Both the position numbers and the translations under genes were made by a program. Positions 1-64,000 of a stretch of DNA of 64,000 bases are shown here, piece after piece. The notes under the pieces were generated by a model that saw only the letters and a list, made by a program, of their open reading frames with translations, had not been told where the DNA came from and did no database searches. The stretch is from NCBI GenBank assembly GCA_965222155.1, contig CBDCTH010000012.1, forward strand, positions 1,920,001 through 1,984,000, written 5' to 3'. The DNA is from Gammaproteobacteria bacterium (GTDB lineage Bacteria > Pseudomonadota > Gammaproteobacteria > Eutrophobiales > Eutrophobiaceae). The number at the start of each line of letters is the position of its first letter. The first letter of the stretch is position 1.

Positions 1-304
1 GCATCAGTATGGCAACTGATAAACCGACAGGTAAAAACCGGGAAAAACCTTCCCGCAGTGTTGAGATGTTAATATCCAGCATCATCACCACAAACAGGAA
101 TAACACCATCACCGCCCCGACGTAGACCAGCACCAACGCAATAGCCAGGAATTCTGCTTCCAATAGCAACCAGATGGCCGCGCTGCAAAAAAATGACAGG
201 ATCAGAAAAAGCGCGGCATGTACCGGGTTACGCACGGTAATTACCATGCAGGCCGACATCACCAGCAACACCGCAAAAATATAAAATATGGATTGTTCAA
301 ACAT
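1..304 (-). CDS. nuoJ: NADH-quinone oxidoreductase subunit J (5' part; runs off window)
   Basis: Manual translation from ATG at 304: MFEQSIFYIFAVLLVMSACMVITVRNPVHAALFLILSFF...AEFLAIALVLVYVGAVMVLFLFVVMMLDI. Follows nuoI. Confidence 0.93.
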   Translation of the reverse strand, partial: MFEQSIFYIFAVLLVMSACMVITVRNPVHAALFLILSFFCSAAIWLLLEAEFLAIALVLVYVGAVMVLFLFVVMMLDINISTLREGFSRFLPVGLSVAILM

Positions 305-322
305 GGATATATATTTATTTTT

Positions 323-391
323 GCCACAGAGGGCACAGAGATTACACAGTGGCTTTGTTTTTTCCCCTGCGTCCTCTGTGCCCTCTGTGGC
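323..391. repeat. GCCACAGAG-armed palindromic element, copy 1 (short)
   Basis: gccacagagggcacagag...ctctgtgccctctgtggc inverted arms in the nuoI-nuoJ gap. Confidence 0.9.
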
Positions 392-403
392 TGTATATTT
401 ATT

Positions 404-892
404 TCACCTGTACAAAGCTTCCGTTGCGCGATCCTCGGCAATCTGCTGTTCCGCCAGGTCTCCGACTTCCAGTAACCTGTGCTTCGTCATCAGCAGGTCT
501 GAACGCTGCTCACCGTGGTATTCGTAGATGCGCGTCTCCACAATGGCGTCCACCGGACATGATTCTTCACAGAAACCGCAAAAAATGCACTTCGCCAAAT
601 CTATATCGTATTGGGTCGTCCTGCGGGTACCATCATCCCGCTGTTCAGATTCGATAGTGATGGCTACCGCGGGACAAACCGCTTCACACAACTTGCAGGC
701 AATACAGCGCTCTTCACCATTCGGATATCGGCGTAACGCATGAAGCCCCCTGAATCGAGGTGACTGGGGAGTCTTCTCCTCCGGATATTGCACCGTGATT
801 TTACGCCTGAACAGGTAACGCCCCGTCAAACGCAGGCCTTTAAGCAACTCCCATAATAAAAAGCTTCGCAAATAATTTGTTACTTTAGACAT
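404..892 (-). CDS. nuoI: NADH-quinone oxidoreductase subunit I
   Basis: Two 4Fe-4S motifs [12 protein letters not shown] and [12 protein letters not shown]; RFRGLHAL. Confidence 0.98.
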
Positions 893-938
893 CTGCTTTT
901 CCAGTCAGGTAGAAACCGTTTTTTCTCCATGGTTTAAA

Positions 939-2075
939 TTATGGAGTATCGAACCAGGGCGGTGCTTCCGCAACGACCATGCCGGAAACAACAACAATCC
1001 AGATGATGGTAATAGGCAGGAGTACTTTCCAGCCAAGACGCATGATCTGGTCGTAACGATAACGGGGAAAAGTTGCCCTGAACCACAGAAACAGGAACAA
1101 GAACACCGATGTTTTTAACAATAGCCATATTATATTCGGCTCACTGATATAAGGCATATCTCCGAGCAGCGGCAAACCCTGGAAGGGGGACAGCCAACCG
1201 CCACAGAACAGGACAGCCGTCAGTACGGCAATAAGTATCATATTGGCATATTCCGCCATGAAGAAAATGGAAAACGCCATGCCACCGTATTCAACGTGGA
1301 AACCGGCCACAAGTTCGGATTCACCCTCGGCCACGTCAAACGGCGCCCTGTTGGTCTCGGCTACACCGGAAATAAAATAAACCAGAAAAATCGGCAACAG
1401 CGGCAGCCAGTACCAATGCAGGATACTGCCGTTTTGTGCGGCTGTAATCTGGCCCAGGTTTAAACTGCCGGCCGCAATAAGCACACATACCAGCGCAAAA
1501 CCCATTGCAATCTCGTAAGAAACGATCTGGGCGGCGGAACGCATGGCGCCCAGGAACGCGTACTTGGAATTTGACGCCCAGCCGGCAATAATGATGCCGT
1601 AAACGGCTAAGGACGTCAGGGCCAGGATGTATAATAACCCTGCATTGATATCAGCCAGCACCAGCGTATCGGCGAAGGGTATCACGGCCCAGGCGGCCAG
1701 GGACGGGGCAAGGGCCAGTACCGGCGCCATCACGAACAAGCGCTTGTTGGCCCCCGTCGGAATAATAATTTCCTTGAAGAGAAGCTTGACGGCATCAGCG
1801 ATGGGTTGTCCCAGTCCCCACAGGCGGAAACCGAAAAAACCCACTCTATTCGGCCCCAGCCTGCATTGGATAAAGCCGATGATCTTACGTTCCGCGTAAG
1901 TCATATAAGCGACACAGAACAGTAAGGGCAGCACTATGGCGAGGATTTTCACCAACACTTCCAGGGTGTAAAGCGTATAATCGGCATAGTTGTCAGGGAT
2001 AAGCCAGGCAACCACGGGGGCGAGGATATAATCGCTGATGATTTTGAATATGTTTTCAAGCATGAGCGTCAGCAA
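939..2075 (-). CDS. nuoH: NADH-quinone oxidoreductase subunit H
   Basis: [54 protein letters not shown]. Confidence 0.98.
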
Positions 2076-2082
2076 CCGCGGA

Positions 2083-4455
2083 TTAAACCGTGGACACCGA
2101 AACCGGGCCTGATAACGAGCCCAAATTGCCGCTATTGACGTGCCCGCCGTGAATTAACACACAGTTATCCGCCACGGAGTCATCAAGTTGCAGGGGCAGT
2201 TGCAACTCGGCGTCATGACTAATCACCCTGATGCTTTCCTCACCGGCCACCCCCAGCCTGCCTGCCGTGCGCTTGTTAATATGGGCAAACCCGTCTGCAA
2301 CGTCCGCGGTCTGCTGCAGTGCCGGGGCATGGCGCGCCAGCGCATCAACGGAATTCATGGGTATATATCCGATACGTTGCAAGCCATCACTACTTGCCGG
2401 AATTGTTTCAGGTGTGTTCCAGGCGTCCATATTATCCGGTTGGCTGTTCCCCATCAATTCAGCCGCTTCCGTCCGGACTTCCTCTAACCCGTTATAACTG
2501 AAGTCGGAAAGTCGCAATTTACTTGCCAGGGAGCAGAATATTTTCCAGGCCGGGAGCGCGTCCCCGGGAGGTGATACCGCTGCGTTAAAACTTTGGCGTC
2601 GACCCTCCATATTCAGGTATGAACCTGCATTTTCCGCGTACAATGCCATCGGCAACAACACGTCGGCATACTCCGGTGCAGTTTTGTACCCGGTTACGGT
2701 AACCACACAACTTGCCTCAGCCAGCGCTTCTCGCGCCAGCTTTCCATCAAAAAAATCGAACTCCGGTTCCACATCCAGCAGCAGGTAGGCCGCCATTTGT
2801 TCAGTCAGCATGGCGCCGGCATCCAGGCCGCCGGCAGGGGCATTGACCATACCCGGCATCCTGTGGGGTAGCGCTCCGGCCAACCAGGCCCCGGCACTGT
2901 TCGCCCCATTATCCAGGTAACCGAATGTGCCCGAAACCCGTTGTGCCAGAGTTCCGGACAGGTATCGCAGCAACGACAGTTGCGGATGGGAAACATCCAG
3001 GCTGCCCATGAATACGGCTGCCCTGTCTGCCTTGACCAGCGCTTCAGCAATGTTTTTATGCTGAGGTTTCGGCCTTATTGCCCGCAGCAACTGACCGAGT
3101 GCGGAATCTCTGTTCGTCATACTGACCGCAGCCTTCAGTACGGCCGCCAATTCACTCACAAGTTTTGCCGGTGATTCAATACATTTATAGGCAAGCTCAT
3201 AATTAAAACTGAAATCTACCGGGTTTATCACCATCACTTTGGCGCCGGCCTGGACAGCTTTACGCAAGCGGTGATTGAAAATTGGCTGGTCCTTACGCGG
3301 AAAGCCGCCGATGATCAGGACCGCATCAAGTCGTTCGACGTCAGCGAGGGACAACCCCAGACCCGGGTACGCCGGCGCCGCCGCCTGATCGCTGAAGTCC
3401 GTTTGCCGCAATCGATGATCAATATTGTTGGAGCCTAATCCCCGCATGAATTTCTGTGCCAGGTATAATTCCTCAGAAGTAGCCGATGAGGAAACCAACG
3501 CGCCAACCTTATCCGCCCCATGCTGGTCAATCACGCCTTTCAGCTTGCGCGCTATATGGTTGATTGCCGTATCCCAGTCGACTTCCTGCCAGCCTTGCCC
3601 ATCCCTGACCATGGGAGCGGTAAGGCGCTCAACACTATTCAGCCCTTCATAACTGAAACGATCCCGGTCTGACAGCCAGACCTCATTGATGTCTTCGTTT
3701 TCTGCAGGAACCACACGTTGCACCCGATCATTTTTTACATGAAAGTGGAGGTTTGAGCCTACCGGGTCGTGAGCTGCGATACCGCTATGCTGGGTCATCT
3801 CCCAGGTACGCGCAGTAAACCGGAACGGTTTGGAGGTAAGGGCGCCGACCGGACACAGGTCAATCACGTTGCCGGACAATTCGGAGGCCATACTCTTCTC
3901 AATGTAGGTGCCGATCTCCATGAACTCACTGCGGCCGGTTGCGCCCAACTCGCGCAGTCCCGCAATTTCCTCACCGAAACGGACGCAACGAGTGCAATGA
4001 ATACAACGGGTCATGTCAGTCTGTACCAGGGGGCCTATGTTTTTGTCCTGCACGACCCGTTTCTTTTCCTGGTAACGGGACACGTCACTGCCGTAACCCA
4101 TTGCCAGATCCTGCAATTCACATTCCCCGCCCTGGTCGCAGATAGGGCAATCCAGGGGATGGTTGATCAGCAAAAATTCCATGACTGATTTTTGCGCTTC
4201 CAGAGCCAACTCTGATTTGGTATGAACTTTCATCCCGTTCAAAACCGGCGTAGCGCAGGCAGGCAAAGGCTTGGGCGCCTTTTCCACTTCCACCAGGCAC
4301 ATTCTGCAATTTGCCGCAACGGTCAGCTTATCGTGGTAACAGAAACGCGGCACATAATTCCCTGTCCGGTCAGTGACTTCAATCAGCATCTGACCCGGCC
4401 TGGCCTCGACTTCCCTGCCGTCAATTTCAATGGTAATGCGGTTATTATCAGACAT
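2083..4455 (-). CDS. nuoG: NADH-quinone oxidoreductase subunit G
   Basis: [43 protein letters not shown]. Confidence 0.98.
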
Positions 4456-4466
4456 ATATTTGTTTT

Positions 4467-4579
4467 GCCACAGAGGACACAGAGTGGATCGAGTATCTTT
4501 TTAAGACATGGATAACCTGCATAGCTATCAATTCGTCTTGCCTGTTATTCATTTTGTTTTTCTCTGTGTCCTCTGTGGC
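4467..4579. repeat. GCCACAGAG-armed palindromic element, copy 2
   Basis: gccacagaggacacagag-tggatcgag...ctctgtgtcctctgtggc in the nuoF-nuoG gap. Confidence 0.9.
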
Positions 4580-4592
4580 TTTAATCAATAGT

Positions 4593-5900
4593 TCAAGCTG
4601 CTTTGCTTTCAATTCCATCAACAATACTGCGGCCCTGGTTTTCTATCATGTACTCGAATTCGTGGCGGTAGTGTTTCATGAAACTCTGTACCGGCCACGC
4701 CGCGGCATCGCCCAGGGCGCAGATAGTCCGGCCTTCTATTTTATTGGCCACGTCAACCAGTTTGTCCAGGTCTTCCAGCCGGCCCTGACCATCGATAATG
4801 CGGGTCAGCATGCGGTACAGCCAGCCGGTCCCCTCGCGGCACGGGGTGCACTGGCCGCATGACTCGACGAAATAAAACCGTGAGATACGCCGCAGCATCC
4901 TGACCATGCAAGTGGTATCGTCCATGACCACCACCGCGCCGGAACCGATGGATGAACCCGCAGCGCGCAGGGAATCATAATCCATATTGGTTTCCAGCAT
5001 GATCTCGCCCGGGACCACCTGCACCGATGAACCGCCGGGAATTACCGCTTTCAATTGCCGCTCTTGCCATACACCGCCGGCCATTTCCAGTAACTCTCTG
5101 AACGGCATACCCAGGGGCACCTCAAAATTGCCCGGCTTTGCCACGTGACCGCTCACGGACAAACACTTGGTGCCGCCGCTGTTCTCGACCCCCAGATCGG
5201 CAAACCAGCGCGCCCCTTTCAATATGATTGTCGGCGCTGAGCAAAAGCTTTCCGTATTGTTGATTGTTGTAGGTTTGCCGTATAAACCGTATTGCGCAGG
5301 AAACGGCGGTTTGAACCTGGGCTTGCCGGGCTTACCCTCCAGGGATTCCAGCAGTGCTGTTTCCTCTCCACATATATAGGCGCCGGCGCCCAGTACCGAA
5401 TAAATATCGATGTCTACGCCCGTACCAAGGATATCCTTGCCCAGAAAACCCGCGTCGTAGGCTTTCTTCAAGGCATCCTCAAAGCGCTCGTACGGTTCAT
5501 CCATGAACTCACCCCGGATATAATTATAAGCAACTGAAGCGCCCATGGCATAACAGGCAATAGCGAGGCCTTCGACCAGGGAATGGGGATTGAACCGGAG
5601 TATATCCCGATCCTTGCAAGTGCCCGGTTCACTTTCATCGGAATTGCAGACGACATATTTCGGGTTCGGTGCGTCAGGATTCATGAAACTCCACTTCAGG
5701 CCCGTGGGGAACCCTGCGCCCCCACGACCGCGCAGGCCCGAGCCCTTAATTTCTTCCGTCACGTCCCAGGGGGAAATTTTATCGTTAAGAATTTTTTTCC
5801 AGGCCTTATAACCATCTGCCCGGTAGTAATTCTCCAGGGTCCAGGGCTGGTCGTATTTGAGGGTAGCGTAACAAACCGAGTTGATTGCGTTCCTGTCCAT
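4593..5900 (-). CDS. nuoF: NADH-quinone oxidoreductase subunit F
   Basis: [47 protein letters not shown]. Confidence 0.98.
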
Positions 5901-6385
5901 TAATCCAGCCCGTCCAGCACTTCATCCACGCTATCAGGAGTCAGGTTTTCATAGTATTTATGATCGACCATCATCATGGGCGCCCCGCAACAGGCGGCCA
6001 GACATTCCTCTTCCTGCTTCAGGTAAATGCGATTGTCGCCGGTGGTCTCGCCGACTTTCACCCCCAGTTTATTTTCAATGTGAGCCACGATATCATCCGC
6101 GCCACGCAGCATGCATGAAATATTAGTGCATACGGACACACTGTGGCGCCCGCAGGGCCTGGTTTCCAGCATGGAATAAAAACTGGCCACTTCGTAAACT
6201 GCGATACGCGGCATCTCCAGATAACCGGCAACCGCGTCCATCAGTTCCACAGTCAGGTAACCCCCGTTCTCATGCTGCGCCTCACGCAAAGCCGCCAGCA
6301 CCGCAGACTGCTTCTGATCCGCCGGGAATATCGCTGTCCAGCGATCAATTTCCGCACGTATATGGCTGGACAATCTGTTATTCAT
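5900..6385 (-). CDS. nuoE: NADH-quinone oxidoreductase subunit E
   Basis: [31 protein letters not shown]. Start moved to ATG 6385 (MNNRLSS); the ORF-track extension to 6601 translates an intergenic repeat. Confidence 0.95.
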
Positions 6386-6436
6386 TCTCCACCATCCTGA
6401 AAAACATGAAAACGAGCAGCAGATCCAGCTAACTGA

Positions 6437-6530
6437 GGTTTTGGGGACTGTTTTGGAGTGACTAGCGCCAGGGACGAGCGCGGGACGGGCCAGGGATGGC
6501 CCTCGGAACGGAAAAACAGTCCCCAAAACC
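6437..6530. repeat. Long hairpin element (GGTTTTGGG...CCCAAAACC family), copy 1
   Basis: 18-bp arms ggttttggggactgtttt/aaaacagtccccaaaacc around gtgactagcgcca..ggacgagcgcgggacgggccagggatggccctcggaacgg; homologous to 44602-44725. Confidence 0.85.
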
Positions 6531-6575
6531 GCCTTACTGTGAAACCGGTCATTTGTACGAATATGAGGCTCATTT

Positions 6576-7829
6576 TCATCTATCGACCTCGCCGAAGACA
6601 ATATCCTGGGTACCTATCACCGCGACTACGTCTGCGAGCATGTGCCCCTGTACCATTTCATTCAAGGATGACAGGTGGATAAAACCGGGGGGCCGTATCT
6701 TCAGCCGATAAGGTTTATTGGCGCCGTCCGATACCAGGTAAATCCCAAACTCCCCTTTCGGGTGTTCTATGGCCGCATACACCTCACCTTCCGGCACACA
6801 ATAGCCTTCGGTAAACAACTTGAAGTGGTGAATTAACGACTCCATGTCATCTTTCATCGTTTCTCTACTGGGCGGCACCAGTTTATGATCGTCGATAACC
6901 ACCGACCCGGGATTATTTCGCAGCCAGTCCACACACTGTTTAATAATGGCATTTGACTGACGCATCTCCTCAACGCGCACCAGGTAACGATCATAACAGT
7001 CCCCATTGACGCCGACGGGAATGGCAAATTCCATTTGATCATATACTTCATAAGGCTGTTTTCTGCGCAAGTCCCACTCTACGCCCGAACCGCGCAGCAT
7101 GGGGCCGGTAAAGCCGAGTTGTATCGCCCTCTCCGCTGAGACAACGCCTATTCCTACCGTGCGCTGCTTCCAGATTCGATTATCAGTCAACAGGGTTTCA
7201 TACTCGTCGATACAGCCTGGGAAACGTTCCGTAAACGCCGCGATAAAATCGAGCAGGGAACCCTGGCGCGTCTCGTTTAACTTGTTTACCTCTGCTTTTG
7301 AACGGTTCACAGTCACCTGGTAGCGCGGCATTTCCGCCGGCAGATCCCGATACACGCCACCCGGCCGGTAATAGGTTGCATGCATTCTCGTGCCTGATAC
7401 CGCTTCGTAACAATCCATCAGATCTTCCCGTTCCCGGAAGCAATACAGGAATATGCTCATGGCGCCGATGTCCAGGGCATGGGCGCCCAGCCACATAAGG
7501 TGATTAAGTACGCGGGTGATCTCATCGAACATCACCCGGATATAACGGGCCCGTATGGGTGGCGTCACGCCCAGTAGTTTTTCAATGGCCAGTACGTAAG
7601 CATGTTCATTGCACATCATGGACACGTAATCGAGGCGGTCCATGTAACCGATACTCTGGTTATAGGGCTTGCTCTCGGCCAGCTTTTCGGTGGCGCGATG
7701 CAGTAGCCCGATATGCGGGTCGGCGCGCTCAATCACCTCCCCGTCCATCTCCAGAACCAGGCGCAACACCCCGTGAGCCGCCGGGTGCTGCGGGCCGAAG
7801 TTCATCGTCATGTTCCTGATTTCAGGCAT
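6576..7829 (-). CDS. nuoD: NADH-quinone oxidoreductase subunit D
   Basis: [31 protein letters not shown]-terminal DIVFGEVDR. Confidence 0.98.
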
Positions 7830-7852
7830 AAATGAAAAACCTGTTCAGGGAA

Positions 7853-8086
7853 GTCACAGAGGACACAGAGTGGGTCCAGGACAGTTCCTCTGCAGGTGCT
7901 CCGGCTAAATCGAGGTCAATACAGTGATGTTTGCCGAAAACAGGGGGGACAGATTTAAATCTGTCCCCCAACTTCCCCTGACCATAAAGGGGCATATTTT
8001 CCTGGGAGGGAGGGCGTCTCGCCCTCCACGAGGGCAGGATGCCTCCGAGCCCGGGAGTTAGCGGGAACGGCTGGTTCCTCTGTAGC
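7853..8086. repeat. Degenerate GCCACAGAG-armed element, copy 3, with nested palindromes
   Basis: gtcacagaggacacagagtggg...ttcctctgtagc enclosing a perfect 26-bp palindrome (7944-7969) and a REP-like double hairpin (8001-8055). Confidence 0.7.
7944..7969. repeat. Perfect REP-like palindrome GGGGGACAGATTTAAATCTGTCCCCC
   Basis: Perfect 26-bp self-complementary sequence read directly. Confidence 0.9.
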
Positions 8087-8092
8087 TTATGT

Positions 8093-8755
8093 TTATTTCT
8101 CAGGTGAGACATAGCGGTTGTCATGCCTGATTGTTTTTGGCACCAGTACGCGGTTCTTGATCGTGACCGGCTGGTACACGACCCTGCCCTGCTCCGGGTC
8201 ATAGCGCACTTCCACGTTGCCCTCCAGCGGAAAGTCCTTGCGGAAAGGATGTCCGATAAAACCATAGTCGGTCAGGATACGTCTCAGGTCGGGATGTCCG
8301 TCGAAAATGATGCCGAACAGGTCAAAGGCCTCCCGTTCCAGCCAGTTGGCGCTGGCCCAGATGGGGGTTACCGAAGCGATCCTGGCCGGTTGGCCGGAGA
8401 TAAAACTACGCAGCCTCAGGCGCCGGTTATGTTTTAACGACAACAGGTGATAGACCACAGCGAAGCGATCTTCGATATCCTGGGTATCGATATAGACACC
8501 CTGGCTGACCCCGCGGCTGAAACCGGTCCGGGTCGTATCCTCGGTTTCCCAGTCCGCCTTGCCGTAAGACAGGTAATCGACCCCGCACAGGTCGGATAAC
8601 TGGTTGAATGCCAGGACATCATCGTCCCTCAGGATAAGACATACTTCTGTCAGGTCAGCGGCGCTGACCTCTATGGTCACCTGGCCCGTTTCGAGCTTGT
8701 CATTGATAATTCCGGCGCCCAGACGCTCGCGCAGGTCGTTGATAAGCGTATCCAT
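8093..8755 (-). CDS. nuoC: NADH-quinone oxidoreductase subunit C
   Basis: [52 protein letters not shown]. Confidence 0.98.
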
Positions 8756-8783
8756 AGCCGGTTAAAGGTGAAATAAAGCTATC

Positions 8784-9269
8784 CTATCTTCTGATCGTAT
8801 TGGTGCCGGTACGCTTGATCTTTTTCTGCAATTGCAACACGCCGAACAACAGGGCTTCCGCGGTGGGGGGGCAACCCGGCACATAGATATCCACCGGGAC
8901 GATTCGGTCGCAACCACGTACAACGGAGTAGGAATAATGGTAATACCCCCCTCCGTTGGCACAGGACCCCATGGAGATCACCCACTTGGGATCAGGCATC
9001 TGATCATAGACCCTGCGCAGTGCCGGCGCCATCTTGTTAACCAGCGTTCCCGCAACAATCATGACATCTGACTGCCTGGGGCTGGGACGAAAAATCACGC
9101 CGAACCGATCAAGATCATAGCGCGAAGCGCCGGCATGCATCATCTCCACTGCACAACAGGCAAGGCCGAACGTCATCGGCCACAAGGAGCCGGTCCGCGC
9201 CCAGTTCACCAGATTATCCACCGTGGTGGTAACGATACCCTCGTGGTGAATTTTTTCTTCAGGATTCAA
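8784..9269 (-). CDS. nuoB: NADH-quinone oxidoreductase subunit B
   Basis: [35 protein letters not shown]; TTG start. Confidence 0.98.
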
Positions 9270-9275
9270 GTCAGC

Positions 9276-9632
9276 TTACTCCCATTCCAATGCGCCCTTA
9301 CGCCACTCATAGATGAAGCCGACGACCAGGACCGCCAGGAACAGCATCATGGCCCAGAAACCCACCATCCCTATCTCGCGCAGGGCAACCGCCCAGGGAA
9401 AGAAAAAGGCGATTTCCAGGTCAAAAATGATAAACAGGATGGCAATGAGATAATAGCGCACGTCGAATTGAATCCTGGCATCTTCGAAAACATCAAACCC
9501 GCATTCGTAAGGGGACTGTTTCGCTTCGTCGGGACTGTTTGGCCCGAGAAAATAACCGAGGATAAACAATATGCCGCCGAATCCGATTCCGACAACCAGA
9601 AAGATCAGTATTGGCAGATAATTTTCTAACAT
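9276..9632 (-). CDS. nuoA: NADH-quinone oxidoreductase subunit A
   Basis: [34 protein letters not shown]. Confidence 0.98.
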
Positions 9633-9721
9633 GGGGGAATTATACCCGTATCACGGTATAAAAAAAATGTAAGATTTGACTAAATTTGTTTTCAGGCGAT
9701 TGTCATTAGTACTTGGTTCCA

Positions 9722-10327
9722 TCAATCTTGTAGTTGCTGTTTTACCCAGCAAAGAAGACGGTTATTCGCCGGCATGGCATAGTCGTGTTGGATATACAGG
9801 TCTGCCGCATTCGCCAGTTGCTCAACGTCCTCAAAGTTCCTGATGCCGCTTTCCGGATCCCGTTGTTTCAGCCATATATCAAACCTCGCATTGCTCTTGC
9901 TGGTATAGGCATTGTTGTAATTAAACGGGCCGTATAGTACCAATAACCCATTGTTTGGCAACAGCTTCCCTGCTCCGGCTATCATGGCTTTGACTGAGTC
10001 CCACCCTATGATATGTATTGTATTAGCACAAAACACGGCATCTATATTCAACTCTGGCCAGTGCGCCCGGGTCACGTCCAGCATCAGTGGCGGAGGCGTA
10101 TTGGGCAACTTTGCCTCATTCAACCATAATTCGATTCCGGCATGATTCTCCTGCAGGTCGCTGCTGCGCCAGATCAAGTGCGGCAGTTTCTCTGCGAAAT
10201 AGACAGCGTGCTGCCCGGTACCGCTGCCAATCTCCAGAATTTCCTTACTGTCAGCGAACAATACCTCAATAATCTCAAAAATTGGTTGCCGATTGTTATC
10301 ACAGGCAGCTGAATATGGTTTTATCAT
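9722..10327 (-). CDS. DUF938 family SAM-dependent methyltransferase
   Basis: ILEIGSGTGQHA motif I, YGPF, SNARFD.WL, MPANN. Confidence 0.9.
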   Translation of the reverse strand: MIKPYSAACDNNRQPIFEIIEVLFADSKEILEIGSGTGQHAVYFAEKLPHLIWRSSDLQENHAGIELWLNEAKLPNTPPPLMLDVTRAHWPELNIDAVFCANTIHIIGWDSVKAMIAGAGKLLPNNGLLVLYGPFNYNNAYTSKSNARFDIWLKQRDPESGIRNFEDVEQLANAADLYIQHDYAMPANNRLLCWVKQQLQD

Positions 10328-10588
10328 TAAATTGCCTCAATATATCCAAACGCAGCATAACTGAGTCAGGAGGTGTTCTTTAAGTTGGTTCAGAAAATAC
10401 CAAAATAAACAACTTGTTGCACTTATGATTTGAAACTTCCCATTGAAAAATAATGCGATCGTTGGTATATTTCAAAGCCATATATATATCCTTAAGACTT
10501 CCTATACCCCTTAAATTCCGGACAATCATGGCATAGTTTCTGAACCAGTCAACGTAGTTAACTTCCTGTTGTTTGAAAAATTACCCGC

Positions 10589-12166
10589 ATAGACGAATCT
10601 GTTTCCAAAAATAAATCACTCGAATCCTGGATATGGGATGCCGCCTGTTCCATACGCGGGGCCAAGGATGCGCCAAAATACAAGGACTATATCCTCCCCC
10701 TCATCTTCACCAAGCGCCTGTGCGATGTCTTCGATGACGAAGTGAATCGTATTGCCGCGGAGATTGGCTCGCGGAAGAAGGCCTTCCAACTCGTTAGGGC
10801 AGACCAAAAACTTGTCCGCTTCTATCTCCCCCTTGAACCGGATGATCCCGAACAGCCAGTCTGGTCGGTCATTCGTAAGCTTTCGGATAAGATTGGTGAA
10901 GGCGTCACTACCCATATGCGGGCTATCGCTCGTGAAAATCCGCTGCTGCAAGGCATCATTAATCGCGTAGATTTCAATGCCACCACTCACGGCCAGCGCG
11001 ATCTTGACGACGACCGTCTCTCCAACCTCATTGAGGCCATCAGCACCAAACGCCTTGGGCTTGAGGACGTTGAAGCAGACATCATCGGCAAGAGTTACGA
11101 ATACCTCATCCGCAAATTCGCTGAGAACAGTGGCAAGAGCGCCGGCGAGATTTACACCCCCGGCGAAGTCAGTGAGATTATGGCCCGCGTCCTGGTGCCT
11201 GACCCAGGCACGGAAATATACGACCCGACCTGCGGTTCCGGGAGCCTTCTTATCAGGTGCGAACTTGCCATGGAAGCGAAAATGCGTGCCGCCAAACAGA
11301 CAAATATCGCTCCCGTCAAACTGTTCGGACAGGAGTATGTCCCTGAAACCTGGGCAATGGCCAACATGAACATGATCATCCATGACATGGAGGGCAAGAT
11401 TGAGATCGGCGATACCTTCAAGAACCCCAGGTTCCGCTATGAGAAAAACGGAAAGCTCCGCACATTTGATCGTGTGGTTGCCAACCCCATGTGGAACCAG
11501 AACTGGTTCGCGGAGGCCGACTACGAGAATGATGAATTAGACCGCTTCCCTGCCGGCTTCCCGGGCAAATCATCCGCCGACTGGGGCTGGTTACAGCACA
11601 TACACGCCAGCCTTAAATCCAAATCCGGAACCCAACAAGGAGGGCGCGCCGCCGTCGTCCTGGACACCGGCGCCGCTTCACGCGGCTCAGGCAATGCCGG
11701 CACAAATAAGGAGAAAGACGCCCGCCAGTGGTTTGTTGACCAGTACCTTATCGAAAGCGTCCTCTACCTGCCCGAAAACATCTTCTACAACACCACTGCC
11801 CCAGGGATCGTAATTTTTCTAAACAAGGACAAGCCTGCCTCCCGGCAAAGCAAGGTGCTGCTTGTCAACGCCAGCGAGGTTTTTGAGAAGGGCGATCCCA
11901 AGAACTTTATTCCACGCGAGGGCATAGTCCGTATCGTAGAGACGCTGACTGGGTGGAAAGAAGAAGAAAAATTCAGCCGCATCGTCGATCATGCCGAATT
12001 GAAGAAGAATGACTACAACATATCACCCAGCCGCTACATCCACACCGGCGATGCGGAGACCTACCGTCCGCTGGCAGAGATCGTTGAGGAACTGGACGTG
12101 ATTGAGGCTGAGGCAAAGGAGGCGGACAGGGCTTTGCGGGAGATTTTGGAGAGCATTGGAGTATGA
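10589..12166 (+). CDS. hsdM: Type I restriction-modification methyltransferase HsdM (no canonical start for the conserved N-terminus; possibly a pseudogene)
   Basis: GEIYTP, YDPTCGSGSL, VANPMWN, YNISPSRY. The N-terminal segment SLESWIWDAACSIRGAKDAPKYKDYILPLIF lies in frame upstream of the ORF-track GTG (10742); only ATT/ATA codons occur between it and the TGA at 10574. Confidence 0.9.
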   Translation: MDESVSKNKSLESWIWDAACSIRGAKDAPKYKDYILPLIFTKRLCDVFDDEVNRIAAEIGSRKKAFQLVRADQKLVRFYLPLEPDDPEQPVWSVIRKLSDKIGEGVTTHMRAIARENPLLQGIINRVDFNATTHGQRDLDDDRLSNLIEAISTKRLGLEDVEADIIGKSYEYLIRKFAENSGKSAGEIYTPGEVSEIMARVLVPDPGTEIYDPTCGSGSLLIRCELAMEAKMRAAKQTNIAPVKLFGQEYVPETWAMANMNMIIHDMEGKIEIGDTFKNPRFRYEKNGKLRTFDRVVANPMWNQNWFAEADYENDELDRFPAGFPGKSSADWGWLQHIHASLKSKSGTQQGGRAAVVLDTGAASRGSGNAGTNKEKDARQWFVDQYLIESVLYLPENIFYNTTAPGIVIFLNKDKPASRQSKVLLVNASEVFEKGDPKNFIPREGIVRIVETLTGWKEEEKFSRIVDHAELKKNDYNISPSRYIHTGDAETYRPLAEIVEELDVIEAEAKEADRALREILESIGV

Positions 12167-13218
12167 GTGAAGCGAACGACATCATCAAACCAACCGACGC
12201 TCTCCTTGCGGAGTTACGTGGAATGATTGCAGAGGCCCGAGGTCAGGTCGCCCAAGTCACCAACGCCGCGCTCACCATGCTTTTCTGGAAAATCGGACAG
12301 CGCATTCACCGCGATATTCTCGGGAAGAAACGTGCGGATTACGGTAAACGGATTGTCGCCTCGCTGGGGCGACATTTAACGGCAGAGTTCGGGGCTGGTT
12401 TTGGCGAAAAAAACCTTAGGCGGATGATCCAGTTTGCCGAAGCGTTTCCCGATGAAGAGATTGTCGCTGCGCTGCGGCGACAATTAGGTTGGACTCACTT
12501 CAAGACGCTGATTCCAATCCAGGATCCATTAAAACGAAATTTCTACGCCGAGATGTGCCGTATTGAACGGTGGAGTACCCGCACACTCGCCAGTAAACTA
12601 GATTCCATGCTCTACGAGCGCACCGCCATTTCCAAAAAGCCGAAAGAAGTCGCCAAAGCCGAGCTCGCTACCCTCGGTACCGAAGACCGATTAACGCCTG
12701 ATCTCGTCTTTCGTGATCCCTACATCCTCGACTTCCTTGGCCTCAACGACCGCTACCTCGAAAAGGACCTTGAAGACGCTATCCTCCGCGAGATCGAAAC
12801 CTTCCTGCTCGAACTTGGCAATGGCTTCGCCTTCCTCGGACGCCAAACCCGCATCCAGATCGACTCCGAAGACTTCTACCTAGACCTCCTCTTCTACCAC
12901 CGCAATCTGAAACGCCTCATTGCCATTGATCTCAAACTTGGCAATTTCAAGGCCGAGTACAAAGGCCAGATGGAACTCTACCTTCGCTGGCTTGCACGCC
13001 ACGAGCAACAACCCGGCGAAGAGATGCCTTTAGGTATCATCCTCTGTGCCGGAAAGAAGGAAGAACAAATCGAACTCCTCGAACTTGGCCGCTCCGGCAT
13101 CCATGTTGCCGAATACCTGACCGCGCTGCCGTCGCGAGAACTCCTGCAACAAAAACTCCACGATGCCATCGAGATTTCACAAGCAAGACTGGAAGCGAAG
13201 AAGAGAGAAACCGAATGA
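12163..13218 (+). CDS. YhcG / DUF1016 PD-(D/E)XK nuclease-domain protein
   Basis: FWKIGQRI, NLRRMIQFA, LGWTHF, RDPYILDFL, ELGNGFAFLGRQ, DLLFYH..L..LIAIDLK. Confidence 0.92.
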   Translation: MSEANDIIKPTDALLAELRGMIAEARGQVAQVTNAALTMLFWKIGQRIHRDILGKKRADYGKRIVASLGRHLTAEFGAGFGEKNLRRMIQFAEAFPDEEIVAALRRQLGWTHFKTLIPIQDPLKRNFYAEMCRIERWSTRTLASKLDSMLYERTAISKKPKEVAKAELATLGTEDRLTPDLVFRDPYILDFLGLNDRYLEKDLEDAILREIETFLLELGNGFAFLGRQTRIQIDSEDFYLDLLFYHRNLKRLIAIDLKLGNFKAEYKGQMELYLRWLARHEQQPGEEMPLGIILCAGKKEEQIELLELGRSGIHVAEYLTALPSRELLQQKLHDAIEISQARLEAKKRETE

Positions 13219-13286
13219 TTTTACTCACCAACCCTGGTCGGGCTTTCGCAAAAAGCGACTTCGGGGGCTAAATCCCGCACGTAGGT

Positions 13287-13523
13287 ATGGACCGCATCAC
13301 CAAAAATCTGATCGAGTGGAAGGAAAAACTCAGCCGCATCGCCGATCACGTTGAATTGAAGAAGGGTGTTTATAACATTTCACCCAACCGCCGCATCCTT
13401 ACCGGCGTCATGGAAACGTACCGGCCGCTAGCAGAGATTATAGATGAACTAGATGTGATTGAGGCAGAGGCCAGTGAGACGGATAAAGCCTTGCGGGATA
13501 TACTGGAGGGAATTAGAGTGTGA
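13287..13523 (+). pseudogene. Diverged duplicate of the hsdM 3' end
   Basis: WKEKLSRIADHVELKKGVYNISPNR...TYRPLAEIIDELDVIEAEA matches the HsdM C-terminus (11954-12166). Confidence 0.88.
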
Positions 13524-14674
13524 GTACTTGGCAAACAAAACGACTCGGAGACGTCCTCCAACTCAATTATGGTAAGGGTCTTCCAGTAAAGAGACGCATA
13601 GAAGGGCCAATTCCTGTATATGGCTCAAACGGGGTCGTTGGGACTCACAAAGAACCGATTGTCGGTAGGCCAGGTCTCATAGTTGGAAGAAAAGGCTCAG
13701 CAGGCCAAGTCCACTATTCCAGCGGTCCGTTTTACCCCATTGATACGACTTTCTTTGTAACCCAAGACGACGTACCGGATATCGACCTTGAGTTCTTGTA
13801 TTATCTTCTTAAACACGCTGACCTGACGCGAATTGTCGGCGATGTCGGCGTTCCAGGCTTAAATCGAGAAATGGCATACATGGAGCAGGTCCATTTTCCG
13901 GCAGTGCGCTCCGAGCAGAAGAAAATCGCACACATCCTTTCGACAGTACAACGGGCTATAGAGGCACAGGAACGGTTAATTCAGACAACCACCGAACTGA
14001 AAAAAGCCCTAATGCACAAACTCTTCACCGAAGGCCTCCACAACGAACCCCACAAACAAACCGAAATCGGCACCATCCCCGAAAGCTGGGAAGTGGTGGC
14101 AGTCGGGGATATCTGCCGGAGCATCGTTCCAGGCCGCAATAAACCTAAAGTATTTAATGGCGATATTCTATGGCTCACAATACCTAACATTAAGGGTCTT
14201 GATTACATCAATGCAGATGTGGGTGGTCTCAAGATAAGTTTGGTGGAACTTGAATCCTGCGGTGGCCGCTTAATTCCAGAAGATAGTGTGATCATGTTAT
14301 GTGTTGGCGAGTTTGGAGTGTGTGCAGTTAACAACACCGAGATCGTCATCAACCAACAACTTCATGCCTTTGTCTGTTCCGAGGATATCAATCCTATCTT
14401 CTTGTGCAATCAGCTACGTTACCGGAAGCCATATATGCAGAGGATTGCCGCTATTACAACAATTCCATACCTGAATAAAAACAAATGTGAGTCTGTCCCA
14501 ATTGCACTTCCAAGTCGTGAGGAACAAAATGAGATTACTGCCAGTTTCACGATGCTAGATTCAAAGAGAGAGAACCACGTCGCTCATAGAAAGGCCCTTG
14601 CGGAACTCTTTCACAATCTCCTTCACGAGCTGATGACTGCAAAAACGCGTATCCACAGTTTGGACCTAACATGA
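13520..14674 (+). CDS. hsdS: Type I R-M specificity subunit HsdS
   Basis: Two TRDs separated by the conserved EQKKIAHIL...LMHKLFTEG...TEIGTIPESWEV spacer; C-terminal IALPSREEQ..LLHELMT. Confidence 0.93.
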   Translation: MSTWQTKRLGDVLQLNYGKGLPVKRRIEGPIPVYGSNGVVGTHKEPIVGRPGLIVGRKGSAGQVHYSSGPFYPIDTTFFVTQDDVPDIDLEFLYYLLKHADLTRIVGDVGVPGLNREMAYMEQVHFPAVRSEQKKIAHILSTVQRAIEAQERLIQTTTELKKALMHKLFTEGLHNEPHKQTEIGTIPESWEVVAVGDICRSIVPGRNKPKVFNGDILWLTIPNIKGLDYINADVGGLKISLVELESCGGRLIPEDSVIMLCVGEFGVCAVNNTEIVINQQLHAFVCSEDINPIFLCNQLRYRKPYMQRIAAITTIPYLNKNKCESVPIALPSREEQNEITASFTMLDSKRENHVAHRKALAELFHNLLHELMTAKTRIHSLDLT

Positions 14675-16704
14675 GAATTAAAGATATTACAGTACAGAAC
14701 TTTCGGCTCTTGGAAAACGTAGAGCTTTGTCTCGAAGATGATGTTACGTTAATCGTAGGAAGGAATAATAGTGGCAAAACATCCCTGACAGAACTATTTC
14801 GACGCTTGCTGGATGATAAATCTCCCAAATTTCGCATTGAAGACTTCTCATTAAGGAGTCATGAACATTTTTGGAAAGCGTTCAAATTATTTCAATCAAA
14901 TATGGGCGAAGATGCAGTTCGTGAAGCCTTACCCACAATCTCAATTAGCCTGACCGTCAAATTTGATGAAGATGACGAGCTTGGTACTCTTTCTGACTTT
15001 GTTATAGATCTTGATGACACCTGTAATACAACGAAAATTGTTGTCACCTACACTCTTGCTTCGGGGAAAATTGCAACTCTGTTCGACGGCCTTGATGACG
15101 ACCGCAAAGCATTTTTTCGAGCTATTCGTGAACGCGTTCCCAAGCTGTTTGTCGCGAGGATTGAAGCAGAGGACCCAACCGACACAACGAACAAGAAAGA
15201 CCTAGATAGCACAAACTTAAGTGCAGTACTTCAGTTTGGCTTTATTAACGCTCAACGTGCACTCGACAGCGCATCAAATAAAGAAAAAGCGGTCTTGGGT
15301 AAAGTTTTTGAACGTTTGTTTGCATCCGCATCTTCGGCAGAAGCTGGGGTTGAAGACCAAACTAGTGCAGATAAATTAAAGAGCGCTGTCGAAGATATGC
15401 AGGAGCAAATCGATACCGACTTTAATAGCCAATTAAACGATTTAGCACCTACGTTCGAACTATTTGGTTATCCTGGACTAGTAGATCCCCAACTTCAAAC
15501 TGAGACACTGCTTGATATCCAACAACTTCTTTCGAATTATACAACGGTAAGCTACAAAGGTCCCGTTCCAGGTGGTGTCAATCTACCAGAATCCTACAAT
15601 GGTCTAGGCGTACGGAATCTTATATATATCCTGCTGAAGCTTTATGAATTCTTTCGTGAATTTACTACCCGCCAACCAGAATCCAAAGTCCATCTCATCT
15701 TTATCGAAGAGCCCGAGGCCCATCTTCACCCACAAATGCAGGAGGTATTCATTCGGAAACTCAACGAGATCAAGACGATATTTGAAAACACCTACAAAGA
15801 CACTAGTCCGTGGCCAGTGCAGTTTGTAGTAACCACACATTCATCACATATCGCGAACGAAGCATCCTTTGATTCAATGAGATATTTTCTTACCACTCCA
15901 GTCTTGGTAGGGTCAACTATCCAGAGGACCCAAACTAGAGACCTGCGAGCGGGGCTGAGTGGTGAGGATAGCATCAATCGTGACTTCCTCCACAAATACA
16001 TGACATTGACCCGCTGTGACCTGCTATTCGCTGATGGCGCGATCTTGATTGAAGGTACTACTGAACGACTCCTGCTGCCTAAAATAATTGAGAAATTCGA
16101 TATTGAGCATGGCGTTAATCTTGGCAGCCGCTACCTGTCGATCATGGAGGTAGGAGGCGCTTATGCATATCTCTTCTACAACCTTGTGGACTTTTTGGGA
16201 TTGCGAACTCTGATCATAACGGATCTGGACTCTGTTGATGGGAACAACAACGGAGCAAAATGCAAGGTTTCAGAAGGAACTAATTCAAGTAATGTAACTA
16301 TCAATAGATGGTTTAAATCAGACGATGGTGGCAATCCGACAATTGCTGATATTCAAGCAAAGACCGACCGTGAGAAATCTACTAATACAAGACGACTTGC
16401 TTACCAAGTCCCGCACACCCCTGGTGATGCATGCGGTCGAAGTTTCGAAGATGCATTCATTTTGGCAAATCCAAACAAGTTTGAAATTACAGGGCAAATG
16501 GCTGAAGAACGGGAGACCCAAGCATGGGATAAAGCTCAGTCAATCAAAAAAACAGAATTTGCATTAACCTATGCTATTAGTGAGACCGACTGGTTTATCC
16601 CGCGCTATATACGTGAAAGCTTGTTGTGGTTAGCAAATATCGGAACCTCTGAGTCTGCGGCCAAGTCACCTGAAAAAACCGTTGAGGAACCAGACGATGG
16701 CTGA
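14671..16704 (+). CDS. gajA: OLD-family ATP-dependent endonuclease (ABC ATPase + TOPRIM), Gabija GajA-like
   Basis: Walker A GRNNSGKT, Walker B/D-loop IEEPEAHLHP, TTHSSH, TOPRIM ILIEG.TE and ITDLD; overlaps a UvrD gene. Confidence 0.85.
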   Translation: MRIKDITVQNFRLLENVELCLEDDVTLIVGRNNSGKTSLTELFRRLLDDKSPKFRIEDFSLRSHEHFWKAFKLFQSNMGEDAVREALPTISISLTVKFDEDDELGTLSDFVIDLDDTCNTTKIVVTYTLASGKIATLFDGLDDDRKAFFRAIRERVPKLFVARIEAEDPTDTTNKKDLDSTNLSAVLQFGFINAQRALDSASNKEKAVLGKVFERLFASASSAEAGVEDQTSADKLKSAVEDMQEQIDTDFNSQLNDLAPTFELFGYPGLVDPQLQTETLLDIQQLLSNYTTVSYKGPVPGGVNLPESYNGLGVRNLIYILLKLYEFFREFTTRQPESKVHLIFIEEPEAHLHPQMQEVFIRKLNEIKTIFENTYKDTSPWPVQFVVTTHSSHIANEASFDSMRYFLTTPVLVGSTIQRTQTRDLRAGLSGEDSINRDFLHKYMTLTRCDLLFADGAILIEGTTERLLLPKIIEKFDIEHGVNLGSRYLSIMEVGGAYAYLFYNLVDFLGLRTLIITDLDSVDGNNNGAKCKVSEGTNSSNVTINRWFKSDDGGNPTIADIQAKTDREKSTNTRRLAYQVPHTPGDACGRSFEDAFILANPNKFEITGQMAEERETQAWDKAQSIKKTEFALTYAISETDWFIPRYIRESLLWLANIGTSESAAKSPEKTVEEPDDG

Positions 16705-18433
16705 ATCAGCAGCAATGAATCCTGCAGAAGCTGCTGCACAAAATGCTCTCGATGAGATGTACCAGTGTATTCTTGAACGGCGAAACTTTCGATTGGAAGC
16801 TGGAGCTGGGGCAGGTAAGACCTATTCCCTAGTGAAAGCCCTACACCGAATTATTGACGAGGAAGGTGCTCAGTTCGTCCGGCGACGACAGAAGGTTGCC
16901 TGCATCACCTATACAAATGTCGCAACCGACGAAATAACCAGTCGCACTGATGGACATCCTGCTGTGCAAGCATCAACTATCCACTCATTTTGCTGGGGGC
17001 TATGCAAAAATTTCCAGTCAATTCTCAGACAAGAGGTCGTGAAAATCAACGGATTGAACGAAAAGATTGAAGAGTCGGGTGGAATTAGTGATCAGCGTGT
17101 TGATTACGACTTGGGACATCGGCATGTGACCGATACGGATATCCTATTACATCATGATGACGTTCTGAAGCTGATGGTCGCGTTAATGGAATACCCTAAA
17201 TTTCGACGAATACTTGCTGCGCGCTTTCCCGTCCTCTTTATCGACGAATATCAGGATACGGATAAGGCATTTGCTGAAAGTCTGATACAGAACTTTGTAG
17301 ATACGTCTACTGGTCCACTTATTGGCCTATTCGGTGACAGTTGGCAAAAGATATATCGAACGGGCGCGGGAACTATCGAGCATGATAACCTGCAATCTAT
17401 TGGTAAGGAGGCGAACTTTCGTTCAGTTCCTGATGTGGTAAACGTATTAAATAGGATTCGCCCTGAATTGCCTCAACAGGTGAATGACCCCAACGCTACC
17501 GGCACGGCCAGAGTCTATCATTCCAACAATTTCGGGGGAAATCGAAGAACTGGAGGACACTGGGCAGCAGATCTGCCAGCTGAGGACACGCACGAATACT
17601 TCAGCGCGCTTCGACAACAACTTACGACCTCCGGCTGGGATTTTTCTCCTCAGATTACGAAGATTCTGATGTTAACGCATAATGTCCTCGCAGAGGAGCA
17701 ACGCTACAGTCAGATACTTGAAGCATATGAATACAACGACTCGCTATTTAAGAAGGAAGATCCTCACATTGCATTTCTTGTGGATACCATTGAACCTGCA
17801 TGTACAGCATTTTCTGCCGGAAAGTTTGGAGAAATGTTTTCAGTAATCGGGAAAAAGTTCGGTCATCTTTCAAATGTGGCCGAGAAGCGAGCCTGGGCAA
17901 GAGATATGGAGCATTTAGTTGAACTTCGCTTATCAGGGACAATCGGGGATGTGGTCGACCTTCTAAAGGAAACCCGCAGACCACGTCTTCCCGATGCGGT
18001 TCTACGCACCGAAAACAGACCCGCAAATGCTACACAAGAAGAGATAGATGAATCATTAACTTTGAAGCAAATTGGGAGGCTTCGGCCGACTCCTTATACC
18101 GAACTGATATCAGTAGCTAAATTCATTAATGATCATACACCGTTCTCAACTAAGCACGGTGTCAAAGGTGCGGAGTTTGAAAATATATTAGTCGTCTTTG
18201 GGAGGGGCTGGAACCAGTATAACTGGAACCAATTTCTCGAGTGGTTTCCTAATAGATATCCTAACAACAAGAAAGATAGTTATATCCGGAACCGAAATCT
18301 CTTTTATGTAGTGTGTTCTCGGCCAAAGAAGAACCTTGCATTGCTATTCACGCAAGAGCTTACAGCAGATGCCCTAGAGACGCTTGAGGAGTGGTTTGGC
18401 GCAGAGAATGTTTCCCCTTTCAAACCAACCTAG
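16697..18433 (+). CDS. gajB: UvrD-like SF1 helicase, Gabija GajB-like
   Basis: EAGAGAGKT, ITYTN, IDEYQD, GD..QKIY, TKHGVKGAEF, NLFYVVCSR; ATG 16697 with GAGGA RBS. Confidence 0.85.
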   Translation: MAESAAMNPAEAAAQNALDEMYQCILERRNFRLEAGAGAGKTYSLVKALHRIIDEEGAQFVRRRQKVACITYTNVATDEITSRTDGHPAVQASTIHSFCWGLCKNFQSILRQEVVKINGLNEKIEESGGISDQRVDYDLGHRHVTDTDILLHHDDVLKLMVALMEYPKFRRILAARFPVLFIDEYQDTDKAFAESLIQNFVDTSTGPLIGLFGDSWQKIYRTGAGTIEHDNLQSIGKEANFRSVPDVVNVLNRIRPELPQQVNDPNATGTARVYHSNNFGGNRRTGGHWAADLPAEDTHEYFSALRQQLTTSGWDFSPQITKILMLTHNVLAEEQRYSQILEAYEYNDSLFKKEDPHIAFLVDTIEPACTAFSAGKFGEMFSVIGKKFGHLSNVAEKRAWARDMEHLVELRLSGTIGDVVDLLKETRRPRLPDAVLRTENRPANATQEEIDESLTLKQIGRLRPTPYTELISVAKFINDHTPFSTKHGVKGAEFENILVVFGRGWNQYNWNQFLEWFPNRYPNNKKDSYIRNRNLFYVVCSRPKKNLALLFTQELTADALETLEEWFGAENVSPFKPT

Positions 18434-18491
18434 TTTTTTTCAGGCCCACACCGAGAGAACACCATCGCAACTTAAACTTCTGTGAAAGATT

Positions 18492-18950
18492 ATGCTTGGC
18501 AAAACGACGCCATTCTTTGATTACGCCGCTTCGTTAGGCGAACTAAAATCGCGCATTCAATCGCCGTGTATCTCAGCAGCGCGTTCAGTGAACCACGAAC
18601 TGATCCTGCTCTACTGGTACATCGGACGCTGGACCATGGAGAAACAGGAAGAACTGGGCTGTGGCGAATCGGAAATTGGGCTACTTACGGGAGAGTTCAG
18701 ACGAGCTTTCCCTGAATCCAAGAGGTTTTCACCACGAAATTTTAGGGATATGAAACGCTTGTTCATCGCTTACTCCAACACCGAATTTAGGCAACAAGCT
18801 GTTGCCGAACTTCCTGCCATGGAAGGGCCTGCTTCAAATCGGCGACAGATTGTCGCCAAATTACCTGGCACCTTTCTTGAACAGCTTGTTCAAGCATATC
18901 TGTCTTCAGTGCCCTGTGGTCATCTTAAAACATTGGGCGCTGCCATTTGA
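18492..18950 (+). pseudogene. Truncated YhcG/DUF1016 N-terminal domain
   Basis: AARSVNHELILLYWYIGR...FSPRNFRDMKR; ends at VPCGH (degenerate iPWgH) with no nuclease domain. Confidence 0.8.
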
Positions 18951-19239
18951 TTACCCATGAGGCATCCTACTGGTGCAAAGAAAGAGATATCTTCCAGAAT
19001 GGCGCAACGGCACCTCGGCCTTATAGTCAACCTCGGACTGCTACGCTATTTGGGGAGTGGGCAAGCCACCGGATATCAGGTGATTCAACCATGAACGCGA
19101 CACAGACCACGACTAAATGTCGCGATTTGGCGACTCCAGCGGCACTAGAGATGCTGTCGCGACATGAATCGCGATATCATGTCGCAATCCCGAAGTGCTG
19201 CTGCTCCATGGAGTCGAATCGAGCCTGGACCTGAATCTC

Positions 19240-22176
19240 ATGCCCACCCCCTCCGAACATAAAACCGTCCAGGCTCGTATCCTCGAATACGCCAGGGACA
19301 TCGGCTGGACCTTTGCGTCTCGCGCTGAAGCGGAACAACGACGCGGTTTTGATCCGGATGCGTCATCCACAGATTGCGCAAGAGGTGCATCGCTCTTTTT
19401 CGACGCGTTACTCGACACCAAGATACGGGAATTCAATCCCCTTTACGCTGAGCAGCAGGGCGCGCTACTCAACCAATTTCGCCACCTGCACACCAACATT
19501 TATGGCAACCGCGAATTCGTCGATTACCTGCGCAACAGAGGCAAGTTTTTTGATCAGGAGAATAACCGCGAACGCGACCTGATCCTGATCGACTACGACG
19601 ACCCGACGCGCAATATTTTTGAGGTCACCGAGGAGTGGGCCTTTCACAACGGCCATCACGGCACGCGGGAAGACGTGGCCTTTCTCATCAACGGAATCCC
19701 GGTGCTGGTAATAGAATGTAAAAACGCTGACAAAGACGAAGCGATCGCTCTCGGTGTAGATCAGATCCGCCGTTATCACCGCGAGACGCCCGAACTGTTC
19801 GTCCCCGAACAACTCTTCACTGCCACCGACGCTATTGGTTTCTCCTACGGCGTAACATGGAATACAGCGCGGCGTAATATTTTCAACTGGAAAGATGAAG
19901 AAATCGGTCAGTTGGAGACCAAGGTGAAAAGCTTCTGCGCCATTCCGCAGGTGCTCTCCTGCCTGAAGGACTACATCATCTTTGCCGAGAAAGACGAGGA
20001 ACTGAACAAATACGTTTTAAGCCAGCACCAGACCGGCGCGGTGGGCGCAATCCTCGAGCGTGCGCTCAATCCCGATCGTACCCGCGGGCTCATCTGGCAT
20101 ACCCAGGGCAGCGGCAAGACCTTCACCATGATTAAGGCGGCGGAACTGCTTTTCCGCGCGCCTGCGGCAGACAAACCAACCATCCTCCTGATGATCGACC
20201 GTAACGAACTGGAAGATCAAATGCTTAAGAACCTTGAAGCTGTCGGTCTCAGCAACCTGAAGCACGCCAACAGCATCGCCAGGCTTAACCGTCTGCTGAA
20301 AGACGACTACAGGGGCATCATCGTCACAATGATCCACAAGTTCCATGGTATGCCGGCAAATCTCAATACCCGCTCGAACCTATACGTCCTTATCGACGAA
20401 GCCCACCGGACCACTGGCGGCGATCTCGGCAACTATCTTATGGCTGGCCTGCCGAATGCAACCTACGTCGGTTTCACCGGCACCCCGGTGGACAAGACTG
20501 TATATGGAAAGGGCACGTTCAAAACCTTCGGCTGCGAGGACGACCGGGGCTACCTGCACAAATATTCCATCTCCGAAAGTATAGAGGATGGCACGACCCT
20601 GCCGCTATATTACCAACTCGCCCCCAACGAAATGCTCGTTCCGCATGAAACATTGGATGCAGAGTTTCTTTCCCTTGCTGAAGCTGAGGGTGTTGCCGAC
20701 ATCGAGGAATTGAATAAAGTCCTTGAGCGCGCAGTAAATCTGAAAAACTTCCTTAAAGGCAAGGAGCGTATCAAACGGGTAGCACGGTTCGTCGCCAGGC
20801 ATTACCGCGAGCACGTCGAGCCGCTCGGTTACAAAGCCTTCCTCGTCGGCGTTGACCGCGAAGCCTGCGCCCACTACAAGCACGCTCTCGATGCTGAATT
20901 TGATAAACTTGGTATCCCGCCCGATTATTCCGAAGTTGTTTACACCGGGAACAACAATGATTCAGCGCTACTGAAGAAATTCCACCTTGATAAAAAAAAG
21001 GAGCGGCAGATTCGCAAGCGTTTCGTCAAGCTCGACCAGCAACCGAAGATTCTGATTGTCACAGAAAAACTGCTGACCGGCTTTGACGCACCATTACTCT
21101 ACGCGATGTATCTCGACAAGCCGATGCGCGACCATACACTGCTCCAGGCCATCGCGCGAGTGAACCGTCCTTATGAGAACGAGGCACAGAAGATGGTTAA
21201 GCCCCACGGCTTCGTCCTTGATTTCGTTGGAATCTTTGAGAAACTTGAAAAGGCCCTCGCCTTCGACAGCGATGAAATCAACGCCATCGTAAAAGACATA
21301 AAGCTGCTCAAAATCCTGTTCCGGAACAAGATGGAGCAAAAAGTTCCCGAATATCTCTCACTTATCGAAAGCGGATTCAACGACAAAGACGTTGATACGC
21401 TTATTGAGCACTTCCGCGATCCTGAGCGTAGGAAAGCGTTCTTTAAGGAATACAAGGAGATTGAGATGCTGTATGAGATCATCTCGCCTGATGTCTTCTT
21501 ACGGCCCTTCATCGAGACTTATGGAACATTAACAGCAATCTATCAGGTGGTGCGTAAAGCCTACACCAAACGGGTTCAGGTCGACCGGGAATTTCAAAGG
21601 AAAACGGAAGAGTTGGTCCGGGCTTATGTGGATTCGTACGGCGTGAAACCGTTAGAAGGACTCATTGAAATCAATTCAGATACTATTGAACTCATCAAGA
21701 AACAAAATAGTGGCGATGCAATCAAGGTCATTAACCTGATCAAAGCCATTGAGAAGTCGGCGGAAGAAAGTAGCGATGACCCGTATCTTATCGCAATGGC
21801 CAAGCGCGCCCAGGCCGTGCAGGAAAGTTTTGAAAACCGCCAGTCCAGCACTGCAGAGGCCCTGGAAGATCTGATCAAGGAAGTAGAAAAGAACGAAGAA
21901 CGCAAGAGGGAACAGGCGGAGAAGTCCTTTGACGGACTGACGTATTTTGTTTATCGAAGTCTGCTGGATGCCAGGATTGATAACGCTGAGGTAGTAAGTC
22001 GAAAAATCCGTCGAGCTTTCTCTGACTTTCCAAATTGGAGAGTAAGCGAGGATGCTCTACGCGAACTGCGCAAGAAAGTGACATTTTCAATCTACGAGGA
22101 AACGGAGGATCTCAATTAAGTAGCATCGCTAGTCGATGATTTATTCACGTTGTTGGAGAAAGCGTACAGGATTTGA
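19240..22176 (+). CDS. hsdR: Type I R-M restriction subunit HsdR (TAA at 22117, 18 codons before a second in-frame stop)
   Basis: REDVAFLINGIPVLVIECK nuclease motif, WHTQGSGKT, IDEAHR, GFTGTP, KLLTGFDAP, QAIARVNR; start MPTPSEHKTVQ at 19240. Confidence 0.93.
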
Positions 22177-22179
22177 TTT

Positions 22180-22596
22180 ATGACGACGACCGATCAAAAA
22201 CAAGTGTTCAAGCGACGCGTCCGTCACTGGGCTGAAAAGTTGGATGTCAAGATTGTGTGGCTTGGTATTCGACCAATGAATAACAAGTGGGCGTCCTGCT
22301 CATCAAATGGCCATCTGAACTTTAACGACGAGTTGCTCGACCTTAATGATGAACTCTGGGATTATGTCATTGTCCACGAACTGCTTCATTATTTCGTTCC
22401 TAACCATGGCAAACTCTGGAAAAGTCTGATGCGGGCTCACCTCGGTGATTACGAAAAGCTGGAAAATTCTTTAAGGAAAATCAGCAATCAGAAAAAACGC
22501 TCATTGGCCGACGCGTTGATGGATATCCCCAGGCTGGATACGGATACGGACGAACTGTTTAAACGACCCGTCGGTTACCCACGTAACGTGGATTAG
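22180..22596 (+). CDS. M48 / YgjP-like (DUF45) metallopeptidase-domain protein
   Basis: KWASCS, YVIVHELLH...PNHGKLW (HExxH); usual position after hsdR. Confidence 0.88.
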   Translation: MTTTDQKQVFKRRVRHWAEKLDVKIVWLGIRPMNNKWASCSSNGHLNFNDELLDLNDELWDYVIVHELLHYFVPNHGKLWKSLMRAHLGDYEKLENSLRKISNQKKRSLADALMDIPRLDTDTDELFKRPVGYPRNVD

Positions 22597-22608
22597 TCAT
22601 AACGAGTC

Positions 22609-23274
22609 ATGCGCCACGCCTCTGTTTTCTCCAGCAAACCAGCCGGCTGTTCGCCGGCATGGCATAGTCGTGCCGGACCAGGTGCGATTGAAAATCCTGC
22701 TGTTTGCGCGCTGCTTATCAGCGTTGCCCTGTTCACATCTGAAGACTTGCATGCCAGTAGTACCAAACTCAGCGAGACTCAAGCCCAGGCTGTCGAGAAA
22801 TCGGCGATTGACTCGGATGAAGAGGAAAAGCAACGCCAGGCCATCGCGGTGATGCTGGCTGAATACGAGATCGAGGGAAGGAAATTGCTGGACGGACTCG
22901 ACGAAAATACTGACAGGGACGTAGTCGACCATAGGGCACGCACCCTGCTCTCATCTGGTGAAAAGATTATGGGCTGGGCCCGTTTCCGTTTAAAGCAGTG
23001 TGATGAATACCTGGAGAAATCACTGGAACTCAAGGAAAAGATAACTGACATCACAAGGGAAGTTTTGGAGCGGGACTATCACCACGATGGCGCCCTGCCG
23101 AAAGCGCCGGCAGAGTGTTACCACATAAAAGACACATTCGTACATCCTGCCACGGTCCTGGTTCTTACCCGTGATGATCCCGCACTTGGAGAGGAAACCA
23201 TTACCGGTATCAGGGCGGAGATCATGGAAGTGCTCGGACATACGGAGGTTGTCCGGCAGCTGGTCATTTATTGA
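22609..23274 (+). CDS. Hypothetical exported helical protein with His/Cys cluster
   Basis: Hydrophobic signal-like stretch (VCALLISVALF); YHHDGALP..CYHIKD.FVHPATV..EVLGH; start uncertain. Confidence 0.6.
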   Translation: MRHASVFSSKPAGCSPAWHSRAGPGAIENPAVCALLISVALFTSEDLHASSTKLSETQAQAVEKSAIDSDEEEKQRQAIAVMLAEYEIEGRKLLDGLDENTDRDVVDHRARTLLSSGEKIMGWARFRLKQCDEYLEKSLELKEKITDITREVLERDYHHDGALPKAPAECYHIKDTFVHPATVLVLTRDDPALGEETITGIRAEIMEVLGHTEVVRQLVIY

Positions 23275-23330
23275 TAGAAGATACAGTTAATGTTTCGTTC
23301 ATTATTCTGCAGAATGGATAACTCCAAGCT

Positions 23331-23747
23331 TCAACTGAATACCTTTGCCCCGGCAGCCAAAGCCGACTTCATCAATAATTTGTCCTGTGTGGCCAGGGGG
23401 ATATTTCTGCGTAAAGCAAGTTCCAGGTATAGCGCATCATAAGCAGTCAACCCATGCGCCCTGCAAAGATGCAAGACCTGGGTCATACTACTGATGGGCA
23501 GGAGATCAGTCTCCACCGGCAGGCGGGCTAACACGTTGAGCGCCTGACTTGCTTTTTCGGCTTTAATACGCTCTCTGCGTTCGGCTTGAAACAACACATT
23601 CGTGACCTCTACAGGCCAAATCCCGGGGATAACGGCGAGTGCACCCTCAAGCGATAACGCTTTACGCACGCGTTCGCTGTAGCTGCTGAATTCATCTTCA
23701 AAGAACCAGGCCATCGTGACGGAACAATCCAGCACCAGTGAGCTCAC
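23331..23747 (-). CDS. vapC: VapC-family PIN-domain toxin
   Basis: LVLDCS, WPVEVTN, LTAYDALYLELA, LATQD. Confidence 0.9.
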   Translation of the reverse strand: MSSLVLDCSVTMAWFFEDEFSSYSERVRKALSLEGALAVIPGIWPVEVTNVLFQAERRERIKAEKASQALNVLARLPVETDLLPISSMTQVLHLCRAHGLTAYDALYLELALRRNIPLATQDKLLMKSALAAGAKVFS

Positions 23748-23989
23748 TAACGCTGTCCCTCATTACGTAAATCTGCGATGGACAGGTCGGCGCCAAGCCG
23801 GGTACCTTCCCTGATTCGGTCCATTTCATCGAACAACGTCTGTAATGCATCCTGTGAAACACGGTCGGCAGGAACCAGTTTTACCAGGGGCTTGTCGTGA
23901 CGAGTCACAAGAATTTCTTCTCCTTTAGCCGCTTTTGCGGCCAACTCGGAAAAATGGGCTTTGGCGTAGGTAAGAGGGACACTGGTCAC
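23747..23989 (-). CDS. Phd/YefM-family antitoxin
   Basis: AKAHFSEL..AAKGEEILVTRHDKPLVKLVP; overlaps the toxin start. Confidence 0.9.
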   Translation of the reverse strand: MTSVPLTYAKAHFSELAAKAAKGEEILVTRHDKPLVKLVPADRVSQDALQTLFDEMDRIREGTRLGADLSIADLRNEGQR

Positions 23990-23999
23990 TGAACATCTC

Positions 24000-24034
24000 C
24001 GCTTAAAATGACTATTTAATGGTCATTTTAAGCG
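24000..24034. promoter_or_regulatory. Putative TA autoregulatory operator
   Basis: cgcttaaaatgactatt-t-aatggtcattttaagcg: 17-bp inverted arms with one mismatch, ~10 bp upstream of the antitoxin start. Confidence 0.7.
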
Positions 24035-24049
24035 TTTCCAAGAAGTAAA

Positions 24050-24222
24050 TCAACATGCGCGATCGCGCAGCGCATTGTGCTGGGGCACGCCGTCGATCAT
24101 ATACAGGGTGTTTCTGCCGCGAAAACTTTCGCCCCGCCCGACTAATTTCCCCAGACTCGGACCAAATCCCGGCACGGTGTTTTCCAGCACACTGGCCAGA
24201 GCATCACTGATAGAGATTTGTT
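24050..24222 (-). pseudogene. Fragment of a TonB-dependent receptor plug domain
   Basis: LASVLENTVPGFGPS...ESFRGRNTLYMIDGVPQ (plug motifs vPG, RG, iDGvP); no signal peptide, no barrel. Confidence 0.7.
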
Positions 24223-24299
24223 GCACTATCCGGTCGGGATGACGATATGGGTGGCTGGCGTAACCCTGATGTCTTCTGTTTACATGTTCAATATCAATT
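24221..24299 (-). repeat. Second copy of hemP 3' end plus downstream leader element
   Basis: aattgatattgaacatgtaaacagaagacatcagggttacgccagccacccatatcg... aligns with 30170-30247. Confidence 0.8.
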
Positions 24300-25016
24300 C
24301 GGCAGCTTTGCCAGCCTGACCAGTTCACTGCGCATGTCCGACATCGTTAAAACAGGCTCGGCAAATCCGAAACGATAAATACGTTTGCCCAGCAGCAGGT
24401 TGAAGCCCTCACCGTCGATCCCCACCATCACGGGAGGCTCATCACCTGTTACCGGAATATTTCCCAAGCTGCAATAATGTCTTATAGCATCGGTATGGTC
24501 CCGGTTCATATGATCAATCGCCCTGGTTTCTTCATCCGGACTGAACGGGCTTTCTTTCAGAAAGGCATTACGTTCGACCCAGTAAATTTTCCCGAAACCG
24601 CCGATGAACCGGACCCGGTAAAACTCCAGGCGATAAAAATCAAAATCATGGGTCTTGTGATAATCCCGCGCATCGGGAAAAAAACGGTAGTAACGTTCCA
24701 TCGAATCGGTATCATCCGGTGATATCCGCTCTGCCTCCCCCAGGTAGGTCACCCGGCCATTTGCCTGGATATCATCCACGTCCCGTTCCATGACAATCAG
24801 CGACACCTTCGGGTCGGCCAGGATATTTTTTGTATGCTGTGCGATACGGCTGATCAGGATGACCGGCCTGCCCTTTCTGTCAAAACAATAAGGTGTCACG
24901 GAACCGAACGGATAACCCTGGGCTTCAACCGAATGGGTGGACAGGATTCCCTGATATTCGCTCATCATCAGGCTGCGCGCAGCTTTTCCGGATCGTTCTT
25001 TATTTTTCATCATCAT
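24294..25016 (-). CDS. HugZ/HutZ-like haem utilisation protein (PNPOx-like split barrel + DUF2470)
   Basis: GILSTHS..GYPFGS, ISRIAQHTKN, HDFDFYR, RFIGGFG, HMNRDH, GIDGEG. Confidence 0.85.
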   Translation of the reverse strand: MMMKNKERSGKAARSLMMSEYQGILSTHSVEAQGYPFGSVTPYCFDRKGRPVILISRIAQHTKNILADPKVSLIVMERDVDDIQANGRVTYLGEAERISPDDTDSMERYYRFFPDARDYHKTHDFDFYRLEFYRVRFIGGFGKIYWVERNAFLKESPFSPDEETRAIDHMNRDHTDAIRHYCSLGNIPVTGDEPPVMVGIDGEGFNLLLGKRIYRFGFAEPVLTMSDMRSELVRLAKLPN

Positions 25017-25823
25017 TCACCTGTTAATGGATATGCGGGCTGAGGGTGAAGGTATCACCACGCTGCAACCCCAGGTAGGATGTGGCTGCAGCATGACGTC
25101 CAGGCCGAATACCTCTTTTATCAGCGCTTCCGTCAATACCTGTTCCGGTTTCCCGTATTGATACAAATTCCCGCCATAAAATACCGCTATCCTGTCTGCG
25201 TACATGGCAGCCAGGTTGATGTCATGCAACACTACCAGGACGCCGACCTGACGCCGGCTGAAATCACGGGCAATCTTCAGCGCCTCATGCTGGTGCGCAG
25301 GGTCCATGCCGGCCACGGGTTCGTCCAGGAACAGATAACGGGTCAGAATACGCTCATCGTCCCAGATCTGGGTCAATACACGGGCAAATTGTACCCGCTG
25401 TTTTTCACCTCCCGAGAGTGTATCGTAGTAGCGCGTGGCCAACTCCCTGATCTCGGTCATTTGCATGGCGGCCAGTGCAATGGCCTGGTCACGCTCGTCC
25501 TCAATGCCGCGGATATGCGGACTGCGTCCCAACAGCACCACTTCAAACACAGTGAATGGAAAGGCGATGATGGTACTCTGCGGCATCACTGCGCGTTTGC
25601 GGGCATAGTCCAGTTTACTCCATTTTTGTAACTCTTCCCCCTCCAGTGAGATACTGCCCGCGGACGGCTTGAGTTCACCGCTCAGCAGTTTCAGGAACGT
25701 GGATTTGCCTGCGCCGTTCGGCCCGATAATCGCCAGGACTTCACCCGGATTGACCGCCAGGGAGATGCCCCTGATCAACTGATTACCGGCAATGGTGTAA
25801 CTGATCTTTTCTGCCGTCAGCAT
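25017..25823 (-). CDS. hmuV: Haem ABC transporter ATP-binding protein
   Basis: GPNGAGKST, LSGGEKQRVQFARVLTQIW, LDEP. Confidence 0.93.
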   Translation of the reverse strand: MLTAEKISYTIAGNQLIRGISLAVNPGEVLAIIGPNGAGKSTFLKLLSGELKPSAGSISLEGEELQKWSKLDYARKRAVMPQSTIIAFPFTVFEVVLLGRSPHIRGIEDERDQAIALAAMQMTEIRELATRYYDTLSGGEKQRVQFARVLTQIWDDERILTRYLFLDEPVAGMDPAHQHEALKIARDFSRRQVGVLVVLHDINLAAMYADRIAVFYGGNLYQYGKPEQVLTEALIKEVFGLDVMLQPHPTWGCSVVIPSPSARISINR

Positions 25824-25827
25824 CTGT

Positions 25828-26919
25828 TTAAAATGCGCGAATCATGCGCTTGTTCATCAACAGCCAGAGGAAGAACGGACCGCCTATACAGCTTGTTACA
25901 ACACCGATAGGCAGTTCCGCTGGTGCAACGATAGTCCTGGAAACGATATCGGCTGCGAGTATCAGAGTTGCGCCCAGCAGAATTGAACCCGGGAACAGGT
26001 AACGATGATCCGCTCCTATCAATAAGCGCACCAGGTGGGGCACGACCAGTCCGACAAAAGCGATAATGCCAGTCAAGGCCACCGCCGCTCCGATGGCCAG
26101 GGTTATCAGGAGGATCGCGACTTTTTTCATGCGCTCGATGTCGTAACCAAGATGGCCCGCCTCACTTTCGCCAAGTACGTAAGCATTCATGGCCCTGGCC
26201 AGAAACGGCAGGCCGATTAACGGGATCATCAGGAAAGGCAACAGCGGCAGCACCAGTCTCCAGGTGTTACGCGACAAGCTGCCCATGGTCCAGAAAGTCA
26301 GATCCCGTAACTGCTGGTCGTCGCTGACAAATATCAACAAACCCATCAGGGCATTGCATATCGCATTGATAGCAATGCCTGCCAGTAACATCGTCAGCAC
26401 CATGGAGCGTCCGTTAACGGTGCCGATGCGGTATACCAGCAGGACCGCTGTCAACCCTCCGAAAAATGCAAAAACAGGCAACAGGTAAGTGCGTAACGGC
26501 ACGGGAATTGCCGTCGCCAACTCCTGACCCAGCACGATAAAGCCAACGGCAGCCAGCGCAGCGCCGCTCGAGACTCCGATCAGGGCGGGGTCTGCCAGGG
26601 GGTTACGGAACAGTCCCTGTAACGTGGCGCCGGCAACTGCAAGCGCTGCCCCGATAAAGATACCCAGGACAATCCTTGGCAAGCGTAAGCCTATAACGAC
26701 CGTCTGTTGTTGTGCCTCGAACTCCCAGGGCACATGGACTCCCAGGTATTGCAGCAATATGGCCGTAACCTGTGCCGGAGCAATCGGGACCGCGCCGGAA
26801 CAGACTGCCAAGACGGTAACAATGAGCAACAGGGCCGTTAATCCGGACAAGGTGATTTTGGCGCGCCTTTTCCGGCCGGCAAGAAACGGTATAGCTGAAT
26901 GTTGTGCCACTGCGGTCAT
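25828..26919 (-). CDS. hmuU: Haem ABC transporter permease (FecCD family)
   Basis: LRLPR, QGLFRNPLADP, FWTMGSL, FVGLVVPH, ELPIGVVT. Confidence 0.92.
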   Translation of the reverse strand: MTAVAQHSAIPFLAGRKRRAKITLSGLTALLLIVTVLAVCSGAVPIAPAQVTAILLQYLGVHVPWEFEAQQQTVVIGLRLPRIVLGIFIGAALAVAGATLQGLFRNPLADPALIGVSSGAALAAVGFIVLGQELATAIPVPLRTYLLPVFAFFGGLTAVLLVYRIGTVNGRSMVLTMLLAGIAINAICNALMGLLIFVSDDQQLRDLTFWTMGSLSRNTWRLVLPLLPFLMIPLIGLPFLARAMNAYVLGESEAGHLGYDIERMKKVAILLITLAIGAAVALTGIIAFVGLVVPHLVRLLIGADHRYLFPGSILLGATLILAADIVSRTIVAPAELPIGVVTSCIGGPFFLWLLMNKRMIRAF

Positions 26920-26928
26920 GAAAACCCG

Positions 26929-27837
26929 TTACCGTGCCGACGTGAAATTCCTTAAGCCGAATAAGTCCGGATGAAACTCGGCCGCCAGATCACGAACAGC
27001 GCTTACCGTGCGCGGGCCGAAGCCGATTAAATACAGACCGTCGAAGATTGACAGCCTGCCTTCCCTTGCCGCAGGTGTCGTGGCCAGTTCCGGCAGGGCA
27101 AAGAGTTTCTCCTTGTCGCCGTAGAGAGCAAAAGTACGCTGCAATACCACGACGATCTCCGGGTCTGCGGCAATGATTGCCTCGGGGGTAATCGCCTTGT
27201 AACCACTTACCTGAGCCATTACGTTATTGCCGCCGGCCAGTGAAATCATGCTGTGGGCAGACGTATCCCTGCCTGCCGCCAGAGGGGCGCCGCGTCCGAA
27301 CGATAGCAGAAACAGCACCTCAGGCCTGGTTTCAGCCTCGCTTAATACAATTGCCACGTCCCGGTATTCCCGCTCCATGTCGCTGATTAGCTGTTCTCCT
27401 CTCTGTTCCCGTCCAAGGATCCCGGCAATGCGGCGAATCTTCCGGTATACGCCTTCAATCGACGGTTCATCGGGGATGGTCAGGATCTTGACGCCGACAG
27501 CCTGTAATTGTTCCAGGACCTCCGGCGGTCCGGCATCGTCTATGGCCAGAATGACATCCGGATCGACGGATAAAACCGGCTCCGCAGAGAGTGCACGCAT
27601 ATAACCGACGTCAGGGTGACGTTCCAGTGCTGAGACCGGGTACATACTGGTGCTGTCCACTGCAACCAGCTTGTCTTCAGCTCCAAGTGCATAGATTATC
27701 TCGGTAATCGACCCGCCGATGGCAATGATCCTGGTCACTTCGTCCGGGGTCGATTCTCCAGCGGTTTCCTTTGCCGACACGAAGTGAGGGAACGTCGCGC
27801 AGCATACAACCAGCAAAATCCTGTAAAAACCAGCCAT
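26929..27837 (-). CDS. hmuT: Haem ABC transporter periplasmic binding protein
   Basis: IGGSITEIIYALG, VDSTS.YP, DVGYMRALSAE (Tyr ligand), GFGPR; start moved to ATG 27837 (MAGFYRILL signal). Confidence 0.92.
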   Translation of the reverse strand: MAGFYRILLVVCCATFPHFVSAKETAGESTPDEVTRIIAIGGSITEIIYALGAEDKLVAVDSTSMYPVSALERHPDVGYMRALSAEPVLSVDPDVILAIDDAGPPEVLEQLQAVGVKILTIPDEPSIEGVYRKIRRIAGILGREQRGEQLISDMEREYRDVAIVLSEAETRPEVLFLLSFGRGAPLAAGRDTSAHSMISLAGGNNVMAQVSGYKAITPEAIIAADPEIVVVLQRTFALYGDKEKLFALPELATTPAAREGRLSIFDGLYLIGFGPRTVSAVRDLAAEFHPDLFGLRNFTSAR

Positions 27838-27847
27838 TGGTTCAATA

Positions 27848-30124
27848 TCAGAATACGTACCTGAACGAGGTGGAAATGTTAATACCGGGACGGCTGAAGC
27901 GGTCGATATTGTCCCTGGGTATGCTCCCGGGGGGACCTTCCTGGCCGATGCCGCCAATGGCAAATACATCGCTCCATTGCCAGTACTTCTTGTCGGTGAG
28001 ATTGAATATGCCCACGTTGATATAGGCGTGTCTGTTGAAGCGGTATTCGCCAAGCAGGTCGAGCGTAACAAAGCCCGGCGTGGCAAAATACAGAAAGTCT
28101 TCTCCTTCGCTGCCGCTGCCATCAATACGGGTTTTACGTTTTACCGCGGTAAGCACCAGTTCCGCGTCCCATTTCTCGTTTGGCTGCCAGGACAAACCGA
28201 ATACCCCTTTCATGGGATCGATGCTGTTCAGCGGCTGATCCCTGTCCTTATCGTTACCCCGTGCATAAGCCACGCTGGCATAAGCCTGAAACCCGTTCAA
28301 TCCGGGGAAAGTGGCTCCGATATTCCAGTTGCCGGCAAATTCAATTCCTTTTATCTCGGCCTCCTCCAGGTTGGTAGGTTGAAACTCGAGCAACCGGGTC
28401 TGGCGATTGAACCCCCTGACAAAACTCGTTTCAATGAAATTTTCATATTCATTCAGGAAACCTGTCAGGCTGAATCTGCCGTATGGTCCCTGCCCACGGA
28501 TACCGAATTCGTAACTGTTGCTGCTTTCCGACTTAAGGTCTGCGTTGGGCAGCGTGGTATAACCACCGATGAAATTGGTGAAGGCACGATTTATATCGTC
28601 ATAAGGCGGCGCCCGGAACCCTTCGGCAAACTGCCCGTACAACGAATACACGTCATTGAGACGGATCACCGCACCAAGTTTGAACGATACCTGCTCGTCC
28701 TGGTAATTCTCCGGAATCGGCGTGCCGCGGTTACCGCTCAGGAACAAGTCGCCCGGTTTTGGCTCCATTTTATAGTGGTCATAACGCAATCCGGGAGTCA
28801 GCAATAACCTCTCACCGAACAGGGCTATTTCATCCTGCAGGAAAAAGGCATATTCCGTCGTCTCGGAGACCGGGAATCCCCGGGTCGGGAAGGTAAGGAA
28901 GAAGTTCGGGATGGCTGCGCCGGTCTGTGTATTGACCGTTCCCCCGTCACGCAGGGTCTTGCTGTCGGTTTCCTCGTACTCGAAACCATAAACAACATGG
29001 TGCTCCATCCCACCGGTATTGATTGTCCTGTCGAGTTGTAACTCCGCGCCGAAGACGTCCTGGTTGAAAGATGAATAGCGCTCGCGATTTTCCCGGCTCC
29101 TGAAACGCAGGTTGAAGCGTTCCTGATCGGTTCGCTGTACCGATTTCGAATCCTGGAAATAGAGATGCCATTTGGCGCGGGTAAACAGCCAGGTATCCCC
29201 GCTGTACTCATGGCCTATCATCAAACGATAACGTTCACGACCATCATCACCCCTGCTGGACAGGTTTTCATGGCTGCATCCTCGCGAAGTGCAGGTGAAG
29301 GTATTGTAGTCAGACAGGATATCGGTGTTGGTATCACTTTTATAATATTCCGCGGTAATGCGAAAACGGTTTGATTCATTCAAATCGTAAACCAGTTTGG
29401 CCAACACGTTATGGCTGTCAAAATCTTGCGGGTCCGCCTTGGAGCGACCCGGTCCGAGCGTGTCACCGCCGCCGTTGCTTTCCGTCTCTTCACCATCACG
29501 CCAGGTATACACCAATAACCCTTTGAGGACTTCCCCTCCTCCTGTCACGGTGGCAGTAGTCAGAAAGCTGTTATCTTCTGATGAATAACCGCCTTTGGCT
29601 GACAAGTACCAGGGGCGTTCAACGGCAGCCAGGTAATCCTCCGGGTCCTTGGTCAGGAAGGACACGACGCCGCCCAAGGCATCGCTGCCATACAGGGACG
29701 AGGCCGGGCCGCGCACGATTTCAACAGTTTTCAATGCATCGACATCGACAAAATCGCGCCGCGCCGTCATAAACGCGCCGAAATTATATTCATCGATCGT
29801 CGGTACGCCGTCCACCTGGGTCAGCACCCGATCATCACCGATACCGCGAATAGTAAAACCGTTCAGGCCGAAACGGTTTGAACCGCCGACGGATACGCCG
29901 GGTTCATAACGGATCAAATCGCGTATGTCCCGACTCAGGTTTTTCTCCACTTCATCGGCGCTGATGATGGAAACCGTGGCGGGAACATCTTCGAGCGAAC
30001 GCTCCACCCGGGTAGCCGTTACAGTAATATATTCAATCTCTGCAGCGTGACTCACCACATTGGCGGCAGTCAGGCCAACTAAAACAACCGCAGCAAATAA
30101 TCCAGACTCTGTGCCAAATCTCAT
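27848..30124 (-). CDS. TonB-dependent haem/haemoglobin receptor
   Basis: ITVTATR TonB box, DLIRYEPGV, GPASSLYGSDALGGVV, GFRAP..NADL, NLTDKKYWQW, C-terminal RYVF. Confidence 0.93.
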   Translation of the reverse strand: MRFGTESGLFAAVVLVGLTAANVVSHAAEIEYITVTATRVERSLEDVPATVSIISADEVEKNLSRDIRDLIRYEPGVSVGGSNRFGLNGFTIRGIGDDRVLTQVDGVPTIDEYNFGAFMTARRDFVDVDALKTVEIVRGPASSLYGSDALGGVVSFLTKDPEDYLAAVERPWYLSAKGGYSSEDNSFLTTATVTGGGEVLKGLLVYTWRDGEETESNGGGDTLGPGRSKADPQDFDSHNVLAKLVYDLNESNRFRITAEYYKSDTNTDILSDYNTFTCTSRGCSHENLSSRGDDGRERYRLMIGHEYSGDTWLFTRAKWHLYFQDSKSVQRTDQERFNLRFRSRENRERYSSFNQDVFGAELQLDRTINTGGMEHHVVYGFEYEETDSKTLRDGGTVNTQTGAAIPNFFLTFPTRGFPVSETTEYAFFLQDEIALFGERLLLTPGLRYDHYKMEPKPGDLFLSGNRGTPIPENYQDEQVSFKLGAVIRLNDVYSLYGQFAEGFRAPPYDDINRAFTNFIGGYTTLPNADLKSESSNSYEFGIRGQGPYGRFSLTGFLNEYENFIETSFVRGFNRQTRLLEFQPTNLEEAEIKGIEFAGNWNIGATFPGLNGFQAYASVAYARGNDKDRDQPLNSIDPMKGVFGLSWQPNEKWDAELVLTAVKRKTRIDGSGSEGEDFLYFATPGFVTLDLLGEYRFNRHAYINVGIFNLTDKKYWQWSDVFAIGGIGQEGPPGSIPRDNIDRFSRPGINISTSFRYVF

Positions 30125-30169
30125 CTCATCACCTCGTTATCTTAGAGAGTCTGGCTTGCTAACTAGTTC

Positions 30170-30227
30170 CGCAATTCCGGTCCGGCTGGCGGTATGGGTG
30201 GCTGGCGTGACCCTGATGGGTTTTTGT
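30170..30227 (-). promoter_or_regulatory. Candidate HemP/HmuP-responsive leader element (GCCAGCC direct repeats)
   Basis: cacGCCAGCCacccataccGCCAGCCggaccgg between the hemP stop and the receptor start; duplicated at 24221-24280. Confidence 0.55.
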
Positions 30228-30383
30228 TTACTTGGTTAAAATCAACTTGTTATTTGCGGTAATGCGCAGAACATAACGTTCATTGTTATGCAGGATATAT
30301 ATCTCCCTGTCCCGGCCGAGCAGTTGACGACTATCCATCTGTTTCGGCGCAGGCAGTTTTTGTTTGTCACCTGCATTCGGCAT
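30228..30383 (-). CDS. hemP: Haemin uptake protein HemP/HmuP (51 aa; missed by the ORF track)
   Basis: Manual translation MPNAGDKQKLPAPKQMDSRQLLGRDREIYILHNNERYVLRITANNKLILTK*; the KLILTK C-terminus is the family signature. Confidence 0.93.
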   Translation of the reverse strand: MPNAGDKQKLPAPKQMDSRQLLGRDREIYILHNNERYVLRITANNKLILTK

Positions 30384-30608
30384 TTAGTGACTATGCACAC
30401 TCATCTTGGCGTGCTCCTTGTGTCCGTAGTGTTCCCTGTAAATAGAGCTTAACGCCCCGCAGATATTCTCGAACACCTCTTCCCGCAGACGCAAACTCAG
30501 CGGACCGATATGCAGGTGATACATCCGGCAATCAGGGCATTGGGTTATCGAGCAGTATTCGGACTGGCCTACTGTCAATGTTTGACACGTGGTATGTTGG
30601 CTCATCAT
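30384..30608 (-). CDS. Small Cys/His-rich hypothetical protein
   Basis: 74 aa with CPDCRMYHLH and a His-rich tail; stop abuts the hemP ATG; directly downstream of the Fur box. Confidence 0.75.
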   Translation of the reverse strand: MMSQHTTCQTLTVGQSEYCSITQCPDCRMYHLHIGPLSLRLREEVFENICGALSSIYREHYGHKEHAKMSVHSH

Positions 30609-30640
30609 CTCATCTCAAGGACTAACAACCTTATTATTGT

Positions 30641-30661
30641 AAATACGAATTATTCTCATTT
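30641..30661 (-). promoter_or_regulatory. Fur box
   Basis: AAATGAGAATAATTCGTATTT on the minus strand, close to the Fur 7-1-7 consensus, upstream of the haem operon. Confidence 0.8.
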
Positions 30662-30902
30662 AGTTTATTGCTACTATACGCAAATGTCAAATAAATTTTT
30701 GACATTAACGCATTGTCTTTGGCTGGTGACCGAAAATAGGTGATAATCTATTGATTATATTGAAGAAACAGGTGAAGCAGGAAGCTGTATTTGTTTCAGG
30801 AGATGATAGACTCCATCCCGATAGTCAGCTTATCATCTGAAAGCATGTCGGCTCTTAACCCTCCCTTATGTATAATTGCCCTGACCACCCTGCCAGTACC
30901 CA

Positions 30903-32234
30903 TCACGCATTCAGGGCATAATTCCAGGTAATCATCCACGAGGGCTCGTCAGCGGCGGCAACAAAGTCCGTATCGGTCCAGAACCCTGCCACTATGGCAA
31001 GCCTGTCACCGACGTAGATGAGCGGCACGCGTTCACGCAGCCAGGGCGGCGTCCCGGTTTCCTGAAACAGCTTTTTTAACTTATGCCGGCAGTGCCTGCC
31101 AGGCAGGTGGATTTCCTCACCACCGGTACGGTAACGCACTTCCACCAGTGCATCGACGCATAATTCTTTTTTTATTCCGTTGCCGTATCCTTCAACCGCG
31201 CTCAATTCACCATATTGCAAGCGACAGGGTCCGGTAAAATCCCATACCCGTGTCACGGACTTGTCAAACTCTTCCAGCGGAGCGGCAAGGTACATGTAAT
31301 TCCCGTGCCGTTGCAGTTCCGCTCCTTTCCACCTGACCCGGGCGCTGGAGTCATGTCTCGCCTCTATCATGTCTGAAACAATGTGGGATACATGCCGGCT
31401 GTCCGGAGACGGCAAATTCAGGGCGCGGCTCCAGTAACGCATCATGTTTTTCTGCCTGGGGATGGACAACCGCTTAACGCAGTCCACAGCTACCACGTCC
31501 GGTTTTTCCGTGGAGCAGTTGAGCAAATCCTGCCGTGCCACTTCGTCCAGCAACTCCTGTGTATCGGAAAAAGCCTGAATAGCCCGGCTAACCGGCTGGT
31601 CTACCGAGGGCCACCTGTTTTTTATTACCGGGATCACTTCATGCCGGACAAAATTTCTGTCAAACCGTTTATCCGCGTTCGAGGGGTCGTCAATCCAGTC
31701 CAGGTTGTTACGTCCGGCATAATCGAACAACTGTGCGCGGGAATGGTGCAGCAACGGTCGCGCATGCAAACCTCTGCCGAACTCTCGAACGGCGCGCATT
31801 GATGCCAGTCCCATCACCCCTGAGCCGCGAAATAAACGCAACAGCAAGGTCTCAAGCTGATCATCCTGATGGTGCGCGGTCAACAGGATTTCTCCCTCAG
31901 TCAGAATATTCTCGATAGCTGCGTAACGTTTGTGCCTGGCCCAGCTTTCCGGGCTTTCCTTTCCAGGGTCATTTGCATCGATGTCAATCACTTCAAGTTC
32001 AACACCCAGGGCGCGACAGGTATCCCGGCAATGCCCGGCCCAGGTCCGGCTTTCCGGCTGTATATTGTGGTTTATATGTACCGCCTTGATGCGGTACTCG
32101 GATTCCTCACTCACGGCGACCATCAGATGCAGCAATACATGGGAATCCAAACCGCCACTATAGGCTATAAGAAATCGTTTACGACCTGGAAGGGTCTCGA
32201 GGAAGTCTGCGAGGTTCTCAGTGCTGACCCACAT
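30903..32234 (-). CDS. tilS: tRNA(Ile)-lysidine synthase
   Basis: IAYSGGLDS, TAHHQDDQLET, DPSN..FDRNFVR, KLKKLFQE..PPWLR. Confidence 0.97.
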   Translation of the reverse strand: MWVSTENLADFLETLPGRKRFLIAYSGGLDSHVLLHLMVAVSEESEYRIKAVHINHNIQPESRTWAGHCRDTCRALGVELEVIDIDANDPGKESPESWARHKRYAAIENILTEGEILLTAHHQDDQLETLLLRLFRGSGVMGLASMRAVREFGRGLHARPLLHHSRAQLFDYAGRNNLDWIDDPSNADKRFDRNFVRHEVIPVIKNRWPSVDQPVSRAIQAFSDTQELLDEVARQDLLNCSTEKPDVVAVDCVKRLSIPRQKNMMRYWSRALNLPSPDSRHVSHIVSDMIEARHDSSARVRWKGAELQRHGNYMYLAAPLEEFDKSVTRVWDFTGPCRLQYGELSAVEGYGNGIKKELCVDALVEVRYRTGGEEIHLPGRHCRHKLKKLFQETGTPPWLRERVPLIYVGDRLAIVAGFWTDTDFVAAADEPSWMITWNYALNA

Positions 32235-32300
32235 AAGTCACCCTGAAAAAAGAGATAAAAATACGCTTATCCCCCAAAAATGAAAACCCCCTCCCCTGCT

Positions 32301-33272
32301 TTACTCATGAAAATGTCCGTATGAACGAAGCCGTGTTTGACGGGTATCCAAAAGTTCGTCGGCGCTTACCTGATTAAGTTCGGATAACTGTCTTTTTATC
32401 TCTGTACTGACGTTGGACGCCACCTGATCATAGTTCCTGTGCGCCCCCCCCAGGGGCTCATCAATTATGCTGTCAATCACATCCAGTTTTTGCAGTCTTT
32501 GTGCGGTTACCCCCAGGGCTTCAGCGGCGTCTTCAGCCCTGCCCGCATCTTTCCACAGAATGGACGCACAGCCTTCGGGTGAAATAACCGAGTAGGTGCT
32601 GTATTGCAGCATATTCAACCTGTCTCCTACGCCGATTGCCAGAGCGCCGCCGGAGCCTCCCTCGCCGATGACGATTGCGATAATGGGGGTGCGTAACTCT
32701 GACATCACCATTAAATTTCTCGCAATGGCCTCGCTTTGCCCGCGCTCTTCGGCGCCGATCCCCGGATAAGCCCCGGGTGTATCGATAAAAGTCACTACCG
32801 GTAATTTGAACCTTTCCGCCAGTTGCATGATACGCAGCGCTTTGCGATAACCTTCGGGTTTCGGCATCCCGTAATTACGGTAGATTCTCTCCTTTATATC
32901 CCTGCCCTTCTGGTGTCCTATCAGCGCAACGGGCTCGCCTTCAAACCGGGCAATACCGGCCAGTATAGCCGGGTCATCGGCAAAATTACGATCGCCGTGC
33001 AACTCGGTAAAATCAGTAAAAATCCTGCTCACATAGTCCAGGGTATAGGGTCTGAGTGGATGTCTGGCTATCTGGGAAATCTGCCAGGCGCTGAGCGACG
33101 TAAAAATAGCCTGGGTCAGATCTTTACTGCGTTTCTGCAACCGGGTAATTTCATCATGGATATTCAGCTCACTGTCGTCACTGACATGACGCAACTCCTC
33201 AATCTTTGCTTCCAGCTCAGCAATAGGCTGTTCAAAATCGAGAAAATTAACCGATTGATTTTGTTGTTCCAT
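32301..33272 (-). CDS. accA: Acetyl-CoA carboxylase carboxyltransferase alpha
   Basis: [39 protein letters not shown]. Confidence 0.98.
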
Positions 33273-33284
33273 TGTACGGATCGT

Positions 33285-36200
33285 CTACAAGTTTACCTTG
33301 TCTGGAAAATCCAGATTTATATTCACTGCGCCAACCATATTGCTGAGTTCGGCCAGTAATTCATCACTGATTTTTACGCTCCAGTCGCTGCCGAAACTCA
33401 AAACAGTTGAGATACAACCGTTATTATATTCCATACAAACCCGGTTTGTCCCGGTTCCATGCCGTGATAATACCTCTTTCAGACCGGGAATAAACCTGTT
33501 GTCCAACATGTTTTTGTTTATCTTCAACCGCACTGCGGCAAATTGCTCACGCAGTTGTGCAAGCGAATAAACCTCTTTGGCAACGATAGCAACACCTGAT
33601 TCGTAATAGTCATCCGCCACCGCTTCACCCTTGAGGATGACCAGTTGGTCTTTCAGTAATAAATCACGGTAGAGCTGGTAATTTTCACTGTAAACCGTGA
33701 TTTGGACCCGGGCGGTTTTATCATCCAGCATGATCTCGGCCATGCGCCCCCTGACCCCGGACCGGATGCGGACATTTTCAATGTAGCCGGCTACCGTCAG
33801 GTTCACGCCGGGCCTGACCTTGCTCAGATTGGATGTAGTGAATGTTGACAGTTCACTTTCGTAACGCGTGATGGGATGACCTTCCAGGTAGAATCCCAGG
33901 GTCTGTTTCTCTCCCATCAGGCGTTCGTGCTCTTCCCAGTCAGGCACACAGACATAGGGTATTTCAGACTTGTGACTGCTGTCTGCAGGTACTGTCAACA
34001 GTACCGTTCCAAACATGTCATCCTGTCCTGAATCCGCATTCCCCACGTATTGCTCAGCAAACTTCATCGCCTTCTCCAGGCTTGCCGCCAGCATACTCCT
34101 GGGCCGGCCGAAGTCATCCAGCGCGCCGGATCGGATCAGGGCTTCTATAACACGCTTGTTTACCCTGCGCGGATCAACCCGCCGGCAGAATTCAAACAGG
34201 TCAGAGAACTCCCCATGCTCCTGCCTTTCTTCGCACAGTCTGATGATTGCAGACCGGCCCACTCCCTTTATGGCGCCCAATCCGAATAAAATCGTTCCCT
34301 CGTCCATCACCCTGAACTTGAAATCACTGCTATTTACCGAAGGTGGCTTCAGGATCAGCTTCATCCTTCTCAATTCCTCGATAAGCCTGACAATCTTGTC
34401 TGTGTTGTTCATATCCGCAGACAGCACGGCCGCCATAAATGCCGCAGGATAATGCGTTTTCAGCCAGGCTGTCTGGTAGGCCAGCAAGGCATAAGCAACG
34501 GAGTGAGATTTATTGAAACCGTAACCGGCAAATTTTTCCATCAGGTCGAATATGGATGTGGCAATCTTATTGCTGACCTGATTTTTTATCGCACCGTCGA
34601 CGAAAATGTCTCTCTGCAGGGACATTTCTTCGCGTTTTTTCTTCCCCATGGCGCGTCTCAGCAAATCTGCCGCCCCCAGGGTGTAGCCTCCCAACATCCG
34701 GGCAATCTGCATCACTTGTTCCTGGTACAGGATGACGCCGTAAGTCGGCTTCAATACAGATTCCAGCGCGGGGTGAAGATAGCGCACCGGCGCCTTGCCT
34801 TTTTTCCTGTCGATAAAATCATCAACCATCCCCGAATCCAACGGGCCGGGGCGAAATAACGCCACCAGGGCAACCAGGTCATCGAATTTATCCGGCTCAA
34901 GCCGTTTTATCAGTTTTCTCATCCCGTCCGATTCCAACTGGAATACGGCAGTGGTATCCATGCGCCGGATCGTTGCATAAGTGTCTGCATCATCGAGAGC
35001 AATGGTGCTGATATCCAGTTTTGCAGCAGTCTTGTCAAGCAGTTTGTCATTGATATCCTTCAGCGCCCAATCGATGATGGTCAGGGTGCGCAAGCCGAGA
35101 AAATCGAATTTGACCAGGCCAATGGTCTCCACGTCGCCCATATCAAACTGGGTTGACGTGACCGTAGTGTTTTTTTCACAGTACAAAGGCATGAACTCAG
35201 TCAATGCCCGGGGTGAGATGACGATGCCGCCGGCGTGTTTTCCTGCGTTCCGGACCAATCCTTCCAGTTTTTTAGCCAGGTCAATAAGTATCCTGACTTC
35301 CTCTTCATCAGCATATCGCTGTTTCAACGTATCCTCTTCTTTCAGCGCGCGCTCCAGTGTCATATCCAGTTCAAACGGAATTAATTTGGCTATCTTGTCG
35401 ACGAAACCGTAAGGGTGTCCGAGAACCCTGCCGACATCCCGCACCACGGCTTTCGCAGCCATGCTTCCAAAAGTGATTATCTGGGAGACACGCTCACGGC
35501 CATATCGGGTGGATACGTATTCAATCACTTCATCCCGTCTGTCCATGCAAAAGTCCACGTCAAAATCCGGTAACGATACCCTTTCAGGATTCAGGAACCG
35601 CTCGAACAACAACTCGTGATAAATGGGGTCCAAATCGGTAATGCCCAGGACATAAGCAACCAGGGACCCTCCCCCGGAACCGCGCCCCGGCCCAACCGGT
35701 ATCCCCTGCTGTTTTGCCCAACGGATGAAATCAGCGACGATGAGAAAATAACCGGGGAAACCCATGTTGGTAATGACTTCAAGCTCCTGCTCCAGACGCT
35801 GCCTGTATTGCTCCAGGTCAATATCACTGCCGGATACTTTGCTGTCATCGACCAGTCTCTCCAACCCGGTATGCGCCTCCCGCTGCAACAAGCCGGCCTG
35901 GTCAAGGCCTTCAGGAACAGGAAACTCCGGCAGGTGGTACTCATCAAATTGCAACTCAAGGTTACAGCGTTTGGCAATATTTACGCTATTCTGCAAGGCT
36001 TCCGGCAGGTCATGAAATAACTCAGCCATTTGTTCCGACGTCTTCAGGTATTGTTCGTTGCTGTACAGGCGCGGTCGTTTGGGATCGTTAAGCGTATATC
36101 CGTTATTGATACACACGCGGGCTTCGTGGGCAGCAAAGTCATCAGGCGTTAAAAACCTTACATCATTGGTTGCAACCACCGGCATGTCGAACTCGGCTGC

Positions 36201-36770
36201 AAGCTCCATGGTTTCATCAATATAGATGTCTTCTCCCTGACGGCCGGTTCGTTGTAACTCCAGGTAAAACCGGTCCGGGAATAAATCCCTGAAATATGCA
36301 AGTTGCTCCCTGGCATTATCGATTTGATTGTGCAGCAGAGATTGGCCGACCACACCGTTCCCGGCACCGGACAAGGCAATCAAGTCTGCTGCGTGACGAT
36401 TGAGCCAGTCTCTTTGTATAACAGGCGCTCCACGCGTCTGGCCATGGGTGAAACTACGGGTAATCAATTCCGCCAGGTTTCTAAATCCGTCGTTATTCTG
36501 ACACAGCAGTACCAGTCTGTGACCTTTGTCGTCGCCATCATTATCCGCCAGGTTGATTTCGGCGCCGATGATGGGTTTGACACCTCGGTCCAGGCATTTT
36601 CGATAAAATTTAACCATCGAAAACACGTTACACAATTCAGTGACGGCTGCACTCCACATACCTTTATCTACCAGGGCGTCAACGTAATCGCCCACTCGCA
36701 ACAGGCCGTCTACCAGGGAATACTCCGTGTGAACGTGTAAATGAACGAATTTATTATCTGCCGTTTCCAT
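33285..36770 (-). CDS. dnaE: DNA polymerase III alpha subunit
   Basis: HLHVHTEYS, GPGRGSG, PDFDVDF, KFDFLGL, YGFNKSH. Confidence 0.98.
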   Translation of the reverse strand: METADNKFVHLHVHTEYSLVDGLLRVGDYVDALVDKGMWSAAVTELCNVFSMVKFYRKCLDRGVKPIIGAEINLADNDGDDKGHRLVLLCQNNDGFRNLAELITRSFTHGQTRGAPVIQRDWLNRHAADLIALSGAGNGVVGQSLLHNQIDNAREQLAYFRDLFPDRFYLELQRTGRQGEDIYIDETMELAAEFDMPVVATNDVRFLTPDDFAAHEARVCINNGYTLNDPKRPRLYSNEQYLKTSEQMAELFHDLPEALQNSVNIAKRCNLELQFDEYHLPEFPVPEGLDQAGLLQREAHTGLERLVDDSKVSGSDIDLEQYRQRLEQELEVITNMGFPGYFLIVADFIRWAKQQGIPVGPGRGSGGGSLVAYVLGITDLDPIYHELLFERFLNPERVSLPDFDVDFCMDRRDEVIEYVSTRYGRERVSQIITFGSMAAKAVVRDVGRVLGHPYGFVDKIAKLIPFELDMTLERALKEEDTLKQRYADEEEVRILIDLAKKLEGLVRNAGKHAGGIVISPRALTEFMPLYCEKNTTVTSTQFDMGDVETIGLVKFDFLGLRTLTIIDWALKDINDKLLDKTAAKLDISTIALDDADTYATIRRMDTTAVFQLESDGMRKLIKRLEPDKFDDLVALVALFRPGPLDSGMVDDFIDRKKGKAPVRYLHPALESVLKPTYGVILYQEQVMQIARMLGGYTLGAADLLRRAMGKKKREEMSLQRDIFVDGAIKNQVSNKIATSIFDLMEKFAGYGFNKSHSVAYALLAYQTAWLKTHYPAAFMAAVLSADMNNTDKIVRLIEELRRMKLILKPPSVNSSDFKFRVMDEGTILFGLGAIKGVGRSAIIRLCEERQEHGEFSDLFEFCRRVDPRRVNKRVIEALIRSGALDDFGRPRSMLAASLEKAMKFAEQYVGNADSGQDDMFGTVLLTVPADSSHKSEIPYVCVPDWEEHERLMGEKQTLGFYLEGHPITRYESELSTFTTSNLSKVRPGVNLTVAGYIENVRIRSGVRGRMAEIMLDDKTARVQITVYSENYQLYRDLLLKDQLVILKGEAVADDYYESGVAIVAKEVYSLAQLREQFAAVRLKINKNMLDNRFIPGLKEVLSRHGTGTNRVCMEYNNGCISTVLSFGSDWSVKISDELLAELSNMVGAVNINLDFPDKVNL

Positions 36771-36808
36771 CTTCGCTTAGGAGTTTTTCTACCACAGAAG
36801 AGTTTTTT

Positions 36809-37005
36809 GCCACAGAGGGCACAGAGCTCACAGAGTGGATTGGGAATCTTTTTTGTGCATAGGTGACTTGCATGTTTATCAGTTTATCTTCGCGCTATTC
36901 ATGTTGTTTTTTCTGTATGTATCCTGTGGCTGATAATCCTGCAACACTTGCCTGAATTCATCTGAGGCACTATATCGACTCTGTGTTCTCTGTGCCCTCT
37001 GTGGC
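36809..37005. repeat. GCCACAGAG-armed element, copy 4 (right arm overlaps rnhB 3' end)
   Basis: gccacagagggcacagagctcacagag...ctctgtgttctctgtgccctctgtggc. Confidence 0.9.
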
Positions 37006-37578
37006 AAAAATTATCGACCGCTTTACCGGGGCAAAACTGCGTCGGTGGATTGGACAAGGGCCGATTTCAGACAATGCCCGAACATGCTGCCGGGTCGGAT
37101 AACCCTTGTGCCGTGCGAAACCATAGCCTGGATATTTTCGGTCCATTTCCAGCATTTCCTGATCCCTGCTCACCTTCGCCAGGATTGAGGCGGCGCTTAT
37201 ACAAGCCTCGGTTTGGTCACCTTTAATTATGGCAGTTACCGGATAGTCTGTATGCGGGCATCGATTGCCGTCAACCAGGACCCGGGCAGGCGCCAAACTC
37301 AACCCGTTAATTGCACGTTGCATGGCCAGCAGGCTCGCATTCAATATATTTAACCGGTCAATCTCCAGATGGTCCGCTCGGCCGATGGAGCAGGCCAGCG
37401 CCTTTTCCCGGATAACCTGCGCCAGTTTTTCCCTGTGCTGTTCCGATAATGTCTTGGAATCGGCCAAGCCTGTAATCTTCTCTGTTTCATCGAGGATAAC
37501 CGCAGCCGCGATAACCGGTCCGGCAAGCGGCCCCCTCCCGGCTTCATCGACACCTGCTACCAGTTGTAGACCGGACAT
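36970..37578 (-). CDS. rnhB: Ribonuclease HII
   Basis: [43 protein letters not shown]; start moved to ATG 37578. Confidence 0.97.
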
Positions 37579-37619
37579 TATCAATTTACCGAACTCACCG
37601 GACACAGCATGAAATCTTT

Positions 37620-37881
37620 GCCACAGAGGGCACAGAGACAAGAGGGGATGCCGCCGACCCGTCATTCCGGCGTAGGCCGGTATCCAGTCGATTAGACAAT
37701 TCCTTATAAAAAAAGGTTATCTGACTGGATTCCGGCATACGCCGGAATGACGAACGGGAGCATGCACCGGAATGCCTGTCCTGGAATGCTGTAATCCAAG
37801 AACGATGCTGAACCTGTGACGGCGACTCTGGAATGTCCCTGCACCCATTATTCATTTTATTTCCTCTGTGTCCTCTGTGAC
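37620..37881. repeat. GCCACAGAG-armed element, copy 5, with nested GTCATTCCGG-type palindrome pair (37660-37752)
   Basis: Arms gccacagagggcacagag / ctctgtgtcctctgtgac; inside cgtcattccggcgtaggccggtatccag...ctggattccggcatacgccggaatgacg. Confidence 0.85.
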
Positions 37882-39008
37882 TGTTTAGTATCGACCAGTG
37901 TCAGGACAGCTTGTGCCGCGCTTTCATCAGCTTTCTGTAAGGATATGTGCAGGTGTGTGAAATATTGGGATAATGACCGGACGTTATCCGGATTATCCAA
38001 CCAGTATCGCAGTGCAGGACCCAGGATTTCCGCCCGGCAATCCGATTGAAAGTACTCGGGAACCAGTCTGCGGTTTGCCAGCAAATTGGGCAGGGATACA
38101 AATTTTACCTTGATCAATGCCCGTACTATCCAAAACGTGAGACTATGCATTCTGTAAGCCACCACCATGGGAACTTTGTGCAGCATCGCTTCCAGGGTAA
38201 CAGTGCCTGAAGCGACTAATGCAACGCTCGCGGCGGCCAATGTGTCTCCAATCCTGTTTTTCACAATTTTCAACTGCAACCCACTGCGTTTTGCGGCGGC
38301 GTTCAACTGTTTTTCTGCGGCATCATTCACTACGTTAGTCACAAACTGGATCTTGTCATAGTGCATATCAAGCCAGACTGCCGTTTCGATAAAAGGGCCT
38401 GTCATCCTGTCCAGTTCCGAACTTCTGCTGCCGGGCAGAACGGCAACCGTCAAAACCTGCGGAGGCAAACCTAGACGCCGCCGTGCGCTTTCTACATCAG
38501 GCTGCAAATCCACCTGTCCGGCCAGCGGATGGCCGACAAAGCTTATCGGAACGCGATGTCTGCGGAAATATTCCACTTCAAAAGGAAATATTGATAACAC
38601 GAGATCTGCGGCCTTTCTGATTTTCCGCACTCGCCAGGTACGCCATGCCCAAATCGTCGGACAGACGTAATGAATAGTCTTTATGCCTTTATTCCTTAAC
38701 CTCCTTTCCAGGCCAAGATTAAAGTCAGGCGCATCAACACCGATAAACACATCAGGCGGATTAGTTATGAAATGGTCAGCTAGTTTCGCCCGTATCTTGC
38801 TCAGTTCCCATACTTTCCCCAGTACTTCCACCAACCCCATAACAGCAAGTTTTTCCATCGGAAACAGAATGTCGCAGCCCGCCTCGCGCAACCTTTCCCC
38901 CCCTATGCCTTCCACCTTGACGTCAGGCCGCTTTTTTCTGATGGACTTGATTAGCTCAGCGGCTAAAAAATCTCCGGAAGGTTCCCCTGCTACAATTCCG
39001 ATTCTCAC
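37857..39008 (-). CDS. lpxB: Lipid-A-disaccharide synthase
   Basis: IVAGEPSGD, VDAPDFN, HYVCPTIWAWR, LPGSR, ASGTVTLE. Confidence 0.97.
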   Translation of the reverse strand: MRIGIVAGEPSGDFLAAELIKSIRKKRPDVKVEGIGGERLREAGCDILFPMEKLAVMGLVEVLGKVWELSKIRAKLADHFITNPPDVFIGVDAPDFNLGLERRLRNKGIKTIHYVCPTIWAWRTWRVRKIRKAADLVLSIFPFEVEYFRRHRVPISFVGHPLAGQVDLQPDVESARRRLGLPPQVLTVAVLPGSRSSELDRMTGPFIETAVWLDMHYDKIQFVTNVVNDAAEKQLNAAAKRSGLQLKIVKNRIGDTLAAASVALVASGTVTLEAMLHKVPMVVAYRMHSLTFWIVRALIKVKFVSLPNLLANRRLVPEYFQSDCRAEILGPALRYWLDNPDNVRSLSQYFTHLHISLQKADESAAQAVLTLVDTKQSQRTQRK

Positions 39009-39045
39009 CTCTACTCACCTGCATGAGTCACTCGTCAACCCGACG

Positions 39046-39819
39046 CTAACGAATAATCCCACGTTCGGATTCCTTGATGAACCGGGTGAAATTGGCGACT
39101 TCCCTGTTGATGTTCGCCAGTGTCTCGAGTTTTTTTATGGCATCTTTAACAAGCAGGCCTTCTCGATAGACGATGCGGTATGCCTTTCTCATAGCCTCAA
39201 CCGTGTCGTCCGAAAACCCGTTACGCCTGAGTCCCACCCTGTTCAATCCGTTCGGTTTAGCGGTATTTCCGGATACCATCAAGTACGGTGGAACATCTTT
39301 TACGATAATGGAAGCAATGGCCGAAATGCTATGGCAACCAACCCGGCAAAACTGGTGCACACCGGTAAATCCGCCCAGGATGGCAAAATCATCAATATGC
39401 ACATGGCCTGCCAGGGTGGCGTTATTGGCGAAAATGGTGTTATTACCCACTTGACAATCATGCGCTATATGAACGTAAGCCATGATCCAGTTGTTATTAC
39501 CGACCCGGGTTATCCCTCCACCTTGCGCCGTTCCGCGGTTGATACTGCAAAACTCCCGTATGACGTTATTGGAGCCGATCTCCAGCTGAGATGCTGCTTC
39601 ACCCTGATACTTTTTGTCCTGGGGGTCATCCCCGATTGATGTAAATTGTGAGATACGGGTTGATTCACCTATACGGGTGGGGCCTTTGATAACTACGTGC
39701 GGCCCTATTTCACAGTTATCTGCAATTTGAACTTGCTCCCCTATGATGGAATAGGCTCCGATCCTGACCCCTGTTCCAATATCAGCATCGGGATGCACTA
39801 TCGCGGTGGGTTCGATCAA
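39046..39819 (-). CDS. lpxA: UDP-N-acetylglucosamine acyltransferase
   Basis: Hexapeptide repeats, PQDKKY, HIAHDC, LAGHV, VHQF. Confidence 0.98.
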   Translation of the reverse strand: MIEPTAIVHPDADIGTGVRIGAYSIIGEQVQIADNCEIGPHVVIKGPTRIGESTRISQFTSIGDDPQDKKYQGEAASQLEIGSNNVIREFCSINRGTAQGGGITRVGNNNWIMAYVHIAHDCQVGNNTIFANNATLAGHVHIDDFAILGGFTGVHQFCRVGCHSISAIASIIVKDVPPYLMVSGNTAKPNGLNRVGLRRNGFSDDTVEAMRKAYRIVYREGLLVKDAIKKLETLANINREVANFTRFIKESERGIIR

Positions 39820-40265
39820 GTCTCCCGGTCCGCAATAGTAGTCAATAAATCCGCATCGGCCACAGTCGTATCGTTCACTTTGGCAACACAGGAAAAGCGC
39901 CAGATATTTCTCCGTAACGCAACGAATTTTACCTCGACCACCAGTTGATCACCCGGCCCTACAGTTTTTCTGAACCTGGCCTTATCAACGCCAACCAGGT
40001 AATACAGCTTGTTCCAGTGCCGCTCCCCCTCATTTGACAACAATCCCAATACCGCGGAGGCCTGTGCCATTGCTTCAATGATAAATACACCGGGCATGAT
40101 CGGCTGCTGGGGGAAGTGCCCCTGGAAAAAAGGTTCATTTACCGTGACGTTTTTAATAGCGGTCAGAGAAACCCCCGGTTCGTAATCTGTCACTTTATCC
40201 AGTAACAGCATAGGATACCGGTGCGGCAGCGCCTTTTTGATCTGCTCGATATTCAGTTCAGGCAT
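39816..40265 (-). CDS. fabZ: 3-hydroxyacyl-ACP dehydratase
   Basis: LPHRYPMLL, KNVTVNEPFFQGHFP..PIMPGV.IIEAMAQ. Confidence 0.98.
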   Translation of the reverse strand: MPELNIEQIKKALPHRYPMLLLDKVTDYEPGVSLTAIKNVTVNEPFFQGHFPQQPIMPGVFIIEAMAQASAVLGLLSNEGERHWNKLYYLVGVDKARFRKTVGPGDQLVVEVKFVALRRNIWRFSCVAKVNDTTVADADLLTTIADRET

Positions 40266-40289
40266 AGCAGGGCAAACCTGTATTCATCG

Positions 40290-40476
40290 GCCACAGAGGA
40301 CACAGAGAGCACAGAGCGGATCGAGATACTCTTTAACACATGGGCAGCCTGCATAATTATTGTCATCTTACTCGTTATTCATGTTGCTTGCTGTGGCTTA
40401 TAGTCTTAAAACGCTTACCTGAACCCGTCGAAAGCATTATATTAGACAACTCTGTGATCTCTGTGCCCTCTGTGGC
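40290..40476. repeat. GCCACAGAG-armed element, copy 6
   Basis: gccacagaggacacagagagcacagag-cggatcgag...ctctgtgatctctgtgccctctgtggc; abuts the lpxD stop. Confidence 0.9.
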
Positions 40477-41493
40477 TTATTGCTTGATCTGTTTTTCCAT
40501 TCGGGCGATTTTTCTTGCAATTTCATCAAGATGCCTGAACCTCACCATATTTTTACGCCAGGTCTTATTATCCGTTACGGGTACTCCCGAAGAATAGACA
40601 CCGGCTTGCCTGATGCTGTTCGATACACCGGACATCCCGGTTATTACTACGTCATCTGCAATCTCAATATGGCCGGTAATGGCGCTGGCTCCGCCAATCA
40701 TACATCTCCTGCCTATTTTTACACTACCGGCAACTACCGCTGCGCCGGCAATAGCCGTATGCTCCCCGACACGGGTATTATGTCCGATCTGCACCTGATT
40801 ATCGATTTTGACCCCGGTTTCTATAACCGTATTTTCCAGGGACCCTCTGTCAATAGTTGTGTTGGCGCCGATTTCAACATCATCGTGAACGACAACATTA
40901 CCCAGTTGAGGAATTTTCAACCAGCGGCCGGCGTCATTGGCGATCCCGTAACCATCCGCCCCCAGCACAACGCCAGGATGGATCAATACCCGCATACCGA
41001 TTTCAACACGCTCCATCAGGCTCACATTAGCATAGAAACGACAATGATCACCGATTACAACGTTTGCTTCAATCACGCAACCCGGACCGATATAAGTCCT
41101 GGAACCGACCGCAACGTTTTCGCCAATGACGCAATTGGCGCCGATAAAACAATCAGCCGCGATATCCGCAGTTGCGTCTACCAGCGCCGATGGATGAATG
41201 CCCGGAGTGAATTCTGCTACCGGGTTAAGAAACCTGGCAGCTTTCGCATAAGCAAGGTAGGGATCATTTGAAATTAATTTCGCTGTCGGACACGCCGATG
41301 CATCCGCTGCGGTCAACACCACCGCACTGGCGCGGGTCGTTTCCAAATCAGCATAATAAAGTTTGTTGACAAAGAAAGACAGGGCGCCCGGCGTCGAATT
41401 ATGCAGACTGGCAACATTGATGATCTCGCTGGCAGGGTCGCCTTGCAGTTCTGCCTCACAAACAGCAGCAATTTCTGCCAATGTTGCGGTCAT
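40477..41493 (-). CDS. lpxD: UDP-3-O-acylglucosamine N-acyltransferase
   Basis: GADGYG, KIPQLG.V, EIGANTTIDRG, KIDNQVQIGHN. Confidence 0.98.
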   Translation of the reverse strand: MTATLAEIAAVCEAELQGDPASEIINVASLHNSTPGALSFFVNKLYYADLETTRASAVVLTAADASACPTAKLISNDPYLAYAKAARFLNPVAEFTPGIHPSALVDATADIAADCFIGANCVIGENVAVGSRTYIGPGCVIEANVVIGDHCRFYANVSLMERVEIGMRVLIHPGVVLGADGYGIANDAGRWLKIPQLGNVVVHDDVEIGANTTIDRGSLENTVIETGVKIDNQVQIGHNTRVGEHTAIAGAAVVAGSVKIGRRCMIGGASAITGHIEIADDVVITGMSGVSNSIRQAGVYSSGVPVTDNKTWRKNMVRFRHLDEIARKIARMEKQIKQ

Positions 41494-41510
41494 GAGTACA
41501 GCAAGCCGTA

Positions 41511-42053
41511 TTATTCAGCTCCATCAATGTCTTTTCCCGAGTCATTTTCCGTCTTCAACTGATCTATGACAAGCTGGGATATATCCACTTTCGGGCTTGC
41601 GTAAATTACGCCTTCATTCAATATCATGTCAAATCCGTTTTCCTGGGCGATCGTATTGATGGCATCGACGATTTCTTTTTGAATCTTTGCAATTTCCTCA
41701 TTCCTGCGAAAGGTGAGATCTTCGCGGAACTCATCCTGGTTGCGTTTCAAATCACGCCGTTCATTGATGATATCTCTCTCCAGTTTGCTCCTTTCCGCCT
41801 CACTCATGATGGGGGCGTCTTTTGTCAAGCGATCTTCCATTTCTTTTAATCCTTTTTGCGCAGCGACCAGTTCCCGGTCGCGCGGAGCAAACTCCTGCTC
41901 AAGCAAATTACGCATCTTCTCAGCCTGGGGGGATTGTTCCAGGATGCGTATCGCGTTAACAGCACCGATCTTATAATCCTCGGCAATCACATCCTGGATA
42001 AAACCAATTGCAAAAAAACATATCAGGAAATGGGTAAGCCTCATAGCTCTCAT
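41511..42053 (-). CDS. skp: Periplasmic chaperone Skp/OmpH (start uncertain, 42044-42062)
   Basis: Signal peptide, KIGAVN, coiled-coil body, DMIL..VIYA..DIS; between bamA and lpxD. Confidence 0.92.
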   Translation of the reverse strand: MRAMRLTHFLICFFAIGFIQDVIAEDYKIGAVNAIRILEQSPQAEKMRNLLEQEFAPRDRELVAAQKGLKEMEDRLTKDAPIMSEAERSKLERDIINERRDLKRNQDEFREDLTFRRNEEIAKIQKEIVDAINTIAQENGFDMILNEGVIYASPKVDISQLVIDQLKTENDSGKDIDGAE

Positions 42054-42088
42054 AGACTCCAATTTGTTATTAATAAACCTCAGTATGC

Positions 42089-42116
42089 GTCATTTCCCGG
42101 CTCAAGTCCGGGATTT
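42089..42116. repeat. Half copy of GTCATTCC-type palindrome
   Basis: gtcatttcccggctcaagtccgggattt resembles the arms at 37660 and 59369. Confidence 0.5.
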
Positions 42117-42198
42117 ACTCTGAAAATACCAGAATTCTGAAATACAGATTTCAATTTTCTCATAAAAACGGCAGAAGCTCCCGATAAATCAGGTTTTT

Positions 42199-44526
42199 CT
42201 AAAATGTCGATCCAAAGGTAAATTGAAACGGCTGCGTCTCATCTCCTGCCTTGTCTCCAATGGGTCTGGCTATACTAACACTTACCAGACCAAAAGGTGA
42301 GATCCAGATACCACTTAAACCCGTAGAATACCTGAGTTCACTAAACTCAAACGATTCATCACTGGAGTAAACGTTACCACCATCAAAAAACGCAGCGAAC
42401 CGAACCTGCTTGAAATCCTTGAGAAAAGGTATGGGAAATATCATTTCCGCCCCACCCACCACCTTGATATTGCCACCTAACGGCCGACGCCTGGTCCCTC
42501 CATGGACCGGCGTGTCCTTGGGCCCCAGGGTATTTTCCTCATAACCGCGTACGGAACGGGGCCCACCGGCATAGAAATTTTCAAAAAACGGGAGTTCATC
42601 TGTTCCAAACAGGCCATTGCCATAGCCAAAATCACCCTTGACGGTAAAAATGAAACTGCGCAGGACCGGGTGGTACCACTGGGTGCGGTATCCGACTTTA
42701 AAAAACTCCAGGGAATTACCGAATGAGGGAACCGCTACCTCGGTACTGAACCGGTGCTGTACCCCCCGGGTCGGGAATATCGCGCGGTTGCGCGTGTCGT
42801 AGGAAAAGGCGGCAGAGAGCCTGAGAATATCGAATTTGTTTCCTTCCCGCTCGATAAAATCCGCCACTTGCTGTGCAAAGAAGCGATCTTCGGATAACGT
42901 GGTGTTTTCGTAACCGAATGAGGTACTGATAAAATTATATTCCGTCACCGGGACACCAAAACTGACGCCGACGCCGATGACCCGGCTGTCGAATGCGGTA
43001 ATGTTTGCGTCATATGCCTCGGTTTGCTGGTAATTTACGTTAAATCCCCGGCTTATTCCGTCAACGGTATAGTAAGGATTTACATAACCCAGGGCAAACC
43101 TGCGATTGATATCACTGTTATTAAACGCAAACTGGATACGTTTCCCGGAGCCCAGGAAATTGTCCTGGGTGATGCTGGTCTGGAATATCAATCCCTGATT
43201 CTGGGAAAAGCCCAGGCCAGCCAGAAAGTTACCGAACGGCTTTTCAGTCACGGTATAATTTACATCAACCTGGTCCGCGGAACCGGCTATGGCCGGCGTC
43301 TCGACATTCACTTCTTCAAAGTAGCCCAGTCGTTGCAGCCTGATCTTACCCCGCTCAACCTTAGGGGTTGAAATCCAGCCTCCTTCATGCTGGCGCATTT
43401 CCCGTCTCAAAACATCATCTTTGGTCCTGGTATTACCCGAAAAATTGATCCTTCTCACGTAAACCCGTTTCCCCGGGTCCACAAAAAAAGTCACTTCCAC
43501 CGTGTTCTCTTCTTCATTGATATCCGGGATGGAATTGATATTGGCAAAAGCATATCCGGTGCCGCCCAGGCGTTCAGTCATCCGTTCACTGCTGTCAGTC
43601 ACCTGTTTGCGTGAGAAAAGGCTTCCCTGGGTTACGCTGATCAGGTTGTACAACTGCTGCTCCGGAATAATGAACTCACCTGCCAGCTTCACCCCTGACA
43701 CGGTGTATTGCCCGCCTTCAGTGATATTGATAGTGATGTATATATCTTTCTTGTCAGGAGTAATCGATACCTGGGTGGAGTCAATGCTGAAGTTCACGTA
43801 ACCCCGGTCGAGGTAATACGAGCGCAGGGTTTCCAGGTCACCCGATAATTTTTGGCGCGAATACTGGTTGTCCTTGGTAAAAAAGGAAAACAACGTGGGC
43901 CTGGACAATTCAAAATCGTCCAGTAAATCGTCCTCCTTGAAGGACTGGTTACCAACGATATTAATCTGTTTGATCCGAGCCGCTTTCCCTTCCGAGATAT
44001 CGATAGACACCGCAACCCGGTTATTGGCTAACGGCGTAACATCCGAATTGATCGTCACGGCGTATTTGCCAGCAGAAAAATACTGCCTGCGCAGTTCACG
44101 CTCCAGTCCATCAAGCTGCGACTGGTCGAACACCCGTCCTTCCGCAAAGCCTATCTGGTTCAGGCCATCCAGCAAATCCTCGGTTTTTATGTCCTTGTTG
44201 CCACTGATTTCAATACTGCCTATTGCCGCCCTTTCCTTCAATACAATAACCAGGATGTTGCCATCCCGCTGCAGTTGGACATCATCAAAAAAACCCGTCT
44301 TGAACAGGGCGCTGACGGCTTCTGCGGAAATGCCTGGATTAAACGTGTCACCCACTTCCAGAGGCAGGTAATTGAATACGGTTCCCGGAGTCAGGCGTTG
44401 CAGTCCCTCGACCCGAATATCCTCAATAACAAATTCCTGTGCACATACCCGGGGAAGGAAGCCGGTGAACAACAACGTCACCAGAATTGATGTGCAGAAA
44501 CAGGCTTTTAATCTTGCGGGCAACAT
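42199..44526 (-). CDS. bamA: Outer membrane protein assembly factor BamA
   Basis: POTRA repeats ([11 protein letters not shown]), FYAGG..VRGY, C-terminal FQFTFGSTF. Confidence 0.98.
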
Positions 44527-44584
44527 GACTGCCTATATTAAAACACTCAGCCCGACAAATCCATCATTCACCCTGCATATGCTG

Positions 44585-44741
44585 TGTTGTCTGCCGGAAG
44601 AGGGTTTTGGGCGCTGTTTGTCCGTGACTAGCGCCATGGACGAGCGCGGGACGGGCCAGAGCCTGCCCCTGCATGTCGTAAGCAGGGGGATGGCCCTCGG
44701 AACGGACAGACAGCGCCCAAAACCCGGCGGGCAGGTAACAC
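44585..44741. repeat. Long hairpin element (GGTTTTGGG...CCCAAAACC family), copy 2
   Basis: gggttttgggcgctgtttgtccg / cggacagacagcgcccaaaaccc arms; same loop as 6437-6530 plus an inserted mini-hairpin. Confidence 0.85.
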
Positions 44742-44744
44742 CGC

Positions 44745-46115
44745 TTACCCGGCAAGTCTGATAATGTCATTATAAATGGCCAGGGTCATAAGACCGAACA
44801 GCAGTACAATGCCGATACGCTGACCAAGCAGTTGTACGGATTCGGATACCGGGCTGCCCTTGAAAAATTCTATCAAATAATAGAACAGGTGACCTCCGTC
44901 CAGTAACGGAACAGGCAACAGATTCAACACCCCCAGACTGACACTGACGATGGCCAGAAACCCCAGAAAGGCGACGATACCCAGTTGTGCGGTCTGCCCT
45001 GCGTATTGGGCAATGCTGACCGGACCACTCAGGTTTTTCAGCGAAGCCTCACCGGTTATCATCCTGGCCAGGATCTGCAGGGTGATAACGGTCATATCAA
45101 GCGTTTTGCGAATCCCTTTTACCAGGGCGGTATGCAGCGGATAGGCTTCAACCGCAAACAGGGATTGATCAGCGTTGAAGTCCGGATCCAGCCCTACCCC
45201 AATAAAACCGATTGTCCCTCCCTCCTCAGAGACCTTTTCCTCAGGTGTTAATACTATCTCCATGTCATCACCGCCCCTGGATAGCCTGACGGACAGGGGA
45301 ATACCCGGTGCAGCCCTGATAAGTTCCACCCAGTGTTGCCAATCCCTGACAGCCGCACCGTCAACGGCTACTATTCTGTCACCGGCTACCAGGCCGGCCT
45401 CCCGGGCCGCGCCCTGGTTTGCAACCTCACCGATAATTGCAGGTATTGCCGGGCGTACGGGTTCGACACCCAGCAGACGCAACAAATTCCCTTCGGCCAT
45501 GGCATCAATCGGTATTGACGCGAGGTCGACTTCCAGCCAACGTTCATATCCCCGGGTATCCTTTACGCTGACAGTCGCTACGCTGCCATCGATCACTCCG
45601 GCAACCAGTTTCTCCAGGGCCGTATTCCAGGTCGGTGTTCCCTGCCCGTTAATTTCCGTAATTTTATCACCTGCCCGAAAACCGGCCTGCATAGCGACGG
45701 AACTCTCCTCTACTGAACCGACTATGGGTTTCAATCCGGTTACGCCAAGTCCGTAGATAACCCAATAAGCCAGAACAGCAAAAATAAAATTGAATAACGG
45801 CCCCGCTACGACAATGGTAAAACGCTCACCGAGTGACTTGTTATTAAACGCCCTGGTACGTTCCGGTTCGGACACGGAGCCCTCCCGTTCGTCCAGCATT
45901 TTCACGTACCCCCCCAGAGGAATTGCGCCAATGACAAATTCAGTATTGTCTATGCCGAACACTTTACGCCACAGGGGACGCCCGAAACCAACTGAAAATC
46001 GCAGGATTTTTACATCGCATTTCCTGGCGACCCAGTAATGCCCGAATTCATGAAAGGTGATCAAAATCCCCAGGGCGAAAATAAACGCGAAGACCATCTG
46101 CATCATAGCTATCAT
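44745..46115 (-). CDS. rseP: RIP metalloprotease RseP
   Basis: HEFGH, IPLGGYVKM, AGPLFN, two PDZ domains, NLLPVPLLDGGH. Confidence 0.98.
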   Translation of the reverse strand: MIAMMQMVFAFIFALGILITFHEFGHYWVARKCDVKILRFSVGFGRPLWRKVFGIDNTEFVIGAIPLGGYVKMLDEREGSVSEPERTRAFNNKSLGERFTIVVAGPLFNFIFAVLAYWVIYGLGVTGLKPIVGSVEESSVAMQAGFRAGDKITEINGQGTPTWNTALEKLVAGVIDGSVATVSVKDTRGYERWLEVDLASIPIDAMAEGNLLRLLGVEPVRPAIPAIIGEVANQGAAREAGLVAGDRIVAVDGAAVRDWQHWVELIRAAPGIPLSVRLSRGGDDMEIVLTPEEKVSEEGGTIGFIGVGLDPDFNADQSLFAVEAYPLHTALVKGIRKTLDMTVITLQILARMITGEASLKNLSGPVSIAQYAGQTAQLGIVAFLGFLAIVSVSLGVLNLLPVPLLDGGHLFYYLIEFFKGSPVSESVQLLGQRIGIVLLFGLMTLAIYNDIIRLAG

Positions 46116-46121
46116 CAGTTT

Positions 46122-46436
46122 AGCCCGGATTTCTCACTAGGCCGCTAGATGCCGCCGGAGATTTGTTTGCTGTCAATGAGTTTAAATACATTCTTCACTA
46201 TGTCGCCATTACAGGCTACGCTTGATGCGCCCTCGCTTGTCTTTTTGCCGCCAGCGGGCACGTGTTCATTGCGCCCATCCCTGGGCGCAACCCTGCGGGC
46301 GGCTGTCGCCGTGCAAATTGTCTATCCTGACAATTTGTCCCTCAACCAGAGCTACAGCTATGGTTTCGGTCGCAGGCACCCGCTGGCGGCAAAAATCCGG
46401 CGCGATCATCGCATCACCTGGTGAGAAATCCGGGCT
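46122..46436 (+). mobile_element. MITE-like element with 20-bp terminal inverted repeats, copy 1
   Basis: agcccggatttctcactagg / cctggtgagaaatccgggct (19/20); interior homologous to 50495-50813 in the opposite orientation. Confidence 0.75.
46268..46339 (+). mobile_element. 72-bp multi-hairpin mini-element, copy 1
   Basis: Present as a clean insert after GTTC; the empty site is visible in the other host copy. Confidence 0.75.
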
Positions 46437-47611
46437 GCCAGCCTCCGGCATTGATCAGTTGCGTAAGACCGGGCTTTCCTGTCCGCGTCCAGGATCTGTT
46501 CCAGCGTATCGGCAGCCTGGTTCTCAATGCCGTCCAGAGTTTGTTTCACGACCTCCGCTATTTCCGTATACCTGATATGGTTTCCCAGGAATTCCGCAAC
46601 TGCAACTTCATTGGCGGCATTCAATATGGCCGTAGCAGTTCCGCCCTCAGCCAGCGCCTGCCTTGCCAACCCCAGGCATGGGAACCTGTCCGGGTCAGGT
46701 TTTTCAAAGTTCAATTGCGATACGTCGAACAGGCTCAGCTTTTCCACCCCGGAATCGATTCGCCGCGGCCAGGCCAGGCCATGGGCTATGGGTGTGCGCA
46801 TATCAGGATTTCCCAACTGCGCCAGAACCGAACCGTCGGAATACTCGACCAGAGAATGAATAACACTCTGCGGATGGATTACGACTTCAATATTCTCAGC
46901 GGTAGTATCGAACAGCCAGCAGGCTTCAATCACCTCCAGCCCCTTGTTCATCATGGTGGCGGAATCCACCGATATCTTTCTTCCCATATCCCAGTTGGGA
47001 TGTGCACAGGCCTCAGCGGGAGTCACATTTCTCAACTCCTGTAACGCTTTTGTCCGGAACGGTCCACCCGATGCGGTAAGCAGGACCCGCGTTACGCCGG
47101 CCTGCTCCAACCCGGCGTTGAAGTTCTGTGGCATACATTGGAATATGGCATTGTGCTCACTGTCGATGGGCAGTAATTGAGCGCCGTTTTCTCTTATTGC
47201 ATCCATAAACAGTTTTCCCGACATCACCAACGCCTCCTTATTGGCAAGCAATACCCGTTTGCCGTTGCGCGCAGCCGCCAGTGTGGGCAGCAAACCCGCG
47301 GCGCCGACGATTGCCGCCATGACGTAATCCGTCTCGCTGCACCCGGCGATCTCCTGTAATCCCTCCTGCCCTGATAACACCTTGATGTCCGGCGCTTCCT
47401 GTTGCAGTGCATCTTTCAAGTGGCCGGCTGCTTCAATGTCTGCCATGGCTGCATAGCGTGGCCTCCAATCGAGGCATTGCTCAAGCATCCCCCCGACGTT
47501 GGTGTTACCCGTGAGCCCAATCAATTCAAACATATCCCTGTGTCTGGCCATCACATCCAGTGTACTTAACCCGATACTTCCGGTTGACCCCAGGATAGTT
47601 ACGCCGATCAA
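46406..47611 (-). CDS. dxr: 1-deoxy-D-xylulose 5-phosphate reductoisomerase
   Basis: [40 protein letters not shown]. Confidence 0.98.
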
Positions 47612-48441
47612 TTTACTCCCTCCAATAACAGGACCCCGGTGTAAAATACCGGCGCTGCCGCAGTGAGACTGTCTATCCTGTCCAGAGCACCTCCGTGGCC
47701 GGGTAACAATTCTCCGCTGTCCTTAACTCCTCTACTTCTCTTCAACATACTCTCCATGAGATCGCCGACAACAGATATGGCAATCGTGACCAGGCAAACC
47801 AACAGGAACAGTATGGACTTGTATAGCGTCATTTGCACTAACAGGGAACACAGGACTGCGGCAGACAGGCCAAACCCAAGGGCGCCATATAAACCCTCCC
47901 AGGTTTTACCCGGACTGACATGACCGGCAAGTTTTTTCCTGCCCCATCTTTGACCTACGTAATAAGCTCCTGTGTCCGCCACCCAGATCAATACAAATAA
48001 ACACGTTACCAGCAGCGGGCCACGCAATTCAGGATCAGCGTGCAGTGCGACCACTGATACCCAGGCGGGAACCAACACGATGATACCGATGCCCGTCTGT
48101 AATATCGGTCCGGGATCGAATATTTCGCCGTCTTGCCGGCGCAAGATCAATATCAGCGCCACCAGCCACCAGACAAGTGAAAAGCCCACGATAAACAACG
48201 TCATAACGCTGTTGATATTGCAGTAACAGGCTATCAAAAGCAATGCGGTCAATACCACTACAATTGCTTTCCAGTGTGTTTTCCGTGGTCCTGCCAAATC
48301 TGCCCATTCCCAGATGCCTGCCAGAACAACAACGGCGCATAACCCGGCAAACAGTTTGTGTGTGCCGTAAACTGTTACCCCAAGAACCAGCGGTATCAGC
48401 ACCAGAGCAGTACTTATCCTGGAATTAACCCGCAGTTTCAT
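47608..48441 (-). CDS. cdsA: Phosphatidate cytidylyltransferase
   Basis: [43 protein letters not shown]; start moved to ATG 48441. Confidence 0.96.
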
Positions 48442-49153
48442 TCTGCTTGAGTTGTTCTGAAGTGCGACCGAAGCGACGCTGTCTGCCGATATAGGATTCC
48501 AATGCCTTGTCAAATTCGACCTCGTCAAAATCCGGCCAGTACACATCGGTAAAATACATTTCCGTATACGCCAGTTGCCACAACAGGAAATTACTGATAC
48601 GCACTTCTCCTCCCGTTCGAATGAACAGATCAGGATAGTCCGGCAGGTCCAGGTGGCGCCTCAAGCTTTCTTCCGAGATATATTCTCCGCCCCTGTTTTG
48701 CGCGGACAACGCGGCGAAGAGTTTTTTGCAGGCGGATACGATTTCCCGACGCCCACCATAATTTATCGCTATGACCAGATTTAACCCGTTATTTGCCGAA
48801 GTTTTACATCTGGCATTTTGAATAGATACCTGTAGCTCGTCGGGAAAAACAGAAATATCGCCGATAAAAGACAGCCTGACATTATTTTTATGCAGTTCGT
48901 CGATCTCGTCATCCAATGCAGTTATGAATAGCTCTATCAATAGCGCCACCTCGGCATCCGGCCGCTGCCAGTTTTCAACGCTGAAAACATATACGGTGAG
49001 CGTCTTTATCTCACGGCAAATACTGTGTTCAACCGTTTCGCGCAACGCATCTATACCGGCTTTGTGACCGGCCGCTCGTGGCAATCCCCTGCTCTTTGCC
49101 CACCTGCCGTTGCCATCCATGACGATGGCGACGTGCCCCGGTATATTTTCCAT
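48425..49153 (-). CDS. uppS: Undecaprenyl diphosphate synthase
   Basis: [41 protein letters not shown]. Confidence 0.98.
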
Positions 49154-49154
49154 T

Positions 49155-49183
49155 AGCCCGGATATTACACCAGTGGATGCGAT
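49155..49183. repeat. Solo terminal repeat of the TA-flanked MITE-like family
   Basis: agcccggatattacaccagtggatgcgat versus acccggatattgcgccagtggatgcgat at 50497-50524. Confidence 0.75.
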
Positions 49184-49184
49184 C

Positions 49185-49742
49185 CTAAATCTCCATCAAC
49201 TCCATCTCTTTTTCCTTGAGGGTATTATCAATGTCCTTGATATGCGCATCAGTGATCTTCTGTATATTGTCTTCCTGCTGGCGGTCTTCATCTTCAGTAA
49301 TGAGCCTTTCCTTCAACATTTGTTTCAGGTGATGGTTCGCATCGCGGCGGATATTACGGATAGCAACCCTGGCTTTCTCCGCTTCCGACCTGACTACCCG
49401 GGTCAATTCCTTTCTGCGCTCCTCTGTCAGTATCGGCAGGGGAACCCGCATCACGCTACCGGCAGTAACCGGGTTCAGTCCCAGATCCGAATTCATTATC
49501 GCCTTCTCAATATCGGCAACCATGTTCCTATCCCACGGCGCCACACCCAACGTGCGAGCATCCAGAACGTTGATATTGGCCGCCTGGTTTAATGGGACCT
49601 GACTTCCATAGTAATTAACGCTGATATGTTCCAACAGACTTGGATGAGCCCGTCCGGTGCGAATTTTTGCAAGCTCACTGGCTAATGCCTTGAGCGTTTT
49701 ATTCATGCGATTATCAGCATCTTTGAGAATTTCTTCAATCAT
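49185..49742 (-). CDS. frr: Ribosome recycling factor
   Basis: [29 protein letters not shown]. Confidence 0.98.
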
Positions 49743-50479
49743 GACGATTCTCCAATATCGGTCACAAGCGTGCCTTCCTGCATGCCCCTGGCGGTGCGCA
49801 ACAAAGCGCCGGGTTGCATCATATTCAACACTCGTAGCGGCATGTTATTTTCCCGGCACAATACGATGGCAGTCGTATCCATAACTGCCAGTTTACGTTC
49901 AATCACCTCATCATAACTCAAAACGTCAAACCTTTTTGCCGATTTATCGCGTACCGGATCGGCCGAATAAATCCCGTCCACCTTGGTTGCCTTGATTAAC
50001 AGGTCGGCATCGATCTCGACGGCCCTTAGGCTTGCAGCTGAATCCGTGGTAAAAAAAGGGTTTCCCGTACCGGCCGCAAAAATCACCACCCGGCCTTTTT
50101 CAAGGTGACGCACTGCCCGTCGCCTGATGTAATCTTCACAAACTTCGTTGATTTTAATCGCCGACATAACCCTGGCAAAGGAACCTAGTTGCTCCAGGGC
50201 ATCCTGTAAAGCAAGAGAATTCATAATTGTAGCCAGCATACCCATATGGTCGGCTGTTACCCGGTCAATTCCTGCGGCGGCAAGCCCCGATCCCCGGAAA
50301 AAATTTCCCGCACCCAAAACCAGTGCAATCTCGGCGCCGTTCAGACTCAACTCGCGAATCTCATTCGCCAATCGCTTTATCGTTGCCGGATCGAGGCCGT
50401 ACGCGGCTTCGCCCATTAATGCTTCGCCGCTCAGCTTTATTAAAATTCTTCGATAATGCAGTTCCGGGGCTTCAGGCAA
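49739..50479 (-). CDS. pyrH: UMP kinase
   Basis: [30 protein letters not shown]. Confidence 0.98.
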
Positions 50480-50494
50480 AACGCACCTATTCTT

Positions 50495-50813
50495 TAACCC
50501 GGATATTGCGCCAGTGGATGCGATGACAAATCGTCAGGATAGACGATTTGCACGGCCGCAGGCCGCCGTAAGGTTGCGCCCAAGGATGGGTGCAATGAAC
50601 GCGCTGGATTTTTTGCGCTGACGGGCGCCTGCGACCGAAGGCATAGCCGGGTCTCTGGTTGAGGGAGCACGTGCCCGTCAGCGCAGAAAAGACAAGTGAG
50701 GGCGCATCCAGCGCAGTTTGTAACATCATATAAATTAGAATTAGCCATATAACCGTATGATTATATATGAATTTTAGTCTTCTTCCAAGCGGACTGGCGC
50801 AATATCCGGGTTA
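50495..50813 (-). mobile_element. MITE-like element with perfect 21-bp terminal inverted repeats, TA at both ends, copy 2
   Basis: taacccggatattgcgccagt (50495-50515) / actggcgcaatatccgggtta (50793-50813). Confidence 0.78.
50525..50596 (-). mobile_element. 72-bp multi-hairpin mini-element, copy 2
   Basis: Same length and near-identical to 46268-46339; inserted after GTTC at a different host position. Confidence 0.75.
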
Positions 50814-51700
50814 GTTAATCCGGCCTGTTGCATGACTTCTGCTGCAAAATTATCCGCGTTCTTCTCTATCCCCTCACCTACCTCATACCTGATAAAACCG
50901 TTCACTACGGTATCATTTGCTTTTAACAAGGCTGCAACGGAGATATCGGGGTCCTTGACAAAGGTCTGCCCCGATAAGGTATTTTCCCGCAGGAACTTCT
51001 TTATCCTGCCGCTCACCATCTTCTCGATAATCTCATCAGGTTTTCCCGATTGTCTTGCCTGGGCAAGCTGGATTTCCCTTTCCTTTTCCAACACCTCTTG
51101 CGGGACATCCTGCTCATCAACGCACAATGGATTGGCAGCTGCGATATGCATGGCAATATCCCTGGCCAACACGGGATTGTCCGTTGACAAATCCACTATA
51201 ACACCGATCCTGATGCCGTGCAGATAGATCCCCAGAGCGCCACCAGCGGATTTATTGATCCGGGCATAGCGGCGAATACTGATGTTCTCTCCCAGCTTTG
51301 TCACCAGTTGTTGCCTGGCTTCTTCCACCGATTGTGGGTCCGTATTGTTTAACGGCATGTTGACCAACATATCCATAGTTCCGTTGCCCCGGTCCAGGAG
51401 TACAGTTGCAAGCTGCCCGGAAAAAGCCTGAAAGTTCTCATCCCTGGCGACGAAGTCTGTTTCACAATTGACTTCCAGAATCACAGCCTGATTGCCTGCC
51501 TGGTCCGGTTTAATCACTATTGCGCCTTCAGCCGCGATACGCCCTGCTTTTTTTGCTGCTTTGGCTACGCCGGATTTTCGCATCGCATCAATCGCAGCTT
51601 CAATGTCGCCGGCAGTTTCCTGCAATGCTTTTTTACAATCCATCATCCCGGCTCCTGTCCTGTCCCTCAATTCTTTTACCATTGATGCAGAAATTTGCAT
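50774..51700 (-). CDS. tsf: Elongation factor Ts
   Basis: VKELRDRTGAGMMDCKKAL, EVNCETDFVA, GEGIEK; start moved to ATG 51700. Confidence 0.98.
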   Translation of the reverse strand: MQISASMVKELRDRTGAGMMDCKKALQETAGDIEAAIDAMRKSGVAKAAKKAGRIAAEGAIVIKPDQAGNQAVILEVNCETDFVARDENFQAFSGQLATVLLDRGNGTMDMLVNMPLNNTDPQSVEEARQQLVTKLGENISIRRYARINKSAGGALGIYLHGIRIGVIVDLSTDNPVLARDIAMHIAAANPLCVDEQDVPQEVLEKEREIQLAQARQSGKPDEIIEKMVSGRIKKFLRENTLSGQTFVKDPDISVAALLKANDTVVNGFIRYEVGEGIEKNADNFAAEVMQQAGLTNPDIAPVRLEED

Positions 51701-51710
51701 AAAGCTATCC

Positions 51711-52955
51711 TCAGTCCTGTTTGGCTTCAGTTGCATCTTCAGCGGGCGAGTCGGCCTGCTTGGCTGCAACTGCGTCTTCAGCAGGCGAGTCGGCCTGCTT
51801 GGCTGCAACTGCGTCTTCAGCGGGCGAGTCGGCCTGTTTGGCTACAACTGCGTCTTCAGCGGGCGAGTCGGCCTGTTTGGCTTCAGCCACGTCTTCAGCG
51901 GGCGAGTCGGCCTGTTTGGCTGCAACCTTCTTTTTTGTTGCTGTTTTAGCCGGGGTTTTCTTCACGGCTTTTTTTGTCGTGCTTTTCGTGGCTGAGGATT
52001 TCGCTGCAGCAGTCTTTTTCCTGGTGGTCTCCGCAGCAACCGTCTCTTCCACTGACGGCTCATCTACCCGTTGTTCTGGTTGCGTTTCAGTATTTGATGC
52101 GTCCCGGTTATCACTGCCGGCCTCGACCTTCGGCACCGTGGTTTTACTGATCTTTTTCTTGACAGTCCTCTTTTTGACCTGAACTTTTTCCCGCTTGGCC
52201 TCGACAATCGGCGCGCCCTCGGCGTCAAGCTCCACAAATTCATCCTTATCCCCACTCTCACCCAGGTGCGCAACGGAATCTTTCCCCGTCAAAATGGCAT
52301 CGGCTACAGCCTTTGTGTACAACCTGATAGACCGTATGGCATCATCATTACCTGGTATAACGTAGTCAACGCCAAGGGGACTGTTGTTGCTGTCGACTAT
52401 GCCGACTACAGGTATCTTGAGTTTGACCGCTTCACTGATGGCTATATCCTCGTAGCCTACGTCAATTACAAATAATGCATCAGGCCAGCCGTTCATGTCT
52501 TTGATGCCCGACAGATTCCGGTCCAGTTTTTCCAGCTCCCTTTCATAATGCAGTATTTCTTTTTTACTCATGCGTGCCATGCTGCCGTCAGTTTTCATCT
52601 CCTCCAGTTCCCGCAGGCGGTTAATAGACTGTTTGACCGTTTTATAGTTGGTCAGCAAGCCACCTAACCAGCGCAGGTTTATATAAGGCATACCGCAACG
52701 CAATGCTTCTTCCTTGATAATCTGTTGCGCGGCGCGTTTTGTTCCCACGAACAGGAGTGTCCCTTTATTGGCCGACAACTTACTGACAAAATTCAGGGCT
52801 TCCTGGAACAGAACCTTAGTCTGTTCCAGGTCAATAATATGTATTTTATTACGGTGGCCGAACAGGTAAGCAGCCATTTTGGGATTCCAATAGCGGGTCT
52901 GGTGACCAAAATGGACACCAGCCTCCAGCATTTCACGCATGCTGATTTCAGACAT
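51711..52955 (-). CDS. rpsB: 30S ribosomal protein S2 with long Lys/Ala/Glu-rich C-terminal extension
   Basis: [35 protein letters not shown]; AGGAG RBS 7 nt before ATG 52955. Confidence 0.97.
51716..51926. repeat. Coding tandem repeat, 39-bp unit x ~5.4
   Basis: cctg(t/c)ttggc....tcttcagcgggcgagtcgg units encoding [13 protein letters not shown]. Confidence 0.95.
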
Positions 52956-52967
52956 AATCATGCTCCT

Positions 52968-53066
52968 GACAGGGTTAAGCTTCCGCACATCCCGCATTTC
53001 ACCCGGCGACTTTAACAAGAGGTGGCCAGGACCCCGATATGCGCTCTACAATGTGCGTGTGTATTT
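52968..53066 (-). ncRNA. rpsB leader (t44 / S2 autoregulatory RNA)
   Basis: Minus strand ACACACGCA...CGGGGTCC...GGGATGTGCGGAAGCTTAACCC follows the gammaproteobacterial rpsB leader pattern. Confidence 0.75.
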
Positions 53067-53096
53067 AATGATATTTGGATATCTTGCCATAACAGC

Positions 53097-53112
53097 AGGC
53101 GCTTTATAACAT
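53097..53112 (-). promoter_or_regulatory. rpsB-tsf extended -10 promoter with GC-rich discriminator
   Basis: TGTTATAAAGCGCC on the minus strand, like the E. coli rpsB promoter TGGTATAAAGCGCG. Confidence 0.7.
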
Positions 53113-53148
53113 AGAAGCCTTGGAGCAACAAATATTTCCATACAATTT

Positions 53149-53916
53149 ATGACAATTTCACTAAAAACCGCAGACGAGATAGAGAAAATGCGCGTTGTCG
53201 GCGCCCTGGCCTCCTCAGTCCTTACCATGGTAGAACCTCACGTTAAGGCAGGCATTACCACTGCGGAACTGGATCGGATCTGCCATGAATACATCACTGA
53301 AGAATTGGATGCAGTACCCGCCCCTTTAAATTACCGTGGTTTTCCCAAGTCTATCTGCACCTCAATTAATCATGTTGTCTGCCATGGCATCCCGGGAAAT
53401 AAACGTTTAAGAAACGGCGATATTATCAACATAGACATCACCGTGATAAAAGACGAATTTCATGGCGACACAAGCAAGATGTTCTGTGTCGGCGAGCCCT
53501 CAGTACGCGCCCGGCGGCTGGTTGACACAACTTATGAGTGCCTGCTGCTTGGGATCGGCATGGTCAAACCCGGAACGCGTTTAGGTGATATAGGGCACGC
53601 TATTCAATCCTTTGCGGAAGCGAAACAGTTCTCAGTTGTGCAGGAATATTGCGGCCACGGTATCGGCAGGCAATTTCACGAGGACCCGCAGGTCCTGCAT
53701 TACGGCATACCAGGCACCGGGCTGGCGCTTGAAGCTGGTATGACATTTACCATAGAACCCATGATTAATGCCGGCAAGCGTCATGTCAAACTACTGCCCG
53801 ACAACTGGACCGTGGTAACCAAAGACCATTCTCTTTCAGCGCAATGGGAACATACCATCCTGGTCACCGGCGACGGCTTTGAGGTATTGACCCGGCGTCC
53901 CGAAGAGAATTTTTAA
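53149..53916 (+). CDS. map: Methionine aminopeptidase type I
   Basis: FPKSICTSIN..VCHGIP, GDTS, GHGIG..FHEDP, FTIEPMIN, SAQWEHT. Confidence 0.98.
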   Translation: MTISLKTADEIEKMRVVGALASSVLTMVEPHVKAGITTAELDRICHEYITEELDAVPAPLNYRGFPKSICTSINHVVCHGIPGNKRLRNGDIINIDITVIKDEFHGDTSKMFCVGEPSVRARRLVDTTYECLLLGIGMVKPGTRLGDIGHAIQSFAEAKQFSVVQEYCGHGIGRQFHEDPQVLHYGIPGTGLALEAGMTFTIEPMINAGKRHVKLLPDNWTVVTKDHSLSAQWEHTILVTGDGFEVLTRRPEENF

Positions 53917-53929
53917 ATCCAAAGATATG

Positions 53930-54016
53930 GCCACAGAGAACACAGAGTGGATCGAGAATCTTTATTAAACGAAGGTGTCAAACCCTGATCTCCGTGTTCT
54001 CTGTACCCTCTGTGGC
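53930..54016. repeat. GCCACAGAG-armed element, copy 7
   Basis: gccacagagaacacagag-tggatcgag...ctccgtgttctctgtaccctctgtggc in the map-glnD gap. Confidence 0.9.
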
Positions 54017-54024
54017 AAAATAAG

Positions 54025-56658
54025 ATGACTATTGAAAACTTATTGCTGTTCGATAAAACCAGCCTGGCCGGAGATCCTCCCGACGTAACCTGCTATAAGC
54101 ACGCCCTGAGCCGGGGAGATCGCCACCTGACTGAACGGTTTGAAGCCGGCACGCCGATTCGTGAGATTATTTATAACCGCGCCTGGCTGATCGACCAGTT
54201 ACTCGTAAGCGCGTGGCATCATCATATGGATAGTGACGCCATGGCGTTGATTGCGGTGGGCGGTTACGGCCGGGGAGGATTATTACCGGCCTCCGACGTG
54301 GACCTGATGCTGCTCATCAAACCGCGCAGCCGAAGATACCTGAAATCCAAAATTGAAACCTTTCTCGCTTTCCTCTGGGACATTGGCCTGGAAGTGGGGC
54401 ACAGCGTCAGGACAGTCAAGGACTGTGTCCGGGAGGCGAAGTCAGATATTACGGTAGCCACAAACCTCATGGAATCCAGACTGCTTGTGGGTAATGCGGC
54501 GCTGTTTGAAGCCATGGCCAAAATGACAGGGCCGAAAAAAATCTGGCCTTCAAGAAAATTCTTTGCTGCTAAATGGGAAGAACAGGTTGCCCGCCACCAT
54601 AAATTTCACGATAGCGAGAACAACCTGGAACCCAATGTCAAGGAAAGCCCGGGGGGACTGCGTGACATTCAGATGATCGGCTGGGTGGCAAAAAGACATT
54701 TCGACGCGGAGCGGCTCAGGGACCTGGTTAAACACAATTTCCTGTCTCAAAAAGAATACGACAGCCTGGATAAGGGACACAATTTTTTATGGCGCGTACG
54801 CTATGCACTCCACATTATTTCCGGAAGAAGAGAGGATCGGCTGTTATTTGATTACCAGAAAAGCGTAGCCGGCAAATTTGGCTTCACTACCGAAGGTAAT
54901 TCGGGCGTTGAGCAATTCATGAAAATCTACTACCAGACGGTAAAGGAGACCAGCCGCTTGAATGAAATGCTACTGCAGCATTTCCAGGAGGAGATAATTT
55001 ACGCACGCAGGCGGGAATCGATTCGGCCAATTAACAACCGCTTTCAGATAAGAAATGATTTTATCGAAGTAAAGAACCGGCAAGTCTTTAAAAAATACCC
55101 CATCGCCCTGCTTGAGATATTCCTGCTGTTGCAGCAGAACCAGAATATTAAAGGGGTCAGGGCCAGCACTGTCAGACTGATCAGGGAGTCATTGAACATG
55201 ATTGACGACAGTTTCAGGGAAGACATAAAAAGTCAGAGCCTGTTTCTGGAAATTATCCGCCAGCCACATCGGGTCGGGCATGAATTAAGACGCATGCACA
55301 AGTACGGAGTGCTGGGCGCGTACATGCCTGAATTTGCCAAGATTGAAGGACTGATGCAATTCGATTTATTCCACATCTATACGGTTGACGAACATATCCT
55401 GTTTGTAATCAGGTATATGCGGCGCTTCGGCCTGGACGAATACAGGGAAAATTTTCCGTTATGCCGGAAGGTCCTGGAACAAATACCCAAACAGGAATTA
55501 CTTTATTTTGCCGGTATGTTCCATGACATGGCGAAGGGTAGGCGCGGTGATCATTCCTCTCTGGGCGCTACCGACGCCCTGGCATTCTGCAAAAGACACC
55601 ACCTGAGCGATTATGACTCGAAACTTGTCGCCTGGCTGGTGGAACATCACCTGTTAATGTCAAAAACGGCGCAAAGAGACGATATCGAAGATCCGGAAGT
55701 CATTAACAATTTTGCCAAAAAAGTGGGGGACACCATTCACCTGAATTACCTCTACCTGTTGACTGTCGCTGATATCAACGGGACAAACCCAAGACTGTGG
55801 AACGGCTGGAAAGACGCATTAATCGCTGACCTGTATAATAAATCCCTGTCTGCGCTACGCCGTGGTCTGGAGAACCCGGTAAATAAAAACGAACTCATAG
55901 CAGACAGGAAAAGCCGCTCCCTGGCAATTATTAACGACGGTAACCAGGCTGATGCCGGCGCCGAATCGATTTGGTCATACCTTAGTGATGATTATTTCCT
56001 GCGCCACTCGGCTACGGAAATTGCCTGGCACACACGGGCGATCCTGAGAAGCAGCGCTGATCGGCTACCCCTGATTCTGATGCGGGAAGAGACAGAGCGC
56101 GGCGCGGCAGCACTGTTTATTCACATGCTCGACCATGACAACATATTCTCGCGGGTCTCCCGCACCCTGGACTTGCTGGGCCTTAACGTTGTTGATGCCC
56201 GTATCATGAATTCCAATCACGGTTATACCCTGGATACTTTCAGCGTACTGGAAAAATCCGGGGCTAACGTAAAAGGGCGGGATCGAAAAAAGGAAATCAT
56301 CTCTGCCCTGAAACAAAACCTGTCGTCATTGGATAAGCCCATAAGACGCGCTGAACGTCTCAGATCAAGAAGATTACAGCACTTTTCCATTCCCACGAGA
56401 GTCATGTTCAGTATCGACGAAAACAACAAACGCAATATCATGGAGGTCAGCGCTGCGGACCGGCCCGGGTTTCTCTCATCAGTCGGGATGGCTTTGGAGT
56501 TTTGTGGAGCGCGCCTGCAGGCAGCGAAAATCGCAACCTACGGTGAACGGGTCGAAGACATCTTCTATATCACCGACAGGAATAACCGGGTCATCACCGA
56601 CGCCGCCAAACTGAAGTGCCTGACCGATACGATTACGATGTCACTGAGTATGAATTAA
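54025..56658 (+). CDS. glnD: PII uridylyltransferase / uridylyl-removing enzyme
   Basis: AVGGYGRG.L.PASDVD, EPNVKESPGGLRD, FHIYTVDEH, HD motif, ACT domains (DRPG). Confidence 0.98.
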   Translation: MTIENLLLFDKTSLAGDPPDVTCYKHALSRGDRHLTERFEAGTPIREIIYNRAWLIDQLLVSAWHHHMDSDAMALIAVGGYGRGGLLPASDVDLMLLIKPRSRRYLKSKIETFLAFLWDIGLEVGHSVRTVKDCVREAKSDITVATNLMESRLLVGNAALFEAMAKMTGPKKIWPSRKFFAAKWEEQVARHHKFHDSENNLEPNVKESPGGLRDIQMIGWVAKRHFDAERLRDLVKHNFLSQKEYDSLDKGHNFLWRVRYALHIISGRREDRLLFDYQKSVAGKFGFTTEGNSGVEQFMKIYYQTVKETSRLNEMLLQHFQEEIIYARRRESIRPINNRFQIRNDFIEVKNRQVFKKYPIALLEIFLLLQQNQNIKGVRASTVRLIRESLNMIDDSFREDIKSQSLFLEIIRQPHRVGHELRRMHKYGVLGAYMPEFAKIEGLMQFDLFHIYTVDEHILFVIRYMRRFGLDEYRENFPLCRKVLEQIPKQELLYFAGMFHDMAKGRRGDHSSLGATDALAFCKRHHLSDYDSKLVAWLVEHHLLMSKTAQRDDIEDPEVINNFAKKVGDTIHLNYLYLLTVADINGTNPRLWNGWKDALIADLYNKSLSALRRGLENPVNKNELIADRKSRSLAIINDGNQADAGAESIWSYLSDDYFLRHSATEIAWHTRAILRSSADRLPLILMREETERGAAALFIHMLDHDNIFSRVSRTLDLLGLNVVDARIMNSNHGYTLDTFSVLEKSGANVKGRDRKKEIISALKQNLSSLDKPIRRAERLRSRRLQHFSIPTRVMFSIDENNKRNIMEVSAADRPGFLSSVGMALEFCGARLQAAKIATYGERVEDIFYITDRNNRVITDAAKLKCLTDTITMSLSMN

Positions 56659-56682
56659 TCGCTAATGACGCAGAGGACTTTT

Positions 56683-56876
56683 GCCACAGAGGGCACAGAG
56701 ATCACAGAGTGGATCGTGGAGCTTTTTGATTCATGGGCAACCAGAATGTTTATCAGCTATTTTACCTGCTACGTAAAAAAGAACGGACTGAAACGAAGCC
56801 TGTTGATTACTTGGTGTAACCAGACTATGCGAAGGTATTAAACCTTGATCTCTGTGATCTCTGTGCCCTCTGTGGC
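56683..56876. repeat. GCCACAGAG-armed element, copy 8 (contains a nuclease-like coding relic)
   Basis: 27-bp arms gccacagagggcacagagatcacagag / ctctgtgatctctgtgccctctgtggc. Confidence 0.92.
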
Positions 56877-56909
56877 AAAAAATTCTCTGTTTCGTCTACG
56901 AACAATTTA

Positions 56910-57584
56910 ATGATCACGAACAGAAAACCTCCCGGGTCGGAAGCTGAACTGATCGGGCGTTGCCGGGCGCTGGCCGGAAAGTCTCTAGGTCAAGTCGCCG
57001 CTGAATTGAATATCGCCGTCCCCGCATCCCGGTCCAGGGCAAAAGGATGGGCCGGTCAACTGATTGAACACTATCTGGGCGCCAGCGCAGCTTCAAAGCC
57101 CGAACCGGACTTCCAGGCGCTCGGCATAGAATTAAAAACCATACCCGTTAACCGACGCGGCCGAGCCAAAGAATCGACTTTCGTATGTATGGCGCCGATG
57201 GCGGCCTCATCCGGCTTGCGCTGGCCCGATTCCAGCGTCAGGCATAAGCTTAACCGGGTGCTCTGGGTCCCGATTGAAGCCGACCCCGGCATACTCCCAG
57301 CCAACAGCAGGGTTGGAAACGCCTTTCTGTGGAGCCCGTCGGCGGAACAGGCCCGGGTGCTTGAACAGGATTGGCATGAATTGATTGAAATGATATGTTT
57401 CGGCGAATTTGACAAGGTCAGCGCAAAACATGGCGAATATCTGCAGATAAGACCCAAGGCCGCCAACTCCGCCAGCCTGGTACGAATAACATTGGCCAAC
57501 GGTGAACCAGGGCTCACCCTGCCCAGGGGATTTTACCTCCGTACCTGCTTTACCAACATGCTGCTTGATGCCTATATTAAATAA
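56910..57584 (+). CDS. mutH: DNA mismatch repair endonuclease MutH
   Basis: KGWAGQLIE..LGA.A.SKPEPDF..LGIELKTIP, LQIRPKAAN, TLPRGFYLR. Confidence 0.95.
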   Translation: MITNRKPPGSEAELIGRCRALAGKSLGQVAAELNIAVPASRSRAKGWAGQLIEHYLGASAASKPEPDFQALGIELKTIPVNRRGRAKESTFVCMAPMAASSGLRWPDSSVRHKLNRVLWVPIEADPGILPANSRVGNAFLWSPSAEQARVLEQDWHELIEMICFGEFDKVSAKHGEYLQIRPKAANSASLVRITLANGEPGLTLPRGFYLRTCFTNMLLDAYIK

Positions 57585-58608
57585 TGATACATGCCGTAAG
57601 TCGGCCCCCCCCGGTTCTGAGCCGAAGCGGAGATTCTGTGTAGCACCGATGATGTCTCATACAGACAGGCATTTTCGTTACCTCCTGCGCCTTCTGTCCA
57701 AGCAGTCCATGCTATACACTGAAATGCTGACTACCGGCGCCTTGCTGCATGGAGATACGGACAGGTATGCCAGGTTCAATGCTGCAGAACATCCTGTCGG
57801 CATGCAGATGGGCGGCAGTGACCCACATGAATTGGCAAGCTGTGTAAAAATCGCCGCAGATTATGGTTACGATGAAATAAACCTGAACGTAGGTTGCCCC
57901 AGCGAGCGGGTCAGATCCGGCCGTTTTGGCGCCTGCCTCATGGCTGAGCCTGAACTGGTTGCCGAATGTGTCCGGGCCATGACAGCCGCTGCCGATTTGC
58001 CGGTTACAGTAAAAACACGTATCGGTATCGATGACCATGACGGTTATGATCACCTGGCGCGGTTTATTTCGACTGTCGCACAGGCTGGCTGTCGCACATT
58101 TATCATACATGCCCGCAAGGCCTGGCTGCAGGGTCTGAGTCCACGGGAAAACAGGTCGGTTCCGCCTTTGCAATATGAACTGGTTTATCGGTTGAAACAG
58201 GATTTCCCATTGCTGGAAATCATTATTAACGGCGCTATTACCTGCCTTGCCGAGGCACGAAACCATATGCGCCACGTTGATGGAGTCATGCTTGGCAGAG
58301 CAGTCAGCAATGACCCCTACATGCTGGCCGGGGTGGACAAAGAACTGTTTGGCGTGAACAATATGACAGTTTCACGCACACAAATACTGCAAAACTACAT
58401 GCATTACATGAAAGCGGAAATGGCAAATGGTGAAAATCTGTACGCCATGGCGCGCCATATACTGGGTTTATTTCACGGACAATATGGCGCTCGCGCTTTC
58501 CGGCGGCATTTGTCTACAAAGGCCCATAAAATGGATGCCGGAGTGGAAATTGTCAGTGAAGCACTGGCTTTGATGAGAAATAAATATCAGAATACAGGGA
58601 ACAATTAA
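57568..58608 (+). CDS. dusA: tRNA dihydrouridine(20/20a) synthase
   Basis: FCVAPMM..TDRH.RY, NLNVGCPS.RV, HARKAWLQGLSP.ENR.VPPL; start uncertain. Confidence 0.95.
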   Translation: MPILNNDTCRKSAPPGSEPKRRFCVAPMMSHTDRHFRYLLRLLSKQSMLYTEMLTTGALLHGDTDRYARFNAAEHPVGMQMGGSDPHELASCVKIAADYGYDEINLNVGCPSERVRSGRFGACLMAEPELVAECVRAMTAAADLPVTVKTRIGIDDHDGYDHLARFISTVAQAGCRTFIIHARKAWLQGLSPRENRSVPPLQYELVYRLKQDFPLLEIIINGAITCLAEARNHMRHVDGVMLGRAVSNDPYMLAGVDKELFGVNNMTVSRTQILQNYMHYMKAEMANGENLYAMARHILGLFHGQYGARAFRRHLSTKAHKMDAGVEIVSEALALMRNKYQNTGNN

Positions 58609-58677
58609 CCGCAGACAGGAATCATATTGCTAAGGTGCAATAGCCTGGTGAGGCCATTGGCTAATTCGAGAATCTAA

Positions 58678-59352
58678 ATGAAAATATATCTATTACCTAT
58701 TGTTTTTACTCTATTTATTGTTGTTAATACGCCTGTTTTTGGAGAAGATTCGAGCATGACCGAAAAACAAAAACTGAGTTATGCCCTGGGCGTATTTTTT
58801 GCCCAGAGCGTATCACAGCAGGATATCGACATGGATGTGGAACATTTCCTGGCGGCGGTAGCTGACGTCTTGAATAATGATGAGCCGAAACTGTCCGTTG
58901 AAGAAATACAATCTATTTTTACAAAGTTCCAACAACGGGAACAGGAAAAAAGAACCAGGCAAGCGACTGCCAACAATCAGGCCGGGAAAGCGTTTCTGGA
59001 ACAAAACAGGACGGAGGAAGGTGTGGTAGAGCTGGATAACGGCCTGCAATATAAAATCCTGCGGCCCGGAACCGGCGTAAACCCGAAACCCGACAGCGAA
59101 GTGACCGTTCATTACCGGGGAACACTGCTTAACGGTAATGAGTTCGATAGTTCATATAAGCGTAACCAGCCGACGAAACTGACCCTGAACCGCGTCATTC
59201 AGGGCTGGCAACAGGCGTTACCCCTGATGAAAACAGGCGCTAAATGGCAACTGTACATACCATCGGAACTTGCCTACGGTCCTGCAGGACAGGGGGCTAT
59301 CGGAGCGGATGAAACTTTGATCTTTGAGGTCGAATTAATTGAGGTACATTAA
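58678..59352 (+). CDS. FKBP-type peptidyl-prolyl isomerase (Mip/FkpA-like, exported)
   Basis: Signal peptide, KLSYALG, GLQYK, VHYRGTL..G.EFDSSY, IPSELAYG, LIFEVEL. Confidence 0.93.
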   Translation: MKIYLLPIVFTLFIVVNTPVFGEDSSMTEKQKLSYALGVFFAQSVSQQDIDMDVEHFLAAVADVLNNDEPKLSVEEIQSIFTKFQQREQEKRTRQATANNQAGKAFLEQNRTEEGVVELDNGLQYKILRPGTGVNPKPDSEVTVHYRGTLLNGNEFDSSYKRNQPTKLTLNRVIQGWQQALPLMKTGAKWQLYIPSELAYGPAGQGAIGADETLIFEVELIEVH

Positions 59353-59368
59353 CAGTTTGGCAACGGCA

Positions 59369-59460
59369 GTTATTCCTGCGAAAGCAGGAATCCGGTTACT
59401 TCAATGATTCATTACAGGGAAAGCTGGTTTGACTGGATTCCGCGTCAAGCCCGGAATGAC
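59369..59460. repeat. GTCATTCC-type palindrome pair
   Basis: gttattcctgcgaaagcaggaatccgg...ctggattccgcgtcaagcccggaatgac. Confidence 0.8.
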
Positions 59461-59940
59461 GGGCCGCCGGCTCATCGAAATGATAATGGAGGATTATCAG
59501 TTTTCATTACGGGAACGATAGCTGTGTTGGTCCTGGCTTTCAACGGTACTGGCGGCCTGGCCGACGACAATACTGATGATCCTGTTAACGCAGGAATTGC
59601 CGCTTATGAAATGGGCCATTATAAAGAGGCTGCTGAGAATTTTAATAACGCCCTTCAGTCGGCGCCGGATACTTCATTCCTGCATCATTGGCTGGGCAAA
59701 TGTTATGGGCGTATCGCTGAAAACGCTAACTGGTTCAAGGCCATGTCTTATGCGAAAAAGACCCTGAAACAATTCCGTAAGGCTGTCAAACTGGACGTGA
59801 ATAACCGTGAGGCCCTGCGTGACCTGGTAGATTACCTTGATACGGCGCCCGCATTCATGGGTGGGAATAAGCAGGAAGCGATACATCTGAAGCAACGCTT
59901 GGAACAGTTACAAATCGTGCGCGAGGAAAGCAATGAATAG
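59404..59940 (+). CDS. Tetratricopeptide-repeat protein (start uncertain)
   Basis: GIAAYEMGHYKEAAENF..AL..AP...HHWLGKCYG, FRKAVKLD; signal-like hydrophobic segment. Confidence 0.75.
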   Translation: MIHYRESWFDWIPRQARNDGPPAHRNDNGGLSVFITGTIAVLVLAFNGTGGLADDNTDDPVNAGIAAYEMGHYKEAAENFNNALQSAPDTSFLHHWLGKCYGRIAENANWFKAMSYAKKTLKQFRKAVKLDVNNREALRDLVDYLDTAPAFMGGNKQEAIHLKQRLEQLQIVREESNE

Positions 59941-62044
59941 AGTAGTCCTGCTGCTGTTCATGGTGCTGGCTGCAACTGCCAGGGCGAACCCGCCGCTTGT
60001 CATCGACGCAGAGCTGCGCGCCGAGGAACGCCACAAGCGCGCTACGGTAATCATCACTCATATCATGGATAAATACCATTACCGAAAAAAGCCGCTGAAT
60101 GATGCTTTGTCCAGCCGGATACTGGATTCTTACCTGGACAGCCTGGATGGGAATCACAGTTTTTTTCTTGAACAAGATATAGCGGGTTTTGAGCGGTATC
60201 GCTTCCTGCTCGACGATGCGCTTGAGGGCCCGGACCTTGAACCCGCCTATGCCATCTTCAAGGTTTACCGGCAGCGGGTTGCTGAACGCGCCGCCTATGC
60301 CCGAGGACTGCTTGAAACCGAATTTGATTTCAGCATCGATGAGGACTACATGTTTGACCGACTGGAAAGTGACTGGGCGCAGACAGAGGATGAATTGAAC
60401 GAAACCTGGAGAAAGAAGGTAAAGAATGATTATTTGATGTTGCGACTTGCGGACAAGGATACCGACGAGATAAAGGAAATATTGCACAAACGCTATACAC
60501 GCTTCAAAACCGGTACTTTCCAGCTTAACTCCAATGACGTGTTCCAGTCGTTCATTAATGCTTATACCGTAGTCATCGAACCCCACACTTCCTATTTTAC
60601 CCCGCGTTCATCGGAAAACTTCGATATCACCATGCGCCTTTCCCTGGAAGGAATCGGCGCAGTATTACGTGCGGAGCAGGATTACACGGTGGTACAGAAA
60701 ATAATCCCCGGGGGACCGGCTGAACTCGGCGGTCAACTGCATGCGGAAGATAAGGTCATCGGCGTCGGACAAGGCATCCTGGGTGAGATAACGGATGTGG
60801 TAGGCTGGCGTCTTGATGATGTGGTCGACATGATTCGAGGCCCGAAAGGCTCTGTAGTCAGGTTGGAAATTTTGTCTGATAGAACCGGCTTAGAAGGTGC
60901 CGGGAAAATCATCTCCATCACCCGGGATGAAATAAGATTGGAAGATCAGGCTGCCAAATCGGAGATTATCCGATTGGAAAATGGCGGGAAAATCGGCGTC
61001 ATAGATGTGCCCACTTTTTACAGTGACTTTCCGGCCCAGGCGAAAGGAGAAAAGGACTATCGCAGCACGACCCGGGACGTAAGGCGTTTACTCTCCGAGT
61101 TAAAGGATAAAAACCTGGATGGCCTGATAATTGACCTGCGCGGTAACGGCGGCGGTTCGTTGAGCGAATCCCTGGAATTGACCGGATTATTCATAGAATC
61201 CGGACCTATCATTCAGACCAGGGACTACGCCGGCAATATCGAGATCAACAACGACCCTGACCCGGACATTACATATGGGGGCCCGTTAGCCGTACTGGTC
61301 AATCGCAACAGCGCATCGGCTTCCGAGATTATTGCCGGCGCAATCCAGGACTACCGACGCGGGATCATTATCGGCGAACCTACTTTCGGCAAAGGCACGG
61401 TACAGAATATTATTGATTTAAATAACTTTACCGAATCCTCGGACGAGGACCACGGCCGACTGAAGGCTACGATTGCACAGTTTTTCCGCATCAGCGGCGG
61501 CAGTAATCAACACCGGGGGGTAACCCCTGACATCATATTTCCCACTGCCCTCTACGATAAAGAGTACGGCGAACGGGTTCTGGACAATGCCCTGCCCTGG
61601 GATAAAGTCAAACCGGTCCGTTTCATACCGACCAATGCACCGGTGGAAAGTTTTGACCGGGCCAGGATATTTCATGAGAAGCGTATAAAAAACAACCGCT
61701 TAATCCGGCTGCTGCTGAAGGAGATTGAAGCAGTGCAAGTGACGAATAATATGACAACCGTCAGTCTGCAGGAAAGCAAACGCAGAGCGGAACGCGAAAA
61801 GCTCCAGCTCGCATCAGCAGAGTTACGCAATGAATTCCGCGTTGCAGCGGGGTTAGAGCCTGTACCCGCCACTTCCGAGAACCTTGAGGAGGATGACCAA
61901 CTGGAAGATATCGATCCGTTACTGGATGAAACTGCCCGGATATTGTTTGATCTGGTCACTCCGGCCGGGCAGGTAGCAGGCGGATTTCCTGATACTGCAA
62001 AAACTGCAGGGATAACAACACGCACAGGAGGAACCATCCAATGA
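59933..62044 (+). CDS. prc: Carboxy-terminal processing protease (S41A)
   Basis: EPHTSY, LEGIGA.L PDZ, DLRGNGGGSL, SASASEI, TFGKGTVQ, GVTPDI. Confidence 0.95.
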   Translation: MNRVVLLLFMVLAATARANPPLVIDAELRAEERHKRATVIITHIMDKYHYRKKPLNDALSSRILDSYLDSLDGNHSFFLEQDIAGFERYRFLLDDALEGPDLEPAYAIFKVYRQRVAERAAYARGLLETEFDFSIDEDYMFDRLESDWAQTEDELNETWRKKVKNDYLMLRLADKDTDEIKEILHKRYTRFKTGTFQLNSNDVFQSFINAYTVVIEPHTSYFTPRSSENFDITMRLSLEGIGAVLRAEQDYTVVQKIIPGGPAELGGQLHAEDKVIGVGQGILGEITDVVGWRLDDVVDMIRGPKGSVVRLEILSDRTGLEGAGKIISITRDEIRLEDQAAKSEIIRLENGGKIGVIDVPTFYSDFPAQAKGEKDYRSTTRDVRRLLSELKDKNLDGLIIDLRGNGGGSLSESLELTGLFIESGPIIQTRDYAGNIEINNDPDPDITYGGPLAVLVNRNSASASEIIAGAIQDYRRGIIIGEPTFGKGTVQNIIDLNNFTESSDEDHGRLKATIAQFFRISGGSNQHRGVTPDIIFPTALYDKEYGERVLDNALPWDKVKPVRFIPTNAPVESFDRARIFHEKRIKNNRLIRLLLKEIEAVQVTNNMTTVSLQESKRRAEREKLQLASAELRNEFRVAAGLEPVPATSENLEEDDQLEDIDPLLDETARILFDLVTPAGQVAGGFPDTAKTAGITTRTGGTIQ

Positions 62045-62487
62045 CACTGAAAAACTTATCCATATTGTGCTTGTTATCATTATTTTATGTATTGTCACAG
62101 GCGGTATCGGCAATAGACGTAAAAGGGACAATTCAATACCGCCAGAACTATATGAATGCCATCAGCGGTCACACCGGAGCAATTCGACGGCTTAAAGATG
62201 GTCGTTTCAACGCGCCAGGACACCTGCAGATGCACACTGACGCCCTGGCAAAGCTGACCAGGGATATCGCCCTGTTATTTCCGGAGGGAACATTGGCCGG
62301 GAAAACCGATGCAAAACCGGAGATCTGGGAAAACTGGTCAGACTTTGAAGCCCGTGCAAATGAAAGTCAACAAGCGGCACAAGCCCTCCTTGACGCAGTT
62401 CAATCCGGTGATGCAGGGGTAATCGATACCAGGTTCGGCGAGTTAACGCAGACCTGTAAAGCCTGTCACCGACCGTTCAGGAAGTGA
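62041..62487 (+). CDS. Cytochrome c' / c556 (class II)
   Basis: Signal peptide, YRQNYM, LFPEGT, AKPEIWENW..F, C-terminal CKACH. Confidence 0.9.
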   Translation: MTLKNLSILCLLSLFYVLSQAVSAIDVKGTIQYRQNYMNAISGHTGAIRRLKDGRFNAPGHLQMHTDALAKLTRDIALLFPEGTLAGKTDAKPEIWENWSDFEARANESQQAAQALLDAVQSGDAGVIDTRFGELTQTCKACHRPFRK

Positions 62488-62500
62488 TATTTTCAGCCAT

Positions 62501-63424
62501 ATGGCTAAAATTAACTGGTTCCGGTTGGCGCTTTTGGGCGCGGTTTTCCTGCTTGCCTCGCTCTGGTGGCTGTCACGACCGGAGCCGCTCCCTGCTTTTG
62601 CCGTCCCGGAGAACAGTCTTACTGAAACTGATATCAGTCGAGGCGAATACCTGGTAAATATTGCCGGCTGCGTCAGTTGTCACACGGATGCAGACAACGG
62701 CGGCGCCCACCTGGCCGGCGGAGTGAAGCTGGATACCCCGTTCGGCAGTTTTTTCGCCCCCAATATTACATCGGACAGGGAAACCGGCATCGGTGACTGG
62801 AGCTTCGCGGATTTTGCCGGGGCGATGCACCTGGGTATTACACCCGCGGGAGCACGCTATTACCCTGCATTTCCCTATACATCCTACACACAAATTCACT
62901 TTTCCGACCTGCGCGCCATGTATGACTACCTGCAGGCGACGCCACCGATCAAGCGCCGCAATAAGCCACATGAATTACCCTGGTATATCAACCGTTTAAT
63001 GTTACCGGCCTGGCAGGCATTATTTTTCAGACCCGGTGTTTTCCAGGCCGACGCCGTTCATAACGAAAGCCTCAACCGTGGGGCGTATATCGTCAATGCC
63101 CTGACCCATTGCAGTGAGTGCCACACACCCAGGAACCTGTTCGGCGCCACTCGCCCGGAACTGTTCCTGGCCGGCTCCGAAGACGGGCCTGATGGGGACC
63201 CGGTCCCCAACATCACATCATCGGAAACAGATGGTATTGGTGGCTGGGATGAGGATGAGTTATTACTCTACCTGGAAGAAGGCGAATTGCCCGATGGCGA
63301 TTATGCCGGCGGCGCCATGGTTGACGTGATTGATAATTCCACCAGCTTGATGAACCCGGCAGACCTGCAAGGAGTGATCCGGTACCTGCTCTCTGTTCCT
63401 GCCGTGGATCATTCTTCCCCATGA
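62501..63424 (+). CDS. Membrane-anchored di-haem cytochrome c (dehydrogenase cytochrome subunit-like)
   Basis: RGEYL..GCVSCH, APNITSD.ETGIG.WS, YPAFPY, RGAYIV..HCSECH. Confidence 0.88.
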   Translation: MAKINWFRLALLGAVFLLASLWWLSRPEPLPAFAVPENSLTETDISRGEYLVNIAGCVSCHTDADNGGAHLAGGVKLDTPFGSFFAPNITSDRETGIGDWSFADFAGAMHLGITPAGARYYPAFPYTSYTQIHFSDLRAMYDYLQATPPIKRRNKPHELPWYINRLMLPAWQALFFRPGVFQADAVHNESLNRGAYIVNALTHCSECHTPRNLFGATRPELFLAGSEDGPDGDPVPNITSSETDGIGGWDEDELLLYLEEGELPDGDYAGGAMVDVIDNSTSLMNPADLQGVIRYLLSVPAVDHSSP

Positions 63425-63571
63425 CGGGATCACAGCCAGGATTGCCGTTACTGGAGGTAGCGTAACTAATTATCATCACTTGTAAACAATAATTATGATT
63501 GGAAGACTCAATATCCTGCTAAAATAGCAATCGATTAAACGGGCTTAAGCAGAAGAATCCACAAGAGTCTC

Positions 63572-64000
63572 ATGACACTTAGCATTGACCAACTCCCCAC
63601 CATTGATGTCACCGCAGCCTTTGCCTCCAGTGACGATTTTGATACTATTGTTATGTCGGCCCATGAACAGGGACCCTTCGCCCGTAGCGCTCGCGGGTTG
63701 GAAGTGCTGGGACATAAAGAATGTGTCAGCTTATTAAGGGATCGGCGCTTACATTCAGATCATATGGGCCTGGTGGAGGCCATGGGCTTTCCTGAAGGGC
63801 CGGCAAAGGAATTCAAAAAATGCATGTTATTAAGCCACGGCCGGGATGAATACCGCACGCGTATCCGCCAGGCACTGATACGAGCAATCGGCGCCTCTGT
63901 CATAGAAGAGCAACGCCCCATGATCCGGCAACTTGTCAAGGATCTCCTGCTGAAAATAGATCCGGACAAAGAAACCGATCTGCTGCACGATTTCGCTTTT
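63572..64000 (+). CDS. Probable cytochrome P450 (N-terminal part; runs off window)
   Basis: Manual translation ...VLGHKECVSLLRDRRL...EYRTRIRQAL...IEEQRPMIRQLVKDLL...DLLHDFAF follows the bacterial P450 N-terminal pattern; the haem Cys motif is not in the window. Confidence 0.65.
   Translation, partial: MTLSIDQLPTIDVTAAFASSDDFDTIVMSAHEQGPFARSARGLEVLGHKECVSLLRDRRLHSDHMGLVEAMGFPEGPAKEFKKCMLLSHGRDEYRTRIRQALIRAIGASVIEEQRPMIRQLVKDLLLKIDPDKETDLLHDFAF

Follow-up and report, generated by a model that had tools for sequence, protein, structure and literature searches.

How a 72-nt sequence came to interrupt one and the same repeat at two different places is the question raised by the 64-kb stretch of DNA analyzed here (the window; C12:1920001-1984000, where C12 is one of the 12 contigs of a 4.55-Mb assembly). 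Unit copy 1 occupies positions 46268..46339 of the window on the forward strand, and unit copy 2 occupies positions 50525..50596 on the reverse strand; both belong to the subfamily that we call type A, and 61 of their 72 nucleotides are identical (84.7% over 72 nt). In an alignment of the surrounding 360 nt, copy 1 lies inside gggcacgtgTTC^cctcaacc and copy 2 inside ccagcgcgTTC^atcgcatc, and each host copy is empty at the site that is filled in the other (gtgCTCcctcaacc and gcgcgATCatcgcatc). An earlier note on this DNA had described one 72-nt unit at two different sites of a single repeat, and the alignment, with its filled and empty sites, bears this out.

The unit, its fold and the repeat that carries it

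Folded as single-stranded DNA, the unit forms four hairpins in succession, which in copy 1 lie on the forward strand at 46269-46290, 46291-46299, 46300-46311 and 46314-46337 and are followed by a terminal TC at 46338-46339. The fold has a z-score of -7.3 in copy 1 and -5.5 in copy 2, with 0 of 200 shuffled sequences folding as well, so that the string of hairpins previously read from the letters is confirmed; the opposite strand folds equally well. Covariance-model matches cover both copies, at C12:1966262-1966342 (95.7 bits) and C12:1970522-1970602 (82.4 bits). A TTC triplet, which is either a conserved flank or a part of the element, abuts the 5' end of copy 1 (46265..46267, forward strand), and TTC likewise precedes copy 2 on its own, reverse strand (50597-50599). 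The window copies do have the compensatory T/A versus C/G pair that had been pointed out in the last hairpin, and a third variant, with G/C at a neighboring pair, occurs elsewhere in the genome.

The hairpins of the unit are under structural selection. We aligned 88 distinct units, namely the two window copies and 86 from 98 loci in other records, leaving out duplicates, copies cut by contig ends and three loci with no recognizable first hairpin (L022, L069 and L097). The family architecture begins with CAT and ends with GTC; in between, two mini-hairpins separate a covarying hairpin from a 3' hairpin, and both of these outer hairpins have a TCC loop. In hairpin 1, all nine pairs show changes on both sides across the 88 units; paired cells amount to 95.1% of the alignment, compared with 84.1% in shuffles, none of 500 of which is as high, and with 31-40% after sliding of the partners. 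The invariance of hairpin 4 in this set is due to ascertainment, because the search pattern fixed that hairpin except for two covarying pairs, and in other subfamilies hairpin 4 has quite different stems with the same TCC loop. TCC is found in the loops of hairpins 1 and 4 in all subfamilies (in the window, 46278-46283 and 46323-46329), and on the opposite strand, therefore, two hairpins have loops with GGA, spaced by about 35 nt; these we take to be candidate lookalikes of CsrA/RsmA binding hairpins.

Both window copies ride in a larger repeat. Host copy 1 (46116..46438, forward strand) is MITE-like, carries unit copy 1 at internal site 1 and is bounded by 20-nt terminal inverted repeats at 46122-46141 and 46417-46436 that are 95% complementary. 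Host copy 2 (50494..50810, reverse strand) carries unit copy 2 at internal site 2, has perfect 21-nt terminal inverted repeats (50495-50515 and 50793-50813; 100% complementary) and is flanked on both sides by TTA, a 3-nt junction repeat. Contigs of related strains, which are Logan contigs from public runs with at least 85% likeness and which show that host-repeat-free forms exist rather than how frequent they are, join 46115 to 46439 with five other letters between them (runs X4 and X10), and a joint from 50493 to 50811 skips 317 nt with a 3-nt ambiguity (contigs of X4 and X10 and an RNA-library contig of X18). The terminal inverted repeats, the TTA flanks and the strains free of the host repeat together indicate that the host is a MITE-like element of 317-323 bp that was inserted whole. 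Because the entire host repeat is missing from related strains at each of the two window loci, the two units arrived there as passengers, and the view that the unit had been caught in the act within the window does not hold. Composites with the unit at the same internal host sites also occur in the genomes of several other species; entry of the unit into the host repeat thus predates both MITE insertions in the window.

Contig joints that skip only the unit (46264>46338 and 50522>50595, 72-73 nt) were considered as excision events and rejected, as they probably derive from paralogous empty host copies in those metagenomes. Elsewhere in the window, a solo host-repeat terminal sequence lies at 49153-49191 (85% identical to the end at 50494-50532), across which related-strain contigs have small deletions; five tandem copies with a 39-nt period, or 13 codons if coding, occupy 51716-51965; and an Rfam t44 RNA match lies at 52974-53079 on the reverse strand (52.2 bits; gathering score, 44).

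Copies, ends and insertion sites

A covariance-model search of the genome and its relatives, one of the checks that the earlier note had named, yielded many further copies with the same ends. In the 4.55-Mb genome, the two window units as BLAST queries retrieve 76 merged loci, and the covariance model gives at least 116 matches at E<=0.01 among the 150 of 2906 candidates that were scored. Within this genome the unit, with the same ends, stands in 12 or more unrelated contexts, and it is found in other orders as well; the first hairpin is intact in 31 copies, which represent 19 distinct sequences. Type B, a second subfamily with 37-48 copies by regular expression (for example, C12:1652623-1652703 on the reverse and C12:2354840-2354920 on the forward strand), keeps the four-hairpin plan with different stems and often lies in the same host repeat directly beside type A in the opposite orientation. 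The element family as sampled across the class also forms tandem head-to-tail arrays with a period of 74-75 nt, in which the units abut at GTC|AT.

Units are themselves interrupted by smaller modules (examples at C4:593648-593757, C12:2291557-2291637 and C12:553762-553849). M2, a 29-nt hairpin, interrupts the loop of hairpin 1 in roughly half of the copies, following CCCAG of the opposite strand, and is also present in an IS5-like gene, whose reading frame it shifts by its length. M3, which is related to M2 and 27 nt long, often splits M2 in the opposite orientation, and M4, of about 80 nt, lies between hairpins 3 and 4, dividing the unit at GTGCA^AATCG, and ends in a hairpin built like hairpin 4 of the unit. 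A search for distant pairs of 5' and 3' ends revealed no long autonomous version in the genome; the only two such pairs, 2.4 kb apart, were dismissed because they match by chance within an ORF resembling methionine synthase, which two contigs have in common. These contigs, C7 and C10, share near-duplicate sequence that includes this ORF (e.g. C7:23700-26420 versus C10:47300-50040), which fits the figure of 7% contamination or strain heterogeneity for the assembly.

Other copies could have shown random flanks or variable ends; instead, their ends are exact and their flank is non-random. Among 111 type A starts found with a loose regular expression, 67 are preceded by TTC, which makes up 1.7% of triplets genome-wide, and 10 by CTC; the remaining 34 show 26 different triplets and are probably chance matches. 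On the element strand, 60 of 63 3' ends read ATTTG-TC. Type B starts are preceded by TTG (33 of 48), TAG (7) or CTG (3), and type B ends in TG (19 of 37) or TC (17). In the alignment of 88 units, which spans many taxa, T occupies position -3 in 77 units, position -2 holds T in 59 and G in 25, and C occupies position -1 in 86. Position -4 is G only at the host-repeat sites and A, T or C elsewhere. Because position -4 is not conserved, the flanking motif is T(T/G)C and not GTTC, the target originally proposed. A link to tRNA genes, likewise proposed, fell away: no copy touches a tRNA, and the nearest ones, at 3 of the 76 loci, are 310-645 nt off. The unit has no terminal inverted repeats, its ends ATTGCG... 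and ...GATTTGTC not being inverted repeats of each other. Between the flank triplet and the internal columns of the 88 units, no guide-like covariation was detected, with mutual information of at most 0.4 bit and the maximum reached with neighboring flank columns.

Filled and empty alleles agree with these ends. In an IS5-like transposase gene, ten copies are empty (gaaTTC|ATaacg or ATaccg) and four are filled exactly there, one of the four carrying nested M2 and M3; a further IS5-like copy, the eleventh, holds a 26-nt remnant of the unit. The insertion adds 72 nt, that is, 24 in-frame codons, to this gene. In a second IS family (IS-X), one copy is filled at site 2, the empty form of which reads cgtacTTTC|ATAAGG. 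An orthologous intergenic locus, C12:2987951, is filled in this genome (G000), and its orthologues in 12 congeners give split matches with a gap of at most 17 nt; eight were aligned, and all eight are empty (ATATTC|AT). At the same locus, the closest relative (G024:C1, L125) has a different 63-nt hairpin insert exactly at the TTC|AT point, beginning ATTTGTCCTGACGA and ending GCATTTGTC, which looks like a rearranged or related element, and three other congeners have an unrelated palindrome at the orthologous point.

The three clean sites share TCAT at their junctions, which means that insertion took place after TTC without duplication or with a duplication of up to 4 nt. Of the earlier claim that at most TC is duplicated, the TC end stands, but the shared TCAT makes a duplication of 2-4 nt possible. 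The sites in the host repeat differ in that the triplet of the filled copies is mostly absent from the empty ones. At site 1, the 55 empty copies read CTC (40), CTT (13) or TTC (2), and the 26 filled copies read TTC; at site 2, where the count is fuzzy and noisy, 65 of 77 empty copies have ATC and 7 filled copies have TTC; at site 3, 61 of 68 empty copies have CCC and 14 filled copies have TTC. The type B site in the host repeat has CTC when empty and TTG when filled, and the element there ends in GTC. Either a single hit in a rare variant was later amplified, or the triplet travels with the element. In sum, the unit is inserted with precise ends and next to a flank that is not random.

Part of its spread among IS paralogs is gene conversion. 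At IS-X site 1 the empty form is GTGTTC|ATCGC, and three filled copies have CTC, CTC and ATC. In the congener G023, a filled IS-X copy differs from a 98.8%-identical empty copy at 13 positions, 12 of which fall within the 41 nt on the left side of the unit, agreeing with the sequence of a diverged filled paralog, with no differences to the right of the unit; this cluster denotes a conversion tract, and independent insertion at the same IS-X site in two species was therefore dropped. In the present genome, the 14 differences in IS-X are scattered, and one abuts the unit. Among the IS5-like genes, the unit is identical at 72 of 72 positions in three copies whose flanks are 92-93% identical, with differences at -6 and +5, and at 70 of 72 in the fourth copy, with flanks of about 85% identity. 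Conversion explains part of the better conservation of the unit relative to its flanks, but not the clean insertions at the IS5-like site, at IS-X site 2 and at the orthologous locus.

Distribution and the search for an enzyme

This genome is the richest of its genus: a 29-nt pattern occurs 56 times here and in 19 of 22 congeners (1-23 copies), and it is found in one of two other genera of the family and in none of 16 other families. With the covariance model at E<=1e-5, matches were obtained in at least 49 of 150 other gammaproteobacterial families; this class survey used one genome per family, including the unpublished G068 and G170, and its copy counts come from at most 30 scored candidates per genome. 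Named records hold at least 98 loci, in Methylococcales, Lysobacterales, Rhodanobacter, Luteimonas, Novilysobacter, Pseudoxanthomonas, Woeseia, Pseudomonadales and others; a few metagenome-assembled genomes labeled Verrucomicrobia, Anaerolinea or Rhodospirillales carry the unit too, which could be binning errors. Lysobacterales have one to four copies, placed between housekeeping genes at sufC-sufD, on either side of pgi and after an aldehyde dehydrogenase gene, often within another short palindrome and in either orientation. At E<=1e-3, 72,556 plasmid records and 50,697 phage records gave no match.

Rfam 15 yielded no match on the unit at the gathering score in the 64-kb window, nor at E<=1 in 601 nt around copy 1 and at 15 loci from other taxa. 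In the collection of papers that was searched, sequence strings returned only unrelated primer matches, and keywords led to no description of it among the entries listed. Relative to co-directional flanking ORFs, type A has the same orientation in 13 cases and the opposite in 12, and type B in 5 and 8, respectively. By GC skew and a dif-like site, replichore orientation on contig C12 is 24+/16- and 11+/9-, with most copies riding in the MITE. The lack of any preference for gene orientation or replichore, along with the lack of an Rfam match, argues against a cis-acting RNA role, and the orientation data say little on single- versus double-stranded DNA because most copies ride in MITEs. The dif-like site is single, lies at C12:1450704 and coincides with the cumulative GC-skew maximum (~1.445 Mb), the minimum being near 2.5 Mb. 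A dif/Xer interpretation of the unit was rejected: its joined ends resemble a dif-like site loosely, without the central region.

A co-occurring HUH, Y1 or Y2 enzyme had been suggested as a check. For Y1, two intact RAYT-like genes and a gene fragment were found here. One intact gene encodes 285 aa with a C-terminal DNA-binding-like tail and lies 1.3 kb past the end of the window (C12:1985271-1986125), and the other encodes 222 aa (C12:2623897-2624565); each is flanked by its own REP/REPIN family (~32 and 49 copies, many in inverted pairs), which is unrelated to the unit. Within about 2.5 kb of 22 Y1 loci (two here and 20 in 11 other unit-carrying genomes; 120,788 bases), there was no model match for the unit. 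In the 150 class genomes, Y1 is found in 29 of 49 with the unit versus 64 of 101 without it (OR 0.84, p=0.72), and 20 unit-positive genomes, one of them with four copies, lack a Y1 match. Y1 thus does not track the presence of the unit. It does track high copy number, being found in 16 of 17 genomes with at least four copies versus 77 of 133 others (OR 11.6, p=0.003), with a threshold chosen post hoc and genome size uncontrolled. This association may be a general-mobilome effect, since IS110 leans likewise (20 of 49 unit-positive genomes versus 31 of 101, p=0.27; 9 of the 17 with at least four copies, OR 2.4, p=0.10). Within the genus, every genome with at least five pattern matches has a Y1 match, and those lacking a Y1 match have at most four. 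The 285-aa RAYT with its C-terminal tail was rejected as the driver: full-length relatives occur in 17 class genomes, of which 9 are unit-positive, and in 4 of the 17 multi-copy genomes. The ends of the IS200 elements of congeners are unrelated to the unit.

The connection with IS91-family transposases that the GTTC flank had called to mind did not survive. No IS91-family gene was detected in this genome with two models (PF04986 and NF033538), and NF033538 carriers are mostly free of the unit: it exceeds the cut-off in 19 of the 150 class genomes, of which five carry the unit, and in two of the 17 multi-copy genomes.

How the unit may move

Our preferred explanation, to which we give somewhat more credence than doubt, is that the unit is a member of a widespread family of 72-75-nt non-coding insertion elements and probably moves in trans by single-strand nicking and joining. 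Such an element would start with AT right after the flanking T(T/G)C and end in ...TTTG-TC, and it would have no gene and no long parent copy. Insertion would be precise, preferably at TTC^AT, with junctions sharing up to TCAT, and would reach intergenic DNA, palindromic repeats, IS transposase genes and the element's own superfamily, giving Russian-doll nests and head-to-tail arrays. Primary insertion would be performed in trans by an enzyme that reads the folded single strand (TCC loops and TC^ ends) and that may nick and join it much as HUH "peel-and-paste" elements do; an enzyme with other duties than transposition could serve as well. As a best guess by analogy, IS200/IS605-like, hairpin-guided nicking and joining of a single strand would suit these features best among known mechanisms. 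The earlier idea of a tiny, non-autonomous, structured mobile element thus stands in that the unit is non-coding, constrained in structure, exact in its ends, nested in repeats and present in filled and empty alleles, and its analogies with IS91, GTTC targeting and tRNA genes have not stood; a Y1/HUH enzyme may still be involved. Several observations weigh against the single-strand route: empty copies at four host-repeat sites lack the T(T)C or TTG of the filled copies; both RAYT-like genes here have REPs of a different kind beside them, with no unit near the 22 Y1 loci; the presence of Y1 does not track that of the unit, and the IS200 ends of congeners are unrelated to it; in G023 the unit entered an IS paralog by conversion together with donor flank; and the replichore counts show no strand bias, a test weakened by the many copies that ride in the MITE.

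The unit might instead form a double-stranded circle that undergoes site-specific recombination at a TC or TCAT core through an unlinked serine, tyrosine or DEDD (IS110-type) recombinase. The same TCAT at both junctions of the three clean sites, the exact abutment of tandem units at GTC|AT and the lack of replication-strand bias, most copies being in the MITE, are all consistent with a circle; at sites where the core differs, moreover, the left junction is of the element type and the right junction of the target type, as heteroduplex resolution would give. Yet no recombinase gene is linked to the unit, the association with IS110 is weak, four covarying hairpins with conserved loops are unneeded for a duplex core, and the nucleotide at -3 is left unexplained, so that we rate the circle as unlikely while granting it a real chance. 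We think it improbable that no dedicated machinery is involved and that the unit spreads solely by gene conversion or template switching between repeats with short flank similarity. The G023 tract and the near-identity of the unit in four IS5-like copies with diverged flanks speak for such a course, as does the resemblance of the targets at IS-X site 1 and host site 2 (TCATCGCATCC) to the 5' end of the unit itself. It would not account, however, for identical ends in unrelated contexts across orders or for clean insertion both at a chromosomal locus that is unique and at IS sites whose flanks resemble those of no donor, and the differences at -6 and +5 in the IS5-like genes mean that a conversion tract would have to coincide with the element.

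More doubtful still is the possibility that the unit is primarily a functional structured RNA or protein-binding motif (for instance, CsrA/RsmA-type GGA loops on the opposite strand), its repetition being secondary. Its 3' half is letter-identical across orders, its stems covary strongly, its loops are conserved in all subfamilies, and the opposite strand has GGA in the loop of both large hairpins; but it obeys no orientation rule, standing both ways even inside Lysobacterales housekeeping operons, and its position inside coding sequences and inside other units, its filled/empty polymorphism and the lack of an Rfam match are hard to reconcile with a primary function of this kind. Rolling-circle mobilization of the IS91/ISCR type next to GTTC would match the GTTC flank of the window copies and the lack of a target duplication, and the arrays could reflect failed termination. 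As neither model detected such a gene in the genome richest in units within the genus, only five of 19 carriers have the unit, and position -4 is not conserved, we consider this route very improbable. That no insertion took place at all and a single composite repeat was rearranged internally, as the presence of both window copies in one host repeat family could suggest, we regard as practically out of the question: the same unit with the same ends occurs in the 12 or more unrelated contexts mentioned above, and empty host copies are abundant for each site, which refutes it.

Comparison with known systems sets the preferred single-strand reading in context. The 72-nt unit resembles the PATEs of IS200/IS605 elements in having hairpins at both ends, no terminal inverted repeats and insertion after a short T-rich motif with no clear duplication, but differs in several respects: no TnpA with matching ends was detected, the length is no more than 72-75 nt, the hairpins adjoin the cut sites directly, two extra mini-hairpins are present and the flank motif has 3 nt. 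It shares with REP/REPIN-RAYT systems its short length, abundance, structure, mostly intergenic position and non-autonomy, and two RAYT-like genes are present here. Unlike REPs, it has no GTAG tag or inverted doublet, its copies being single or in head-to-tail arrays, and it is nearly letter-identical across orders, whereas the inheritance of REPIN-RAYT systems is reported to be mostly vertical. The host repeat, with its 20-21-nt terminal inverted repeats, TTA junction repeat and presence or absence among strains, conforms to a DDE MITE, and the 72-nt unit, which lacks terminal inverted repeats and a regular target duplication, does not. Yeast mitochondrial GC clusters, double-hairpin elements and BIME/ERIC variants are likewise very small and structured, with insertions in genes and in one another, and to our knowledge no enzyme is known for them; their hosts and sequences differ from those of the unit, and we claim no homology. 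Integron attC sites have R''/L''-L'/R' boxes and stand in cassette arrays beside intI; their core consensus is GTTRRRY, which the unit junction GTTCATT does not fit. TTCAT and TTTAT are among the target-adjacent motifs (TAMs) of the IS605 family according to the part of one report that deals with ISGst elements (PMC10055086). CGTC-tagged REPs, including RPE-4 and RPE-6 of Rickettsia, are palindromic and are said to have no dedicated transposase (Di Nocera et al. 2013, PMC3733652). Some of them lie inside genes and other palindromes, and their tag is CGTC or TGTC, the unit ending in TGTC; compared by description, they differ in being single hairpins of 8-9 bp with 4-5-nt loops and a CCA tail, mostly in Alphaproteobacteria (PMC3733652), while the unit is a fixed array of four hairpins.

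A broader claim, which we put forward tentatively and believe may well be wrong, is that the family constitutes a new class of mobile DNA: 72-75-nt, four-hairpin, gene-less elements found in about a third of gammaproteobacterial families, recognized by their fold, moved by an unlinked and possibly housekeeping single-strand DNA enzyme, and able to colonize repeats, transposase genes and themselves. If true, the unit would be among the most widespread small repeats of Gammaproteobacteria, and one so far unnamed. Its defined ends, flank and fold, combined with the lack of a transposase, would make the mobility of gene-less palindromic repeats such as CGTC-type REPs and RPEs directly testable. 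The unit also matters for annotation, since it lengthens genes by 24 in-frame codons, forms composite repeats at which assemblies break, and passes from one IS paralog to another by conversion.
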